64,000 nucleotides of DNA from Pseudomonadota bacterium (GCA_043809315.1 JAZDDX010000010.1:1-64000), one strand, 5' to 3'; positions 1 through 64,000 are shown, numbered from the stretch's first letter. Program-made: numbers and translations. The notes: generated by a model from the letters alone, not told the origin.

Positions 1-1465
1 GGTCTCGGTCGCCGCGACGGCGGTGCCGCTCCTCCTCGCGATCCAGCTCTACTTCCAATTCGATCGCGGAACGCCGGGGATGCAGTTCGTCGAGAAATAC
101 GAATGGATCTCGACGTTCAACATCCAGTACTACATGGGGACCGACGGGATCAGCGTCACGATGATCCTCCTGACGGCGCTTCTCTGCTTCCTCTGCATCT
201 TCGCTTCGTGGGGGATCGAGAAGGGGCTCAAGGGGTACTTCTTCCTCTTCCTGTTGCTCGAAACCGGGATGATCGGGACGTTCTGCGCCCTCGATCTGAT
301 CCTCTTCTACGTCTTCTGGGAGCTGATGCTCCTCCCGATGTACTTCCTGATCGGGATCTGGGGGGGACCCCGGAAGGAATACGCAGCGATCAAGTTCTTC
401 CTTTACACCCTCGTCGGCTCCGTCTTCATGCTGATCGGGTTCCTCGCGATCTATTTCTACGGCGGACAGCCGGGGACGTTCGACATGCTGGAGCTGGCAA
501 GCCGACACCAACTGCTGGCCTCGGACTCGCTCCGGATCTTAGGATTCCCTCTCGCAAAGGTCGTCTTCCTCCTTCTCTTCTTCGCTTTTGCGATCAAGGT
601 CCCGATGTTCCCGTTCCACACGTGGTTGCCGGACGCCCACGTCGAGGCGCCAACCGCCGTCAGCGTGATCCTGGCCGGAATCCTCTTGAAAATGGGGGTG
701 TACGGGATCTTCCGTCTTTGCTACCCGATCTTCCCGGAAGCGGCCACCTGGTTCGCCCCGATGATGGCGATTTTCGGCGCGATCAACATCATCTACGGAG
801 GTCTCTGCGCCATGCACCAGACCGATTTCAAGAAACTGGTCGCCTATTCGTCGGTCAGCCACATGGGGTACTGTCTCCTGGGGCTCGCGGCCTTCACCTT
901 CATGGGGTTGAACGGTGCGCTCCTGCAGATGTTCAACCACGGGACCGCCACCGCCATGCTCTTCTTGTTGGTCGGCGTGATCTACGACCGGGCCCACACG
1001 CGGGATTTGAACGGCTTCGGCGGACTCGCCCACCGGATGCCGGTCTATGCGACCGTCAGCGCCATCGCTTTCTTCGCCTCGATGGGGTTGCCCGGTCTTT
1101 CCGGGTTCATCAGCGAAGCGTTGGTTCTGCTCGGATCGTTCAATGCCGACGCCACGATGGCCCCCGGCTTCTCGAAGATCGTCCCGATGGTTTCCGGGGA
1201 GAACATCTTCAAGATCTGCACGATCATCGGCGCCCTCGGCGTCATCGTAACCGCCTCCTATCTCCTCTGGACGGTCCAGAGGATTTTCTTGGGACCGCTC
1301 AACGAGAAGTGGAAGAACCTTTCCGACATCAACGGACGGGAGATGTTCACGCTTGTTCCGCTGGTCGCTCTGGTGATCATCCTCGGCGTTTATCCGCTCC
1401 CGATCCTTCAAATGATCGGCCCGAGCCTCCAAAGCCTCACCCACTTCCTCTCCTCGGCCTGGTGA
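1..1465 (+). CDS. nuoM: NADH-quinone oxidoreductase subunit M (5' end probably outside the window)
   Basis: Hydrophobic multi-TM ORF with FYVFWELMLLPMYFLIGIWGG and PFHTWLPDAHVEAPT motifs; followed by nuoN. Confidence 0.96.
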   Translation, partial: VSVAATAVPLLLAIQLYFQFDRGTPGMQFVEKYEWISTFNIQYYMGTDGISVTMILLTALLCFLCIFASWGIEKGLKGYFFLFLLLETGMIGTFCALDLILFYVFWELMLLPMYFLIGIWGGPRKEYAAIKFFLYTLVGSVFMLIGFLAIYFYGGQPGTFDMLELASRHQLLASDSLRILGFPLAKVVFLLLFFAFAIKVPMFPFHTWLPDAHVEAPTAVSVILAGILLKMGVYGIFRLCYPIFPEAATWFAPMMAIFGAINIIYGGLCAMHQTDFKKLVAYSSVSHMGYCLLGLAAFTFMGLNGALLQMFNHGTATAMLFLLVGVIYDRAHTRDLNGFGGLAHRMPVYATVSAIAFFASMGLPGLSGFISEALVLLGSFNADATMAPGFSKIVPMVSGENIFKICTIIGALGVIVTASYLLWTVQRIFLGPLNEKWKNLSDINGREMFTLVPLVALVIILGVYPLPILQMIGPSLQSLTHFLSSAW

Positions 1466-1469
1466 CCGG

Positions 1470-2957
1470 ATGAACTGGATTCTCGACAACCGTCAAAGCC
1501 TCGGGCCGTTCCTTCCGGAAATGGTCTTGACCGGCGGCGCTCTGGTCACACTCCTCATGGGGGCTTTTCTCCCGAACTCCCGGAGATCGGTCTTCTGGGT
1601 CGCGATCCTCTCGCTTCTGACGTTTCTCGGGTTCTCCTTCGCGCTCCTCGTGAACCCTCCGCCCCCCCCGACGATCTTTTCCGGGGCCATTTCGGCCGAT
1701 TCGTTCGCCGTCTTCTTCAAAATCTTCTTCGGGATCGTGACGATCTTCACCGCTTTTTTTTCCGTCCGGTCGAGAGAGCTGGAAGAGTACCCCCCGGCGG
1801 AGCTTCTCTCGTTCTTGCTGGCTTTGACGCTAGGGATGTCGATGATGGCGGCCTCGACCGACCTCCTGATGATGTTCCTGTCATTGGAGATGGTTTCCGT
1901 TCTGTCGTACGTCCTGGTCGGATACAAAGCCGCGAATCGGGCCTCAAGCGAAGCCGGACTGAAATATATCCTGTACGGCGGCGTCGCATCGGGAGTGATG
2001 GTCTTCGGCTTCTCGTTCCTGTTCGGGCTGGTCGGGAGCACCGATTTCGTCCACCTGACCACCTACTTTCGAATGATCCATGATCCTGCGGCCTCGATGA
2101 TCGTTTTCTTCTCCCTTCTCTGCGTCCTGGCCGGGCTCGGATACAAGATGGCGACCTTCCCGACCCAGATGTGGTGTCCGGATGTCTACGAGGGAGCCCC
2201 GATCCCCGTCACGACGTTCCTCTCCGTCGGTCCGAAGGCGGCCGGTTTCGCGATGGCGATCCGCTTCTTTTATTCGGTCTTCTCGGTTCATGACGGACGG
2301 GGGGTGCCGGTCTTCGAACAGCTCCATTGGGGAACGCTGATCGCGGTCGTTTCCGCGGTCACGATGACGGTCGGGAACCTCGCGGCGATCCCTCAACGGA
2401 ACCTGAAGCGAATGATGGCCTACTCCTCGATCGCCCATGCCGGATACATGTTGATGGCTTTTGCGACGCTCACGAGGGAAGGGATCGAGGCGATCCTCTT
2501 CTACCTCATCACCTATCTTCTGATGAATCTCGGAGCGTTCTTCGTCATCCTCGTTGTCTCGAACGAACTCAAAACCGAAGAGATCGAAGGGTACCGCGGG
2601 CTCGGATGGAGAGCTCCGATCCTTGCTGTCCTTTTCGTCGTCTTCCTCTGCTCGTTGATCGGACTCCCCCCGTTCGCCGGGTTTATCGGAAAACTGTACC
2701 TCTTTTCTGCGGTGATCAATCGCGGGATGTACTGGCTTGCGGGGGTCGCAGCCCTCAATACCGTAGTCTCACTTTTCTTTTATTTTCGGGTAGTTAAGGC
2801 GATGTTCCTGGAAGAGCCGACGGACCGGTCTCCGATTCGGGTAGGAGCGTTCCACAAAGGGATGTTGATTCTGCTCGCCGTACCGACCTTGATCCTCGGA
2901 ATCTACTGGAAACCGATCTGGCTCTTTGCCGCCCAATCGGTCGGAACGTTCTTTTAG
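1470..2957 (+). CDS. nuoN: NADH-quinone oxidoreductase subunit N
   Basis: SEAGLKY, WCPDVYEGAP and KRMMAYSSIAHAGY motifs; directly after nuoM. Confidence 0.96.
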   Translation: MNWILDNRQSLGPFLPEMVLTGGALVTLLMGAFLPNSRRSVFWVAILSLLTFLGFSFALLVNPPPPPTIFSGAISADSFAVFFKIFFGIVTIFTAFFSVRSRELEEYPPAELLSFLLALTLGMSMMAASTDLLMMFLSLEMVSVLSYVLVGYKAANRASSEAGLKYILYGGVASGVMVFGFSFLFGLVGSTDFVHLTTYFRMIHDPAASMIVFFSLLCVLAGLGYKMATFPTQMWCPDVYEGAPIPVTTFLSVGPKAAGFAMAIRFFYSVFSVHDGRGVPVFEQLHWGTLIAVVSAVTMTVGNLAAIPQRNLKRMMAYSSIAHAGYMLMAFATLTREGIEAILFYLITYLLMNLGAFFVILVVSNELKTEEIEGYRGLGWRAPILAVLFVVFLCSLIGLPPFAGFIGKLYLFSAVINRGMYWLAGVAALNTVVSLFFYFRVVKAMFLEEPTDRSPIRVGAFHKGMLILLAVPTLILGIYWKPIWLFAAQSVGTFF

Positions 2958-2980
2958 GTTCTTTTTCGAATCCGAAAAAC

Positions 2981-3014
2981 AAAACGGGCACCGAAGTCGG
3001 CGCCCGTTTTTTTT
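2981..3014. terminator. Bidirectional intrinsic terminator between nuoN and the convergent small ORF
   Basis: Inverted repeat AAAACGGGC-A-CCGA..TCGG-C-GCCCGTTTT flanked by A and T tracts; the A/C mismatch becomes a G.U pair on the minus strand. Confidence 0.85.
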
Positions 3015-3032
3015 CTTCAGCTAGAAAGAGTC

Positions 3033-3110
3033 TTATTTTCTGCACTTCCTGCGTTTCTTCGAAACTTTCTTCTTTGCGACTCTCTTCTTAGCCTTTTTTT
3101 TCTTTGCCAT
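3033..3110 (-). CDS. 25-aa very basic peptide MAKKKKAKKRVAKKKVSKKRRKCRK (histone-H1/protamine-like or small ribosomal-protein-like)
   Basis: Translated by hand (below the ORF-track cut-off); AGGAG 5 nt upstream of ATG; dedicated promoter upstream and terminator downstream. Confidence 0.8.
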   Translation of the reverse strand: MAKKKKAKKRVAKKKVSKKRRKCRK

Positions 3111-3152
3111 TTTTTCTCCTGTTTAGAAGAAGAAATTTCTTCCCTGGTTTGA

Positions 3153-3181
3153 ATTATATGGAAATGGATTTTCGTTTACAA
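3153..3181 (-). promoter_or_regulatory. Sigma70-type promoter of the basic-peptide gene
   Basis: Minus strand TTGTAA (3181-3176), 17-nt spacer, TATAAT (3158-3153). Confidence 0.75.
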
Positions 3182-3342
3182 CATTTATTCCACTCTCTTC
3201 TCCGTTTCGAGTTTCGGAAAAATCTCGCGTTTCGTCTCAAAAGGTTCCCGACGCTCGCCAATTTTTGGCGTGGAGGGGTCACTGGCGCTTTCACCGGATC
3301 TCTTTATAATGAAACGAGCGTGCGAGAGGGCCGCATAGAGCC

Positions 3343-4848
3343 TTGAACTCTTTCCAGAAAAACCTGTTCCAGCTACATCTCCGTCAGTTCACCGGCAAAG
3401 TGACGTTGGCCAAGGACCAGGTTCAGAAGACCATCTATTTTCGCAAAGGAAATCCGACCTACGTCGCCTCGAACGTCCGGAGCGAAACGCTCGGGCAGAT
3501 GCTGGTCGAGGCGGGGCGCCTGACTTCCGAGCAGTATCAGAAGGCGCTCGATGTGATGCAACAGACTAAGAAGCGGCAAGGGGAGGTCCTGGTCGAGTTG
3601 GGGTTTCTGACCCCGTATCAGGTCTTCGAGGCGTTACAGGAACAGGTCGAACGGAAGTTCGAGAACTGTTTCTTGATGGAGGGGTCCGAGGTCAACATCG
3701 AAAAGGGGGAGGAGCATCTCGAGGGGATTCCCGACTTAAAAATCGATTTTTTCCGGATCTTTCTCGACTTAGCCGACCTGCACGGGATGGAGGATGACGA
3801 ACCCTTTCCCCCTGAAAAGACACTCGCCCTGACGATCCAAGGACGCGAATACCTCAAGGTCCAGCCCTTGAAGTCGAACGAATCGAAGGTGGTCCGAGCC
3901 CTTGACGGAACCCAGAAGTACGAGGAGATCGTCAATAACGCCCCCGATTCCTCGGCCGCCGAAACGCTGGCGCACGTTCTTCGTGCCCTGGGGTTCCTGG
4001 AGCTGCGCGACCCCCCACCGCAACACTTCGTCCGTCCCGCCTCCGAGGTCATCCGGGGGGATGGGAAGGAGCCGCCGCATCCCGAACGGCCGGTCGTCAC
4101 GATCGACGAAAAGCACAACCCGGCCGCACCGGTCCAGCCGATCTACACCTGGGCTCTCCGCCTCGACCGCCCCCTGACCGACCTCCTGAGCGTCGGGGTG
4201 ACCACCACGAAGGCTCAAATCAAGAAGACCTACGAAACGATCATTCGTGATCTCCATCTCGATTCCATCGAGCTAAGTTACCCGGAAAAGGACCGGAAGA
4301 TCGCGACCGACGTGTTCAACCGACTGACTCTGGCGCTGACAATCCTCGGGGACGACAAGCGCCGTCATGAATATATCAACGACCTGGTCCAAAAGAAGCC
4401 GGCGAAAGAGTCCTCCAATGCGATTCAAGCAGAGGTTTTGATCCAGAAATCGAAGATCTTAGCGTTCAAAAAGCAGTTCGTTGCGGCAGAAAAAGAGATT
4501 CAAGCGGCGATCGAACTGATGCCGAACGAATCCGGCTACCTCCTGGCGCTGGCCGACCTCCAAATGCACCGCGCAATCTCCGAGAAGGTCCCGGTCCCCA
4601 CGTCGATCGAAGCGACGTTCAAGAAGGCGCTCAGCCTCAACTCAACGGACCCGGCGATCTTCTTCCAGTACGGGCTGTACGCCAAGGTCACGGAAGATTT
4701 CGAGAAGGCGAAAGGGTGCTTCCAGAAGGTTCTCCGGATACAGCCGCATCATGCTCGGGCAACTTCGGAACTCCGGCTGGTCAACCAGCGTTCGGTCGAA
4801 AAGAAGAGGTCCGAATCGGGCATCTTCAGGTTCCTGAAGAAAAAATGA
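3343..4848 (+). CDS. DUF4388/PATAN-like + MshEN-like + degenerate J-domain-like + TPR protein
   Basis: N-terminal FTGKVTL..IYFRKGNP; LGQMLVEAG and QGEVLVELG repeats; LHLD in place of HPD; C-terminal TPR-like helices; TTG start. Confidence 0.7.
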   Translation: MNSFQKNLFQLHLRQFTGKVTLAKDQVQKTIYFRKGNPTYVASNVRSETLGQMLVEAGRLTSEQYQKALDVMQQTKKRQGEVLVELGFLTPYQVFEALQEQVERKFENCFLMEGSEVNIEKGEEHLEGIPDLKIDFFRIFLDLADLHGMEDDEPFPPEKTLALTIQGREYLKVQPLKSNESKVVRALDGTQKYEEIVNNAPDSSAAETLAHVLRALGFLELRDPPPQHFVRPASEVIRGDGKEPPHPERPVVTIDEKHNPAAPVQPIYTWALRLDRPLTDLLSVGVTTTKAQIKKTYETIIRDLHLDSIELSYPEKDRKIATDVFNRLTLALTILGDDKRRHEYINDLVQKKPAKESSNAIQAEVLIQKSKILAFKKQFVAAEKEIQAAIELMPNESGYLLALADLQMHRAISEKVPVPTSIEATFKKALSLNSTDPAIFFQYGLYAKVTEDFEKAKGCFQKVLRIQPHHARATSELRLVNQRSVEKKRSESGIFRFLKKK

Positions 4849-4861
4849 TATAAATCGGAGG

Positions 4862-6562
4862 TTGTCGAACGTCTCCCCTCCGACCGTCCGGGAACAGTTG
4901 CTCCGTCTCCAACGGGATACGTTTTCGCGTCTCGAGGAGGCGCTCCGTTCCCGTCAGATGCGGGAGACCCGGCAGCTCCGGAACTACCGCCGCCCGTACG
5001 ACCGGGAAGTCCGGAGTTACCGACGGGTGTCGTGCAAATCGGAGCTTCTCGAGAAGGTCCTAGACGCCTCGATCGTCTATTGCGGCGACTACCATACCCT
5101 CCGCCAGGCCCAGCGAACGCCGATCCGGATCTTGCGGGAGGTGCTCCCCGAACGAGACGTGCACTTGGCTCTCGAAATGGTCCCCCAGAGCTGCGAAAAA
5201 TTGGCGAACGACTACATCCGGAAACGAATCGACGAATCCCGTTTCCTCGACGGGATGAACTACCGGGAGCGTTGGGGGTTCCCCTGGGCCCACTACCGAC
5301 AGCTGTTCGTCTTCGCCCGCGAGCACGGGATCCGGATCGTCGCCCTGAACTCCGACCAAGGGGACCGCCTGGAACTGACCGCACGCGACGAACTGGCTGC
5401 GGAGCTGATCGTCCGTCACGCGCTCGCGCTTCCGGACGTCCTGATCTTCGCCCTCTACGGTGACCTTCACGTCGCCCGTGCCCATATCCCCGCACGGGTG
5501 GAAAAACTCCTCCGGAAGCACGGAATTCGCCGAAAAACGCTGACCGTCTTCCAGAATAGTGAGCCGATCTATTGGGACCTTGCCGAAAAGGAGATGGAGG
5601 AAAGGGTCGACGTGGTCGAAATTACGGCCCATTCGTATTGCATCCTGAGCGCCGCCCCCTGGATCAAGTGGCAGAGCTACCAGTCCTGGCTCGAGGACCA
5701 GAGCGATCTCTTGGACGATTCTTCGGCCGAAGATGCCGAGCCGGCCCCCGACTACTACCATCAGATCCTCGACCTTGCAGACCGGATCGGCCGTTTTCTG
5801 GAACTGGTCCCCGCCGAACTCGAGCAGTTTTCCGTATTGACGGCGAAGGATGTCCGGATCATCGACGAGATCAACACCTACTGCGAGGAGTGCGAACACC
5901 ATCATCCGACGCTGGCGGCGCTGATCCGGAGTGAAGTGGTCGAAAACGGAAGCTCTCTCTTTCCGGAACATTCTGTGCTCTATCTCGGGGACGTCTCGGA
6001 GAACCGAGCCGCCGAGAAGGCAGCCCAGTTGCTCGTCTCGAAGCTGACTCCCAGGTTTTCCGTGTACGGCCACGGAACCGATCGGAAGGAGATCTTCTAC
6101 CGCCTGGTGCTCTGGGAGGCGATCGCTTACTTCGGGTCGAAGATCGTCAACCCGAAGAGAAAATGTGATCGGTACCTCGACTTCGAACGACTCCTGAAAC
6201 AACATCATGGACGGCGTTTGCGGGGCGAGCTTCGCGCACAGCGGGAGATCGCCGTGATGGTCTTGGCGCACCGGTCGTACGAGAACCGGAGGGTGGAAAC
6301 GGGACGGAAACAGGGACTGCCGCGCCGGCTTTATCGTCTCCCACCCCAAGAGTTTTTCCGATGCGCGAGTGCCTTGGGGAAGATCCTGGCCGACCGCATG
6401 TACCACATGATGATCACCGACGAGATGTCGAAGGGAACGATCCGCGACCTGTTCCGTCCGGTGGGGGAAGGGGAACGGGAGGGGTTCGACCGGTACTGGC
6501 AGTTGGCAGGGATCGTCGCGCGCGTTCACTCCGCTCACGTCAGCAAGGAGGACCGGTTTTGA
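4862..6562 (+). CDS. ChaN/Tiki-superfamily protein with C-terminal extension
   Basis: VYCGDYH, LALEMV, WGFPW..YRQLF and LYGDLHV motifs; no signal peptide seen. Confidence 0.65.
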   Translation: MSNVSPPTVREQLLRLQRDTFSRLEEALRSRQMRETRQLRNYRRPYDREVRSYRRVSCKSELLEKVLDASIVYCGDYHTLRQAQRTPIRILREVLPERDVHLALEMVPQSCEKLANDYIRKRIDESRFLDGMNYRERWGFPWAHYRQLFVFAREHGIRIVALNSDQGDRLELTARDELAAELIVRHALALPDVLIFALYGDLHVARAHIPARVEKLLRKHGIRRKTLTVFQNSEPIYWDLAEKEMEERVDVVEITAHSYCILSAAPWIKWQSYQSWLEDQSDLLDDSSAEDAEPAPDYYHQILDLADRIGRFLELVPAELEQFSVLTAKDVRIIDEINTYCEECEHHHPTLAALIRSEVVENGSSLFPEHSVLYLGDVSENRAAEKAAQLLVSKLTPRFSVYGHGTDRKEIFYRLVLWEAIAYFGSKIVNPKRKCDRYLDFERLLKQHHGRRLRGELRAQREIAVMVLAHRSYENRRVETGRKQGLPRRLYRLPPQEFFRCASALGKILADRMYHMMITDEMSKGTIRDLFRPVGEGEREGFDRYWQLAGIVARVHSAHVSKEDRF

Positions 6563-7914
6563 ACCCACGAGTCCCGACCGCCGTTCAACGCGTAATCCGA
6601 ACCCTTCGTCGCAACGAATACCAGGGGTTCGTCGTGGGAGGGGCGGTCCGGGATATTACGCTTGGGCGGAAGCCGCGCGACTGGGACGTCGCCACCGACG
6701 CTCTCCCGGAAGCGGTCGAGAAGATCTTCCCGAAGACGGTTCCGATCGGGAAAAAATTTGGGACGGTAACGGTTTTGGGGGGCGGGATGGAGGTTCAAGT
6801 CACGACCTTCCGATCCGAGGAAAACTACAAGGACCGGAGAAGGCCGTCGAAGGTCACCTTCCATTCGCAGATCGATGTCGACCTGTCCCGTCGCGATTTC
6901 ACGATCAACGCGATGGCGTACGATCCCGAAAAGCGTCGGTTTATCGACCCGTTCTGTGGAAGGAACGATCTCAAGGCGCGGCGACTCCGGACCGTCGGAC
7001 CGGCGACCGAACGGTTCGCTGAAGACACCTTGCGCATCATCCGTGCGGGACGTTTCATCTCGGAGCTTGGCCTCCGACCCCAAGCCGGGCTTCTCTCGGC
7101 AGCCCGGGCCCAGAGCTCCAACGTGAGACGACTTTCGGCGGAACGAATCCGCGACGAGCTCTCCAAACTCCTGCTCGGCCGGGACCCGACCCGAGGTCTG
7201 GTCTGGCTCGATCGGGCGGGGGTCCTTCGAACGATTCTGCCTGAACTCTTCCGGACGAAGGGAGTGAAACAAGGGGGCGTTCACCAGTATGACGTCTTCC
7301 GACACACGCTCCGGAGCGTGGAGGAGGCTCCCGCCGATCTCACGCTACGACTGGCGCTCCTGCTTCACGACGTCGCGAAACCGATCCGACGTCGGCGGAT
7401 CGGAGGACGGTATCGTTTCTTCGGACACGAAACCGTGGGAGCTCGGATGGCCGAGAAGGTCCTCCGGCGTCTCCGTTATCCGGGGTCGGTGATCGAAGAT
7501 GTTTCGGTCCTGATCCGAAATCACCTCTTCGAAGCCGAGACGATCTTCTCCAACGACTCGGCCATTCGGCGGCTCATTCGGAAAGTAGGGGAGGAGCGGA
7601 TCGATCGCTTGGTCCTCCTTCGAAAGGCAGATGTTTTGGGGTGCGGCCACGATCGACGCCCATCGCCGAAATTCGACGAGCTGAAACGAAGGATCCGGCG
7701 GATCCGGAGAAAAAAGCATGCGCTCACGCTCCACGATCTGGCGGCCGACGGAAATGATGTCATGAAATGGCTAAAGGTGAGGCCTGGGCCGGAAGTTGGG
7801 ACGATCCTTTCCAACCTCCTAGCGGCTGTCCTGGGGAATCCAGAACTTAACAACAAGAAAACATTGAAGAAATTGGCCAGAAAAGTGAAAGCTCCGAACG
7901 CCGTTGGCGATTGA
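6559..7914 (+). CDS. cca: tRNA nucleotidyltransferase (CCA/A-adding) with HD domain
   Basis: VGGAVRD..DWDVAT, RRDFTINA, EDTLR, LLHDVAKP; TTG start overlaps the upstream stop. Confidence 0.9.
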   Translation: MNPRVPTAVQRVIRTLRRNEYQGFVVGGAVRDITLGRKPRDWDVATDALPEAVEKIFPKTVPIGKKFGTVTVLGGGMEVQVTTFRSEENYKDRRRPSKVTFHSQIDVDLSRRDFTINAMAYDPEKRRFIDPFCGRNDLKARRLRTVGPATERFAEDTLRIIRAGRFISELGLRPQAGLLSAARAQSSNVRRLSAERIRDELSKLLLGRDPTRGLVWLDRAGVLRTILPELFRTKGVKQGGVHQYDVFRHTLRSVEEAPADLTLRLALLLHDVAKPIRRRRIGGRYRFFGHETVGARMAEKVLRRLRYPGSVIEDVSVLIRNHLFEAETIFSNDSAIRRLIRKVGEERIDRLVLLRKADVLGCGHDRRPSPKFDELKRRIRRIRRKKHALTLHDLAADGNDVMKWLKVRPGPEVGTILSNLLAAVLGNPELNNKKTLKKLARKVKAPNAVGD

Positions 7915-8027
7915 AGGAGGGGTAGACGCCAACGTCGACGGAGCTTTACGATCTTGGAAGTTACACTCACTTCTAAGGAAGGTCAAGGGGTTGCGACCTC
8001 CCCCCCGTTTATGTTACCTACGCCGTA

Positions 8028-9611
8028 GTGCGTCATTTCGCCTTCCCAAACCGCCTGTTTTCTCTCGTTTTTCTGATTTCCCTCGCGGGGTGTGCCGGCT
8101 CCAGCACCACGGGAAGGGGGTCCCCCATCCTCAACCGGTCGTTCCCATCTCTCTGCGAGGCGTTTGAAGCGATCGCCTCGTACTCATTGACCCTTCACGT
8201 CTCCCGCTCCCCCTCCGACTTCAAGACAATACGAGATTCGTCTGGGGCCACACTGGCCTCCACACTGGGAGTCGCGTCTCCTTCTTCAGATACGCATAAC
8301 TGCGCCGACATCGACGAGATCGGTAAGACGTATCGCGCTCAAGCCAAAAAAGACCTTTCCGAGGCCGATCTCTACCGGAGCGCCCTCGCGTCGTTCGTTT
8401 CTCTCCTCGATCCGCACTCCAGCTACCTTTCTCCCGCAGCTCAGAAGGGCTGGGAGGCTCGATACCGCAACGAAGCGGTCGGCATCGGCGTGGCGCTCGA
8501 ACATCACGTGATCGACGAATGGCGACCCATCCAGGCGCTTCTCGTGGAGGAGGTCTTCGACAAGAGCCCGGCCACCGGGAAACTCCAGGCGGGGGACCGG
8601 ATCGTCTCGATTGACGGCACCCCCGTCCCCGGGATGATGTTTTCGGACGCGAGATTTCTGTTGAACGGCACCGATCGCTCACCCGTCTCGCTAAAGATTT
8701 CCCGGAGCGGGGATCCAATCGCGCTCACGCGCTCGTCGTTCAAGTCGATCCCGCTCCTCGCGTCGCTGGCTAAAGCCGGGGACCAAGCGATCAGTCTGAT
8801 CAAGATACGTGAGTTCACGAACGACACCTCCGCCTACCTCCGGAACGCACTCCAACAGATGGAGCAGCGTTCCGATCTCCTCGGATACGTTCTCGACTTG
8901 CGGGGATGCCCGGGCGGGGAAGCCGTTGAAGCGGCTCGGGTGGTCGACGCTTTTGTCGATCAAGGGATTGTTTTCGCGACCCAGGGGAAACCGGGGGTTT
9001 CCAAACCGTTCGATCCGAACGGGAAGGGGCCTGCCGATCAAAAGGGGGAGGAGACACGTCGGCCCGTCGTCATCCTGATCGATGCACGGACTGCCAGCGC
9101 CGCGGAGATTGTCGCCGGATCACTCAAGGAGAGCGGTCGCGCCATCGTCGTCGGGGAACGAAGCTACGGAAAAGGAACCGGTCAGCTCCCGGTCCCGGTC
9201 GGAGAAAAAAACGGTCTGGGCGGGAAGTTGAACCTCACGATGTTCCGGTACTACCTCTCGAACCGTTTCAGCCCTCAGGCTCAAGGGGTCACTCCGTCCG
9301 GCGGCCCGGAAGAGATTCTGGATCAAGATTTGGCGTCCCTCATTGCCCAACGAAAAGCGGAGAACCAACCGACGATTCTCTACGAGGAACAGGAGAAGAA
9401 CGTGGTCCCGGCGGTCGGAGGGAACTCCTCTGCCGTCCGGGTCCCCGAGGTCGGGACCGTTCTGGCCGAGATCGAACGACGGAAGAACGCCGGAAACTTC
9501 GATCATATCTGCGACACGATCGGATCCGATTGCCAGAGGGAGATGGCCCTGGCGTACCTCCAGGTCTCGGCGGAAACGGTGCCAGTCTGGCCCAGCGTAT
9601 CTCTTCCTTGA
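8028..9611 (+). CDS. S41 family C-terminal processing peptidase, lipoprotein
   Basis: Lipobox LAGC; LDPHSSY, PDZ segment, LDLRGCPGG, TASAAEI, SYGKG. Confidence 0.9.
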   Translation: MRHFAFPNRLFSLVFLISLAGCAGSSTTGRGSPILNRSFPSLCEAFEAIASYSLTLHVSRSPSDFKTIRDSSGATLASTLGVASPSSDTHNCADIDEIGKTYRAQAKKDLSEADLYRSALASFVSLLDPHSSYLSPAAQKGWEARYRNEAVGIGVALEHHVIDEWRPIQALLVEEVFDKSPATGKLQAGDRIVSIDGTPVPGMMFSDARFLLNGTDRSPVSLKISRSGDPIALTRSSFKSIPLLASLAKAGDQAISLIKIREFTNDTSAYLRNALQQMEQRSDLLGYVLDLRGCPGGEAVEAARVVDAFVDQGIVFATQGKPGVSKPFDPNGKGPADQKGEETRRPVVILIDARTASAAEIVAGSLKESGRAIVVGERSYGKGTGQLPVPVGEKNGLGGKLNLTMFRYYLSNRFSPQAQGVTPSGGPEEILDQDLASLIAQRKAENQPTILYEEQEKNVVPAVGGNSSAVRVPEVGTVLAEIERRKNAGNFDHICDTIGSDCQREMALAYLQVSAETVPVWPSVSLP

Positions 9612-9643
9612 CAGCTTAGTTCCCACCGCCTATCGCTCCCGGC

Positions 9644-10063
9644 ATGTCTCAAAAAACTCACCTCCCGAAATGGACCGAACGTCAGAGGATCCTCCACGCG
9701 GCCGGGCGGAAAGGTACCCCTGCCGAGCTGTCGGCGCTCGGTGAGCGGGCACTTATGGAAAACGCTCTGCAGGACGCGCTTGAATATTTTCGGGCCGCCG
9801 GCAACCAGGAGGGCCTGAATAAGATGGTGGAGATCGTGGTCCGGGAGGGGGACGCGTTCCTTCTTCTTGCCTTGGAACGATCGGGAACTGCCGTCAGCAA
9901 CGACCTCTGGAATCGGACCGGCGAGAAGGCACTTGAGACGGGAAAAAGGCGGTTCGCTCGGATGGCGTTCGAGAAATCAAAGAACGAGGCGAAACTCGCG
10001 AAGCTCGCCGGAGAAACGGATGATCCTGGACGTAACGACGCTGCCCCACCCGCTACGGTTTGA
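9644..10063 (+). CDS. Hypothetical helical protein
   Basis: 139-aa ORF in typical codon style; TTGACA at 9608-9613 upstream. Confidence 0.65.
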   Translation: MSQKTHLPKWTERQRILHAAGRKGTPAELSALGERALMENALQDALEYFRAAGNQEGLNKMVEIVVREGDAFLLLALERSGTAVSNDLWNRTGEKALETGKRRFARMAFEKSKNEAKLAKLAGETDDPGRNDAAPPATV

Positions 10064-10652
10064 GGAGATCTTCGGACGCCGCGCCCCGATCGAGATCGAG
10101 ATCGGGGTGGGGAAGGGGAGGTTCCTTCGGGAGCGGGCGACCGCCCTTCCGGAACGGGATTTCTTCGGGATCGAGAAATCGAAGAAATACCTCCTTCATG
10201 CGGCCGATCGGATCCGGAAAGCGGAGCTGGCGAACGTCCGTCTTGCCGTCACTTATGCAGAAGGGTTTATCGAGCGGTTCATCCCGGATCAGAGTGTTGC
10301 GGCCTACCACATCCTTTTCCCCGATCCCTGGCCGAAACATCGACACACGAAGCGACGTCTTTTTACTCCTCTGTTCTTGGATCAGATTCTCCGGACACTC
10401 GAGCCGGAGGGAGAGCTTCACATAGCGACTGATTATTTGGAGTATTTCAAACATATAAACGAACAGTTATATGCTTATTTCTCCAAAGGACTTGAGACAA
10501 ATCCGGTCGAGCCGGGACCGTTCCTCTCGAACTTTCAGGCGAAGTATCTAAAGGAAGGGAGACCGCTCTTTTTCTTAAAAGGGATTAAGAGAGCAGGTGG
10601 GTCAGCCCTTCAAACCCGAGAAAGAACGCCGCCCCCAGCAATAGCGTCGTAA
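10020..10652 (+). CDS. trmB: tRNA (guanine-N7)-methyltransferase
   Basis: EIGVGKG, FPDPWPKHRHTKRR and ATD motifs; start reassigned to ATG 10020. Confidence 0.9.
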   Translation: MILDVTTLPHPLRFEEIFGRRAPIEIEIGVGKGRFLRERATALPERDFFGIEKSKKYLLHAADRIRKAELANVRLAVTYAEGFIERFIPDQSVAAYHILFPDPWPKHRHTKRRLFTPLFLDQILRTLEPEGELHIATDYLEYFKHINEQLYAYFSKGLETNPVEPGPFLSNFQAKYLKEGRPLFFLKGIKRAGGSALQTRERTPPPAIAS

Positions 10653-11178
10653 AGAACGTTACCAGATACCCGAGCGCCACGAAGAGGCCGTCCTCCTCGA
10701 GAATCCCTATCGCGATCAGGACGATCGCCAAGGCGGGAAGGAAGTTCGGAAGCGGGAAGGCAAGTACGAAACCGGTGTACGCAATCATCCCGCCGTTGAA
10801 CGGGGCGACCCAGCGCGACCGACTCATGAACTTCCCTCGCGGTTTCACGAACTTTTCCATCCAGGCGACGACACGGCTGACACGTTCCAACGCCCCGGCA
10901 AAGCGGGGCCCGTCACAACGTTTCCTGAGAAACCTCTTCGGGAGCCAGAGAGGGCGTCCCAACGCCATCATCCCGCCGAAGAGCATGACCAAAGGTCCGA
11001 TGATGCCCGAAGGGCCGGGCATCGGGATCGGGATCAAGAATGGGACGGAAAGGAAGAGGGAAAAGAGGGCCTGGCCACGCCGGTCCCCGACGTCGGACAG
11101 GAGTTCCCGGAACGTGGTCCCCTCCACTCGACAGAGGGAGGCCAGGCGCGCCATCTCCGTCGAAAGGGGACCGTTCAT
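10585..11178 (-). CDS. ExoD-family exopolysaccharide synthesis membrane protein
   Basis: PFLIPIP.PG, LWLP, NFLPALAI..GILEEDG pattern. Confidence 0.85.
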   Translation of the reverse strand: MNGPLSTEMARLASLCRVEGTTFRELLSDVGDRRGQALFSLFLSVPFLIPIPMPGPSGIIGPLVMLFGGMMALGRPLWLPKRFLRKRCDGPRFAGALERVSRVVAWMEKFVKPRGKFMSRSRWVAPFNGGMIAYTGFVLAFPLPNFLPALAIVLIAIGILEEDGLFVALGYLVTFFTTLLLGAAFFLGFEGLTHLLS

Positions 11179-11465
11179 GAACGGTTTTTTACACGGAAAT
11201 GGGGCGGGGAACCCAGATTATTTGGACAGGAGGAACTCCATCTTTGCTCCTGAAACGCACTCGGCGATCCCTTCGGTGTAATTTCATTTCGAAGGTGGTT
11301 TCGGAGAGCCGCCGAATTTTGCATGTGCGACTCGGTTTTGAAACGTGGCACCCGCGAAATCCAGGTTCAGGTCCCGGCGAAAAGACCCACGTCCATCCAC
11401 AACCCCGACCCCTCAAAGATACATAATATTCATTATCAGAAGTATTAACGACCGCTTCGTGGAGT

Positions 11466-12008
11466 TTAGTCGGCCTTATTCAGAACCAGCGGAATCGCCC
11501 TCTGCCACTTGCCTGGAGTCGATTCTACACGGTGGTCGTTCAGGGGTGGTAACCAACGAAACAACTTCTCCGCCGCTGCCTTCACTTCATCGGTCTCCAG
11601 ATCAACCTCCAGGACGAGATAATGCTTCGTCTCCTGGTTGTACCCTCCGATGTCCTGATTCCATCGCGTCTCGTGGCTCATCAGAATCCGGAAACTCAAG
11701 CTACTCGAATCCTCCCGCTTCTCGATCTCCTGCTCTCGAACCGTCTCCGAGTACTCGGGGGCCCCGGATTGCGGTTTCAGGCGTGTGAGCCTTAGATCGT
11801 ACGCCTCATCCCGGTTCACGGTGACCTTCCCAGCCAGGCACACCTTGTCGGGAAACTCGAATCCGGCCGCCCCCGAACGGACTCCAGAACCTTGATCCTC
11901 TGAACGAACCGTCCAGCATCCGCTGATCTTCGTTACGGGTTCGGCCGCCGCCAGCGACACCCAAAGCATGATCGCCACAAAAACCGTTCTGAAAGCCACC
12001 CAGAGCAT
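11466..12008 (-). CDS. Hypothetical secreted protein
   Basis: Signal-peptide-like N-terminus (..VSLAAA-EP); start uncertain. Confidence 0.6.
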   Translation of the reverse strand: MLWVAFRTVFVAIMLWVSLAAAEPVTKISGCWTVRSEDQGSGVRSGAAGFEFPDKVCLAGKVTVNRDEAYDLRLTRLKPQSGAPEYSETVREQEIEKREDSSSLSFRILMSHETRWNQDIGGYNQETKHYLVLEVDLETDEVKAAAEKLFRWLPPLNDHRVESTPGKWQRAIPLVLNKAD

Positions 12009-12023
12009 ATCTGCCAAAGATGC

Positions 12024-12039
12024 AGCATCTTGTGTGCCA
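12024..12039 (-). promoter_or_regulatory. Sigma54 -24/-12 promoter candidate
   Basis: TGGCAC-ACAAG-ATGCT on the minus strand with an AT-rich tract upstream. Confidence 0.6.
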
Positions 12040-12094
12040 GCCTAAATGGTTATTTTTACTTATATTTATGTGGGGGGTTGTGCCTTGGCGCTGC

Positions 12095-12312
12095 TCAGCG
12101 ATGTGCAACGTCGGTCCGGAGGATCTTGGAGACCGTGACCTCCTGGTACCTTTTTCCCCGCGCCGATCCTTCGACCATCGTAGCAAGCGCCGTCAGAGCT
12201 TGATCCAGCTCGTCTTCGAGCCGCCCGAACTCGGCGCGCGTTTTTCGAACGTCACCTCTCCTTGCTCGCGAACCTCTTCCACGACGCTCCGATCGAGGTT
12301 CTGAAATTGCAC
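12095..12312 (-). pseudogene. Possible frameshifted 72-aa helical protein
   Basis: Adding one base in the T5 run at 12241-12245 joins two frames into MQFQNLDRSVVEEVREQGEVTFEKTRAEFGRLEDELDQALTALATMVEG... Confidence 0.35.
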
Positions 12313-12373
12313 AGAAAGAATTTTCTTCCTCCCGGCGCCAAATGCCGTCAAAAACGGTAACTTTGGTTTTGGC

Positions 12374-13387
12374 ATGTGGACTGAACTTCTCAGCATGATT
12401 CTGACGGCTGCTGCGGCTTCGATTCCGCTTGCGATCCGCCCCCTCCCCTGGCTTTTCCCCCTTCTCTGCCTTGCGATCGGCTGGGGACTCGGAACCGTGG
12501 GCGTCGGCCTGATCGGTGCCACCTCCGCCCTTTATTTCTGGGCGTGCACTCACCCCGATCAACGCCGACTGGCGCGCCCTCTTCTTCTCCTTGCGATTCT
12601 CACCCTCGTCGTCGCGACCCTCCTCCGTCGTTCGGGAGAAGGACGCCTTCTGGGAATGACCGAGGCGGTCTGGATGGCGGCACAAAGTCACTTCCTCGGA
12701 GTCGGCTGGAGTCAGTGGACCTGGCACCAAGCCGAGGCCCAGAGGGCTGTGCTCGCGCTCTTCCCTTGGTCCGCCTGGAAAGAGATCGCTCCGTACTTCG
12801 GGGTCGCCCCTTCTCTCCCCTTCCATCTCTTCGCGGAGGCGGGATGGCCGGGGATCTTCCTTTGGGGGGCACCTGTGGCGATCCTGGCTCTTCTCCTTCG
12901 ACGGGGAGGAGTACGACCGTTCGCGCCTCTTGCAGGCTTTTTCCTGGTCTTTCTTCTTACGTCGATCGGCACGGCAGCGATTCAGACCCTGTTGACGGTG
13001 GACAGCGACTCCCTTCGGAGTTGCAACGAGGCAATCGCCAAGTTCTCGAACAACGGCAGCCGCGATCCTTCCTCTCTTTCCGTCTGTCCTGAGATCCGGC
13101 GTCTCGAGTGGATCTCGGCGGTCGAGGGAAGCGAGGAAAACCTCCTCCGATGGCACCAGACCTTCCCTTCGGACGTGATGCCGGCTTTTATTCTAGGAAA
13201 GGGAGCGGCGATCCGCGGGAACGAACCGGTTGCCCTTCACTGGTTCGCGGAGGCGGCCGCAGGGAATCCCGGAAACGACTCGAATGCGAAAACTCTCCGG
13301 GACGAGGCGCGACGGATCGTAGCGGGGGATCGCTCGAGGCTGGAACTCTGGAAATCTACATCGGCAGATCGTCTTCCGACCCCATAG
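12374..13387 (+). CDS. Hypothetical membrane protein
   Basis: Several hydrophobic segments, then a soluble helical C-terminus. Confidence 0.6.
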   Translation: MWTELLSMILTAAAASIPLAIRPLPWLFPLLCLAIGWGLGTVGVGLIGATSALYFWACTHPDQRRLARPLLLLAILTLVVATLLRRSGEGRLLGMTEAVWMAAQSHFLGVGWSQWTWHQAEAQRAVLALFPWSAWKEIAPYFGVAPSLPFHLFAEAGWPGIFLWGAPVAILALLLRRGGVRPFAPLAGFFLVFLLTSIGTAAIQTLLTVDSDSLRSCNEAIAKFSNNGSRDPSSLSVCPEIRRLEWISAVEGSEENLLRWHQTFPSDVMPAFILGKGAAIRGNEPVALHWFAEAAAGNPGNDSNAKTLRDEARRIVAGDRSRLELWKSTSADRLPTP

Positions 13388-14219
13388 TGAGGGTGTCGGA
13401 CGGCGGTTTCTTCCGCCGGAAGAGGAGCACGATCAGGACCAGGAATACGACCATGCCCCCGGCCACCATCCCCAGGACCTTCGGAGGAAACTTCTTCAGG
13501 AGTTTCGTCAGTTGGTTCTCTTCTTGAACCGGGGGTGGGGTTTCTTGCGGAAGCGGTTTGTTCTCGGGCTCCATGACCGGCCCGAAGATCGGATTGGCGG
13601 CCAGGAACCCCTTCACCGCCGGATCCGCGCTGAACTTCGCGAGAAGCTCCCGGATCCGGGGCCGATCCTCGTCCCGACAGTACTTGAGCACCGGGAGGAG
13701 GCGCGTCACTTCCTCCGCGGTCAGCTCACCGGCGTAGCGATCGAGGATCTGAGTGAGCACGGTCGCCGCCTTGGCGGGGTGTGGACGGTCGAGACAAGCG
13801 AAAAGGAAAGCTTTGTTGGTGACGCGGGCGAAGTCGGGATCGCCGGGCTGTGCGGCCTTGGAACTCCACGGGAAGGCAACCCCGGGGGTCGCATCGGAAC
13901 GCGGGATCGCCGGCCGCGGCTCGGGAAAGATGTAGAGCTGGGTCGACGCCAAGATCCATCCCCGCCGCACCTTCTGCGCGTCAGGAGTCAGGAAGAGGAC
14001 TTCCTCGTATTTCCCCTTGAAACCGACCGGCTCCAGAAGGAGAAGTTCGTCGCAGACCTCCGGCTTGGCGATCACCTTCCCTCGGTTGTCCCCAAATTGG
14101 CGGATCACCACCCCCTTCTCAAGGACCAAGGCGTCTTTCGGGACGACTTTCTTCGCTCCTTCGGAGAGTCCCGGAACCGCAAGACCGACCAGCACCGCTA
14201 TCGTCAGGTATTTTTTCAT
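13356..14219 (-). CDS. Hypothetical exported protein with C-terminal membrane anchor
   Basis: MKKYLTIAVLVGLAV signal; Pro-rich linker; TM helix followed by RRKK. Confidence 0.75.
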   Translation of the reverse strand: MKKYLTIAVLVGLAVPGLSEGAKKVVPKDALVLEKGVVIRQFGDNRGKVIAKPEVCDELLLLEPVGFKGKYEEVLFLTPDAQKVRRGWILASTQLYIFPEPRPAIPRSDATPGVAFPWSSKAAQPGDPDFARVTNKAFLFACLDRPHPAKAATVLTQILDRYAGELTAEEVTRLLPVLKYCRDEDRPRIRELLAKFSADPAVKGFLAANPIFGPVMEPENKPLPQETPPPVQEENQLTKLLKKFPPKVLGMVAGGMVVFLVLIVLLFRRKKPPSDTLTMGSEDDLPM

Positions 14220-16041
14220 CAGCTTCCTCAGATTCTATGAAGCCTATCGGGTTTTTCAATTTCGGCAACTGATTGAACGTGCGACCTCCCAAGAAGTCAT
14301 TGGAATCGCTCGGCGCGGTCAAATGTCGCTCTGAGAAGTTACAGGACCAGACTCGGACCAGATCCGCACGAGGTACAGAAACTGCCCGAATCAACTCGCA
14401 GGCCGATTTTCTCTTTTCAAAGAACTCCCGCGCCGCTCGTTCACGGTCTATCCGGTTCATCACGAATCCGTAACCGATGAAGCTACCCGCCTTAACTTCA
14501 TGTACCTGTCTCCAAACATCCCTTTCGTCCCGCAACCATTTCGGCATCTCTATGACGATCTGTGCAGAAAGCATCGTCGACGCATCGGTGAACGAACCTG
14601 AAAGGACTTCGACATCGAAGCCTCGCTCCAACGCCCATCTCTGCAGCGGCCCATCCAGAAACGGATGGGTCTTCAGCACAAAGACGCGCAACGAAACCCC
14701 GCCCTTTTCCGGAACGTGGCGAGCCAAGACTTCTTGTATCTCAATTCCTTTCCAGGAAGCCGGCAACGGGCGTCGAGGCTGATCGAAGATCGATTGCCGA
14801 CTCATCCACCATAAGTATCGATGTTCAGCGTAATTTGACCATGGAACTGATTCCTTCCAGGGCAGGAACGTTTCCTGGTCTGCAATCGGAAGTCGACCAA
14901 ACGAAAGAAACGTGAACTGAAACACTCCGTACCCGATTAAGATTCCCGCGAGGCCGCAGGCCAGCAACCTGCCGCCTCGCCGAGAAATGATCCTTACCAA
15001 ATCAGCCATCAGCAGTGCAAACGCGGGAAGAATTCCGAAAATATAACGAGAATTCTTTGCGGGATTACAACTCATGAGAAGGTATACGCAGACTACCCAT
15101 ATCGCCACCGGACGAGTTGGGCTGTGAAATACCCCCCAAACTACCGAGACAACCGCGACAACCCGGTACAACGGAGAGATGGTGTTGTTCCATGAACGCC
15201 AATAGAAGCCTATCGAGTCCCACGTGAAGAGTTGAAGATACCCCGTCACCCCAGCTCCCTTGTCGATGAGCTCACGATGAAGTTGCATTCGGCTGTCTAA
15301 GCTCCATCCATAAAACGGGAGGGCCACCGCCACCGCCGTTCCCAATACGATCAACGCGTTCCGGCCCATTTTTCGTTGGACACGAGGACCTTTCGATCGA
15401 AAGGTGACGAATGCGGCGATCAACAAAACCGGCAGAAACATGATCGGAAAAGTTTCCTTGATCGAACAGCCGACACCACATGCAATTCCCAGCCAGATGC
15501 TCCATCGCCAGCTCAAGAACCAATCCGTTTTGCACAAGAGTAGGGCGCTAAGCGCCACCATTGCTGTCCCTGGAAGGTCCAACATGAACTGCCGGGACGA
15601 ACCGTATACCAGAGGGAAAAGGCTCAACAACAGGACGCACAACCGTGCCCACCAAACCCCCAGACCAAATCGCCTCGCCAACAAATAGGTTGAAACGAAA
15701 AGAATTCCCAAAAACAGACTGTTCACGAGCAGAACCGCCAGATCCTCATGGGGTCCCCAGAGAAGATGAAACGGAACGGGTAGAAGAGCGAAGAGCCCCG
15801 GGTGCCAAGATCCCGAGTGCAGTATATGTCGGCCGAACTCTGGCAGGGTTCCAGTTAAGGCGATTCGATAGGTTTCGAGACTCTGTGTGTAGTAGTTGAG
15901 AGAATCACTGACGAGTCCGGCATCGTCTAGGACAAGCCACATCGCGTTTATAGCGATATGAATGAGGAGGATACCGACCAGAAAAAGGTCTAGCTTCGAT
16001 ACTTGTTTTCGAAGTGCCCGACCCAAACCAATGCCGTTCAC
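14119..16041 (-). CDS. ArnT/PMT-like (GT-C fold) glycosyltransferase
   Basis: Multi-TM protein with early loop SDSLNYY, HPGLF, SSRQFMLDLP, IKET and KNSRYI; visibly lower GC than flanks. Confidence 0.8.
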   Translation of the reverse strand: MNGIGLGRALRKQVSKLDLFLVGILLIHIAINAMWLVLDDAGLVSDSLNYYTQSLETYRIALTGTLPEFGRHILHSGSWHPGLFALLPVPFHLLWGPHEDLAVLLVNSLFLGILFVSTYLLARRFGLGVWWARLCVLLLSLFPLVYGSSRQFMLDLPGTAMVALSALLLCKTDWFLSWRWSIWLGIACGVGCSIKETFPIMFLPVLLIAAFVTFRSKGPRVQRKMGRNALIVLGTAVAVALPFYGWSLDSRMQLHRELIDKGAGVTGYLQLFTWDSIGFYWRSWNNTISPLYRVVAVVSVVWGVFHSPTRPVAIWVVCVYLLMSCNPAKNSRYIFGILPAFALLMADLVRIISRRGGRLLACGLAGILIGYGVFQFTFLSFGRLPIADQETFLPWKESVPWSNYAEHRYLWWMSRQSIFDQPRRPLPASWKGIEIQEVLARHVPEKGGVSLRVFVLKTHPFLDGPLQRWALERGFDVEVLSGSFTDASTMLSAQIVIEMPKWLRDERDVWRQVHEVKAGSFIGYGFVMNRIDRERAAREFFEKRKSACELIRAVSVPRADLVRVWSCNFSERHLTAPSDSNDFLGGRTFNQLPKLKNPIGFIESEEADEKIPDDSGAGRSCGSGTLRRSEESRPERRLGP

Positions 16042-16979
16042 GCAATGGCCCGTGCTCTTTCGACGAGCATCACCGGGATGTCGTCCACAATTTCATAACG
16101 AAGGCTGCACTGGACACAATCGAGTGCGGGGAGATCCCTCCGGTGTCGCAAACCCGACTTGCACCGCGGGCAAGCGAGGCTTTCGAAAGGATCATCCGGC
16201 CCGGCCGGCGACGTCGGCCCCTCCCCCGCCGGTTTTCGGGCCACGGCATAGACGATTGCGCCCCAGAAGAACGGAAAAAAGCGCGAAACGGTCGATTCGA
16301 GAAACAGGAACGTCGTCACGAGGGAACTAACTGCGGGGGAGAGACGAAAGAAGTCGTCCGTTCGTTTCTTCCTGAGCCGCTTCCAGAGTCGAAGCCCGAG
16401 AATCGAGAAGAATGTAACGGGAAGGAGATACCGTTTCTCCAACAGTTCGAAACCGTTCGCCCGGAGTTTCCCGACAAGGTCCCGGCGAGAATACCGGCGG
16501 AAATGACCCACCACCTCGTCATGAGATCCCCACAACAGTTGATGCGCCGGTGCCGTTACGATGCAGATCCCTCCGGGGCGTAAAACTCGCGACGCTTCCG
16601 AGAAGACCTTCCGGTCCTCTCGCACGTGCTCGGCAACGTCGAGCATGACGACGAAGTCCAGACTCCCCGATTTGAGAGAGATCTCGCTCGCGTCGGAGAC
16701 GAAAACCTGTGCCCCGGAAACCACCCGGGCGGTCCGGAGCGCTTCCAGATCGAGATCGGATCCGAAACAACGGATCCAGTGCGGAAGCCCACGCAGACAG
16801 TTTCCCGGACCGCACCCCAGATCCAGCAGATCGACCCGACGTTCGCAACGGGCGTGCGCCGCCGAGAACCTCCGCAGAAGCCACCGGGTCAGGGAATACC
16901 GGACTTCGAGCCAGAAATACTCCGGCCCGACCGACTCAAAACGCTCCTGGATCTCCGTCGGGTTCACGGAGACCGCCAT
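16038..16979 (-). CDS. Class I SAM methyltransferase with C-terminal Trm112/YcaR-like domain
   Basis: LLDLGCGPG, LDVAEH, RVLRPGG, HDEVVGHFRRY; C-terminus LACPRCK..LDCVQC..YEIVDDIPVML; start reassigned to ATG 16979. Confidence 0.85.
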   Translation of the reverse strand: MAVSVNPTEIQERFESVGPEYFWLEVRYSLTRWLLRRFSAAHARCERRVDLLDLGCGPGNCLRGLPHWIRCFGSDLDLEALRTARVVSGAQVFVSDASEISLKSGSLDFVVMLDVAEHVREDRKVFSEASRVLRPGGICIVTAPAHQLLWGSHDEVVGHFRRYSRRDLVGKLRANGFELLEKRYLLPVTFFSILGLRLWKRLRKKRTDDFFRLSPAVSSLVTTFLFLESTVSRFFPFFWGAIVYAVARKPAGEGPTSPAGPDDPFESLACPRCKSGLRHRRDLPALDCVQCSLRYEIVDDIPVMLVERARAIA

Positions 16980-17005
16980 GTCACGCCGCTTCGACGGACG
17001 GACGC

Positions 17006-18325
17006 TCAATCGTAATACTCGCGCCCGAGGTGCGTGATGAGGTCCTCCCCCTTCACGAACCGGAGCGTGTTCTTGAGCTTCATCAGCTGGATGAAGAGAT
17101 CGTGCTCGGGATACAGACCCTCGGCGGCCTGCGGGCTCTTGAAGTAGAACGAGAGCCACTCCTGGATCCCGCTGAACCCGCAGCGCTTCGCGAAGTCCAT
17201 AAAGAGCGCGAGGTCGAGAACGATCGGCGCGGCCAGGATTGAATCCTTGCAGAGGAAGTCGATCTTGATCTGCATCTTGTAGTCCAGCCAGCCGAAGATA
17301 TCGATGTTGTCCCAGCTCTCCTTGTTGTCCCCCCGCGGCGGGTAATAATTGATCCGGACCTTGTGATAGAGGTCCTTGTAGAGCTGCGGATAGAGATGCG
17401 GCTGGAAGATCGAGTGAAGAACCGACAGCTTCGATTCCTCCTTCGTCTTGAAGTTTTCCGGGGCGTCCAGAACCTCGCCGTCCCGGTTTCCCAGAATGTT
17501 CGTCGAGAACCAGCCGCTGACCCCCAGGAGACGGGCTTTGAGTCCCGGCGCGATGATCGTTTTCATCAGCGTCTGACCCGTCTTGAAATCTTTCCCCATG
17601 ATCGGGACCTTGTGCTCTTTCGCCAGTTGCCGGATCGCGGGGATGTCGACGGTCAGGTTCGGCGCTCCGTTCGCGAACGGAACCCCCGACATGATCGCCG
17701 CGTAGGCGTAGACCATGCTCGGCGCGATCGTCGGGTCGTTCGCGAGAAGTGCCTTCTCGAACGCCTCGATCGATTGGTGGGCCGGTCCCGGCTCCATGTA
17801 AGCTTCCGTGGAGGCACACCAGACCATCACCATCCGGCTGAGTTTTTTCTCCTCCTTGAATCGGGCGATGTCGTCCATCAACTGCTTCGCCAGTTCCATC
17901 TTGTTCTTACCGGTCTTGACGTGCGTCCCGTGAAGTCGGGAGACATACGCCGGATCGAAGACCGCCTTCCACGGCTTGATCCCTTCGATGTCCTCCCGAA
18001 CCTGCTCGACCAACTGCTTGAAGATGACGTTCGAGCGGATCGCCGCCTCATAAACGTTGTCCTCGAAGATGTCCCATCCGCCGAACTCCAGATCTTTCAA
18101 GTTCGCCAGAGGGACGAACTCCTTGATGAGCGGGCTCCGGTTGTCGGTCCGTTTTCCCAGACGGATCGTCCCCATCTGGGTCAAGGAACCGATCGGACTT
18201 CCCAAGCCCCGCTGAATAGCTCGCACCCCGACGATGAACGTCGTCGCCACCGCACCTAATCCAGGGATCAGAATCCCGAGTTTGCCGTCTGCCGGCTGAA
18301 TCTGAACTTTGTTCGTGTCTGACAT
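17006..18325 (-). CDS. ino1: myo-inositol-1-phosphate synthase
   Basis: GLGAVATT, ANGAPN, GKDFKTGQT, WFSTNILGNRDG, CKDSILAAP. Confidence 0.95.
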   Translation of the reverse strand: MSDTNKVQIQPADGKLGILIPGLGAVATTFIVGVRAIQRGLGSPIGSLTQMGTIRLGKRTDNRSPLIKEFVPLANLKDLEFGGWDIFEDNVYEAAIRSNVIFKQLVEQVREDIEGIKPWKAVFDPAYVSRLHGTHVKTGKNKMELAKQLMDDIARFKEEKKLSRMVMVWCASTEAYMEPGPAHQSIEAFEKALLANDPTIAPSMVYAYAAIMSGVPFANGAPNLTVDIPAIRQLAKEHKVPIMGKDFKTGQTLMKTIIAPGLKARLLGVSGWFSTNILGNRDGEVLDAPENFKTKEESKLSVLHSIFQPHLYPQLYKDLYHKVRINYYPPRGDNKESWDNIDIFGWLDYKMQIKIDFLCKDSILAAPIVLDLALFMDFAKRCGFSGIQEWLSFYFKSPQAAEGLYPEHDLFIQLMKLKNTLRFVKGEDLITHLGREYYD

Positions 18326-18389
18326 CTTTTAAAAACCTCCGAACGGAAGGCTCTATATCTCCCGGAAAGAAAAGTCTAGCAGACGGCGT

Positions 18390-19949
18390 TCAATCGTTTC
18401 GTAGGTAATGGCACCCGCGGCTCTGCCGATTGCGACGGGCGGCCGTCAGAATCAGGTGCGCGCAAAAGACGCCGTTCCGCAGACCGATGAGTTCGTCCGA
18501 CAGGACCGAGTGAGCATAGAAACGCTCCACCTCGTCCGAGAGCGATCGGAGGATCCGCTGCGCACGATCCAATCGTTTCGGGGTCCGGATCAGACCAACG
18601 TAGTTCCACATCGTGTGCTTGATCGTCATCCAATCCTGCGCCAGGAGATCCCGGTCGACCGGTTCCGTCTCGTCCTGCCAGGGGCGGATTTCCGGAAACC
18701 GGTACTTCGCCCCTTTGACCCGCCGCCCGATATCCCGCCCCGCACGGACCCCCCAGACGAGGTCCTCGAGGAGCGACGTACTCGCCAGCCGGTTCGCCCC
18801 GTGCACCCCCGAACAGGCGACCTCCCCGACCGCTTTCAGGTTCTCGATCGTCGTCGACCCGTCCAGATCGACCGCCACGCCACCGCAGGAATAATGGGCT
18901 GCCGGAACCACGGGGATCGGTTCCTTGGTGATGTCGATCCCCTGTTTGAGGCACTCGCCGTGCGCCCAGGGGAATCGAGTACGGATCCAGTCGGCGGGCT
19001 TGTGGGAGATATCCAGGAAGACCCACTGGACCCCCTCGCGCAGCATCTCGTCGTGGATCCCTCGCGCCACGATATCCCGTGCGGCGAGCGCCCCCCTCGG
19101 GTCGTACCGCTTCATGAACTCCTCACCTGCGTGATTCAGGAGACGCGCCCCCTCCCCCCGGAGAGATTCCGAGATGAGCGGCCGCTCACTGGTTCGCCGG
19201 TACAGGGCGGTCGGGTGAAACTGGATGTATTCCAGGTTCATGATCCGGGCGCCGGTCCGGTATGCCATTGCGACACCGTCGCCACGTGCACCCAACGGGT
19301 TCGTCGTGTGAAGATAGAGCTGGCCCAATCCCCCGGTCGCAAGAACCGTCTCCCTCGCCAGGATCGGCTTCACCTGCCTCTTTTTCTGGTCGAGAACGAA
19401 CGCTCCGAAGCAGCGGGGAGGCTTGTAGAACTCCTGCCGGTCGATCGCGTGGTGCGCCAATGTCAGGAGATCGACCGCCGTGTGTTCGGTCAGAATCGCG
19501 ATCTCTTTCCGCTTCTTCAGATGATTCAGGAACGCCGACTCCAGGTCGGCTCCGGTCTGATCGCCCATATGAAGGATCCGCGGCACGCTATGCGCCGCCT
19601 CTTCCGTGAACTCGACCTCCCCGGATTTCGTCCGGTCGAAGTTCACCTGGAGACGCTCGATCAGGATCTCCCGGACGAGACTGGGTCCGTCGCGCGCGAG
19701 AAGCTCGACCGCTTCCACCTTGCAAAGTCCCGCCCCCGCTTCCACGATGTCGCGGACTAGTTTCTCCGGCTTCTCCCCCTCGGCCCGGTAGACGATCCCC
19801 CCTTGGGCCATCGCGCTTGCGGTGTCGGCCGGCTCTTTCGCCCGCGTGATCATCGTGACCGCGAGACCGGCATCGACCATTTCGAGCGCCGCGGAACAGC
19901 CGGCCAGCCCGCTCCCGATCACCAGGCAGTCGGTCTCGAATCCCTTCAC
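18390..19949 (-). CDS. nadB: L-aspartate oxidase
   Basis: GSGLAG, AQGGI, QFHPT, SESLRGEG, HGANRLASTSLLE, SRGCHY; adjacent to nadC. Confidence 0.95.
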   Translation of the reverse strand: MKGFETDCLVIGSGLAGCSAALEMVDAGLAVTMITRAKEPADTASAMAQGGIVYRAEGEKPEKLVRDIVEAGAGLCKVEAVELLARDGPSLVREILIERLQVNFDRTKSGEVEFTEEAAHSVPRILHMGDQTGADLESAFLNHLKKRKEIAILTEHTAVDLLTLAHHAIDRQEFYKPPRCFGAFVLDQKKRQVKPILARETVLATGGLGQLYLHTTNPLGARGDGVAMAYRTGARIMNLEYIQFHPTALYRRTSERPLISESLRGEGARLLNHAGEEFMKRYDPRGALAARDIVARGIHDEMLREGVQWVFLDISHKPADWIRTRFPWAHGECLKQGIDITKEPIPVVPAAHYSCGGVAVDLDGSTTIENLKAVGEVACSGVHGANRLASTSLLEDLVWGVRAGRDIGRRVKGAKYRFPEIRPWQDETEPVDRDLLAQDWMTIKHTMWNYVGLIRTPKRLDRAQRILRSLSDEVERFYAHSVLSDELIGLRNGVFCAHLILTAARRNRQSRGCHYLRND

Positions 19950-20773
19950 GACGGGAGAACCTCGAAGCTCAAATCAGCGGCGGGGGCCGAGTGCGTCAGC
20001 GCCCCCACGGAGATGTAGTCGACACCGATCTTGGAAAGACGAGCCACTCGCTCCCGCGTGATCCCCCCCGAAACCTCGATCTCGACTCGGCCGCGTGCCA
20101 GGGCAACCGCGCATTCGACCTGGGGGTCCGCCATGTTGTCCAGCAGAAGGCGAGTTGCACCCGCCCCGATCGCCGGCTCGACCTCCTCGACCCGCGTGAC
20201 CTCCACCGTGATCGGTTTTTTTCCGCATTTCTTCTTCATCTTCCGGACGGCTTCCGCCACATCCCCTTTGCAGGCCGCTATGTGATTGTCTTTGATCAGG
20301 ACCGCATCCGACAGCCCGAACCGGTGGTTCGAGCCTCCCCCCATCCGGACGGCGTACTTTTCCAGATGTCGGACGAGCGGCGTCGTCTTCCGGGTGTCGA
20401 GGATCTTGGTTTTCGTCCCCTCGGTCCGCAGGACGAAACTTCGGGTGAGGGTTGCGACCCCGCAGAGTCTTTGCAGAAAGTTGAGCGCCACCCGTTCCCC
20501 CCGCAGCAGATTCCGATAGAACCCCGCGATCTCCGCAACACGGGTCCCGGCCGGGACTGAGTCACCGTCCCAGGCGAGCTTCCGGATCTTCGTGGTCGGA
20601 TCGATCGAGAGGAAGACCCCGAACGCGACCCCGAGGCCGGCCAGAACGAGATCCTGTTTCGCCAGGATCACCCCTCGTCCCGCAAGCGTCTTCGGCACGA
20701 CGGCATCGGAGGTGATGTCTCCGGAGCCGGAGTCTTCCTCGAGGGCGAGTCTGATCAGGTCGCTTGTGAACAC
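19946..20773 (-). CDS. nadC: Nicotinate-nucleotide diphosphorylase (carboxylating)
   Basis: ALEED..GDITS, ERVALNFLQ, DTRKTTP, LIKDNH, ISVGALTHS; GTG start inferred. Confidence 0.95.
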   Translation of the reverse strand: MFTSDLIRLALEEDSGSGDITSDAVVPKTLAGRGVILAKQDLVLAGLGVAFGVFLSIDPTTKIRKLAWDGDSVPAGTRVAEIAGFYRNLLRGERVALNFLQRLCGVATLTRSFVLRTEGTKTKILDTRKTTPLVRHLEKYAVRMGGGSNHRFGLSDAVLIKDNHIAACKGDVAEAVRKMKKKCGKKPITVEVTRVEEVEPAIGAGATRLLLDNMADPQVECAVALARGRVEIEVSGGITRERVARLSKIGVDYISVGALTHSAPAADLSFEVLPS

Positions 20774-20786
20774 CGTCGAGCTGTTC

Positions 20787-21443
20787 CTAAAGAGGTACCT
20801 TTTTGTGGAGGACCCACTTCCCGAGAGAGAGCGTGATCTCGATCTGGTTCCCCTGCCCGTCGGATTCCTCCCTCTTGCGCACCTTGTCGAATGTGATCGA
20901 TTGCTCGAAACTGTTCGCCCCAACCTTCAGGGAAAAATCCAACGTCGGCGATTGTTTCGCTTTCTTTTCGGTCGGGACCTCCCGTTTCAAGGCATCGCGC
21001 AACGCTTCGAGTTCCTCCCCTTCGACCTGAACGGTTTGATCGGTCCGCCACTCCGCTTCGAGCGTCCCCATGTGACGATCGGGGGCCGAAACCTTCGCGT
21101 CCCCCTCCGCCACGACGACGTCGAGACGATGGTCGCCAATCGTGATGTGATCTCCCACCGAAAGGACATGAACGTCGACCCTCTGGCCGTTCACGAAGAT
21201 CCCGTTCTCACTCTGTTGATCTTCCAACACGAAGCCGTTCTTCGAGGCGACGATCCGCGCGTGCGACCGGGAAACCTGCGGGTCGTCCAAAACGACGTGG
21301 TTTTCGGCCATCCGGCCGATGTACGTCACCTCGGGGTCGAGGCGGACCGTCTGCAACAGTTCTTTGCCCAGGGAGACCCGCAATGCCATCGACACGACCT
21401 TGACTTTGGCGTCGATCACGGCGTCCCAAACATCGCTTGGCAT
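20787..21443 (-). CDS. FHA-domain protein
   Basis: IGR..VSRSHA..SENGIFVNG; start inferred. Confidence 0.85.
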   Translation of the reverse strand: MPSDVWDAVIDAKVKVVSMALRVSLGKELLQTVRLDPEVTYIGRMAENHVVLDDPQVSRSHARIVASKNGFVLEDQQSENGIFVNGQRVDVHVLSVGDHITIGDHRLDVVVAEGDAKVSAPDRHMGTLEAEWRTDQTVQVEGEELEALRDALKREVPTEKKAKQSPTLDFSLKVGANSFEQSITFDKVRKREESDGQGNQIEITLSLGKWVLHKKVPL

Positions 21444-21473
21444 GCCCCTATGGTAGGTTAGAATGACCGAACT

Positions 21474-21965
21474 GTGAATCTCTTCCGCTGGATCCGAAAG
21501 GAACACGCGCTGCGGGCTTCCAACCGGCTCTCCCGGCGCGGGAACGCGGCGGCAGCCCTGGATCTCATCGATCAAGCCTTGACCGAAAATCCGGGCTCGC
21601 CCGATCTGTGGATTCAGAAGAGCTGGGCCCTCTCCGACCTCAAGCGGTATGACGAGGCACTGGCCGCCGTCGCTCAGGGGCTCGGGAACGATCCCGAAAA
21701 CGGGATTCTCGAACTGATCCGGGGGGAGGCTCTCTACGCCACGGGACGTTACGAAGAGAGCAAGGCGGCCCTTCACCGGGCCCTCGATTTGTCCGGAGAC
21801 AACCTCCGAATCGAACACTCCCTGGGAATCACGTACGTGGCACTCGGAGAAATGGAACCAGCGGCTCGATATCTGGAGTCGAGCGTCCGGTACGACAAAT
21901 CGTTGGTACAGGCCAGGCTCCTGGCGATGGCGGAACGGTATTTATTCGAACATCGCCCGAGATGA
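21474..21965 (+). CDS. TPR protein
   Basis: Repeated A..L..AL..NP helical units. Confidence 0.8.
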   Translation: MNLFRWIRKEHALRASNRLSRRGNAAAALDLIDQALTENPGSPDLWIQKSWALSDLKRYDEALAAVAQGLGNDPENGILELIRGEALYATGRYEESKAALHRALDLSGDNLRIEHSLGITYVALGEMEPAARYLESSVRYDKSLVQARLLAMAERYLFEHRPR

Positions 21966-22744
21966 TGATGGACGATCTTGCGCGATACGCACTGAAGGCG
22001 CCCAGGGACACCGTCATTTTCCGGGAGGGGGATGCGGGGGACGTCATGTTCTTCATCCACGCCGGACGCGTGCGGATCGAAAGGACGATAGAGACAAAAA
22101 CCGACGTGATGGCGATCTTGGAAAAAGGGGATTTCTTCGGGGAGATGTCCCTTCTCGATCACGTCCCCCGCACCGCTACCGCCGTGGTGGAGGAAGACGC
22201 CGAGCTCTTGAAAGTCGACGCCGCCAATTTCCAGAAGCTGGTCTTCGGAAATATCGAAATCGCGATCCGGATGATCCGGAAATACTCAGCCCGCCTGCGC
22301 GATGCGAACGACAAGCTGGCGAGTCTCTTGAAGGATCGCTCGCAAATGGACCAGGAGATTGCCGAGATCCTCCAGTCGGTGAAGGCCCCCATCCGACCTG
22401 CGGAAACCGAATCGCAGGAGCTGGCGCTCTTAACGGGAGAAGGCCCGGAAGCGGTCAGCCATTCGATCCGAAAGGAATGCGTCCTGATCGGCCGGCAGGA
22501 CCCGGTCACCAACCTGTCCCCCGACATCGATCTCACCTCATCCGACCGGGAGCGGGGCACGTCTCGCCGACACGCCCGCTTGAAGCGCATGGACGGGCAG
22601 TTCCTTCTATTCGAGGAACCGGGGGTTCCGAACGGAACGTTCGTAAACGGTCAAAGGATCACGCCGGGACAGCCGGTTCTGATCCGGAACGGCGACCGCG
22701 TGAGCTTCGGAAAAGTCCCTTTCACCTTCCGGACGAAGGGCTGA
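21962..22744 (+). CDS. Cyclic-nucleotide-binding + FHA domain protein
   Basis: FFGEMSLL..PRTAT cNMP pocket; C-terminal IGR..SRRHA..NGTFVNG. Confidence 0.9.
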   Translation: MMMDDLARYALKAPRDTVIFREGDAGDVMFFIHAGRVRIERTIETKTDVMAILEKGDFFGEMSLLDHVPRTATAVVEEDAELLKVDAANFQKLVFGNIEIAIRMIRKYSARLRDANDKLASLLKDRSQMDQEIAEILQSVKAPIRPAETESQELALLTGEGPEAVSHSIRKECVLIGRQDPVTNLSPDIDLTSSDRERGTSRRHARLKRMDGQFLLFEEPGVPNGTFVNGQRITPGQPVLIRNGDRVSFGKVPFTFRTKG

Positions 22745-22751
22745 CGACTCG

Positions 22752-23873
22752 ATGGATTTCCATACCCTTCCACCGGAACGCCTGATTCACTTCATCGTCC
22801 GGACGCGGAAGTTCGACGTCGAACGGTACGAGGATTACCTCCACTCCCTTCTTCTGAACGTCCTTTCCGACTTGAACGAGTTCGTCCCTTCCGAAGGGAT
22901 TCTCATGCTGGTCGACGACCCGATCCGGAAACGGGAAGGAAAAGGGGAACGCGAACTCACGTACGTGGCCGTATCGGGAAAGAACTCGGCGTCGCTGCTC
23001 GGCAAGAGAATGGCCGCCACTTCCGGCGTCGCGGGGGAGATCTACACGCTCGGAAAATCGATGGTGCGCAAAGCCGATCGGACGGAGCGACTCGTGATCG
23101 ACAAAGCCAACCTGCCCCAGGAGGCGATCGGTCTCGTGGGAGTGCCGCTGCGGGTTGAAACGACCATTGTCGGTGCGCTGATCGCTTACAACAAGAAAGA
23201 CCCGATCGGGTACACGATGCGGGACCTAAAGCTCGTCGAGATTTTCGCTGGGTATCTCTCCACCGCGCTCCAAAACGCGATCGACGCCCGCAAAAGCAAG
23301 GAGCTGACGAAGCGGGACGACCTGACCGGTCTCTACAACGATCGGTTCTTCCACGTGCAGCTGGAAACCGAGGTCCGGAAGGCGGACGAACAGCGCCACC
23401 CCCTGACCCTCCTCTTTCTCGACTTGGATCACTTCAAAAACGTGAACGACGCTCACGGCCACCTCGTCGGAAGCCAGACGCTCCGAGAGATCGGTTTCGT
23501 CCTGACCGAGGCGATCGACCTGGAAGGGGCGTTCCTCGCCCGGTACGGCGGAGACGAGTACGTCGTGATCCTCCCGGGGATCGACCTGATCCGGGCGGTC
23601 GAGATCGCCGAGAGGACCCGGATGATGATCGCCGGGAAGCTCTTCATGATCGATCAGGGGGAGCACGACGGGTCGTTCATCAATTTCAAAGGGCTGATCT
23701 CCGCGAGCTTCGGCGTGGCATCCCTGCACGATCACGTCCCGACGGGAGGGACGGTCAAAGACCGGAAGAACTTCCTGGTCCGCCTCGCCGACGCCGCCAT
23801 GTACCGGGCCAAAGAGGCGGGGAAGAACTGCGTCTGCGTCGCCGACCCGACGCTGATCCGCCCCAAGCCGTGA
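22752..23873 (+). CDS. GAF-GGDEF diguanylate cyclase
   Basis: GAF-like N-terminus; DDLTGLYN, DLDHFKNVNDAHGH, RYGGDEY, ADAAMYRAK. Confidence 0.92.
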   Translation: MDFHTLPPERLIHFIVRTRKFDVERYEDYLHSLLLNVLSDLNEFVPSEGILMLVDDPIRKREGKGERELTYVAVSGKNSASLLGKRMAATSGVAGEIYTLGKSMVRKADRTERLVIDKANLPQEAIGLVGVPLRVETTIVGALIAYNKKDPIGYTMRDLKLVEIFAGYLSTALQNAIDARKSKELTKRDDLTGLYNDRFFHVQLETEVRKADEQRHPLTLLFLDLDHFKNVNDAHGHLVGSQTLREIGFVLTEAIDLEGAFLARYGGDEYVVILPGIDLIRAVEIAERTRMMIAGKLFMIDQGEHDGSFINFKGLISASFGVASLHDHVPTGGTVKDRKNFLVRLADAAMYRAKEAGKNCVCVADPTLIRPKP

Positions 23874-24646
23874 TGCGGATCGCCCTCGCCCAGCTCTCTT
23901 CCGGCGACAACTGGCGGATCAACCTATGCAAGATCGAAGCCTTGATCGCCTCCGCCGCTCGCAAAAAGGCCAAGGCCATCCTCTTCCCCGAGTACTGCTT
24001 CTACCGTGGAGACCTCTGTTCCCTTCGAACCATTTCCAGGGAAATCCACCGCGCGCTACCCTGGGCCGCCCTTTCCGATCTGGCAAAGCAACATGGCATC
24101 GCGATCCTTCTTGGCGGAGTTCCCGAGTTCCAACGGGGATCAAAAAAAGTGTTCAACACGGCCATCTGGATCGACGAACGCGGAAAGATCTTGGCCCGGT
24201 ACCGGAAGATCCATCTCTTCGATGCGACGGTCGGGGGGAAGAGATATCGCGAGTCAAAATATTTCCTCCCCGGCGCCCGCCCCGTCGTCTTCCGCTGGAA
24301 CGGGATCAAGATCGGGATCGCGATCTGTTACGACCTTCGCTTCCCGGAACAGTTCCGGAAGATGGCGAAGAGCGGCGCCGACTGGATCCTCCTCCCCTCC
24401 GCCTTTACAAGAAAGAACGGAGAGGCTCACTGGCACACGTTGCTTCGGGCACGAGCGATCGAGAACCTCGCGACCGTGCTGGCCCCCGCCCAGACCGGCG
24501 GCGACACATTCGGCCATTCAGCCATCTTTGGCCCCTGGGGCGAGGCACTGCTCCGCACCGGTCGCAAGCCCGGACTCTTCTTCGCGGATGTCGATCCGAG
24601 CGCCGGCCGCGCTCTTCGCCGCAGGTTCCCCTTCTTGAAGGGTTGA
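23873..24646 (+). CDS. Carbon-nitrogen hydrolase (Nit family amidase)
   Basis: Catalytic triad motifs FPEY, YRKIHLFD and ICYDLRFPE. Confidence 0.9.
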   Translation: MRIALAQLSSGDNWRINLCKIEALIASAARKKAKAILFPEYCFYRGDLCSLRTISREIHRALPWAALSDLAKQHGIAILLGGVPEFQRGSKKVFNTAIWIDERGKILARYRKIHLFDATVGGKRYRESKYFLPGARPVVFRWNGIKIGIAICYDLRFPEQFRKMAKSGADWILLPSAFTRKNGEAHWHTLLRARAIENLATVLAPAQTGGDTFGHSAIFGPWGEALLRTGRKPGLFFADVDPSAGRALRRRFPFLKG

Positions 24647-24675
24647 TCCCCGGCGAGTATAAGGTCGCCTCGACC

Positions 24676-25593
24676 ATGCCGTTCCAACCCAAACCGGAGT
24701 GGATCAAGGTGCGCGCCCCCGGCGGGTCGGTGACCAACCGGATCTCCACCCTCCTGCGCAAGCGGAACCTCCACACCGTCTGCGAGGAGGCGCTCTGCCC
24801 CAACATGGGAGCCTGCTGGAAGAGTGGAACCGCCACCCTTCTTCTGATGGGAGGGGTCTGCACCCGCGGGTGCCGCTTCTGCTCCATCCAAAGCGGCAAG
24901 CCGCTCCCCCTCGACCCCTCCGAACCAGAAAAAACGGCTGAGACTGTTAAACTCATGAACCTTCGGTACGTCGTCCTGACCTCGGTCGACCGCGACGACC
25001 TCGAAGATCAGGGTTCCAATCACTTCGCCCGCGTCATCGAAACGATTCACGAACACTGCCCCGACGTTCTCGTCGAAGCACTGATCCCCGACTTCCAAGG
25101 ACGCACGGACCTTCTCTCCCGAATCCTCACCGCCCGACCCGATGTCCTCGGCCACAACATCGAAACCGTCGAGCGATTGACCCCCACCGTGCGCGACCGC
25201 CGTTGCGGCTACCGGCAATCACTCGACGTTCTCGCCGAGATGAAACGCCAGCGTCCGGAACAGTGGACCAAATCGTCCCTCATGTTGGGGCTTGGCGAGA
25301 CCCGGGACGAGATCCGGACCGCCTTCGCCGACCTTCTCTCGGTGGGGGTTGATTTCCTGACGTTGGGCCAGTATCTCCAGCCGACGAAGAAGCATCTCCC
25401 GGTCGTCGAGTTCGTCCGGCCGGAGAAGTTCGAAGAACTGCGCCGCGAGGGGGAAGAGATCGGGTTCCGATACGTCGCTTCGGCCCCTCTCGTCCGGAGT
25501 TCGTACAAAGCCGGGGAATTTTTCATCGAGACCGTGGTACGAAACCATCCACGAAACGGAGGATCCGATGTCGTTCGAATTCAAGCTTCCTGA
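24676..25593 (+). CDS. lipA: Lipoyl synthase
   Basis: CEEALCPNMGAC, CTRGCRFC, RSSY; start reassigned to ATG 24676. Confidence 0.97.
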   Translation: MPFQPKPEWIKVRAPGGSVTNRISTLLRKRNLHTVCEEALCPNMGACWKSGTATLLLMGGVCTRGCRFCSIQSGKPLPLDPSEPEKTAETVKLMNLRYVVLTSVDRDDLEDQGSNHFARVIETIHEHCPDVLVEALIPDFQGRTDLLSRILTARPDVLGHNIETVERLTPTVRDRRCGYRQSLDVLAEMKRQRPEQWTKSSLMLGLGETRDEIRTAFADLLSVGVDFLTLGQYLQPTKKHLPVVEFVRPEKFEELRREGEEIGFRYVASAPLVRSSYKAGEFFIETVVRNHPRNGGSDVVRIQAS

Positions 25594-26740
25594 GATCGGT
25601 GAAGGGATTAAAGAGGGGGAAGTCGTCCGCTGGCTCGTCAAACGCGGCGACCGTGTCGCCGAAGACCAGCCGATCGTGGAAGTGTTGACCGACAAAGCGA
25701 CGGTTGAGATCTCCTCCCCCAAGAGCGGGAAGATCGCGCAGCTCCTCGTGAAAGAAGGGGAGATGGTGAAGGTCGGAAAAGGGCTCGTGACGATCGAAGG
25801 CAACGGCTCCGGGAAAACCGAATTTCAAACCACCCGCACACCGGGTGTCTCCCCTCCTCCTTCGAGCACCCTCCTCGCTTCCCCCGCCACGCGAAAGCTG
25901 GCGCGCGAGATGGGGGTCGACCTGCGCTCGATCCGCGGAAGCGGCCCGCAAGGACGGATCACGCAGAAAGATCTCGAAAAGACATCGCCCGTTCCGAATG
26001 TAACCGCCCCGGTGCCGACGATCTCGAAAGGTGGCGAGGAACGCATTCCGTTGCGCGGCATCCGGAAACGGATTGCCGAGCACATGGTCCTTTCGAAGCG
26101 CACCGTCGCCGACTTCACGCACGTCGATGAAGTCGACATGACCGAAGTCGTTTCGCTCCGGGAGTCGCTCAAATCGAAGGCGGAGGCGCGCGGAGTGAAA
26201 CTCACCTACCTTCCTTTCGTCGTCCGCGCGGTCTCCCTCGCGCTCGATCCATTCTCCCGGCTCAATTCCTCTCTCGATGAGGACAAAGGGGAGATTGTCG
26301 TCAAACGGTACGTCAACATCGGCTTTGCCGTGAACAATCGCGAGAATGATCTGGTCGTTCCGGTGATCAAGGGGGCCGATCAGAAATCGATCCTTCAGAT
26401 CGCCGCCGAGATCTCTTCTTTGACGGAGAAAGCGCAGACGAACCAACTCACCCCTTCCGATCTCACGGGGGGAACGTTCACGATCACCAGCATCGGGAAC
26501 ATCGGCGGGCTCTTTGCGACCCCGATCGTGAACTACCCGGAGGTAGCGATCTTGGGGTTCTACCGAATCACCGACCAGCCGGTCGTTCGGAACGGCCAGA
26601 TCGTCATCCGGAAGATGGCGCATCTTTCCGTTACGATCGACCATCGGGTTGTCGACGGCGCGATGGCGGCCTCGTTCGTCGAGGCGGTCAAACGGAATCT
26701 CGAGGACCCCAAACTGCTCTTCAACTTGTTGGACGCGTAA
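25568..26740 (+). CDS. 2-oxoacid dehydrogenase E2 (dihydrolipoamide acyltransferase)
   Basis: Lipoyl domain TDKA, E3-binding ASPATRKLARE, catalytic DHRVVDG. Confidence 0.95.
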   Translation: MSFEFKLPEIGEGIKEGEVVRWLVKRGDRVAEDQPIVEVLTDKATVEISSPKSGKIAQLLVKEGEMVKVGKGLVTIEGNGSGKTEFQTTRTPGVSPPPSSTLLASPATRKLAREMGVDLRSIRGSGPQGRITQKDLEKTSPVPNVTAPVPTISKGGEERIPLRGIRKRIAEHMVLSKRTVADFTHVDEVDMTEVVSLRESLKSKAEARGVKLTYLPFVVRAVSLALDPFSRLNSSLDEDKGEIVVKRYVNIGFAVNNRENDLVVPVIKGADQKSILQIAAEISSLTEKAQTNQLTPSDLTGGTFTITSIGNIGGLFATPIVNYPEVAILGFYRITDQPVVRNGQIVIRKMAHLSVTIDHRVVDGAMAASFVEAVKRNLEDPKLLFNLLDA

Positions 26741-26756
26741 GCGCAGGAGTTTCCAG

Positions 26757-28190
26757 ATGGCTTCCAAAGCGAAAAAAAAAGATGTCGTGGTGATCGGTGG
26801 CGGCCCGGGCGGATACGTCGCCGCGATCCGACTGGGGCAGCTCGGAAAATCGGTCGCCCTGATCGAGAAAGAGAGCCTCGGCGGGGTCTGCCTCAACTGG
26901 GGGTGCATCCCGTCCAAAGCGCTGATCCAGGCTGCAAAGCTGTATTCCGAGATCCGGGCCGCTTCCGACCTCGGGATCACCGTCAAAGGGGTGACCCTCG
27001 ATCTCAAGAAAACGCAGGCCTGGAAGCAGGAGATCATCAAGAAGTTGACGGGTGGAATCGCCCAACTGGCGAAGGCGGCCGGTGTCGAGGTTCTCAAAGG
27101 GACAGCGGAGTTCGAGACACGGAATCGGATCGCCGTGAAGGGGAACGAGACCGACGCCGTCGAGTTCGACCACGCGATCGTCGCCGTCGGATCGAAGCCG
27201 ATCGAGATTCCCGGCTTTGCGATCGACGGGAAGTCGGTGTTCGACTCCAAAGACGCCCTCGACTGGACTTCGGCTCCGAAAAAACTCCTGGTGATCGGCG
27301 GGGGGGTCATCGGCCTCGAGATCGGGATGTTGTTCCAAAAGTTCGGAAGCGACTTGACGGTCGTGGAGCTGACCGACCAGCTGGTGCCCGGCGTCGACAG
27401 AGAGATCGCCCAGGCGATGGAGCGGGTCTGCCGGCAGAAAAAAATCGCCGTCCATCTCTCCTCGAAAGCGCTCGGGTATTTCAAGAAAAAGGGTGGGATC
27501 ACGGTGGAGGTCCAGACGCCGAAGGGGAAGCAAGAGATCCCGTGCGACGCGATTCTACTCGCCGTCGGCCGCCGTCCGGACGGAACCGGTCTCGGGCTCG
27601 AAAAGATCGGAGTCGAGATCGCGCAGGGGATGATTCCGGTAAACTCCAAGCTTCAAACGAACGTTCCGCATATCTATGCGATCGGGGACGTGGCCGGCCC
27701 CCCCCTTCTTGCCCATAAGGCTTCGAAGGAAGGGATCGTGGCGGCGGAAGCGATCGCCGGACATCCGGTCGAATACGACGTGAAGGCGATGCCGGCCGCG
27801 ACCTTCACCGACCCGGAGATCGCGACGGTCGGACTCACCGAATCGGAGGCGAAAGCAAAAGGGATCGAAGTGATCACCGGGAAGTTCCCGTTTGCCGCTT
27901 CGGGACGGGCGATGGCAGCCAAATCCACCGATGGATTCGTCAAGGTGGTCGCGGAGAAGACGACCAAGCTGCTCCTGGGCGTCCAGATCATCGGTCCTTT
28001 CGCATCTGACCTGATCGCCGAGGCGACGCTTGCGCTCGAGCTGGGGGCCACCGTCGAGGATCTCGCCCTTACCGTCCATGCCCATCCCACTTTTTCGGAA
28101 GCGGTCATGGAAGCGGCCGAGGGAGCCCTGGGACGGGCGATCCACATGCTCAACCGCTCCGCATCGCCTCGAGGGAAAGAAACGAAGTGA
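26757..28190 (+). CDS. lpdA: Dihydrolipoamide dehydrogenase (E3)
   Basis: GGGPGGY, CLNWGCIPSK, HAHPTFSE; AGGAG RBS. Confidence 0.96.
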   Translation: MASKAKKKDVVVIGGGPGGYVAAIRLGQLGKSVALIEKESLGGVCLNWGCIPSKALIQAAKLYSEIRAASDLGITVKGVTLDLKKTQAWKQEIIKKLTGGIAQLAKAAGVEVLKGTAEFETRNRIAVKGNETDAVEFDHAIVAVGSKPIEIPGFAIDGKSVFDSKDALDWTSAPKKLLVIGGGVIGLEIGMLFQKFGSDLTVVELTDQLVPGVDREIAQAMERVCRQKKIAVHLSSKALGYFKKKGGITVEVQTPKGKQEIPCDAILLAVGRRPDGTGLGLEKIGVEIAQGMIPVNSKLQTNVPHIYAIGDVAGPPLLAHKASKEGIVAAEAIAGHPVEYDVKAMPAATFTDPEIATVGLTESEAKAKGIEVITGKFPFAASGRAMAAKSTDGFVKVVAEKTTKLLLGVQIIGPFASDLIAEATLALELGATVEDLALTVHAHPTFSEAVMEAAEGALGRAIHMLNRSASPRGKETK

Positions 28191-29140
28191 ACGCCGCGCT
28201 CAAGCGGAAGATGTTCCACTTAATGGCCAAGACTCGGGCGCTCGAAGAGCGCCTGCTCAAGATGGCGAAATCGGAAGACAGCCATTTCTGGATCGGAGGG
28301 CCCGGCGAGGAGGCGTTCCAGGTGGCCCTCGGTCTGCAGGTCAAGAAAGGACAGGGTCCCGAGTACGACTACCTCCACCTCCACTACCGGAGCGCCGGGG
28401 TGTTGGTCGCCATGGGACTCGGCATGGCCGATGCGATCCGCCATGCCGCCGCGAAAGCAACCGATCCGTTCACCGGAGGACGCGTGTTCTTAAACCACTA
28501 TGCGATTCCGAAGTGGAACGTTCTTCCGATCACCTCTCCGGTCCAGATTCAATTTTCGATCGCCCCCGGAACGGCGCTGGCACAACTCCGCCACGGAGGG
28601 GACGCCGCGACGATCGTCGTCGGCGGGGAGAGCGGCACGGCGGAAGCCGATTTCGCCACCTGCCTCAACTGGGCCAGCATCGCAGGCCAAGAGCTTCCCA
28701 TGCTCATGGTGATCACGAACAACCAGTACGGGATCTCGACTCCGATTGGTGAGCTCCGGGAAGAGCGGGCGATCGTCCAGCGGGCCGCGACGTACGGGAT
28801 TCACTGGGGGATCATCGACGGGAATGACCCCGTGGGATCGTACGAGGCGCTTGAAAAAGCGTTCCAGCATGTCCGGAAGACGCGCAAGCCGATCTGTCTG
28901 GAGGCGTTCGTCTCGCGTCTCCACGGACACTCCTCCTCGTCCGACACGACGTTTGATACGAAACAGGTCGATTGTTTAGCGAAGTTTGAAAGCGAGCTTG
29001 AGCGAGAGAAGATCCTAACGAAAAAGGAGTGTGCGGAGGTACGGAAGAAATACGAAGACGAGGCGTTCGAAGCTTTGAAGAAAGTGCGGGGAGAGCCGCA
29101 ACCGGACCCGGCGACCGTGATGAACCACATTTTCGCCTAA
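28187..29140 (+). CDS. 2-oxoacid dehydrogenase E1 alpha (probably branched-chain)
   Basis: ThDP motif variant GGESGTAE..NNQYGIS; RLHGHSSS. Confidence 0.88.
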   Translation: MNAALKRKMFHLMAKTRALEERLLKMAKSEDSHFWIGGPGEEAFQVALGLQVKKGQGPEYDYLHLHYRSAGVLVAMGLGMADAIRHAAAKATDPFTGGRVFLNHYAIPKWNVLPITSPVQIQFSIAPGTALAQLRHGGDAATIVVGGESGTAEADFATCLNWASIAGQELPMLMVITNNQYGISTPIGELREERAIVQRAATYGIHWGIIDGNDPVGSYEALEKAFQHVRKTRKPICLEAFVSRLHGHSSSSDTTFDTKQVDCLAKFESELEREKILTKKECAEVRKKYEDEAFEALKKVRGEPQPDPATVMNHIFA

Positions 29141-29143
29141 CCG

Positions 29144-30199
29144 ATGGCCACTCTTGCACAAGCGATCCGCCTTGCTCTTCACGTCGGGGAGACCCGTCTG
29201 GGGGTCCAAGAGATCTTCGGGGAGGATGTCGGTCCGCCGCTCGGCGGAGTCTTCACCTGTACCCAGGGGTTGAAGACCGCCTGGAACACGCCGCTCGACG
29301 AACGAGGGATCGTCGGAATGGCGCTCGGTCTTGCGCTGGCCGGGTCGCGCCCCGTCGCGGAGATCCAGTTTTCCGATTACATCTTCAACACGATCGATTT
29401 GATGAAGCTCGTCGGGAACACCCGCTGGTGTTCCCATGGGGCGTTCGAGGTGCCTTTGGTCCTGATGACCCCCTGCGGAGGGGGGATCCATGGCGGCCCC
29501 TACCATTCGCACTCGTTCGAGGCGATGGCGACGCACATCCCGGGATGGAAGATCGTCCTTCCGTCCACCCCTCTCGATGCGTACGGTCTCATGATCTCCT
29601 CGATCAAGGACCCGAATCCGGTTCTCTTCCTGATCCCGAAGGCGCTTCTCCGAAGCCCGGGGGACGAGAAGATCCCGGGGGAGCCGGACGATCCGAAAGA
29701 GTTGGCCGTCATGATCAACGCCCCGATCGGAGACCGGAGCCGGTGGAAACCGAAGTGGCCCAAACTTCCCGATTTCGAGATCTCGATCGGGCCGGCGAAG
29801 ACAGTCCGCACCGGGGAGCATGTGACCGTCGTCACGTACGGCCGGATGGTCCAAGCCTGCACGAATGCCGCTGACCGAACGGCGGCCGATCGGGTGACCT
29901 GCGACGTGATCGATCTCCGGACGATCTTCCCGTACGACTTCGATGCGATCCGGGCGTCGGTGGAAAAGACCGGGAGGGTCCTTGTCGTCAACGAGGATAC
30001 CGAGGTGACGAACTTCGGCGAACACCTGATCCGCCGGATCGTTGAGGAGTGTTTTTACAAACTGAAAGCCCCGCCCCGTCTTTTGGCCGGACTCAATACG
30101 CCGTGCGTGGCGATGGCTTGGAGCCTGGAACGGGCACAGATCCCGCAGCCGATCGATATCGAGAAAGCGATCCGAGAGATCGCCGGAATTGAACCGTAG
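29144..30199 (+). CDS. 2-oxoacid dehydrogenase E1 beta
   Basis: FGEDVG..GGVF, NTPLDE, AEIQFSDY, YHSHS, VIDLRTI. Confidence 0.92.
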   Translation: MATLAQAIRLALHVGETRLGVQEIFGEDVGPPLGGVFTCTQGLKTAWNTPLDERGIVGMALGLALAGSRPVAEIQFSDYIFNTIDLMKLVGNTRWCSHGAFEVPLVLMTPCGGGIHGGPYHSHSFEAMATHIPGWKIVLPSTPLDAYGLMISSIKDPNPVLFLIPKALLRSPGDEKIPGEPDDPKELAVMINAPIGDRSRWKPKWPKLPDFEISIGPAKTVRTGEHVTVVTYGRMVQACTNAADRTAADRVTCDVIDLRTIFPYDFDAIRASVEKTGRVLVVNEDTEVTNFGEHLIRRIVEECFYKLKAPPRLLAGLNTPCVAMAWSLERAQIPQPIDIEKAIREIAGIEP

Positions 30200-30223
30200 C
30201 CTCTTTCGCTCTAGACTCTGTTC

Positions 30224-30577
30224 ATGATCGCATACCTTCTCCTGGGCGTTGCCGCCGGTGTCTTCGCGGGGTTCTTTGGTCTCGGCGGAGGAATCATTCT
30301 CGTCCCCGCCCTCTTCTGGCTCTTCCAGATGAGCCAACACCAAGCCCAAGGGATGTCGCTGGTCGCGCTCATTCTCCCGGTCGGGATTCTCGGCGCCTGG
30401 ACCTACTACCGGGCGAACCCGTTTCCGATCAAACCGGCCCTGATCCTGGCACTCGGTCTATTCATTGGCGCCTATTTCGGCGGCCTGCTGGCCCAACAGG
30501 TTCCCGAAAAGAACCTCCGGATCGCGTTCGGAGTTCTCCTAGTTGTCGTAGGTCTGAAAACGATCTGGGGAAGATGA
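30224..30577 (+). CDS. Half-size TauE/SafE (TSUP) family membrane protein
   Basis: GFFGLGGGIILVP and AQGMSL motifs; 117 aa. Confidence 0.85.
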   Translation: MIAYLLLGVAAGVFAGFFGLGGGIILVPALFWLFQMSQHQAQGMSLVALILPVGILGAWTYYRANPFPIKPALILALGLFIGAYFGGLLAQQVPEKNLRIAFGVLLVVVGLKTIWGR

Positions 30578-30592
30578 GCGAACGATTCGACG

Positions 30593-31022
30593 CTACTTCT
30601 TGGTAATCCGCTCGGCGTTCCGGGCGTCGCGGACGAGATCGGGGTTCTTCGGGGCGAGCTCGGCGGCGCGTTTCAAATGCTCGACCGCCTCCCCCTGGCG
30701 AACGGTCCCCTGCAGGAACTTCCCAAGGTGCGACGCCGCGATCGGGTCCTCCGGTTCCATCCCCCGGGCCCGACGAAGGATCTCCTCGGCCGACTTCACG
30801 TTCCGTTCCGGGTTCAGGTGGTAGGCCGCCCACCCGAGGTGCGCGACGTACGACGGCTTTCGCGTATCGATGTCGATCGCGTATTCGAAGAACTCGATCG
30901 CTTGTCCCATTCGTCACCTCCCCTTTGGAGACCTCGAGCTTCCCGGTTACACGGGTCCGAACCAACTCCCAGAGGAGTTGGGGAAACAGGGTCTGGGAGC
31001 AATCTCCCTTTATGTTTCTCAG
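30593..31022 (-). pseudogene. Internally deleted DUF4388...TPR gene; TPR part (30593-30910) may still be translated
   Basis: 5' part reads IKGDCSQTLFPQLLWELVRTRVTGKLEVSKGEV and joins out of frame to a 105-aa TPR ORF. Confidence 0.6.
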
Positions 31023-31525
31023 GCTGGTTTCTGCAAGGCATCGACGCTGAAGGAGAACGTGCAATCGACGTCCTGCGTGGAGATCCGGCCGGTCATTCGT
31101 TCCTCTCCCGTCCCCTTAAAACTCGTCGCATCGGTAAAGTTGCCATTCAGATGAACCATCCGGAGGATATTGTCGGCTCCTTCCACGGTGACCACCGCCG
31201 CTCCGCCGACCTCGAACCGACTATCGATCTGAATCCCCCCTCGAAGCGTGACGGAGTCGAGCGACGCGAGCGTGAGCGCTCCGTCTTCCTGCGTGACGAC
31301 GACATCGACTTGGCTGACCTTCCCCACCACCGGCACGTCGAGTGCCGCGACGTTCGCGCACCCGGCCGACGTGATCGTCACTCGCACGGTATAGGTGGCC
31401 GTATAGCCGTTTCCCGCGGCATTTCCCGCCGGGATCGAAACGACATCCCCGAACTCGATCGTCCCTCCTCCGCAACTCAGAACGATCCCGAATAGCCCGA
31501 ATGTCAACCAACGAAGAGTCTTCAT
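31019..31525 (-). CDS. Hypothetical lipoprotein
   Basis: Signal peptide with VLSC lipobox; beta-rich body. Confidence 0.7.
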   Translation of the reverse strand: MKTLRWLTFGLFGIVLSCGGGTIEFGDVVSIPAGNAAGNGYTATYTVRVTITSAGCANVAALDVPVVGKVSQVDVVVTQEDGALTLASLDSVTLRGGIQIDSRFEVGGAAVVTVEGADNILRMVHLNGNFTDATSFKGTGEERMTGRISTQDVDCTFSFSVDALQKPA

Positions 31526-31577
31526 GGGAAAACCGTAAATTTGGCGCGGCCCAATGTAAAGGAGATTAGGGACGCCC

Positions 31578-32000
31578 CTACTCGCCGATCATTTGGATCA
31601 GCAGCTCCCGTGTGCGGGAAGCGGTGTCAAAATCGATCACCACCAGCTGCTGCCAGCGTCCCAGGCTCGGCACTCCGTCGTTGAACGGCACGGTTACCGA
31701 ATGTCCCTGCAGCTGTCCCCGGAGATGGCTGTGACCGTTCGTTTCCCCCGCATTGCGGACGTTGTGTTGTAAACCGCGATCACTCGGGATCATCCTCTCC
31801 CAGGCCGCGATCGTGTCCGCCCGAATCCCCGGTTCATCCTCGATGATCATCACGGAGGCGGTGGTGTGCTTCACGAAGACCGTGAAGATCCCCCACCTAA
31901 GTCCGCTTCCTGCCACGGTTTCCTGCACAAGCTTCGTGATGTTCACGATCTGCCCCGCCCCGGCCATTTCCAGCCTAAGCGGCACGCTCTTGACTGTCAT
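31578..32000 (-). CDS. YjbQ (UPF0047) family protein
   Basis: HTTAS, NGHSHLR and LGRWQ motifs. Confidence 0.9.
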   Translation of the reverse strand: MTVKSVPLRLEMAGAGQIVNITKLVQETVAGSGLRWGIFTVFVKHTTASVMIIEDEPGIRADTIAAWERMIPSDRGLQHNVRNAGETNGHSHLRGQLQGHSVTVPFNDGVPSLGRWQQLVVIDFDTASRTRELLIQMIGE

Positions 32001-32875
32001 GCGACCCCCGTTCGAAGTCCGCGCAACATCCGCACCTCGTTGGCGGTGAGAACCCTTCCCCTCGCCTCCGCCAAGATCCCGTCGAACCGCCCCTCGGCCG
32101 CCATCTCCCGCAACGTCGAAACCACCGTTTCGCTCAGAATCCCCTCCTGCGTGAGTTCCGCGAGGTACGCGAACGCCTCCGACAGCGTCTCCTTTTGGCG
32201 GGTGTAATAGTCGCTGCCGCGTTGCCGGTTGTTGTACGCCTCGAACTGCTCACAGGCGACGAGGATCTCTCCAAGCTGCCGCACCCAGGGCTTCACGTTC
32301 GAGAGCTTCTCCGGGTAGTAGTAGTACAGCATCACGATTTCCATCCAGGGTTTCCATCGAATCCCCATCCGGGTGAGCTGTGGTCGAATCGATCGAAGAC
32401 AGCGGCCGAGCCGCCCGGCGTACCCCAACCTCATCTCCACCTGCTCGCAGGCCCACTCGTCCATGACGATTCCCGCCGCCGCAAGTTCCGCCCCGTAGCG
32501 GACGATGAATGCTTCTGTCTCGTGTCCGTACGGCGTGTGCGGATGGACGGCCCGCCATTCCCTCGGACGCGTGGGGATTTCCCGTTCCCTCGCCCATGAC
32601 CAGATCTCCCCGAAGAGCTTCCGGTCGAGACCGGCCCTTCCCAGGTCATGGAGGAGACATGCGATCTGAAAATGCGTCACCCGATCGGCATCGTGCCCGA
32701 GACGCAGAGCCACGTCGGCGCAAAGGCGAGCCGTTCGCAAGGCGTGAAAACGGTCGTAGCCGCGGATCATCTTCCCAGGCCGGCGCGGGTCGGGATAATC
32801 GTAGAGCTTCAGCAGCTGGCGAGCCAGCGGCTTGGGTATGAGAAGCGGTGTTTTTCGGTCGAATCGATGAGGCAT
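31997..32875 (-). CDS. HD-domain protein, atypical
   Basis: H..RTA and LLHDLGR motifs; C-terminus resembles an HD-GYP tail. Confidence 0.7.
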
Positions 32876-32980
32876 CCGAGCTTCCGGGGGGGGATTTGTC
32901 TATCATTGGCCGTGCGCCGTGTCAACCCACCCCTTTTTGCTGCCGCGAAACCCCCGAAAGCCGCTATCATCGGCCCCCCT

Positions 32981-34018
32981 ATGCCTACCGACGACATCAT
33001 CGATCTTCGAAGCGATACGGTCACGCGACCGACCCAAGCCATGTTCCGAGCCATGACGGAGGCAGAGCTCGGCGATGACGTTCTCGGAGACGATCCGACC
33101 GTGATTCGCCTGCAAGAGAAGGTTGCATCGCTTCTGGGAAAAGAGGCAGGGCTCTTCGTCCCTTCCGGGACAATGGCGAATCAGATCGCCATTCGGACAC
33201 AGACCGAAGCCGGCGACGAGGTCATCATGGAGGCGAGCGCCCACCCGTTCCTCTTTGAGTCGGGTGCCTTGGGCGGGATCTGCGGCGTGCAGGCCAATCT
33301 TCTTCCCGGACGACGTGGGTTGTTGGAAGCGGCTCAAATCGAGGCTGCGATTCGCCCGCGTGCGGCTCATTTCCCTCCGAGCCGACTGATCCTCCTGGAG
33401 AACACGCACAACCAAGGGGGGGGCACGGTCTGGTCGCTGGAAAAGATCCGTGAGATCCGCGCCGTCGCCGACCGTCACGATCTCCGGATGCACATGGACG
33501 GCGCTCGATTGTGGAACGCCTGTATCGCGTCGGGACGGCCCCCCCGAGAGTTCGCCGAACCGTTCGACAGCGTCTCCGTATGCCTTTCCAAAGGGCTCGG
33601 CGCGCCGGTCGGATCGGTCGTCGCCGGATCTCGGAGTTTCATCGACCGAGCCCGCCGTTTCCGGAAGATGTTCGGAGGGGCCATGCGACAGTCAGGGATT
33701 CTGGCGGCCGCCGGGATCTATGCCCTCGATCATCACTACGAACGTCTCCGAGAGGATCACGAGAGCGCCCAACAATTTGCCCACGAGCTTGCGAAAATCC
33801 GAAAGATTCGGATCGATCCCCGGGAGGTGGAGACCAACCTGGTCTTCTTCGGCATCGAGGGACGAACACCCCAATGGGTGGAGCAGGAACTGAAGAGTCG
33901 GGGGGTTTGGCTCTTTGCGGAGCGCCCCGGGGACGTGCGCGCCGTCACCCATCTGGATGTCGATCGTGCAAAGATCGACCGAGCCCTCTCCATCATCGCC
34001 GAAGTCGCGGCCCGATGA
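32981..34018 (+). CDS. ltaE: Low-specificity L-threonine aldolase
   Basis: [35 protein letters not shown]. Confidence 0.95.
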
Positions 34019-34803
34019 CCAAGCTCAAGATGAAACTCGGCGAGCTTCTCGTCGAAGCGGGGCTGGCAAACCGTCGGGAGATCGACAACGCACTTCAGGC
34101 CCAGCTGATCTTCGGCGACCGCCTGGGAACCAACCTGATCGAACTCGGAGTGATCGACGCCGACACGTTAGCCGGCTTTCTCTCCCGCCAGTTCGGCGTT
34201 CCGCGCGTGACGCGCGAGGAGTTCGAGGGAATTTCCGGTGAGATCATCTGCCTCATCCCCCATCCCGCCGCCGCGCGCCTTTGTCTCGTCCCCCTTCGTA
34301 AAGAGAACGGACGTCTCGTCGTCGCGATGCTCGACCCGGGGGAGCAGCGGATCCTCGACCGGATCGCCAAGAACGTCGGGATGCCGGTCGAACCGCGCGT
34401 CGCAACCGAATTGGAGATCCGATATTACCTCGAGCAGTATTACAAGATCCCGCGGGAGGCGCGCCAGATCGCCCTGATGAGAGCGGGACTCGGACGCCGA
34501 GAGATGGGGGAGCCGTCGTTTCGGAATCTCGCCAAACATCTCGACCGTCATGGAACCGCTGCAGAGACAATTCGATTCTACTTCGACGAGATCCGTTCCC
34601 TCGATCGGATCCCGGTTCGGAACACGGCGCACGACTTACGAAAATACGACCTCACCCCTGAGCTGACGTTCGTCCTCCATCACATTGACGGTTATTCGAG
34701 CCTCCGGGAAATCCTGATGGCGAGTGTCTTCTCCCGAATTGCCACGCTCCAGGCGATCGTGTACTTCGCCAAGATCGCTCTCGTCCGTTTCGAGGAGGTA
34801 TGA
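34015..34803 (+). CDS. Stand-alone MshEN / GspE-N domain protein (no ATPase domain)
   Basis: [16 protein letters not shown] and [24 protein letters not shown]. Confidence 0.85.
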
Positions 34804-34804
34804 A

Positions 34805-35296
34805 ATGAAATTCGCGGCAGCCGTCTTTCTGTTGATCTCCGGAGCCGTCTGGGCCGCCCCCGCGACGATCTCCGAGAAGGTCGAGAGTGTCGAAAAACAG
34901 CTCCGGACGTTCGACTGTCCGTTTCTGATTCAGGCATACCACCCGACCGATCCGAAGGTGAGCCAGCTCGGGTTTTGCCTCTACCCTCTCTCCGTCACGC
35001 AGGGGATCTTCGCTCAGACCGCCTGCGTCGGGGTTTTGGTCGAACCGGACACCGGTACCCGAAACGCCTTCTACGGGCGGAACGGTCACTGGGGGATCGA
35101 GGGGATGTGCGAAAAATCCGCGATTCGGAAGAAGTTCGAAGATCCCGAGATCGACAAGACGGTGAACCCGATCACCTCCCTCCGGATCAAACGACAGGAA
35201 GGGATCAAACTCAAACTCCTTCGCGACGATTTCGGCATCTGGGATCTTTTCATGAAACGGACGGAACCGGCCCAGGTCGCGGGCAAACGAAAATGA
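34805..35296 (+). CDS. Hypothetical secreted protein
   Basis: MKFAAAVFLLISGAVWA signal; four Cys; GGAGG RBS. Confidence 0.7.
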   Translation: MKFAAAVFLLISGAVWAAPATISEKVESVEKQLRTFDCPFLIQAYHPTDPKVSQLGFCLYPLSVTQGIFAQTACVGVLVEPDTGTRNAFYGRNGHWGIEGMCEKSAIRKKFEDPEIDKTVNPITSLRIKRQEGIKLKLLRDDFGIWDLFMKRTEPAQVAGKRK

Positions 35297-35386
35297 ACGT
35301 CCGGCCGTGGGACAAAGACGGGGCAAAACTCTCGCCCCTTGTCTCATGTGACGACATTTAATTGGTTGGTTTTATTGGATATATTT

Positions 35387-35402
35387 TGGCACACCCCCTG
35401 CA
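35387..35402 (+). promoter_or_regulatory. Sigma54 -24/-12 promoter candidate
   Basis: TGGCAC-ACCCC-CTGCA after an AT-rich tract. Confidence 0.6.
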
Positions 35403-35430
35403 CAATCTCGCCGGATTCCAAGGAGATGAC

Positions 35431-36063
35431 ATGAAGAACGTTCTTGCCCTATGGGTCGTCGGCCTCATCCTCGCTCCGGGCAGCCTGCTCGCCCAAAACG
35501 AAACGTTTTCTTGTCAGCTCAACCATCCGGAAAAGGTGAATGTCAAAGAAGCGCGAGCTTTGGCCGCCGGCTACCTTTTGGCGGAGTTCGATGCTCAGGC
35601 AAAGGTCGAGAAAGATCCGCTCAATCAGTTGGACCTCGATTCGATCCGGAACGACCTGAAATCAGGCCAGGGAGACTGGCCGGACGCGGAGGAAGATGAC
35701 GGACAGGAGTTGTTCGACCAAGTAATGGAGATCACGACCGTTCTCGCAGATTATCCGGACACGGTAGTCGACATGAACAAGGTTCCGGACGATTTCCACG
35801 ATCACGATTACTGTGTTCCCCTTTCGTTTCTGAAAGCTCTTTTGACCGATCGAATGAAGATGGCGACGACGGAACGAGACCTGGCCAGACTTCAACAGGA
35901 AGTTGAAAACACAGGGATTTTAATCGGCAGCCGGACCTGGCGGGAGGTCTGCACCTTCGAGGACCAGGATCAAGGGTGCATGATTTACACCGCAGGCCGG
36001 GAGCGGCTTAAGGATGCAGTACAGCCGATGTTCGATCGGTTCCCGTTCGAAACCTTTAACTAA
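35431..36063 (+). CDS. Hypothetical acidic secreted protein
   Basis: AGGAG RBS; MKNVLALWVVGLILAPGSLLA signal. Confidence 0.75.
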   Translation: MKNVLALWVVGLILAPGSLLAQNETFSCQLNHPEKVNVKEARALAAGYLLAEFDAQAKVEKDPLNQLDLDSIRNDLKSGQGDWPDAEEDDGQELFDQVMEITTVLADYPDTVVDMNKVPDDFHDHDYCVPLSFLKALLTDRMKMATTERDLARLQQEVENTGILIGSRTWREVCTFEDQDQGCMIYTAGRERLKDAVQPMFDRFPFETFN

Positions 36064-36071
36064 GAAATTCG

Positions 36072-36557
36072 TTACTCCCGGTAGTTCGTGAACTGAAGCG
36101 GAAGGGGGTACTCCTTGCTGCGGAGGAGAGCGATCGCGTCCTGGAGGTCGTCCTTCTTCTTCCCGCTGACCCGGACGCTGTCCCCCTGGATCGCCACTTG
36201 GACCTTGAGCTTGGAATCCTTGATCTCTTTCACCAACTGCCGTGCGAGCTCGATCTCGATCCCGTCTTTGAGGTCGATCGTCTGTCGCGCCCTTCCCTTG
36301 GCCGATGGCTCGATCTTGCCGGGGTTGAGACTCTTCAAATTCACGCCGCGCTTGACGAGCTTCGTCTGAAAGACGTCGAGCGCCGCCTTTACCTTGTAGT
36401 CATCCGCCGAGTCGAGCGTCACTTTCTTCTCTTCCCGGACCAGCGTCGTATCGGTTCCCTTGAAATCGAACCGCTGGGTGAGTTCCTTCACCGCCTGCAT
36501 GACGGCGTTGTCGACTTCGTTGAAATCGAGTTTTGAGACGACATCAAAGGAAGGCAT
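36072..36557 (-). CDS. yajQ: YajQ family nucleotide/c-di-GMP-binding protein
   Basis: MPSFDVVS, RFDFKG, RVSGKKKDDLQ, QFTNYRE. Confidence 0.96.
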   Translation of the reverse strand: MPSFDVVSKLDFNEVDNAVMQAVKELTQRFDFKGTDTTLVREEKKVTLDSADDYKVKAALDVFQTKLVKRGVNLKSLNPGKIEPSAKGRARQTIDLKDGIEIELARQLVKEIKDSKLKVQVAIQGDSVRVSGKKKDDLQDAIALLRSKEYPLPLQFTNYRE

Positions 36558-36571
36558 GTTGGCAGAGAATC

Positions 36572-37060
36572 TTAATTAAAGGTGTTCCGGTGATCCAGAT
36601 AGATCCGTCCGCTCCCGACCTTTACTTTGTCCTCGAAAATCTGGAGCTTCAGGTAGTAATAAATCGTCGACCCGCCCACATATTGGTCGTACTGCGGATC
36701 GAGCTTCGCGGAGATTCGCACCCTCGGGTCGATACCGTCCGGAAAGCGGCAGGTACTGCTTTTGAACTTGAAACTGTCGATCTCTTCGATCACAAACGCA
36801 CAATCCAAGTCGTTGTGCCGAACGGAGCGGAGTACGTCCTTGAGATTCATCCAACCGGAGAAACCGACGGTTTGAACCGGTTCCTTTTTGGCCTTATCTG
36901 CCTGGTGAATGGGCGCACTGAACGTGATCCGGACGGAAACGGTCTGACGATTGCCCAAATCGATGTCAACTAACGCCTTATCATCTGCCAGCAATAAGGC
37001 AGGCGATAGGGTCGAAAATATGGCAACCACCAGTCCCGGGGTCAGCTGTCGTGAGGCCAT
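36572..37060 (-). CDS. Hypothetical secreted protein
   Basis: Signal-like N-terminus; 162 aa. Confidence 0.6.
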   Translation of the reverse strand: MASRQLTPGLVVAIFSTLSPALLLADDKALVDIDLGNRQTVSVRITFSAPIHQADKAKKEPVQTVGFSGWMNLKDVLRSVRHNDLDCAFVIEEIDSFKFKSSTCRFPDGIDPRVRISAKLDPQYDQYVGGSTIYYYLKLQIFEDKVKVGSGRIYLDHRNTFN

Positions 37061-37157
37061 GTCGGTGGGCCCTATACCTCATTTGGGCCAACGCGTCAAT
37101 GTCGGGTCGCGATCTCCGCTTGCCCCCCGAACCCGCGACCGCTAGGCTCCGCCCCTC

Positions 37158-37916
37158 ATGTTGATCGACCTGACAGGAAAAGTGGCGCTCGTGACCGGAG
37201 GTTCGCGCGGAATCGGCGCGGCGATCTCCCTCGCACTGGGCGGATCGGGGGCCCGCGTCGCGGCGAACTACATGAGCGATCACAGGTCAGCGCAGGCGTT
37301 TGCGCGAAAAATGCAGCAAAAAAAACTCGTCTCGTCTCTGGTTGCCGGAGATGTCGGGGATTTTCTCGAGGCGGAGTCGGTCGTCCGTCAGGTGATCGAC
37401 CGGTTCGGGCGGCTCGACATCGTCGTCAACAATGCCGGGATCTGGGAGCCGAACCCGATCGATCATCCTCGCTCGGAAGAGAGTTGGGATCGGATGATCC
37501 GGACCAACCTCAAAGGGGCGTTCAACATCTGCACCCATGCCCTTCCCTATCTCACCAAGGCGAAGGGAAGGATCGTCAACATCGCATCGACCGCCGGACA
37601 GCGGGGGGAACCGGCGTTCTCGCACTACGCAGCTTCCAAAGGTGGAGTGATCGCTTTCACGAAGTCGCTGGCAGCGGAACTGGGGCCGTATCAGGTTCTC
37701 GTCAACGCCGTCTCGCCCGGTTGGATCTGGACCGACATGTCGATGAAACACCTCTCGAAACCGGTGAACCGGAAAGAGGCGCTCCGGCAGATTCCGCTCG
37801 GGAAGTTCGGTCAGCCGGAGGATGTCGCGAACGCAGTTTTGTTTCTGGTCTCTCCTCTCGCCACGCACATCACCGGCGAGGTTTTGAACGTCAACGGCGG
37901 GTCGGTATTACAATAA
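37158..37916 (+). CDS. SDR family oxidoreductase (FabG-like)
   Basis: TGGSRGIG, NNAG, YAASK, NAVSPG. Confidence 0.92.
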   Translation: MLIDLTGKVALVTGGSRGIGAAISLALGGSGARVAANYMSDHRSAQAFARKMQQKKLVSSLVAGDVGDFLEAESVVRQVIDRFGRLDIVVNNAGIWEPNPIDHPRSEESWDRMIRTNLKGAFNICTHALPYLTKAKGRIVNIASTAGQRGEPAFSHYAASKGGVIAFTKSLAAELGPYQVLVNAVSPGWIWTDMSMKHLSKPVNRKEALRQIPLGKFGQPEDVANAVLFLVSPLATHITGEVLNVNGGSVLQ

Positions 37917-37974
37917 ACGCGTCCGGATTCCGGACCCCTCCCCTCTTCAGATCAAATAAAGGTGGGATTCAGTC

Positions 37975-37990
37975 TGGCATGATCCCTGCT
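37975..37990 (+). promoter_or_regulatory. Sigma54 -24/-12 promoter candidate
   Basis: TGGCAT-GATCC-CTGCT, 25 nt before the ATG of 38016. Confidence 0.55.
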
Positions 37991-38015
37991 TAGGGTTGTC
38001 GTAAGGAGATACCTC

Positions 38016-38396
38016 ATGATAGACGACCCGAAGATGCATTCCGGAGAAATAACTAACTCCATCCCCGTCAGCCAGCAGCAGTTTCACGCTGCAATGGGTG
38101 AAATCGACAAGCGGTTTGAAGCCCTGGATCAAAAGATCGACGACCGATTTGGAAGCCTCCGACATGAGATGATCGATGGCTTCGAAGCGTTCAGACAGGA
38201 GATGGCGAAACAGCACGAGGACTCCCGCCGCTATCTGGGAATCCTCCATGAAGAACTCCGGGACAAGATCGATATCGTTTTGGAACAGTCGGCCCCTTCC
38301 ACCGACCGAATTTCGGATCACGAGAGACGATTGAGCGCCGTAGAGACCGACGTAGCTGTCCTGAAACTCTCCGTTCGTTCCGGCCGGACGCGATAA
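38016..38396 (+). CDS. Small coiled-coil hypothetical protein
   Basis: AAGGAG RBS; IDKRFEALDQKIDDRF repeats; HERRLSAVE. Confidence 0.7.
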   Translation: MIDDPKMHSGEITNSIPVSQQQFHAAMGEIDKRFEALDQKIDDRFGSLRHEMIDGFEAFRQEMAKQHEDSRRYLGILHEELRDKIDIVLEQSAPSTDRISDHERRLSAVETDVAVLKLSVRSGRTR

Positions 38397-38409
38397 CACC
38401 GGCCTCAGT

Positions 38410-39801
38410 TCACGGATTCCGGCCCGTCATCCCTTCAGGGTTCAGAAGTTCATCCAGTTCCCGCTCCGACAGCACTTTCTTTTTCCGCGCGACTTCCCGG
38501 ACCGTTTTCCCCGTCTTGTACGCCTCTTTGGCAATCTCGGCCGCCTCGTCATACCCGATCTTCGGCACCAGCGCCGTGCACAGGGCGAGACTCTTTTCGA
38601 TCATCTCCCTGCACCGCTCCTCATCCGCTTCGATTCCGTCTACACACTTCTCACGGAACGTTTCCACGGCATTGGAGAGCAATTCGATCGACTCGAGGAT
38701 TGAAAAGATCATCACCGGCATTCCCGTTGAGAGCTCGAAATTCGAGAGGTTCGACGCCGCCACGACCGTGGCGTCATTCCCGACCACTTTCGCGCAAACC
38801 TGAAGTAGGGCCTCCGGAATTACCGGATTCACCTTTCCCGGCATGATCGACGACCCCGGTTGAACCGCCGGCAATCGGATCTCGCCGAGTCCGCAACGCG
38901 GCCCCGAAGCCAACCACCGGATGTCGTTCGCGATCTTCGTGAGAGCCAGCGCCGTCGTCCGGAGCGCCCCGCTCGTCTCGATCAACCCATCCTTAGCACC
39001 CTGGGCCGAGAAATGGTTCGAGGTTTCACGAAGCCGCAACCCGGTACTCTTCGACAGCCCCGCAATCACTTCGGCTGCGAACCCTTTCGGCGCGTTGATC
39101 CCGGTCCCGACCGCCGTTCCCCCGAACGGAAGTTCCAGGAGGGGAACCGCAGATCTCCGCAGCCTCTCGACCGATTCCGCAACCTGCGCCCGGTATCCCG
39201 AAAAAACCTGCCCCAGACGGATCGGGGTGGCGTCCTGCAGATGCGTCCGCCCGATCTTCACGATCCGGTCGAACGACTTAGCTTTCTTTTTAAGAGAGAC
39301 CGCCAACTTCGAAAGCGAAGGGATCAGCCCCTCGTGGAGCGCCAAGAGAACTGAAACGTGCATCGCGGTCGGGAAGACGTCGTTCGACGACTGACCGAAG
39401 TTCACGTGATCGTTCGGATGGACCTTCTTCGAACCCCGTTTCCCCCCCATCATCTCCCCAGCCCGGTTCGCGATCACCTCGTTCGCGTTCATGTTCGTCG
39501 ACGTCCCCGATCCGGTCTGGAAGACATCCACCACGAATTGATCGTCCCACTTCCCTTCGACGACCTCTTGCGCGGCTTTCGCAATCGCCTTTGCCATCGT
39601 CGGATCGATCCATTTATGCTTACCGCTCACCTCCGCCGCCGACCGTTTGACCAGACCGAGCGCCTCGAGGAAGACCCGAGGAAGCCGATATGGACTGATC
39701 CGGAAATTCTCCACCGCCCTCTGCGTGGAGGCCCCATAATAAGAGTCCGCAGGGACCTTCATCTCCCCCATCGAGTCCTTTTCGATCCGGAAATCAGGCA
39801 T
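38410..39801 (-). CDS. fumC: Class II fumarate hydratase
   Basis: RIEKDSMGE, QTGSGTSTNMN, GRTHLQDATP, GSSIMPGKVNP. Confidence 0.95.
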   Translation of the reverse strand: MPDFRIEKDSMGEMKVPADSYYGASTQRAVENFRISPYRLPRVFLEALGLVKRSAAEVSGKHKWIDPTMAKAIAKAAQEVVEGKWDDQFVVDVFQTGSGTSTNMNANEVIANRAGEMMGGKRGSKKVHPNDHVNFGQSSNDVFPTAMHVSVLLALHEGLIPSLSKLAVSLKKKAKSFDRIVKIGRTHLQDATPIRLGQVFSGYRAQVAESVERLRRSAVPLLELPFGGTAVGTGINAPKGFAAEVIAGLSKSTGLRLRETSNHFSAQGAKDGLIETSGALRTTALALTKIANDIRWLASGPRCGLGEIRLPAVQPGSSIMPGKVNPVIPEALLQVCAKVVGNDATVVAASNLSNFELSTGMPVMIFSILESIELLSNAVETFREKCVDGIEADEERCREMIEKSLALCTALVPKIGYDEAAEIAKEAYKTGKTVREVARKKKVLSERELDELLNPEGMTGRNP

Positions 39802-39959
39802 TTGCACCTCGTTTGCGGGCCATCCTACGGTTTACCGCCGGCTGCGCCAAGGGGGAGCGCACGTAGACAAATGTTAACAGTTTTTTCCATTTCGTTAACT
39901 TTAGGGTGGCCCCGGACCACCTCGGTTTCATATCCTGAAGATGAGAAAGGATACCGACC

Positions 39960-41837
39960 ATGAAACGTCTCCTATTCGCCCTTCTGACCCTCCCCCTTCT
40001 GTCCGCTTGCGATACCCCCCGAACTCAGCCCAAGGACCTCGGGGATATTCAGCTTCGGAAGTTCGGCTCCTGCGCCGAGATTCAGAAGGCCCGGACGATG
40101 GTGTTACGCCCGGTCAGCGAAGGAGTGGCGTACGGCGCCCCTTCCGACACTTCGGGTTCGAAGTCGAATGCGAGCGCCCCTCTCGGCGAAACCAACATTC
40201 AAGTGGCCGGTGTCGACGAGTTGGACATCGCCAAAGCAGACGGAGAGTTCATCTTTCGCACCGGCACGGCTTACGGCACCAACCAGATCGAGGTGTTGAA
40301 ACGTTCGCCTGCTTCCTCTGCCGCGATCGTTCAAAAGATCGATCTGGGGAATCTGACCGTCCTGGGACTCTTTCTCACTCCGGACAAGTTGATCGCCATC
40401 ACCGAAGACTTCACGTATGGCTCCCCCCCTCTTACTGGGCTTTTGAGTGTGGCGGCTCCCGTTCCGGAACAATCTCGCCAGTCCATCCATATCCTCTTCT
40501 TTGCGCGATCTTCGGACGGGACCCTTTCGAAGACGGACGAGCGGACGATCTCGGGACAGGTGCAAACGGCCCGCCTGATCGGTAACCGGATGCACCTCGT
40601 CCTCACTCAGTACCTCGGCTGGATCTACCCCGACGAACCCACCCCGGAACCCCTTTCTCTTCCGGCCATCGGCGTGGCAAAATCGACGGAAACGAAGTTC
40701 GCCTGCAATTGTGACGGCATCTGGTACGAGCCGATCGCGGGGGATCCCTCCAATTTCGAATACCCGATTATCGACTCCCTTCTCGGGGTTCTCACCCTGA
40801 ACATCGATGATCCCGACAGCGATCCGCAAGGGGAGTGGATCGCCGGTGCGAGCGCATCGGTCATCTATGCCTCCGAGAACAATCTCTTTCTCGCGAGCGG
40901 CGGCTGGTCCGACACCCTTCCGATTCACCAGTTCCAACTCGGGACTGCGGATCGTAAAACCCAATACGTCGGATCGGCCCTCGTGGAAGGGACTCTGATC
41001 AACCAGTTCGCCATGGATGAAAACAAAGGGCATCTCCGCGTCGCTACGACATTCCACGGCGAGGAGAATTTCGCCCGCGGGGTCTATGGCACGTCGCAGA
41101 GCGAGGTGTCGGTCTTCCGACTGGGCAAGGGAAACCTGGAACGGGTCGGACAGGTCGCTGGCCTCGGCAAGGGGGAGACGATCTACGCCGTCCGTTTCCT
41201 AGGGGACGTCGGGTACGTCGTGACGTTCAAAAAGGTGGATCCGCTCTATGTCGTCGACCTCAAAGACCCGACCAACCCGGTTGTGAGAGGCGAACTCAAG
41301 ATCCCCGGCTACTCCTCGTATCTCCATCCGATGAAAGAAGGATATCTCCTTGCCGTCGGTAAAGATGCCGAGGCGGCGCTCGAATCGGACGATTTTGCCT
41401 GGTACCAGGGGATGGCGATGTCGATCTTCGATGTCCGCGATCTCGACAATCCGAAGCTGGTTCAGAAGATCGGAATTGGAAGCCGCGGAACGAACTCGGA
41501 AGCGCTCTACGATCACAAGGCGTTCCGCTACATCCCAGAGAAGAACCTCGTCGTCCTCCCGATCGACCTGTACGAGGACAGCATCGGACAGTGGAACTAC
41601 GGAACGTGGACCTTCTCCGGATTCCAGATTTACAGCGCGACCGTCGAAAGCGGCTTTTCCCTCGTGGGAAAGTCGGCGTTCAAGAGCCAGTATGGATTCT
41701 CCACCTGGGGTTTTTCAGGCGGCGGAAACCGGTCCTTCTACAAGGATGGCGTGATGTCGCTCATCGGAGGCGGGGAGATGGTGTTGCGGTCGGCGGATGC
41801 ACCGGACGTCGACCTTGCCCGCCTGGCGATCGACTAG
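39960..41837 (+). CDS. Secreted beta-propeller domain lipoprotein
   Basis: Lipobox LSAC; TNIQVAGVDE.DIAK.DG, NQFAMDE, VTFKKVDPL, GELKIPGYSSYLHP. Confidence 0.88.
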   Translation: MKRLLFALLTLPLLSACDTPRTQPKDLGDIQLRKFGSCAEIQKARTMVLRPVSEGVAYGAPSDTSGSKSNASAPLGETNIQVAGVDELDIAKADGEFIFRTGTAYGTNQIEVLKRSPASSAAIVQKIDLGNLTVLGLFLTPDKLIAITEDFTYGSPPLTGLLSVAAPVPEQSRQSIHILFFARSSDGTLSKTDERTISGQVQTARLIGNRMHLVLTQYLGWIYPDEPTPEPLSLPAIGVAKSTETKFACNCDGIWYEPIAGDPSNFEYPIIDSLLGVLTLNIDDPDSDPQGEWIAGASASVIYASENNLFLASGGWSDTLPIHQFQLGTADRKTQYVGSALVEGTLINQFAMDENKGHLRVATTFHGEENFARGVYGTSQSEVSVFRLGKGNLERVGQVAGLGKGETIYAVRFLGDVGYVVTFKKVDPLYVVDLKDPTNPVVRGELKIPGYSSYLHPMKEGYLLAVGKDAEAALESDDFAWYQGMAMSIFDVRDLDNPKLVQKIGIGSRGTNSEALYDHKAFRYIPEKNLVVLPIDLYEDSIGQWNYGTWTFSGFQIYSATVESGFSLVGKSAFKSQYGFSTWGFSGGGNRSFYKDGVMSLIGGGEMVLRSADAPDVDLARLAID

Positions 41838-42820
41838 CGATCGGGCTTGTGCCGCTCGGCTTGATACACGCGCGAGGCGATCGCGTGGTTTAGGAACCGT
41901 TCGATCCGGCCGGAGGTTTGAATCAGCTTCTCCAGGGTCAGATTGGTCCGGATCCCCATCCCTTCCAGGACATAAACGACATCCTCCGTCGCCACGTTCG
42001 CCGGAGCGCCGGCGGCGTGCGGACAGACCCCCAACCCCCCGATCGAAGTTTCGAACACCCGAACGTCGGCCCCGGCCGCAGCTAAGATGTTGGAAATCGC
42101 CATTCCGTACGTGTCGTGGAAATGTCCCGCAAACGCCGAAGCGGGCGCCTTCTTCAAGAGCCGGTCGAACACCTTCCAGACCATCTTCGGTGTCGCACGT
42201 CCGGTCGTGTCGCTGATCGCGATCTCGTAACACCCGAGATCAAAGAGACGCCCGGCAATCTCCACCACCCGCCGGGGATCGATCTTCCCCTCGAACGGAC
42301 ATACGAACGCGGAGGAGATCACTCCGCGAAACTGCAGTCGGTGTTTCCGGGCCAGCGCAACGATCTCCCACAGGGAGCCGATCCGCTCCTCAGTCGTCTG
42401 TTTCGTGGCGTGCCGTTGGGAGCCGTCCGAGGCTGCCACCCCGATCGCCACCTCGCCGATCCCGGCGACCAGAGCCCTCTCCATCCCCCTGGAATCTTCC
42501 ACCCAGGCGGAATAGGTCACGTCGTCCCGACGCGGGAGCTGGCGGGCGACATCCTCGGCATCCGCCAGCTGCGGATAGGTCTCCGGATCGGCAAACCCGA
42601 CCGCCTCGATGAGGGACTGCCCGGCATCGACCAGGGACCGAATCAATGCGAGTTTCGTCAACGCCGGAAGGATCACCACCTCGTTCTGAAAGCCATCCCT
42701 CGGCCCCACCTCCCGAAGGAAGACAACCTTCGGGACCGACCCGCGCCAAGTGATCTTCTTGGACCGCGGCATGCTGCCCCGACGTCGTTCCAGGGATTTG
42801 AGCTTCGGTTCCGCCGGCAT
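41834..42820 (-). CDS. Hydroxymethylglutaryl-CoA lyase
   Basis: EVGPRDGFQNE, HFHDTYG, GGLGVCP..NVATED; start could be 42772. Confidence 0.9.
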   Translation of the reverse strand: MPAEPKLKSLERRRGSMPRSKKITWRGSVPKVVFLREVGPRDGFQNEVVILPALTKLALIRSLVDAGQSLIEAVGFADPETYPQLADAEDVARQLPRRDDVTYSAWVEDSRGMERALVAGIGEVAIGVAASDGSQRHATKQTTEERIGSLWEIVALARKHRLQFRGVISSAFVCPFEGKIDPRRVVEIAGRLFDLGCYEIAISDTTGRATPKMVWKVFDRLLKKAPASAFAGHFHDTYGMAISNILAAAGADVRVFETSIGGLGVCPHAAGAPANVATEDVVYVLEGMGIRTNLTLEKLIQTSGRIERFLNHAIASRVYQAERHKPDR

Positions 42821-42889
42821 CGAAAGGCGAACCGTATCCTTTATTGGTCTGCACCTCAAAATTCGTGCTAATCAAATTGGATCCGCCGC

Positions 42890-45800
42890 ATGAACCCGAA
42901 CGGCCTGAACCGATCCGTCCCGTTGGCGATTCTCCTCTTCGCCGGCCTCTTGGGCGTCGGGGCCTATGCCAAGTTCCATCACGAGGCGTTCCGGTCCGCC
43001 GCGTTGGATCTCAAGATCACACGCTCGGAGGCCCTTCGAAACGCGAAGGAGTTTCTGACCTCGAACGGTTTCTCGATTGACGGCGCTGAATCATCGGCCG
43101 CTTTCTTTTCCCACGACGACTCAATTCTCTACCTCGAGAAGAACATGGGGACCTCCGAAGCCAACCGATGGCTTCGCGGGGGGGGCCTTCCGGTCTGGGG
43201 GTGGGAGGTTCGCTTCTTCTGGCCGCTCGAGAAAGAGGAATACCATGTCTGGTGGGCCCCCGACGGGGCTCTGCTGGGATTCCGTCACGACCTGATCCGA
43301 GAAAAGGCGAAACCGACCCTCTCGCAGTCGCAGGCCCTTTCGCTCGCGACCTCATTCGCGAAGAGCCGGCCCGAGTTCTCCCTCACCGACTATCGCCTGG
43401 TCGAACGCTCCAGCACCGAAGGGGCGCACCGAACCGATCATTTTTTCACCTGGAAATCGAAATCCAACCTCCTGGACGCCCGGCTCTACCTCCGAACCAC
43501 GGTCTCCGGAAACGAGGTGAGCGCGTTCCGCAAGGAAATCGCGGTCCCCCGCTCCTTCGCACGGGCGGAGGAAGAGATCGGGTCGCGCCGGGAACTGCTC
43601 TCCCTGATCGCGAACCGGATCGATTGGGTCTTGAGCCTAACGATCTTCCTCTTCCTCCTCGGCGCCTGGAAGCGGCGATGGCTCCGGTGGAAACCAGCCC
43701 TGTTCCTGGTCGGAGCCGTGGCCACGGTCGAGTTGATCAACCTCCTAAACGGCCTTCCCCTCGTCTGGCACGACTACTCCACGCAAGAGACGGTCTCGGC
43801 GTTCTGGCTCAATCGGATCGGGGTTGCACTGCTCGGTCTGCTCGCGAGCACAGCCTGGTGGGTCTTTCCGTACGGCTCCGCAGACGCCATGGGGAGAACG
43901 CTTCCCGGTTCGGAGTATTCCCTGGGGGAAATCCCGCGCCGCACGTTTTTCCGCTCCCGGCCGTTCGCGATCGCCACGCTCGCCGGTTTGGGGGCTGCGG
44001 GGATCCAGTTGGGATTCGTGGCCCTTTTCTATGTGCTGGGAAAACGGTTCTTCGGCTTCTACGCTCCGATGGACGTCCCTTACAGCGATCTCCTCACCTC
44101 GACGGTCCCGTGGATCCAGCCGCTCCTGATCGGTCTCTCGACCGCGCTTCAGGAGGAGACCGTCTACCGCCTCTTCGCGATCCCCCTGCTTTTCCGATTC
44201 ACCCGGCGGAGATGGATCGCCCTTCTTGTGCCGGCGCTTCTCTGGGGGTTCCTGCACAGCGGCTACTACGTCGAGCCGATCTTCGTGCGGGGACTCGAGC
44301 TTACGGTCGTCGGGATCTTCTTCGGCCTCGTCTTTCTCCGGTTCGGCATCTGGGCCACGATCGTGGCCCACTACACCTACAACGCGGCGATCAGCTCCTC
44401 GATCTTCTGGAGTTCCGGCTCGCCGGCTCTCGTTCTCTCCTCTCTCGTCGTCGTCGGGATCCTCGCGATTCCGCTTCTCTTGAGTGCCTGGCAGCGCACT
44501 CGGAAACGGGAGTCGTTCCATCCCGTTCCGTTTAAGCCGATCGACTGGCTTCCCGCCGGACCGGCGCCGTGGCAAGGGGGTTCCGACCGCCGGAAAGCCT
44601 CGCAGCGGGAGAACCCTCTGCCGATTCTTCCCCCGATTGCGGCCATGTTGGCCGTCACCCTGACATTCGTCTTCCTTCCCCCAAAATCGGCCCCTCCCCC
44701 GATGACGCTCGACCGGAGCGAGGCGATCGCGGCAGCCCGAAGGAATCTCGAGGAACTCGGGTATCACCTCGATCGACACCTCACCTCCGCCGCGATCTAT
44801 CAGACCTACCCCGGGTTGGCCGCGTCGTACCTGCGCACCCGGTCCGATGCCGCCGAGGCGGAGGCGTACCTCACGAGATTCCAGCCGAACCGATCGTACT
44901 GGTCGGTTCGGTTCGTATCCCCCGGCCGGCCTGATGAGTGCACGGCGGAAGTCGGATCGGACGGAACCATTCCGAGTTTCTCGTGTGAGATCGGAGAGGA
45001 GGCCCCCGGCTCGAAAATGACCGCGGCGGACGCTCGTGCCTTGGCAGAAACCTATCTCCGAGGCCGCGATTTCCGATCGGGCACCGTGCAATATATCGGC
45101 GCCTCCGAGCACGACCGCCCGAACCGGAAGGACTTCACGCACCGATGGATCGACGTCCGAGCCATTTTCGGCGAACTCCGGAGGTACATCGAGGTCGATA
45201 CGGGGGGGGGCCGCGTAACGTCGTTCGACACGTACCTCCAGGTCCCGGAAACGTTTAAACGGAAGGAGTCGGAACGAACCACTTGGGAGGTAATCCGGAA
45301 CATCCTCCGGGCACTCGCTCTTCTGGCCACCGCCGGGCTCGTGCTCCGGGCCCTGTTCGACCCGAAAGTAACCGCCTCGCTCCTGTCCCCTCTTCCCCTT
45401 CAGGCGGCCCTCGTCGGCGGACTCCTCTCCCTCCTCGACGCGGGAAACGCCTTTCCGCAGTTCTGGTCGGCGTATGAATCGACCAGCCCCCTTCCGGTCT
45501 ATCTCGCTCTCAAGGTTCTTTCGATCTTCGGCGGCGCCGCCACCGCGGCGATCGCAGCGTACCTCGCCACCCTTCTGTTCCTTACGCTGGCTCCGCAGGT
45601 CTTCCCGACCGCTCCGACCGAGGAGGATATGAGGATCGTCTCCCACCGCCCCCCCTGGCGATGGCGAGAATCCCGCGTCAGCTTCCTCTGGGCCCTGGCC
45701 ATCGTGTCGACCCAAATCCTGATCCGGCATCTCTCCGATCTCACCGTGGGGAATACCAACTCCGACCCGGTCGGCATCAACCTGGCGGTCTTCACAAATT

Positions 45801-46207
45801 ACCTACCGATCGTTTCAGGCTTCGGTGCGTTCTGGAGTGCGCTGGTCTTCTGGGCCGCTTTCGCCGCGCTGGTCGCGGCCGGGCAGAAATATCTCCGGGC
45901 GACCGCCGGAACCGCCACGCTCATCTTTGTCACGTGGGTCGCGCTCCTCATCCGCGGGAACACCGTAACCGACGCATTTCCGCACCTGGTGAATTTCCTG
46001 ATCCTGATGTTTCTCGTCCTTCGGAGAGTTCGATTTCATCTGCCGTTCTACGTCTGGTACGCATTCCTCTCCACGCTCATCCCCTTCCTCCCTTGGATCT
46101 TCGCCGAACACCGACATTTCCAATTTCAGGCTTTTCTGGCGGCCGGGGCGATTCTCTGGATCGTGGCGACACTCTTCCGAAGATCGGATATAATGATCCG
46201 GTCTTGA
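42890..46207 (+). CDS. Large CPBP (CAAX/Abi) intramembrane glutamic endopeptidase with internal duplication
   Basis: QEETVYR, WGFLH and AHYTYN motifs; two homologous extracytoplasmic modules. Confidence 0.85.
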   Translation: MNPNGLNRSVPLAILLFAGLLGVGAYAKFHHEAFRSAALDLKITRSEALRNAKEFLTSNGFSIDGAESSAAFFSHDDSILYLEKNMGTSEANRWLRGGGLPVWGWEVRFFWPLEKEEYHVWWAPDGALLGFRHDLIREKAKPTLSQSQALSLATSFAKSRPEFSLTDYRLVERSSTEGAHRTDHFFTWKSKSNLLDARLYLRTTVSGNEVSAFRKEIAVPRSFARAEEEIGSRRELLSLIANRIDWVLSLTIFLFLLGAWKRRWLRWKPALFLVGAVATVELINLLNGLPLVWHDYSTQETVSAFWLNRIGVALLGLLASTAWWVFPYGSADAMGRTLPGSEYSLGEIPRRTFFRSRPFAIATLAGLGAAGIQLGFVALFYVLGKRFFGFYAPMDVPYSDLLTSTVPWIQPLLIGLSTALQEETVYRLFAIPLLFRFTRRRWIALLVPALLWGFLHSGYYVEPIFVRGLELTVVGIFFGLVFLRFGIWATIVAHYTYNAAISSSIFWSSGSPALVLSSLVVVGILAIPLLLSAWQRTRKRESFHPVPFKPIDWLPAGPAPWQGGSDRRKASQRENPLPILPPIAAMLAVTLTFVFLPPKSAPPPMTLDRSEAIAAARRNLEELGYHLDRHLTSAAIYQTYPGLAASYLRTRSDAAEAEAYLTRFQPNRSYWSVRFVSPGRPDECTAEVGSDGTIPSFSCEIGEEAPGSKMTAADARALAETYLRGRDFRSGTVQYIGASEHDRPNRKDFTHRWIDVRAIFGELRRYIEVDTGGGRVTSFDTYLQVPETFKRKESERTTWEVIRNILRALALLATAGLVLRALFDPKVTASLLSPLPLQAALVGGLLSLLDAGNAFPQFWSAYESTSPLPVYLALKVLSIFGGAATAAIAAYLATLLFLTLAPQVFPTAPTEEDMRIVSHRPPWRWRESRVSFLWALAIVSTQILIRHLSDLTVGNTNSDPVGINLAVFTNYLPIVSGFGAFWSALVFWAAFAALVAAGQKYLRATAGTATLIFVTWVALLIRGNTVTDAFPHLVNFLILMFLVLRRVRFHLPFYVWYAFLSTLIPFLPWIFAEHRHFQFQAFLAAGAILWIVATLFRRSDIMIRS

Positions 46208-47439
46208 ATCGACGCACTTCGATCTTTGCCCTCGCCGTTTCGTTGTCGTTCCTCCTTCCGAACCTGGCTCGGGCTCAGGCGATTGCTATCGCAAACGACA
46301 ACGGCGTCATGGTTTTCGCCGAGGCGAAAAGTTCGGCCGATGTCCTCGTGACGCTCTCCAAGGGGAAAAAGATCAGCGTCACCGGCCAGCGCGGGGAGTT
46401 CTACCAGGTGAAAATCCAGCTCCCGGACGGTTTTGTCCTCGACGGCTTCACCCCGGTTCACATGCTCACGATCGTTTCCGGGTATGTGGCACCTCCGGTG
46501 CAGGCGGAGCCCCGTCCCTCCTCGGCCCCGGCCTGGGCCGCTCCGGAATCGAATTATCCCTCTCCTTCGAGGTCGGCTCCGCGACCGCCCCCCCCATCCC
46601 GATCCTCTGGATCGAGTTCCTCCGATTCGTACGACGATAGTTCCTCGTCCTCCTCCGACTTCGGGGAGCTGAAAGACCGCTTCCGTCTCCGGGCGGGCCC
46701 GGGGATCTTGATCTACAGTTACAAGTTTTTGACGGCCGGGGCGAAACCCGGACAGCTCTTCACCTATAACTTGAGCGGCCTGGCGGCCAACATTGAATTC
46801 ACCGGTTGGGTCTTCGAGGGATCCGATCGGACGTTCCGCATCGGCTTGACCGGCGGGTACGAACACGCCTTCTTCCGGACCAAGACCAACGTCTCCTCCG
46901 CAAGCGCGTCGGGCAACTCCAAGACGGCCGCCAACTCGATCGACGACATGTCCGGAGGGCTAGTGCTCGAGTACCGGTTCGAGCCGCAGCCGAACTCCCT
47001 CACGGTGGGAGTCAAGGGGGGATACCGCTGGTTCAAGTTCACCGGAGACGACTTGACCGACGCGGCCGGGAAGCGCCTCAACATCTACGTCAGCCAGACC
47101 GTGTCGAGCATCCTGGGCGGTCCGTATGTTGTGATCCCGCTCGACAAAGGAAAGAGCTTTCTCGCGTCCTTGGGGATCGATCTCTTGCTCAAGAATACCG
47201 TCAAGGAGAGTCCGGCCGGAACCTCGGGAGCCACGCCGAAAGGGAAGTTCGGATATGTCCCGTCGCTCTTCTTGACCTACGGTTTCTCCGCCCGTCACTG
47301 GGCCGACCTCGGGTACCGGATGTACGTTCAGAACTTCAGCTACAGCGGGTTGGCCAGCCGCGCCTCGAACAACGTGACCGACGGAACGGCCAAAACGCTC
47401 CTCCACGAATTCCGGCTGTCGTACGAGTACCGCTTCTAG
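46204..47439 (+). CDS. SH3b-like domain + Pro/Ser linker + outer-membrane beta-barrel protein
   Basis: Signal ..LARA-Q; SH3-like GQRGEFYQV..GF; amphipathic strands ending YEYRF; TTG start. Confidence 0.7.
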   Translation: MNRRTSIFALAVSLSFLLPNLARAQAIAIANDNGVMVFAEAKSSADVLVTLSKGKKISVTGQRGEFYQVKIQLPDGFVLDGFTPVHMLTIVSGYVAPPVQAEPRPSSAPAWAAPESNYPSPSRSAPRPPPPSRSSGSSSSDSYDDSSSSSSDFGELKDRFRLRAGPGILIYSYKFLTAGAKPGQLFTYNLSGLAANIEFTGWVFEGSDRTFRIGLTGGYEHAFFRTKTNVSSASASGNSKTAANSIDDMSGGLVLEYRFEPQPNSLTVGVKGGYRWFKFTGDDLTDAAGKRLNIYVSQTVSSILGGPYVVIPLDKGKSFLASLGIDLLLKNTVKESPAGTSGATPKGKFGYVPSLFLTYGFSARHWADLGYRMYVQNFSYSGLASRASNNVTDGTAKTLLHEFRLSYEYRF

Positions 47440-47450
47440 TCCGGGCCACG

Positions 47451-48989
47451 ATGAACTTCGGCCCGTTCAGCGCCAGGTCCCGAGAGGAGATGCTCACGAC
47501 CTGCGCGGCCCAGCCTCTCGACCTCGTCGTCATCGGCGGGGGGATCACCGGCGCCGGAATTCTGCGCGATGCGACCTTGCGCGGGTTTCGCTGCGCTCTG
47601 TTCGAAAAGGATGACTTTGCTTCCGGAACCTCCAGCCGTTCATCCAAGCTGATCCACGGCGGGATCCGCTACCTCGAGACCGGCCAGATCCCGCTCGTTT
47701 TCGAGGGACTCCGGGAACGTCGACTCCTTCTGAACCTCGCCCCCCAGTTTGTGAAGCCGCTGTCGTTCGTCTTTCCGGTCTATCGCGGGCAGGCAAGATC
47801 TCTCCCGACCGTAGCCGCCGGGGTGTACCTCTATCATTTTCTCTCCCTCTTCCGGGATATCGATCGCCCCCGCGTGATGCTTACCAAAAGGACACTCACG
47901 CTGGAACCGATGCTCCGATCGGAGGGTCTTACCGGTTCGGTGGTTTATTACGATGGTGTCACCGACGATTCGGCGCTCACGTTGGCCACCGTCCGTTCTG
48001 CGTGGGAACACGGCGGCATCGCCGTCAACCACGCGGAGGTGATCTCCCTTCTCGAGGAAAAGAACCGCGCCGCAGGGGTCCGGGTCCGGGACCGTCTTCG
48101 CGGCGGGGAGTATGAAATCCGCGCCCGCTGGATCATCAATGCCACTGGCCCGTGGTCCGATCGATTCCGCCGGGGGGCCGCTCTCGACCGGCCGATCCTC
48201 CGTCCGACCAAAGGGGTTCATCTGGTTCTGGACCGCACACGCTTGCGGATTTCGAACGCGATCGTGATGCTCCACCCCATCGATGGTCGCGTCACGTTTG
48301 TGATCCCGTGGAGAGGCATGCTCCTCGTCGGCACAACCGATACTGATTATCCAGGAAACCCCGACCAGCCGGAAGTCCTGCCTGCCGACGTCCGGTACCT
48401 TCTGGAAGCCGTCAACCACTATTTCCCGTTGGCCCGTCTCCAGCCGGCTCATGTCGTCAGCACGTTCGCCGGCGTCCGCCCTCTCCTTGCGGGACGGAAA
48501 CCCCCGGAAAAGGTCAAACCGTCCGCCCTTTCCCGCGATCACCGGATCTTCGAGGAACGTCCCGGGTTCTGGAGCGTCGCCGGCGGCAAACTCACATCGT
48601 TCCGAAGGATGGCCGAAGAGACGCTCGACCGCGTGATGCGCGCCGATCCGGAGTGGCGATCTCGCTTCCGGGAGCATCCGACCCGGTACATGCCGTACAG
48701 CCGGGACGTCAAGCCTCCCGGAAAGGACGGGGAGATCATCGCCGGCACCGGGATCCGCTGGTCCGACATCGTCCGTGCCATCGACGACGGGATGGCCGCC
48801 ACCGTGGAAGATGTCCTGGAACGGCGGACGCCGCTTTCCCTGCTGGATCGACGTCACGGAGCCGATCTGGTACATCGGGTCGCGCAGCTGCTCACGGAGC
48901 GCCTGGGACCTCTTCCCGGTTCTCCAAGTCAGCTCGGGAATTATCATGAAACGATCCGCCGCGCCGAAGAAGGCCTCGAACGCTCCTGA
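47451..48989 (+). CDS. glpD: FAD-dependent glycerol-3-phosphate dehydrogenase
   Basis: IGGGITGAG, SGTSSRSSKLIHGGIRYL, GTTD, GGKLT. Confidence 0.93.
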   Translation: MNFGPFSARSREEMLTTCAAQPLDLVVIGGGITGAGILRDATLRGFRCALFEKDDFASGTSSRSSKLIHGGIRYLETGQIPLVFEGLRERRLLLNLAPQFVKPLSFVFPVYRGQARSLPTVAAGVYLYHFLSLFRDIDRPRVMLTKRTLTLEPMLRSEGLTGSVVYYDGVTDDSALTLATVRSAWEHGGIAVNHAEVISLLEEKNRAAGVRVRDRLRGGEYEIRARWIINATGPWSDRFRRGAALDRPILRPTKGVHLVLDRTRLRISNAIVMLHPIDGRVTFVIPWRGMLLVGTTDTDYPGNPDQPEVLPADVRYLLEAVNHYFPLARLQPAHVVSTFAGVRPLLAGRKPPEKVKPSALSRDHRIFEERPGFWSVAGGKLTSFRRMAEETLDRVMRADPEWRSRFREHPTRYMPYSRDVKPPGKDGEIIAGTGIRWSDIVRAIDDGMAATVEDVLERRTPLSLLDRRHGADLVHRVAQLLTERLGPLPGSPSQLGNYHETIRRAEEGLERS

Positions 48990-49902
48990 ACGGACGTTCG
49001 ACATCGTCGGGATCGGCCGCAATTCATGGGACCGTCTCGTCGTGGTCGCGAATTACCCCCCCGCCGACGCCAAAGTCGAAGCGTCGACCCTCGACATCCA
49101 GCCCGGTGGACAGGTTGCGACCGCCCTCGTCGCGGCGTCCCGTCTCGGCGCAAGAACGCGATATCTGGGAAAATTCGGAGACGACGCCGGAGGGCGGGCG
49201 GTTCGTGCCTCCCTTTCCCGCGAGGGGATCGATCTTTCCGGATGCCGGGTGTTGACCGGCGTCTCGAACCAATCGGCGTTCATCGTCGTCGACCGCAAAC
49301 ATCACACGAGAAACGTCTTTTCCCACGGCGATCCGCGCCTGCGCATCGAATCGGATGATTTTCCGCACGAAGCGGTGACTTCCGGCCGGATTCTTTATCT
49401 CGGGGGGAGGAACCCCCGCGAGATGATCGGATACGCCCGAACCGGGCGGAAAGCGGGGTGCGTCGTCACGGTCGACGCCGACTCGGCCGCCGACGGGGCC
49501 GCGGAGCTGTTGGCACACGCTCACGTCGTCATCTGCAGCGAGCCTTTCGTCGCCGAACAGACCGGGGAACGGTCGATTCGAAAAGGGCTCCGCGAAATTT
49601 CGAAACTGGGTCCGGAGTTCGTCAGCGTGACGCGCGGATCGCGGGGGGCGATCGCACTCTATCGCGACCGGTTCTTCGAACAGCCCGCTTTTTCAGTCGA
49701 TGTGGTCGACACGACCGGGGCCGGGGACGTTTTTCACGGCGCCCTTCTCGTCGGGATCCTCGAACGGCGTCCGATCCCCGATCTCCTCCGCCTCGCCAAT
49801 GCGGCCGCAGCACTCAAGTGCCGTTGCCTCGGCGGGCAGAAGGGGATCGCGAAGCGCACGGATGTCAACCGCTTCCTCGCATCCCATCCAGCGAATCCCT
49901 GA
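48946..49902 (+). CDS. PfkB family carbohydrate kinase
   Basis: PGGQVATA and DTTGAGDVF motifs. Confidence 0.9.
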   Translation: MKRSAAPKKASNAPERTFDIVGIGRNSWDRLVVVANYPPADAKVEASTLDIQPGGQVATALVAASRLGARTRYLGKFGDDAGGRAVRASLSREGIDLSGCRVLTGVSNQSAFIVVDRKHHTRNVFSHGDPRLRIESDDFPHEAVTSGRILYLGGRNPREMIGYARTGRKAGCVVTVDADSAADGAAELLAHAHVVICSEPFVAEQTGERSIRKGLREISKLGPEFVSVTRGSRGAIALYRDRFFEQPAFSVDVVDTTGAGDVFHGALLVGILERRPIPDLLRLANAAAALKCRCLGGQKGIAKRTDVNRFLASHPANP

Positions 49903-49950
49903 TTCGCCTACTTGACGTCGCAAACAGATATGCTTTTGTAATCGCCACTT

Positions 49951-50967
49951 ATGGCAATCCATGTTGGTTTGATGGGGTTCGGCCGGATCGGGCGGAACAT
50001 CTTCCGCATCCTGTACGGCCAGGATGACATTCAGGTCGTGGCGATCTCCGACATCGTCGATCCGCCGGCCTTGGAGTACTTACTGCAGTTCGACACGGTT
50101 CACGGTCGGTTTCCCGAGCCGGTCACGGCAAAGGGGGACACGCTGTACGTCAAAGGACGGCAGGTAAAACTCGTCCAAGGCAAAGAGCCCAAAGACGTCC
50201 CGTGGAAGGATCTCGGGGTCGACATCGTCATCGAGGCCTCCGCGCGCGGCAGAACCCGGGCTTCTTTGGAAGATCACCTCAAACAAGGTGCGAAGCGGGT
50301 CGTCTTGACCGTTCCGGCGCACGATCCGGTCGATGCCGTGATCGTCCGCGGCGTGAACGACGAAGTGTTGAACGCCAAACACCGGATCATCTCGGCGGCA
50401 TCGATCACGACGAACTGCGCCGGCTTGATGCTCAAAATCCTCAACAATGCCTTCGGCGTCGAGCGGGCCTTCATGACGACGATCCACGCCTACACCAACG
50501 CCCAGCGCCTGGCCGACGTCCCCCACACCGACCTCCGGCAGTGCCGGGCGGCAGCGGAAAACATCATCCCGACCGAGACGCACGTCACCGAAGCGATCGG
50601 GGAGATCATCCCGGAACTGAAGGGCAAGTTCGCCGGGATGGCGATGAACGTGCCCGTACCGGACGGATCGAACGTCGACCTCGTGACCGAGACGAAGCAG
50701 CCGGTCACCGTGGAATCGGTGAACGAGATTTTCCGGAGCGCGGCTGGTTCGATTTACAAGGGGATCGTTTCGTACATGGACGACCCGATCGTATCGAGCG
50801 ACGTGATCGGCGACTCCCACTCCGTGGTCTTTGACTCGCTCGCGACCATGACCCTGGGGGACCGAATGGTCAAAACGCTCGGCTGGTACGACAACGGTTG
50901 GGGATACGCCCACCGGGTCGTGGAACTGGTCCAACGTATGTCGAAGTTCGAAGGAGGTGCGCGATGA
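49951..50967 (+). CDS. GAPDH-family protein lacking the catalytic cysteine (putative pseudoenzyme)
   Basis: GFGRIGR, FDTVHG and WYDN present; active-site motif reads AASITTNC instead of NASCTTNC. Confidence 0.9.
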   Translation: MAIHVGLMGFGRIGRNIFRILYGQDDIQVVAISDIVDPPALEYLLQFDTVHGRFPEPVTAKGDTLYVKGRQVKLVQGKEPKDVPWKDLGVDIVIEASARGRTRASLEDHLKQGAKRVVLTVPAHDPVDAVIVRGVNDEVLNAKHRIISAASITTNCAGLMLKILNNAFGVERAFMTTIHAYTNAQRLADVPHTDLRQCRAAAENIIPTETHVTEAIGEIIPELKGKFAGMAMNVPVPDGSNVDLVTETKQPVTVESVNEIFRSAAGSIYKGIVSYMDDPIVSSDVIGDSHSVVFDSLATMTLGDRMVKTLGWYDNGWGYAHRVVELVQRMSKFEGGAR

Positions 50968-51965
50968 CCATTCGGATCGGAATCAACGGCTTCGGCCGGA
51001 TCGGGCGGGCGGTCTACCGCCTGGTTGCCGACCGGAAAGACATTCAGGTCGTGGCGGTCAACGACATCACCGCACCCGAAACGCTCGTCTATCTACTCAA
51101 GTTCGACACGATCTTCGGAATCTTTCCCCACTCGACCGCCTTGGTGGACGGCATCCTGACCACCGCGAACCAGAAGACGAAGATGTTCCGAGAGAACGAT
51201 CCGACGAAGCTTCCGTGGAAAGACCTCGGCGTCGACATCGCGATCGAATCGACGGGGAAGTTCACGAAACGGGCCGATGTCGAGAAACACCTTGCGGCGG
51301 GAGCGAAAAAGGTGATTTTGACCGTCCCCCCGAAAGATCCTTTGGACGCGATGGTCGTCATCGGCGTGAACGACGGGATCCTGAACAAGGATCATCGATT
51401 GGTTTCGAACGCCTCCTGCACGACCAACTGCCTGGCGCCGATGGTGAAGGTGTTGAACGACAACTTTGGAATCGAGCGCGGCTTCATGACGACCGTCCAC
51501 TCGTACACCAACGACCAGCGCCTGAGCGATCAGTATCACAAGGACCTCCGCCGAGCGCGGGCGGCGAACGAGAATATCATCCCGACAACGACCGGAGCAG
51601 CCCGGGCGGTCGGGAAGATCCTGCCGGAGCTGGCCGGGAAACTGGACGGGACCGCGATGCGGATCCCTCTCCCGGACGGATCGATCGTCGATCTCGTGTC
51701 GGTCTTGAAAAAGAAGACGACCGCCGAGGAGATCAATCGAACGATGAAAACCGCCAGCGAGACATACCTGAAGGGGATCCTCCAATACTCGGAAGACCCG
51801 ATCGTTTCAAGCGACATCATCGGGAACACGCACTCGTCGATCTTCGATGCCCCGTTCACGAAGGTGATCGGCGGGAACTACGTCAAGACCGTGGCGTGGT
51901 ACGACAACGAGTGGGGGTATTCCTGCCGCGTGGTCGACCTGATCGCGAAGCTAGCTTCGCTGTAA
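50964..51965 (+). CDS. gap: Type I glyceraldehyde-3-phosphate dehydrogenase
   Basis: INGFGRIGR, NASCTTNCLAP, TTGAA, AMRIP, WYDNEWGY; AAGGAGG RBS; ATGA overlap with upstream gene. Confidence 0.97.
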   Translation: MTIRIGINGFGRIGRAVYRLVADRKDIQVVAVNDITAPETLVYLLKFDTIFGIFPHSTALVDGILTTANQKTKMFRENDPTKLPWKDLGVDIAIESTGKFTKRADVEKHLAAGAKKVILTVPPKDPLDAMVVIGVNDGILNKDHRLVSNASCTTNCLAPMVKVLNDNFGIERGFMTTVHSYTNDQRLSDQYHKDLRRARAANENIIPTTTGAARAVGKILPELAGKLDGTAMRIPLPDGSIVDLVSVLKKKTTAEEINRTMKTASETYLKGILQYSEDPIVSSDIIGNTHSSIFDAPFTKVIGGNYVKTVAWYDNEWGYSCRVVDLIAKLASL

Positions 51966-52814
51966 GAGCGATCGAAGTTTTTTCAAATTCTCCCGGTCCT
52001 CGTGGAGATCGTCCGACTTCGGCGTCTCGATCACCATCGGGTGATCCTTGAACCTCGAATCATTCAAAAGAAACCGGAACGGCTCGAGGCCGAGCTCCCC
52101 TTTGCCGATATGCTCGTGGCGATCCACGCGGCAGTCGAGCCCTTTCTTTGAATCATTGACGTGAAATGCCCACAGATGCTTCAACCCCGCGACGCGATCG
52201 AACTCCTTCATCGTCGCTTCATACGTCTCCTTTGTCCGAAGATCGTACCCGGCGGCAAACGCATGGCAGGTATCGAAACAGAAACCCACCCTCTTCTTCT
52301 CCTCCACCGCGTCGCGAATCATCGAAAGTTCCTCGAACTTCCGTCCGACCGTCGTCCCTTGACCGGCGCAGTTCTCCAACAAGAGAAGAACCTTCTGATC
52401 CTTCCTTTCGCCGGTCAACCGGTTGAGCGCGTCCGAGAGCCGCTTCGCCCCTTTTTCGATCCCCTCCCCCATGTGCGCCCCCGGGTGAAAGATCAGGAAA
52501 TCGAGCCCAAGGGCCTCTGCCCGATCCATCTCTTCCCCGAACGCCCGGACCGACTTCTCCCATAACGCAGGGTCGGGAGAGGCCATGTTGATCAGGTACG
52601 AGTCGTGCGCGAAGACGAACTTGAGCCCCGCCTCCTCTTTCGCTGTCCGAAACCGGTCAGGCTCCTCCGCCGTCATTCTTTTCGCCGCCCACTGGTTCGA
52701 ACTCTTCGTGAAGATCTGGAGCGCCTCGATTTCAACCGTCTTTCCCCGCTCCACCGCCTTGTCGAAACCACCCGCGATCGACATATGCGCACCTAAATAG
52801 GGTCCTCGTTTCAT
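51951..52814 (-). CDS. nfo: Endonuclease IV
   Basis: GAHMSIAGG, HDSYLIN, FHPG, FDTCH, DRHEHIG, IETP. Confidence 0.96.
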   Translation of the reverse strand: MKRGPYLGAHMSIAGGFDKAVERGKTVEIEALQIFTKSSNQWAAKRMTAEEPDRFRTAKEEAGLKFVFAHDSYLINMASPDPALWEKSVRAFGEEMDRAEALGLDFLIFHPGAHMGEGIEKGAKRLSDALNRLTGERKDQKVLLLLENCAGQGTTVGRKFEELSMIRDAVEEKKRVGFCFDTCHAFAAGYDLRTKETYEATMKEFDRVAGLKHLWAFHVNDSKKGLDCRVDRHEHIGKGELGLEPFRFLLNDSRFKDHPMVIETPKSDDLHEDRENLKKLRSLLQRS

Positions 52815-52912
52815 CCGGGGGAACTTCGCATATTTTGCATACCTTGTTGAAAAAATTGCGGTTTTTGTACCTTTTTAGACAAACCGAACTTAATGATTTC
52901 AACTTCTTACCG

Positions 52913-52928
52913 TGGCACCCCTTTTGCT
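52913..52928 (+). promoter_or_regulatory. Sigma54 -24/-12 promoter (consensus match)
   Basis: TGGCAC-CCCTT-TTGCT downstream of an AT-rich tract. Confidence 0.7.
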
Positions 52929-52955
52929 CTATATCCGTCCCTGGAGGTTACAAGA

Positions 52956-53576
52956 ATGTCGCGAACCCCTGTCTTAAGCCTTCTTTTCTCAACTCTTCTC
53001 CTTGTCGGGTGCGGCAACGGAATGGGCGCCTTCTCGTTCATCGGTCTGGACCAGAAATTGGAGCTTACCGGTGGAACGAACGGAAGTGCCCCCGACTTAA
53101 CCGCGGGTGAACCGACGATCCTCGGCGATGCCGAAAGTGGCGGGGAGTTCACCGGCACGATGCCGGATCCCCCAGAGTCTCATCCGGTCGTTCCTTCGGG
53201 GGATGAAGGCACGGGTGGCAACCCCGATCCGACCAAGGATGATGACGGCGATGGGATCAATAATGACGAAGACGAACTACCCGGGGTCTGCACGGAGATG
53301 GTGGTCGTCAGCACCGGCACCTCCTCGGCTGTGATTTCCCTGAATGGCGAGGAGATCTTCGTCCAGAGCGACTTCAAGAATAAGGACGTGACGCTCACGA
53401 AGGCGATCAACCTCAAAGACGGGTCGAACGCTCTTTCGATCCGAATCGCCGGATCGCCGGGGGATCAGCTCCTGGTTCAAATTTATAACTGCTCGACCGA
53501 TCCTTCGACGAAGTTGTTCGAAACGGTCGTGACCCGGACCAAGGGCTCGCCGAATACAGGGGGCGGAAGCTTCTAA
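52956..53576 (+). CDS. Lipoprotein with acidic Ca-binding (thrombospondin type 3-like) motif
   Basis: GGAGG RBS; lipobox LVGC; DDDGDGINNDEDELP. Confidence 0.75.
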   Translation: MSRTPVLSLLFSTLLLVGCGNGMGAFSFIGLDQKLELTGGTNGSAPDLTAGEPTILGDAESGGEFTGTMPDPPESHPVVPSGDEGTGGNPDPTKDDDGDGINNDEDELPGVCTEMVVVSTGTSSAVISLNGEEIFVQSDFKNKDVTLTKAINLKDGSNALSIRIAGSPGDQLLVQIYNCSTDPSTKLFETVVTRTKGSPNTGGGSF

Positions 53577-54025
53577 GGCGAAGTTTCCGCGCGAGGCACC
53601 TGGGCGTCGAGCTCCGTAAGTTCGACGCCCAGTTTTTTTGCGACCTCGAAAATCCGCTCGTCCCGGTAGAATTCACCGTAAAAGATCTTCTTGATCCCCG
53701 CGTTCACGATCATCTTGAAGCAGGACCAGCAGGGGCTCGCGGTGGCGTAGATCGTCCCTCCGTGGATGTTCACGCCGTTCCTGGCCGCCTGGATGATCGC
53801 GTTCGCCTCGGCGTGGATCGTGGCGACACAGTGGCCGTTCTCCATCATGTGCCCCATCTCCGAGCAGTGAGGCATTCCACGGACCGAGCCGTTGTATCCG
53901 GTCGAAAGGATCATCTTGTCCCGAACGATGACCGCTCCGACGTACCGCCGGTCGCAGGTGGAGCGCGTCGCCACCTGCTCCGCGATCTTCATGAAGTAGG
54001 CGTCCCAGCCGATCCGTTCGGGCAT
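53573..54025 (-). CDS. dCMP deaminase family protein
   Basis: RSTC.R..VGAVIV, GYNG, HAEANA, SPCWSC. Confidence 0.92.
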   Translation of the reverse strand: MPERIGWDAYFMKIAEQVATRSTCDRRYVGAVIVRDKMILSTGYNGSVRGMPHCSEMGHMMENGHCVATIHAEANAIIQAARNGVNIHGGTIYATASPCWSCFKMIVNAGIKKIFYGEFYRDERIFEVAKKLGVELTELDAQVPRAETSP

Positions 54026-54035
54026 CCGCGTGTCC

Positions 54036-55067
54036 TTACATCCGGAAGATGATCTTGCCGCTCTTCCCCGACTCCATCAGCGCCATCGCCTCGGCGAACT
54101 TCTCCATCGGGATGTAATGCGTGATCACCTTCGTCAGATCGATCTTCTTGGAATCGACCAGCTCCCGCCCCTGCGCCCAGGTCTTGTAGATCTCCCGGCC
54201 GTAGATCCCGTAGACCTTGGTCCCTTTGAGGACGAGATAGTTCGAGAAATCGAACTTGATCGGCGCGCTGGGAAGGCCCAGGAGCACCGCCGTCCCGCCG
54301 TTCCGGAGGAGCTTGAAGCCGTCCTCCATCGCCGCCGGGGATCCCGACATTTCGAGCAGAACGTCAAAGCCGAGACCGTGCATGGCGTCCTTCAACTGAT
54401 CGAAGTGCGCCGGGTCTTTTGCGTTGTACACGGCGGTCGGCCCCATCTGCCGGGCCAGCTGTAACCGATAGTCACTGATGTCGGTCCCGTAGATCGCGGA
54501 GGCTCCCATCGCCTTGGCGACTCCGATCGCCATCACCCCGATCGGGCCGCACCCGGAGACAAGGACTGTTTTCCCGTTCACCCCTTCCCCCGCATTCACC
54601 GTGTGTACGGCATTTCCGTACGGTTCGAGGACCGAGCCGACTTCCCACGGAAGCTCGTCGCTGTTCACCCAGGCGTTCCGCGCGGGGAGGCAGATGTATT
54701 CGGTGAACGCCCCGGGACGATCGATCCCGACCACCTTCACGTTCTGGCAGACGTGCTCCTGCCCGTGGGTGCACTGGTAACAGGTTTCGCACGCGATGTG
54801 CGTCTCCACCGAGACATGCGCGCCGACTTTCAGGTTCTTGACGTTCTTCCCGACCTCGACCACTTCGCCGGAGCACTCGTGTCCGAAAACAAGAGGGGTC
54901 TTGATCCGGGAGGCGGCCCATTCGTCCCAGTGGTAGATGTGGACGTCGGTCCCGCAGATCGACGTGGCTTTCACCTTGATGAGCGCATCTTCAGGTCCCG
55001 GCTTCGGAACCTCGACGTTTCCCAGCTCAGCACCCGCAGCAGATCGGACCTTCATCAATGCACGCAC
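54036..55067 (-). CDS. tdh: L-threonine 3-dehydrogenase
   Basis: SICGTDVHIYHWDEWA, GHE, four-Cys Zn site, GIYGRE, SGKII; GTG start with GAGGAG. Confidence 0.9.
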   Translation of the reverse strand: MRALMKVRSAAGAELGNVEVPKPGPEDALIKVKATSICGTDVHIYHWDEWAASRIKTPLVFGHECSGEVVEVGKNVKNLKVGAHVSVETHIACETCYQCTHGQEHVCQNVKVVGIDRPGAFTEYICLPARNAWVNSDELPWEVGSVLEPYGNAVHTVNAGEGVNGKTVLVSGCGPIGVMAIGVAKAMGASAIYGTDISDYRLQLARQMGPTAVYNAKDPAHFDQLKDAMHGLGFDVLLEMSGSPAAMEDGFKLLRNGGTAVLLGLPSAPIKFDFSNYLVLKGTKVYGIYGREIYKTWAQGRELVDSKKIDLTKVITHYIPMEKFAEAMALMESGKSGKIIFRM

Positions 55068-55193
55068 AGCTCTTCTCCTCTCGGGCGCGGAGTATAGCAC
55101 TCGCCTTCCCCATCGCAATGACGTACGGCCTCCCATCTGAAGCCGTTTTCAGGTATGGTTACCCCCTCTTTCGTAAGGGGGAATTCTCGCAGC

Positions 55194-56660
55194 ATGCATC
55201 GGTTGTTTTTGGGACTGTCACTTTCGATCGCTTTCGTTCTGCCCGCAATCCATTCGTCCGCCCAGACCCCCCCCACCGAGCCTGAGGTCCAGGTCTTGGG
55301 GTGTAACACTGACTTCCCCTGCCCCGAACGCCTCCTTCCCGTCGTACGAGGCTGGATCCGATTCTTCACCACCCCGGACAGCATCGCTCTGATTCATGAC
55401 TCCTCGATCGTCCAGAGGGTTTATTCGTCCGTCAAGATCCCTTCCCGAACGGATTTGGAGAAACGCATCCAAGAAATGGAAAGGGACGAGGACAAGAAAA
55501 AGGCTCGAGAGCGGTGGGCCAGGGAAAAGGAACAATTGGTCGGGAACGCTAAGAAAGAAAAATGGGACCTCCTCCAGACAACGGCGCGGAAGCTTCAGAA
55601 AGGTTCCACCACGTGGACGAACGACGAGCTTGAGATCCGGAAGCTCGTCCGATCCGACAACCCCTCCTTCTTCCGCGAAGCGGCCAACCGCATCGTAGGG
55701 CGGGAGGGACTTCTCAACGAGTTTCTGGAACGTCTTCCGGCATGGGCGGGTGATCTGCCGATGGTATGGGACAAGATCGACAGCCGTAACCTCCCCTGCG
55801 ACGTGACTTACATTTCCCTCGCGGAATCGGTTTACCACCTGTATGCGCTGTCGAGTGCCGGGGCCAAGGGGCCGTATCAGATCATGCCGTCGACGGCCCG
55901 GGACTACGGGGGAAACCGATGCAAGGGGGTGGACGAGTGCTTCGATCCGGAGGACGCTTCGGAGATCACCCTCGATTTCCTCAGTGATTCGTACCAACTG
56001 GTACTCGAGGCGCTTCAGTCCGTTGAAGAGAAAGCTGGGCGAGAACTCGCCGGCCCCTTCGTGATCACGGCATACAACGCCGGCCCCGGGCGCGTGAGCA
56101 ACGCCATCAAGAGAATCCACTCCACCGATTTCGTCGACGTTCTCTGGACGTACATCGACCCGTATTGGGGAATTGCCGTGCAGAATTATTATGCGACGTT
56201 CCTCGCCGCCCGGCATGTCGCCCTGAGTCTCGATCTCCCTGCGGCGGCTCCGTTCACTGCCGGGAAGGAACGGTTCCGTCTCGAGAAGGCGGTTTCGGCC
56301 GCGCGCGTCGCCTCCCTTCTTGGCATCGGCCTGGACCTCCTGCACGAGATGAACCCGGGCATGCGGATCCCCGGAACGAAGGAGAAGTGGACGACGATTC
56401 TTCCCAAGAACTACAACCTCCGGATCCCAGCACTCGACGAGGCTGCGCGAAAGACATTTCTGGCGGAATTGCAAAAGCCCGTTAAGGCGCGCAAGAAACC
56501 GCCAGCCAGGTTGTATACGGTGGCCGTCGGGGACACGCTTTCGTCGATCGCAAGTAAGCACCAAATCTCGATCGACGAGCTTCTCGCGGCGAATCAAAAC
56601 CTTCATCTGGACAAACCCGTCCGAGTCAGACAGAAGTTAGTGATCCCGAAAGCCAATTGA
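55194..56660 (+). CDS. MltD-like lytic transglycosylase with LysM
   Basis: Signal peptide; LAES, GAKGPYQIMP, AYNAGPG; C-terminal YTVAVGDTLSSIA. Confidence 0.85.
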   Translation: MHRLFLGLSLSIAFVLPAIHSSAQTPPTEPEVQVLGCNTDFPCPERLLPVVRGWIRFFTTPDSIALIHDSSIVQRVYSSVKIPSRTDLEKRIQEMERDEDKKKARERWAREKEQLVGNAKKEKWDLLQTTARKLQKGSTTWTNDELEIRKLVRSDNPSFFREAANRIVGREGLLNEFLERLPAWAGDLPMVWDKIDSRNLPCDVTYISLAESVYHLYALSSAGAKGPYQIMPSTARDYGGNRCKGVDECFDPEDASEITLDFLSDSYQLVLEALQSVEEKAGRELAGPFVITAYNAGPGRVSNAIKRIHSTDFVDVLWTYIDPYWGIAVQNYYATFLAARHVALSLDLPAAAPFTAGKERFRLEKAVSAARVASLLGIGLDLLHEMNPGMRIPGTKEKWTTILPKNYNLRIPALDEAARKTFLAELQKPVKARKKPPARLYTVAVGDTLSSIASKHQISIDELLAANQNLHLDKPVRVRQKLVIPKAN

Positions 56661-58804
56661 TGAACCACCGAATTCTTTCTCTCCTCGCGCTGGCCGCGAT
56701 CGGCCTTCGGGCAGCTCAAGCAGCCGTGTCCCCAAGCCCCTCGCCTTCCCCGGCCGCGGCAGCCAAACCGGACCTGACCTGCAACGATCCCTTCCCGTGT
56801 CCCCCGGAACTTCGGGACCGGATCCTGTTCTGGGCCGACGTCTTCGGAAAATGGGGAGCGAACCAGAGGATCCTGCACGGCAACCAGACCCCCGAGAGGG
56901 TCTACTCCGTTCTCGAAACGTCGATCCCGTGCGGGAAGCGCAGGCACTCCCGTCGCGTGCGGAGTGAGAACAACGTGATCGAAACGGAACGGAAGAAGCT
57001 TAAGGCTCAACTTTTCGACCTCGCTGACCGCCTGGATAGGGCGGAAAAGACCGTTCCCGAGTGGTCGTCGGAAGACCAGAAGATTCTCGCGCTGTTTCCC
57101 GCGCCGAACGGACTGACCCTCCGAGACGCCGCGGAGAACATCCGGTGCCAGGAAGGGAACCGGGATCGGTTCAAGGAAGGGGTCAAATCGTACGCTCGAT
57201 ATAAAGATATGGTGGTCGCGGAACTCGAGAAGGCAAAGCTGCCGACCGATCTTCAGTATCTTCCGTTCGTCGAATCTTCCTACAACCCGAGAGCTCTCTC
57301 CCGACTGAATGCTGCCGGAATGTGGCAGTTCATGCCCCGAGCAGCGCGCCTTTTCGGCCTCAAGGTCAAGAATACGCTGGACGAGCGGTTCGATCCGGAG
57401 AAATCGACGATAGCTGCAACCAAGTATTTTAAGATGTCCTACGGAGATTTGGGGCCCGTTGCCGCACGCCTCGACCCCGAGCTCGAAAGAACCTCCCGAG
57501 AGAACCCCGCGACGATGCTCAATCGGCTCGGTCCGTTCGTCGTCACGTCGTACAACTACGGCCTCGCCGGAGTCCGCCGGGCCATGACGGAGGAGGGAAC
57601 CGATTTCGTCCGGGTTCTCTTCAACTACAGCGGGCGGAGGTTCCGGACCGCGGTTCAGAATTTCTATGCCTCGTTTCTCGCAGCCCGGCACGTCGCCACG
57701 AAGATGACCGCCGCTCTCCCAACGACTCCATCGCAGGATCTCGCGCGATTCGAACTGCCCAAGAAGATCTCCGCCAAGAAGCTTTCTGAGCAACTGAACG
57801 TTCCCATCGACCAACTTCAGACTCTCAACCCCGCGCTCACCCGGGCGGTCTGGAGGGGGCGGCTTCCGATCCCCGAAGGATACACACTCCATCTTCCCAA
57901 GCGCGAAGGGGGATGGGATCCGCTCCTCGCCTCGCTACTCCAAATGCCGATGGAGGTCACCGCCACCGAGGAATCGTATCGCGTGAAGGCGGGGGATACG
58001 CCGTGCGGAATCGCCCGGGACTATTCGGTGTCGTGCCAGACGCTGATCGCGGCCAACGACCTCGACGCCTCTGCGACGATCCGCGCGGGACAGATCCTCT
58101 TCATCCCGGCCCCAAAACAGACCCCGACTTCGGCGTCCGCTCCGACCGAAGCGCCGAAGGTTGCGTTGGCTTCGACACCGCTGCCGACCCAGCCCCCGAA
58201 ACCGGCCCCGACGGCGAGCCCCTTGCCGACCGCGGCGCCGGCGAAGACCCCCATACCGACGCCGTCGCCGAGCGCAACGCAGGTCGCGGAAACCAAGGTG
58301 GCGGCGGCCGAGACCTCCCGGGCGTTCGGAGCCGGTCAGGATCTCGCCGTGCATGAATCGAAAAAAGAGACCGCCAAGCTCTACGAGATCGTCGTGGAAC
58401 CGGACGAGACGATCGGGCACTACGCCGAGTGGCTGGCGTTCGACAACACGAGATCGATTCGGGCTTTGAACCGCCTCCAGAGCGGGGAGTCGGTCCAGCT
58501 CGGCCGGAAGATCCGTCTCCCGATCGGAACGGAGGAGATGAGAACGACGTTCGAGCGGCGCCGGATCGAGTACCACCGGACTCTCGAGGACGAATTCCAC
58601 CAGCGGTACGAGGTGATCGGAACCGAGCCGTACACGATCAAGGCGGGGGACAGCGAATGGACGATCTCCTCCAACGAAGAGGTTCCGCTCTGGCTCCTCA
58701 AACGATTCAACCCCGAGCTCTTAAAAAAACCGCTCCGGATCGGCGACATCCTGACCCTTCCGATGATTCAGGAGAAAGTCGCTCCAAACGGCAGCCCGAA
58801 GTAA
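56660..58804 (+). CDS. MltD-like lytic transglycosylase with multiple LysM domains
   Basis: FVESSYNP, AAGMWQFMP, DERFDP, SYNYG; LysM repeats; Pro/Thr linker. Confidence 0.9.
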   Translation: MNHRILSLLALAAIGLRAAQAAVSPSPSPSPAAAAKPDLTCNDPFPCPPELRDRILFWADVFGKWGANQRILHGNQTPERVYSVLETSIPCGKRRHSRRVRSENNVIETERKKLKAQLFDLADRLDRAEKTVPEWSSEDQKILALFPAPNGLTLRDAAENIRCQEGNRDRFKEGVKSYARYKDMVVAELEKAKLPTDLQYLPFVESSYNPRALSRLNAAGMWQFMPRAARLFGLKVKNTLDERFDPEKSTIAATKYFKMSYGDLGPVAARLDPELERTSRENPATMLNRLGPFVVTSYNYGLAGVRRAMTEEGTDFVRVLFNYSGRRFRTAVQNFYASFLAARHVATKMTAALPTTPSQDLARFELPKKISAKKLSEQLNVPIDQLQTLNPALTRAVWRGRLPIPEGYTLHLPKREGGWDPLLASLLQMPMEVTATEESYRVKAGDTPCGIARDYSVSCQTLIAANDLDASATIRAGQILFIPAPKQTPTSASAPTEAPKVALASTPLPTQPPKPAPTASPLPTAAPAKTPIPTPSPSATQVAETKVAAAETSRAFGAGQDLAVHESKKETAKLYEIVVEPDETIGHYAEWLAFDNTRSIRALNRLQSGESVQLGRKIRLPIGTEEMRTTFERRRIEYHRTLEDEFHQRYEVIGTEPYTIKAGDSEWTISSNEEVPLWLLKRFNPELLKKPLRIGDILTLPMIQEKVAPNGSPK

Positions 58805-58807
58805 ACC

Positions 58808-59776
58808 TCACCCCTCGGCCCGCAGTTCAGCCAGCGCAAATTCCAACTCGTTTGGTAGATTACTATCAAATGATTTAAACGAGTTGTTTGGCAATACCTC
58901 GAGTTCTAGTTTATGGGCATGGAGGAAGTGCCGGTCGAGACGGATCCGGTCGATCTGTCGTTCCTTGGGCGTTTGATAAAGCCGGTCCCCTGCCAACGGG
59001 TGCCCAATCGAACTCAAGTGGACCCGGACCTGGTGCATTCGGCCGGTCTTCGTTCGTACCCGGAGAAGCGTGTACCCGATGAACCTCTCGACCGGCTCAT
59101 AGGCCGTCCCGGCTTCGCGAACTTTCGATCGGTGGGGGATCTTCCCCGTCCCTTCCGGCGGGACGGCCACCATCTTCCTCGGGTTCGTCGCATGGTGCGC
59201 AAGCGGCGTTACGACCTCCCCTTTCGCTGAGACTTCCCCCAGAACGAGCGCCAGGTAGGTCTTCTTGACCTTCCTCTCGTCGAACTGCTGCCGCAGATGA
59301 CGAAACGCCTCCTGCGTCCGGGCCACGGCCAAGAGCCCCGACGTGTCGGTGTCAAGGCGGTGGACGATACCGGGCCGGAGCGGATCCTCCCCGACTTCGA
59401 CCAATCCCGGAAAACGACCGACCAGAGCGTTTGCGAGCGTTTCCTTGTCTGTGAAATCGTTCGGATGCGTCGGCAGCCCCGCCGGCTTGTCGACGACGAG
59501 CATCTGGGGCGACTGCCAGACGATCGTTACCGGAATGTCCGGGTTCGGATCGATCCGGCGTTCCTCGGGGCGCTGGAACGGCTCCACCTCCACGCGGTCC
59601 CCCCTTCCCAGGGTGACCCCTTTCCGGCATTTCTTCCCGTTGACGGTCACGATCCCCAGCGCGATCAGCTCGGCAACGTAGGCCCGGGAGAGTCCTCTCA
59701 AACGATCGACCAGGAAGCGATCCAGGCGGATCGGTGACGTGTCGTCGTAAACGAGAATCTCGCGCTCCGTCGGCAT
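58808..59776 (-). CDS. RluA-family pseudouridine synthase with S4 domain (RluD-like)
   Basis: RLDRFL, VDKPAG, IVHRLDTDTSG, TGRMHQVRVH. Confidence 0.93.
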   Translation of the reverse strand: MPTEREILVYDDTSPIRLDRFLVDRLRGLSRAYVAELIALGIVTVNGKKCRKGVTLGRGDRVEVEPFQRPEERRIDPNPDIPVTIVWQSPQMLVVDKPAGLPTHPNDFTDKETLANALVGRFPGLVEVGEDPLRPGIVHRLDTDTSGLLAVARTQEAFRHLRQQFDERKVKKTYLALVLGEVSAKGEVVTPLAHHATNPRKMVAVPPEGTGKIPHRSKVREAGTAYEPVERFIGYTLLRVRTKTGRMHQVRVHLSSIGHPLAGDRLYQTPKERQIDRIRLDRHFLHAHKLELEVLPNNSFKSFDSNLPNELEFALAELRAEG

Positions 59777-59811
59777 CTCCTTTACACTAAGCGAATTCGG
59801 GGAGGTTTTCG

Positions 59812-60576
59812 ATGACGATTCGAAAGTTGGTTCTTTTGCTTGTGCTGCTCGCGCCGGTCGCGAGGACGTTGGCCGATCCTCCGGTGACGGGGACCGCCAC
59901 ACCCGTCGCGTCTCCCACCGTGGCACCGATCGTCGAGACGACTCCGATTCCCTCGCCAGCGGACGCAGCCGCGGCGACCCCGGCCCCCTCTCCGGAAACG
60001 ACCGTAACCGCGACCCCCGTCCCGACAGCGACCGAGTCGCAGGTCGAGATCCAGGCGACCCCAGAGCCCGCCGAAAGAACCGAGCATGCTTCCCAGGAGA
60101 CTGGCCACGTTGTGACCCCCGCAGATTTTCGCGAGATCTCCCTCTCGCTGCGCCCGGGATATGTCCGCGTTCAGACCGGCCCGGCCGGGTGGAGCGACCA
60201 GTCGCTCGGGCTCACGACCGAGATTTCGATGTTCCTTCTCCCTCGTTTCGGCCTGAACGCCACGTATACCTATGTGCGATACGAGGCTCCGACCGCCGCC
60301 CACGAGCTCGGAGGGGGGCCGGTTTTTCGGTATCTCGAGACCGCCCATGTACGCGGATCGATCGGCGTTAACGCCCTGTGGGTAAACGTCCGCAACGGGA
60401 ATCATCTCGGATGGAACGCCCTCGTGGATCTCATGGTCGGCTCCCGGCGCGCCACGTACCGTCCCTTCTTCGGTCCCTTCTTCCGGTACGACGACACGCT
60501 CCTTCCTGGGAAGGATGTCCGAGGATACACGATCGGCGCCGGATTCACGCTGACCGGTCTGGCGGACTGGGAATAA
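59812..60576 (+). CDS. Secreted protein with Pro/Thr linker and beta-barrel-like C-terminus
   Basis: Signal peptide; TP-rich tract; amphipathic strands; GGAGG RBS. Confidence 0.65.
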   Translation: MTIRKLVLLLVLLAPVARTLADPPVTGTATPVASPTVAPIVETTPIPSPADAAAATPAPSPETTVTATPVPTATESQVEIQATPEPAERTEHASQETGHVVTPADFREISLSLRPGYVRVQTGPAGWSDQSLGLTTEISMFLLPRFGLNATYTYVRYEAPTAAHELGGGPVFRYLETAHVRGSIGVNALWVNVRNGNHLGWNALVDLMVGSRRATYRPFFGPFFRYDDTLLPGKDVRGYTIGAGFTLTGLADWE

Positions 60577-60621
60577 TCTCCGAACCGTTGACCGCTTCTC
60601 TCTCCGGGCGGTACCATATGA

Positions 60622-61878
60622 ATGTTGTCCCGCACGCCGTACCCACTCCTGGGAGTCGTTCTCGCCATTCTCATCGCCGTCTGGACCCTTCCGGGCGAAC
60701 GGGCGATCTCGCTCGAAGGGGCGGCCAAAGTCGAGTACCTGTTGCGGGCTCTCGAGACCGGCGGTGATTTTAAGGTTCGGATCGCGGCGGCCGACGGCCT
60801 AGGGAAGATCGCCGACGGCACCGTAGCCGACTGGATGGTTCGCGCTTTTCGCCAGGAGACGAACCCGGCGGTTCGTCTGGCGATCCTGTATGCCGTCGGC
60901 GCGATCCCGGATCACCGGATCCTCCCCCCTGTTCTCGAGGTGGCGAACGAGGAGGTTCTGAGCGACGTGGAGTTCCTTGCGATCGAACGGATCCTCTGGA
61001 ACTTCCGCGCGGCGTTCGCGGTCAACGAGTGGGAACGGACGGCAATCTATTCGACCGATCGGTCGGAGCGGGCGACCGCGGCCTGGCTCCTGGGAATCGC
61101 CGGAAGACCCTCGAGTCTCCACACCCTGCTTCTCGCGTTGACCGATCGCGAAGCGTACGTACGCCTCCGGGCGGTTCAGGGGATCACACGCCTCGGGATG
61201 AAAGAGGGACAGCCGGCCTGTGCCCGTGCCGCGCGAGCGGACCCGGACATCGTCGTCCGGCGCGAAGCCGCGAACTGCATCACGATGATCGGGCTGATGA
61301 ATACGGGCCGACTTCCGGACGATCGGAACCACCGAGTCAATCTGAAATCCGACTTGAGCGGGCTCGAAACCGCCGCCGTAACTCCCGAAACGTTCCGGAG
61401 TTACCTCAAGAAGAACGTGAACCCGCGCGCCGTGGACGTCGCCGCGGCCGCGCTCCGGCCGAACCAGGTGGAGGAACGGAAGGATCGGACGATTCCGCTC
61501 GTGACCGACGAGAGGATCCGCGACACGTTCAAGCTCGACGCAAGCGTCATCACGGCCTACCTCTTCCGAACCTCCGAGCTGAACCGGCTCCGTGAAACGG
61601 TCCGAGAACAGGCGGGATCGGTGAATCAATGCTATCTCCGGGGGCTTGCCAAGCACCCGCACCTCGGCGGGAGCGTCACCCTCCGGTTCCGGGTTCTCGC
61701 GACGGGGGTCGTTTCCGAGGTCGAGGTTCCGGCATCGACTCTTCCAGATGAGGAAGTCACCGCCTGCATTGCCGGGAAGGTGAAAGAGATCCGCTTCCCT
61801 TCCATTCCGCTCGCGTTCGTGACGATGAACTACACGTACACCTTCGCCCCGCCGAAGGACGAAAAGATCGAATTCTAA
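60622..61878 (+). CDS. HEAT-repeat protein with AgmX/PglI-type (TonB-C-like) C-terminal domain
   Basis: VRIAAADGLG and VRLRAV repeats; QCY..GL..HP.LGGSVTLRFRV..CI....IRFP. Confidence 0.8.
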   Translation: MLSRTPYPLLGVVLAILIAVWTLPGERAISLEGAAKVEYLLRALETGGDFKVRIAAADGLGKIADGTVADWMVRAFRQETNPAVRLAILYAVGAIPDHRILPPVLEVANEEVLSDVEFLAIERILWNFRAAFAVNEWERTAIYSTDRSERATAAWLLGIAGRPSSLHTLLLALTDREAYVRLRAVQGITRLGMKEGQPACARAARADPDIVVRREAANCITMIGLMNTGRLPDDRNHRVNLKSDLSGLETAAVTPETFRSYLKKNVNPRAVDVAAAALRPNQVEERKDRTIPLVTDERIRDTFKLDASVITAYLFRTSELNRLRETVREQAGSVNQCYLRGLAKHPHLGGSVTLRFRVLATGVVSEVEVPASTLPDEEVTACIAGKVKEIRFPSIPLAFVTMNYTYTFAPPKDEKIEF

Positions 61879-62435
61879 TCGCTGGTTTGAATCGTCGCTG
61901 AAAGGTCAGCACAGAGAGCTTTGCATTTCTCGAGCTTGGCGGGATCTCGGCTCGCGGTTTCGAGTGCCGCGCGGAGTTCGTCCACCTTGCTCTTTTGGGC
62001 CACTCCCCGTGCCGCAAGTTGCTCGATCAACGCACTCAACGAATCGAAGAACTCCCGGAATTCGTCGCGACTCCTCACCTTGTCGAGCGGCTTGAGCTTC
62101 CCCCCCTCCGCGATCTCCTCGAGATACTTCCGGACCCGGAACATCGGCCCGGCGATCCGGTGCGTGAGAAGAACTCCCAAGACCACGAGGCTCGCGATCT
62201 GAAGGATGAAAACCCCGATCAGGTACCAGAGGACGTGGTAGTCCTGCGCCTGCACCAGGCCGAGGGCATCCAGGTTCTGGATCTTGAGAATCTCCGTGCG
62301 GGCCAACTCCCCTTTGTAGAGCTGGTAGCCGAAGATGATGAACAGCAAGCTCGAAACCGCTACCACCATCCCCGTGTACTTCATCTGAAAGCGACGATCG
62401 ACCAGGTATTGTCGTTTCCGGATTTCGTCAGCCAT
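61875..62435 (-). CDS. Two-TM HAMP-like membrane protein
   Basis: RKRQYLVDRRFQMKY; THRIAGPMFRV..RSRDEF. Confidence 0.75.
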   Translation of the reverse strand: MADEIRKRQYLVDRRFQMKYTGMVVAVSSLLFIIFGYQLYKGELARTEILKIQNLDALGLVQAQDYHVLWYLIGVFILQIASLVVLGVLLTHRIAGPMFRVRKYLEEIAEGGKLKPLDKVRSRDEFREFFDSLSALIEQLAARGVAQKSKVDELRAALETASRDPAKLEKCKALCADLSATIQTSD

Positions 62436-63756
62436 CGGTCGTCTCCTTTCTGCGGGTTGTCTCTTTTCGTCCCGTACCGATCAGCGTGGGCCGGGAGAAA
62501 AACGAGTCGAGGATCTCGCGGGAAAGTTGTGCGGGTTTGACGCGCCAGATCCGATGGTGAACCAGAACCATGCCGATCGCGATGGAGCGGTTCGGCCCGG
62601 CGGCATACCCCACGAACCAGAGGTTCTTTCCCGGAGGGTTCTGGCCCGTCAGCGATCCGGTCTTCCCGCCGATATCGAGCCGACCTAGAACCCGGTCATT
62701 CTCCAGACGACGGAACCCGCGGTGCGCCGTCCCTCCGCGCGCGATCGTCTTGGCCATCATCAGGCGAAGTTCTCGCGCCGTCTCTTCGCTCATCGGGCGC
62801 GTCCAGACGGTGGAACCGGACCGATACACCTCCGTTCCCGCGTCGTCGGTCACCCGTTGCACGATGCGCGGGGTCACCATCCTGCCGCCGTTCACGACGG
62901 CCGATGCGATGAGCGCGCCATGGAGCGGGCTTAGGGTGGCGCCTCGAAAGCCCGCCGCCATCCGCGCCGAGTCGACGGCATCCTCGTCTTCATCCGTCTC
63001 CTCGGTGTCCGAGGAACCGGCCAGGCTCACGCCGATCGCAAGCTCGAACGGGATCCTCGCGTTGAACCCGAAGCGCCCGGCATATTCCAGGAGCGTTGCC
63101 CCCCCCACCCGGAGCCCGAGCTGCCCGAACACCTTGTTTTCCGATTTCGCGAACGCCTGTTCCACGGTCGCGACGTTGTTCCCGCCCGGTTTCGAAATGT
63201 CCGACGGGCGGATCGTCCCCTCATCCCGGCGCGAGCGGAGCCGGTAGGCGATGGACGACGTCCTTCCGACGAGATTCTGATCCAGCGCCGCCGTCGCGGT
63301 CACGATCTTGAAGATGGATGCGGCCGGAAACGTCGCACGCAACGCCAGGGGACCTGCCCCCGCCTCTTTCTCCGAATGGGATGCCAGGGCCAAGACCTCT
63401 CCGGTACCGGAATCGATCACCGCAACCCCGCCCCAATCGACCCGGTAGGCCCGGAGTTTCTTCTGAATGAACCGCTGGAGCTCCGTATCCAGAGAAAGCG
63501 TCGCCCTGAAACGCTTCAAACCGTGGTTCACCGTGACTTCGGTGACCGGCTGGGAAAGGATTTCCGGCGTCAAAGCGTTAAGGAGCTCGACCGAATCGAA
63601 CGGCAGCGCCGACGGGATCTCCGGATCCGGATTCGAGCGGTAAAGAGTCAAGAGAGCGGGGATCGAAACCGCCATGAGGAGGAGCCCGAGAAGCACCCCC
63701 CTCGGGATCCGAAACGGCCATGACTTCTTGCGCTGTTGATATTCTTTCCAGCTCAC
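62428..63756 (-). CDS. Penicillin-binding transpeptidase domain protein
   Basis: SIFK (SxxK), SEN (SxN) and KTG motifs; N-terminal TM; start inferred. Confidence 0.88.
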   Translation of the reverse strand: MSWKEYQQRKKSWPFRIPRGVLLGLLLMAVSIPALLTLYRSNPDPEIPSALPFDSVELLNALTPEILSQPVTEVTVNHGLKRFRATLSLDTELQRFIQKKLRAYRVDWGGVAVIDSGTGEVLALASHSEKEAGAGPLALRATFPAASIFKIVTATAALDQNLVGRTSSIAYRLRSRRDEGTIRPSDISKPGGNNVATVEQAFAKSENKVFGQLGLRVGGATLLEYAGRFGFNARIPFELAIGVSLAGSSDTEETDEDEDAVDSARMAAGFRGATLSPLHGALIASAVVNGGRMVTPRIVQRVTDDAGTEVYRSGSTVWTRPMSEETARELRLMMAKTIARGGTAHRGFRRLENDRVLGRLDIGGKTGSLTGQNPPGKNLWFVGYAAGPNRSIAIGMVLVHHRIWRVKPAQLSREILDSFFSRPTLIGTGRKETTRRKETTDG

Positions 63757-63805
63757 AGGCGGTGCTACTCTCGAGCGAAAGAGTAACACAACTGAAGGGA
63801 ATCCC

Positions 63806-64000
63806 CTAGCGAGCGGCCCGCGCAACCGCGCGAAATCTTTTCCAGATTAGGAAAACCGGAATCCCGGAGAGCAAGACGAGAGAACCGACCGCCGCCTGTG
63901 AAAAAGACCGGATGCAGATGTTCCCAAGCAAGGCCGCCGTACCTCCGGCGAACACGATCGAGGTGAACGGATGCCCCCAGGCGCGATATCGCTCCGGTGA
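63806..64000 (-). CDS. 3' end of an APC-family amino acid permease (truncated by the window)
   Basis: Hand translation: ..RYRAWGHPFTSIVF..LLSGIPVFLIWKR..*. Confidence 0.7.
   Translation of the reverse strand, partial: SPERYRAWGHPFTSIVFAGGTAALLGNICIRSFSQAAVGSLVLLSGIPVFLIWKRFRAVARAAR

What the first reader, a model, noticed from the sequence alone, without database searches (positions are those of the whole stretch)
49951..51965. Catalytically dead GAPDH paralogue coupled to an intact gap: candidate pseudoenzyme regulatory subunit
Seen: two full-length GAPDH-family genes overlap by ATGA (50964-50967). The second is canonical. In the first, the nucleophile Cys codon is ATC/Ile (50404-50406, AASITTNC), two base changes from TGC. 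The phosphate-binding Arg is Asn (AMNVP vs AMRIP), the TTGAA loop is TETHV, and DNE is DNG. GFGRIGR, the Rossmann Asp, the His of TTIHAYT and the Asn of WYDN are kept, and the ORF has no stops or frameshifts. Known: GapA, GapB and Epd all need this Cys. Inference: loss is confined to substrate-side residues, which fits selection for an NAD(H)-binding non-catalytic partner, for example a heterotetramer subunit or redox sensor that tunes GAPDH. I know of no described system like this. No pgk or tpi follows the pair.
Basis: partly seen in the sequence, partly recalled or inferred. Interest (0 to 1): 0.85.

Follow-up and report, generated by a model that had tools for sequence, protein, structure and literature searches.

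The report
Cysteine-less GAPDH partner gene beside gap
Directly in front of this bacterium's only working GAPDH gene, and overlapping it, lies an old, well-preserved sister gene that cannot perform GAPDH chemistry; the same two-gene unit is inherited together in at least ten bacterial phyla, so this classic enzyme probably has an undescribed non-catalytic partner.

Summary
gapX (49951-50967) has Ile for the nucleophile Cys, Asn for Arg231, Gln for Arg195, His for Gly209 and Gly for Glu314. It keeps GxGxxG, the Rossmann Asp, His176 and Asn313, and overlaps an intact gap by ATGA.

It is neither decay nor a recent copy of its neighbour. It belongs to an old clade of upstream paralogues. Of 68 such genes found, 65 are followed by an intact canonical gap, one by a split gap, two reach contig ends, and none stands alone. 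Ten named phyla carry the pair.

New here: the clade is defined by Asn231, loss of Gly209 and loss of Glu314, not by Cys loss. Position 149 is Cys in 24 of 68 and one of seven other residues in the rest.

The partner gaps form their own clade, and the two subtrees share 25 of 40 splits. In this bacterial family gapX evolves as slowly as gap.

A mixed tetramer is my best reading, but it is inferred: complex prediction gave only weak support. Six literature searches found no description. This scan has reported the same kind of pair at least eight times on other DNA.

The parts
49951..50967 (+). gapX: GAPDH-family paralogue without the catalytic Cys (338 aa)
   Evidence: Gp_dh_N and Gp_dh_C are present. 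TIGR01534 scores 365.8, just under its cut-off of 367.2. AF2 model has mean pLDDT 91.3.
49975..49995 (+). GFGRIGR dinucleotide-binding motif, kept
   Evidence: G9, G11 and R15 are 100% and G14 is 98% conserved in 44 upstream paralogues.
50404..50406 (+). ATC = Ile152 at the nucleophile position (Cys149 in the usual numbering, which is recalled)
50485..50559 (+). S-loop (residues 179-203). It contains His179 (kept) and Gln197 in place of Arg195. It is among the best-conserved stretches of the clade.
   Evidence: This stretch is below pLDDT 50 in the monomer model.
50572..50589 (+). Altered Pi-site loop TETHVT (canonical TTTGAA); His211 replaces Gly209
   Evidence: This position is W/H/F/Y in 113 of 119 nearest relatives.
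50647..50649 (+). AAC = Asn233 in place of the substrate-phosphate Arg231
   Evidence: Asn in 61 of 69 pieces scored and 110 of 119 nearest relatives.
50896..50898 (+). GGT = Gly316 in place of the invariant Glu314
   Evidence: Glu occurs in 0 of 44 upstream paralogues and in 100% of canonical gaps.
50953..50967 (+). Coupling signals: GGAGG (50953-50957), then ATGA, the stop/start overlap (50964-50967)
   Evidence: read directly from the sequence.
50964..51965 (+). gap: canonical type I GAPDH (333 aa) with all catalytic residues. It is the only other GAPDH-family gene in the genome.
   Evidence: (TIGR01534 434.2, over its cut-off).
47451..49902 (+). Context only: FAD-dependent glycerol-3-phosphate-dehydrogenase-like gene (47451-48989) and pfkB-family sugar kinase (48946-49902) upstream on the same strand
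   Evidence: The order is kept in two of the four family genomes (L005, L006), while L004 has pfkB only and L007 glpD only; it is absent from 43 loci of other groups.

Best explanation
gapX encodes a folded GAPDH-like protein that cannot oxidise glyceraldehyde-3-phosphate. It has no thiol nucleophile, no Arg231 or Arg195 anion site, and a bulky His where Gly209 forms the phosphate site. It is made from the same mRNA as the cell's only catalytic GAPDH, by coupled translation. I propose that it assembles with that GAPDH into mixed tetramers, for example two gapX and two Gap subunits. The interfaces and probably the NAD(H) pocket are preserved, so it would act as a non-catalytic subunit that sets the stability, cooperativity or NAD(H) response of the active subunits. 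Shown: loss of the catalytic set, purifying selection, membership of an old clade, strict adjacency to a dedicated clade of canonical gaps, and joint inheritance with them. Inferred: NAD(H) binding, physical assembly with Gap, and any effect on activity.
For: 1. Catalytic residues are lost and fold motifs kept.
2. Of 78 columns invariant in 126 canonical gaps, 39 are kept in at least 90% of 44 upstream paralogues: GxGxxG, most of the S-loop, residues 234-240 and 279-284. The other 39 are relaxed: 148-159, 210-215, R197, R233, E316, N8, N33.
3. Selection: within the window's bacterial family gapX pairs are 65-73% identical and gap pairs 66-75%. Where dS is finite, dN/dS is 0.15-0.17 for gapX and 0.13-0.17 for gap; the other pairs are saturated.
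4. Adjacency: 65 of 68 upstream-type genes are followed by an intact canonical gap at an estimated -10 to +134 nt, and 51 of those 65 overlap. One is followed by a split gap, two reach contig ends, and none lacks a partner where sequence is available.
5. Trees: the upstream paralogues are one side of a branch with 100 support (FastTree, 173 rows; IQ-TREE quick, 53 rows). The partner gaps form a clade (support 91) apart from 83 solo gaps.
6. Joint inheritance: the two subtrees share 25 of 40 splits (shuffled labels: mean 0.18, maximum 3 in 1000).
7. Partner gaps and upstream paralogues share S-loop residues Ala188 and Val190, where solo gaps have Leu.
8. The pair is the genome's only GAPDH.
9. 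Complex prediction of gapX with Gap: weak support. Score 0.46, best of 3 controls 0.00. That mark was reached by 58 of 80 solved complexes and 2 of 110 mismatched pairs, but at 0.60 or under by only 7 of those 80 and by both mismatches. The runs agree in at least 99% of contacts and the partner's pLDDT is at least 91. GAPDH tetramers are solved, so this pass may reflect likeness only.
Against: 1. No direct evidence of binding. The complex score is weak and cannot tell mixed tetramers from separate homotetramers.
2. Shared splits and adjacency follow from linkage alone and do not require contact.
3. About a third of the clade keeps Cys149 and nearly all keep His176. Asn231 is a specific, conserved replacement rather than a free site (61 of 69), which could point to a different ligand or reaction.
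4. NAD contact positions are less strict than in true GAPDHs: Asn313 is kept in 75%, Gly97 in 55%, and in this gapX the aromatic residue at 99 is Gly.
5. No expression evidence was obtained.
6. An earlier report of this scan on the same kind of pair was later marked 'part of it fell', with no statement of which part.
Confidence: 0.5

Rival explanations
1. gapX forms its own homotetramer and has a separate non-catalytic job, such as binding or buffering NAD(H), sensing a metabolite, or a moonlighting role. It would be co-transcribed with gap only for co-regulation.
For: The tetramer-interface regions and the Rossmann motifs are kept, which fits a homotetramer as well as a mixed one. The complex prediction is only weak.
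Against: Overlap or near-overlap of stop and start in most of 65 pairs is typical of products made in fixed ratio (general knowledge). The partner gaps form their own clade rather than being ordinary solo gaps. No upstream paralogue was found away from a gap.
Confidence: 0.22
2. The upstream paralogues are enzymes with a changed reaction or substrate, for example a non-phosphorylated aldehyde or alcohol handled through His176 and NAD. Cys149 would be dispensable in some lineages.
For: His176 is kept in 67 of 69 pieces and Asn231 is specifically conserved in 61 of 69. Cys149 is kept in 24 of 68 located genes and 98 of 119 nearest database relatives. Three acidobacterial upstream copies keep both Cys149 and Arg231. 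A 2025 review notes that some members of the wider GapDH superfamily lost the Cys yet stay active (PMC12041015; passages read).
Against: Position 149 takes eight different residues (C, S, I, V, A, N, P, T), with at least 12 changes among 43 rows. The Pi loop is highly variable across the clade. No single catalytic set is conserved. Ile cannot act as a nucleophile (established chemistry).
Confidence: 0.15
3. Recent decay of a duplicate, or a sequencing or assembly error.
For: None beyond the missing Cys itself.
Against: The frame is intact. Ile or Val is conserved at this site in relatives down to 59% identity. The same pair occurs in 5 of 5 genomes of the family, the window's own included. The non-synonymous rate equals that of gap.
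Confidence: 0.01

Closest known systems
Type I phosphorylating GAPDH (GapA; TIGR01534; EC 1.2.1.12), e.g. PDB 2ep7 and 1gd1
   Same: Same two domains and the same length. The best PDB sequence match is 2ep7_A at E 5e-105 over residues 1-329. GxGxxG, Asp32, His176, Asn313 and much of the S-loop are kept.
   Different: Lacks Cys149, Arg231, Arg195, Gly209 and Glu314. Scores just under the TIGR01534 cut-off. Forms a separate clade.
Chloroplast A2B2 GAPDH (GapA/GapB) of land plants (recalled; no call)
   Same: Two GAPDH paralogues that build one mixed tetramer, one of them carrying the regulation.
   Different: GapB is catalytically active and regulates through a C-terminal Cys-bearing extension. 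gapX is Cys-less at the active site and has only about five extra C-terminal residues. Assembly of gapX with Gap is not shown.
Dead-paralogue subunits ('prozymes'): trypanosome AdoMetDC prozyme (PMC6221367) and plant PDX1.2 (PMC6829848); only the abstracts in the search listings were seen
   Same: A catalytically dead paralogue that is retained and, in those cases, acts with or on the active enzyme.
   Different: Different enzyme families, and eukaryotic. For gapX the heteromer and any activation are untested.
Erythrose-4-phosphate dehydrogenase (Epd; TIGR01532)
   Same: A GAPDH paralogue with altered function.
   Different: Epd needs the Cys (recalled). gapX scores 308.6 against a cut-off of 530.55.

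Membership tests
Type I phosphorylating GAPDH (TIGR01534) | Gp_dh_N plus Gp_dh_C architecture at full length | tested here: met
   PF00044 at 1.1e-31 and PF02800 at 3e-56.
Type I phosphorylating GAPDH (TIGR01534) | Score over the curated equivalog cut-off | tested here: not met
   365.8 against 367.2. The neighbouring gap scores 434.2.
Type I phosphorylating GAPDH (TIGR01534) | Nucleophile Cys149 | tested here: not met
   Ile (ATC, 50404-50406).
Type I phosphorylating GAPDH (TIGR01534) | General base His176 | tested here: met
   His179 in TTIHAYT.
Type I phosphorylating GAPDH (TIGR01534) | Anion sites: Arg231, Arg195, Thr208-Gly209 (roles recalled from the GAPDH literature) | tested here: not met
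   Asn, Gln and Thr-His respectively.
Type I phosphorylating GAPDH (TIGR01534) | NAD fold: GxGxxG, Asp32, Asn313 | tested here: met
   Actual binding was not tested.
Upstream Cys-variable GAPDH paralogue clade (unnamed; 'gapX type') | Falls within the clade separated from all canonical gaps | tested here: met
   support 100; 45 rows, of which 44 are upstream paralogues and one is L030's, labelled solo; support 100.
Upstream Cys-variable GAPDH paralogue clade (unnamed; 'gapX type') | Asn at 231, no Glu at 314, Gly209 replaced | tested here: met
Upstream Cys-variable GAPDH paralogue clade (unnamed; 'gapX type') | Lies immediately upstream of a canonical gap on the same strand | tested here: met
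   (ATGA overlap); 65 of 68 in the clade, with none lacking a partner where sequence is available.
Pseudoenzyme partner subunit (prozyme type) | Catalytic residues lost under purifying selection | tested here: met
Pseudoenzyme partner subunit (prozyme type) | Physical complex with the active paralogue | tested here: inconclusive
   weak support, score 0.46 against best control 0.00; possibly from likeness to solved GAPDH tetramers.
Pseudoenzyme partner subunit (prozyme type) | Changes the activity or regulation of the active subunit | not testable with these tools
   Needs biochemistry.
Chloroplast-type A2B2 GAPDH | Both subunits catalytic, with a regulatory C-terminal extension carrying a Cys pair (recalled) | tested here: not met
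   no active-site Cys. The protein ends about five residues after the alignment and that tail has no Cys.
Erythrose-4-phosphate dehydrogenase (TIGR01532) | Score over the curated cut-off | tested here: not met
   308.6 against 530.55.

The most novel reading that the evidence does not exclude
In these bacteria glycolytic GAPDH is an obligate mixed tetramer in which half the sites are permanently dead. The gapX subunits would keep NAD(H) binding and the S-loop contacts and act as built-in allosteric or redox-state sensors for the two live subunits. That would be a genetic hard-wiring of the half-of-the-sites behaviour long debated for GAPDH. The module would have spread as a unit across at least ten phyla, replacing the ordinary homotetrameric enzyme.
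Probability: 0.3. Interest if true: 0.85.

Novelty: new variant of a known kind. Interest (0 to 1): 0.75.

Why it matters
GAPDH is among the most studied enzymes, and bacterial GAPDH is treated as a homotetramer of identical active subunits. A conserved, co-inherited, non-catalytic sister subunit in many uncultured lineages (Acidobacteriota, Marinimicrobia, Bacteroidota, Actinomycetota, Planctomycetota and others) would add a new quaternary form and a new mode of control to central carbon metabolism.

It would also give a natural system for studying cooperativity between GAPDH subunits.

In practice, automatic annotation calls these genes 'type I glyceraldehyde-3-phosphate dehydrogenase' (source names). 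Genomes with the pair are therefore credited with two GAPDHs, and metabolic models may count a dead one.

Tried and rejected
1. Expression. The run search found only small shares: 0.18, 0.07 and 0.06 of sampled words. Laying three runs gave mostly short contigs of other organisms' conserved gap motifs. One DNA run had a 189-nt contig across the gapX/gap junction with one mismatch. The RNA run had no near-identical piece. Nothing can be said about transcription.

2. The 50%-identity representative library gave only distant GAPDHs and multi-domain proteins. It did not help define the clade.

3. Closest relatives' DNA for a clean dN/dS. dN/dS therefore rests on genomes 65-73% identical, where dS is largely saturated.

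4. Fusion evidence. Three predicted proteins of 673-703 aa (P0287-P0289) have an upstream-type half followed by a canonical half. Each is a single sequence on one contig, and with overlapping genes a one-base error would produce the same thing. They are not used as support.

5. ESM Atlas returned only generic GAPDH clusters.

6. Promoter and terminator scan showed nothing above shuffles.

7. Conserved neighbours outside the family. Ten same-strand ORFs starting within 400 bp downstream of the pair, from nine loci, were scanned: pyruvate kinase, a DUF4147/MOFRL protein, a TrkA-type channel, a GH57 enzyme, a GGDEF-EAL protein, DUF4351, and four with no family. None was pgk or tpi. Only the two-gene unit is conserved.

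8. Recent pseudogene or assembly error: rejected.

Full report
**The observation**

The window holds two full-length GAPDH-family genes on the + strand. These are gapX (49951-50967, 338 aa) and gap (50964-51965, 333 aa). They overlap by ATGA, and a GGAGG lies six bases before the second start. Both have the Gp_dh_N and Gp_dh_C domains. They align without gaps at 51% identity.

- Ile (ATC, 50404-50406) at the nucleophile position
- Asn for Arg231
- TETHVT for TTTGAA, so His replaces Gly209
- Gly for Glu314
- DLRQCR for DLRRAR, so Gln replaces Arg195

The usual residue numbering and the roles of these residues are recalled from the GAPDH literature, not taken from a call. GFGRIGR, Asp34, His179 and Asn315 are kept.

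gap passes the curated type I GAPDH model (434.2 against 367.2). gapX falls just under it at 365.8. The genome is 2.42 Mb and 96% complete. It has no other GAPDH-family gene, and pgk lies on another contig.

**Not decay, and not a copy of the neighbour**

A search of 5.8 billion proteins listed 119 relatives besides the query. The nearest are 59-86% identical to gapX, which is closer than its own neighbour. At the nucleophile position 98 have Cys, 14 Ile, 6 Val and 1 Ser. All 119 have Gly at 314, 110 have Asn at 231, and 113 have Trp, His, Phe or Tyr at 209. The 21 Cys-less hits include all 17 of the nearest relatives (P0003-P0019).

All four other genomes of the window's bacterial family carry the same tandem, with Ile or Val at this site. 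So does one genome from another order of the phylum. The ten other same-order genomes showed no tandem with this query.

**A widespread two-gene unit**

I combined three sources:
- a scan of species-representative genomes (best 80 loci)
- a sample of 81 Acidobacteriota genomes (10 had two adjacent matches and 8 of these were fetched)
- a metagenome scan (best 80 loci)

I flagged upstream-type genes by one sequence feature, no Glu at 314, and then counted neighbours. Of 69 flagged pieces, one is the tail of a broken downstream gap in L030. Of the other 68:
- 65 are followed on the same strand by an intact canonical gap, at an estimated -10 to +134 nt (51 of 65 overlap; starts were estimated from the alignment)
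- 1 (L030) is followed by a gap split into two frames
- 2 run into a contig end
- none lacks a partner where sequence is available

In all 44 complete pairs the odd copy is the upstream one. Record titles place the pairs in ten named phyla: Acidobacteriota, Fidelibacterota (Marinimicrobia), Bacteroidota, Actinomycetota, Planctomycetota, Lentisphaerota, Bdellovibrionota, Thermodesulfobacteriota, Pseudomonadota and Ca. Eiseniibacteriota. One pair in these counts (L107) comes from a genome flagged as unpublished.

**What defines the clade**

Position 149 in the 68 upstream genes is Cys 24, Ser 19, Ile 7, Val 6, Ala 5, Asn 3, Pro 2, Thr 2 (after removing the L030 artefact). Among the 69 pieces, His176 is kept in 67 (Lys in 2). 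Residue 231 is Asn 61, Arg 4 (one of them the artefact), Ser 2, His 1, Lys 1.

The clade is therefore defined by loss of Arg231, Gly209 and Glu314. It is not defined by loss of Cys. On an IQ-TREE (quick) tree of 43 upstream paralogues and 10 canonical gaps, residue 149 needs at least 12 changes of state, and Cys against non-Cys needs at least 4. Three acidobacterial upstream copies keep both Cys149 and Arg231 and may be less degenerate forms.

**Phylogeny and joint inheritance**

In a FastTree of 173 GAPDHs, the upstream paralogues are one side of a branch with 100 support. The partner gaps form a clade (support 91; 44 partners plus one solo gene) distinct from 83 solo gaps. The quick IQ-TREE also gives 100 support for the upstream clade.

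Restricted to 43 loci, the upstream and partner subtrees share 25 of 40 splits. With shuffled labels the mean is 0.18 and the maximum 3 in 1000. The two genes have therefore travelled together. This shows linkage, not contact.

Partner gaps and upstream paralogues share S-loop residues Ala188 and Val190, where solo gaps have Leu. Partner gaps also carry Met at position 51 (93%), where solo gaps mostly have His.

**Selection**

Within the window's family, gapX pairs are 65-73% identical and gap pairs 66-75%. Across all 43 loci the upstream copies evolve faster, with mean identity 46% against 63%.

Nei-Gojobori estimates give pN 0.17-0.24 for both genes, with pS 0.62-0.91. Where dS is finite, dN/dS is about 0.15-0.17 for gapX and 0.13-0.17 for gap. 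The remaining pairs are saturated, so these are rough figures.

**What is kept and what is lost**

Of 78 columns invariant in canonical gaps, 39 are kept in at least 90% of upstream paralogues:
- the GxGxxG glycines and Arg15
- much of the S-loop (Leu187, Asp189, Arg196 and Arg199 at 100%)
- residues 234-240
- residues 279-284, which are more conserved here than in real GAPDHs

The other 39 are relaxed: the whole active-site helix 148-159, the Pi loop 210-215, Arg197, Arg233, Glu316, Asn8 and Asn33.

NAD-contact positions (roles recalled) are mostly kept but less strictly: Asp or Glu at 34 in 100%, Asn315 in 75%, an aromatic residue at 319 in 84%.

The AF2 model of gapX is confident (mean pLDDT 91.3). 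The exception is residues 182-200, the S-loop, which falls below 50 in the monomer. A stretch that is strongly conserved yet not fixed in a monomer model fits a role in subunit contacts. That is inference.

**Mechanism**

My best reading, at about 0.5, is a non-catalytic subunit that assembles with the co-translated Gap into mixed tetramers.

The one complex prediction allowed gave weak support. The score was 0.46 and the best of 3 controls was 0.00. That mark was reached by 58 of 80 solved complexes and 2 of 110 mismatched pairs, but at 0.60 or under by only 7 of those 80 and by both mismatches. The runs agree in at least 99% of contacts, and the partner's pLDDT is at least 91. GAPDH tetramers are solved, so this may be likeness only, and it cannot separate mixed from homomeric assembly.

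The rivals are:
- a separate homotetramer with its own non-catalytic role (about 0.22)
- an enzyme with a changed reaction (about 0.15). This is favoured by the conserved His176 and the specific Asn231, and disfavoured by eight different residues at 149 and a hypervariable Pi loop.
- decay or error (about 0.01)

**Context**

Upstream on the same strand lie a glycerol-3-phosphate-dehydrogenase-like gene and a pfkB-family kinase. The full order is kept in two of the four family genomes (L005, L006); L004 keeps pfkB only and L007 glpD only. Neither gene was found in 43 loci of other groups. Same-strand ORFs just downstream of the pair in nine other loci (ten ORFs scanned) are unrelated to each other, and none is pgk or tpi.

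**Literature and earlier notes**

Six full-text searches found no paper describing a Cys-less or non-catalytic class I GAPDH paralogue beside gap. In the passages I read of a 2025 review of aldehyde dehydrogenase superfamilies (PMC12041015), pseudoenzymes are mentioned only for ALDH16. Subscription journals and supplementary files were not searchable, so a description there cannot be excluded.

This scan has reported the same kind of pair at least eight times on other genomes. One of those reports was later marked 'part of it fell', without saying which part. I therefore keep the claims of binding, of 'dead' for the whole clade, and of 'undescribed' explicitly provisional.

**Verdict**

The feature is real and conserved. 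It is very probably non-catalytic for the GAPDH reaction. It is part of an old, co-inherited two-gene GAPDH module for which I found no description. The partner-subunit mechanism is plausible but unproven.

Noticed in passing
L105, L106, L109 (Acidobacteriota genomes G083, G113, G056): Three upstream paralogues keep both Cys149 and Arg231 but have Gly or Ser at 314 and an altered Pi loop (SETNAA or SSTNAA). They may be less degenerate, possibly still active, members of the same clade.
   Followed up: partly
G044 contigs C2 (76501-78497) and C8 (62245-64244): One Marinimicrobia genome shows two separate upstream/canonical pairs on two contigs. This could be a real duplication of the module or mixed strains in the bin.
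   Followed up: no
P0287, P0288, P0289: Three single-contig predicted proteins of 673-703 aa have an upstream-type half fused in frame to a canonical gap half. They could be natural fusions or one-base errors at the overlap.
   Followed up: partly
window 47451-49902: A glycerol-3-phosphate-dehydrogenase-like gene and a pfkB-family kinase precede gapX on the same strand, with 48 nt between pfkB and gapX. The full order is kept in two of four family genomes; one more has pfkB only and one glpD only.
   Followed up: partly
Partner gaps, position 51 of P0002 (window about 51114-51116): Partner-type gaps have Met (93%; Phe in this window) where solo gaps mostly have His (59%). This is one of only three columns that separate partnered from solo gaps.
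   Followed up: no
L042, L043 (Actinomycetota): In these upstream paralogues both Cys149 (to Asn) and His176 (to Lys) are replaced.
   Followed up: no
window 45661-47439 (+): A long ORF with a Ser/Pro-rich middle part ends in ...SYEYRF. A C-terminal Phe of this kind is typical of outer-membrane beta-barrel proteins (recalled). It was not analysed.
   Followed up: no
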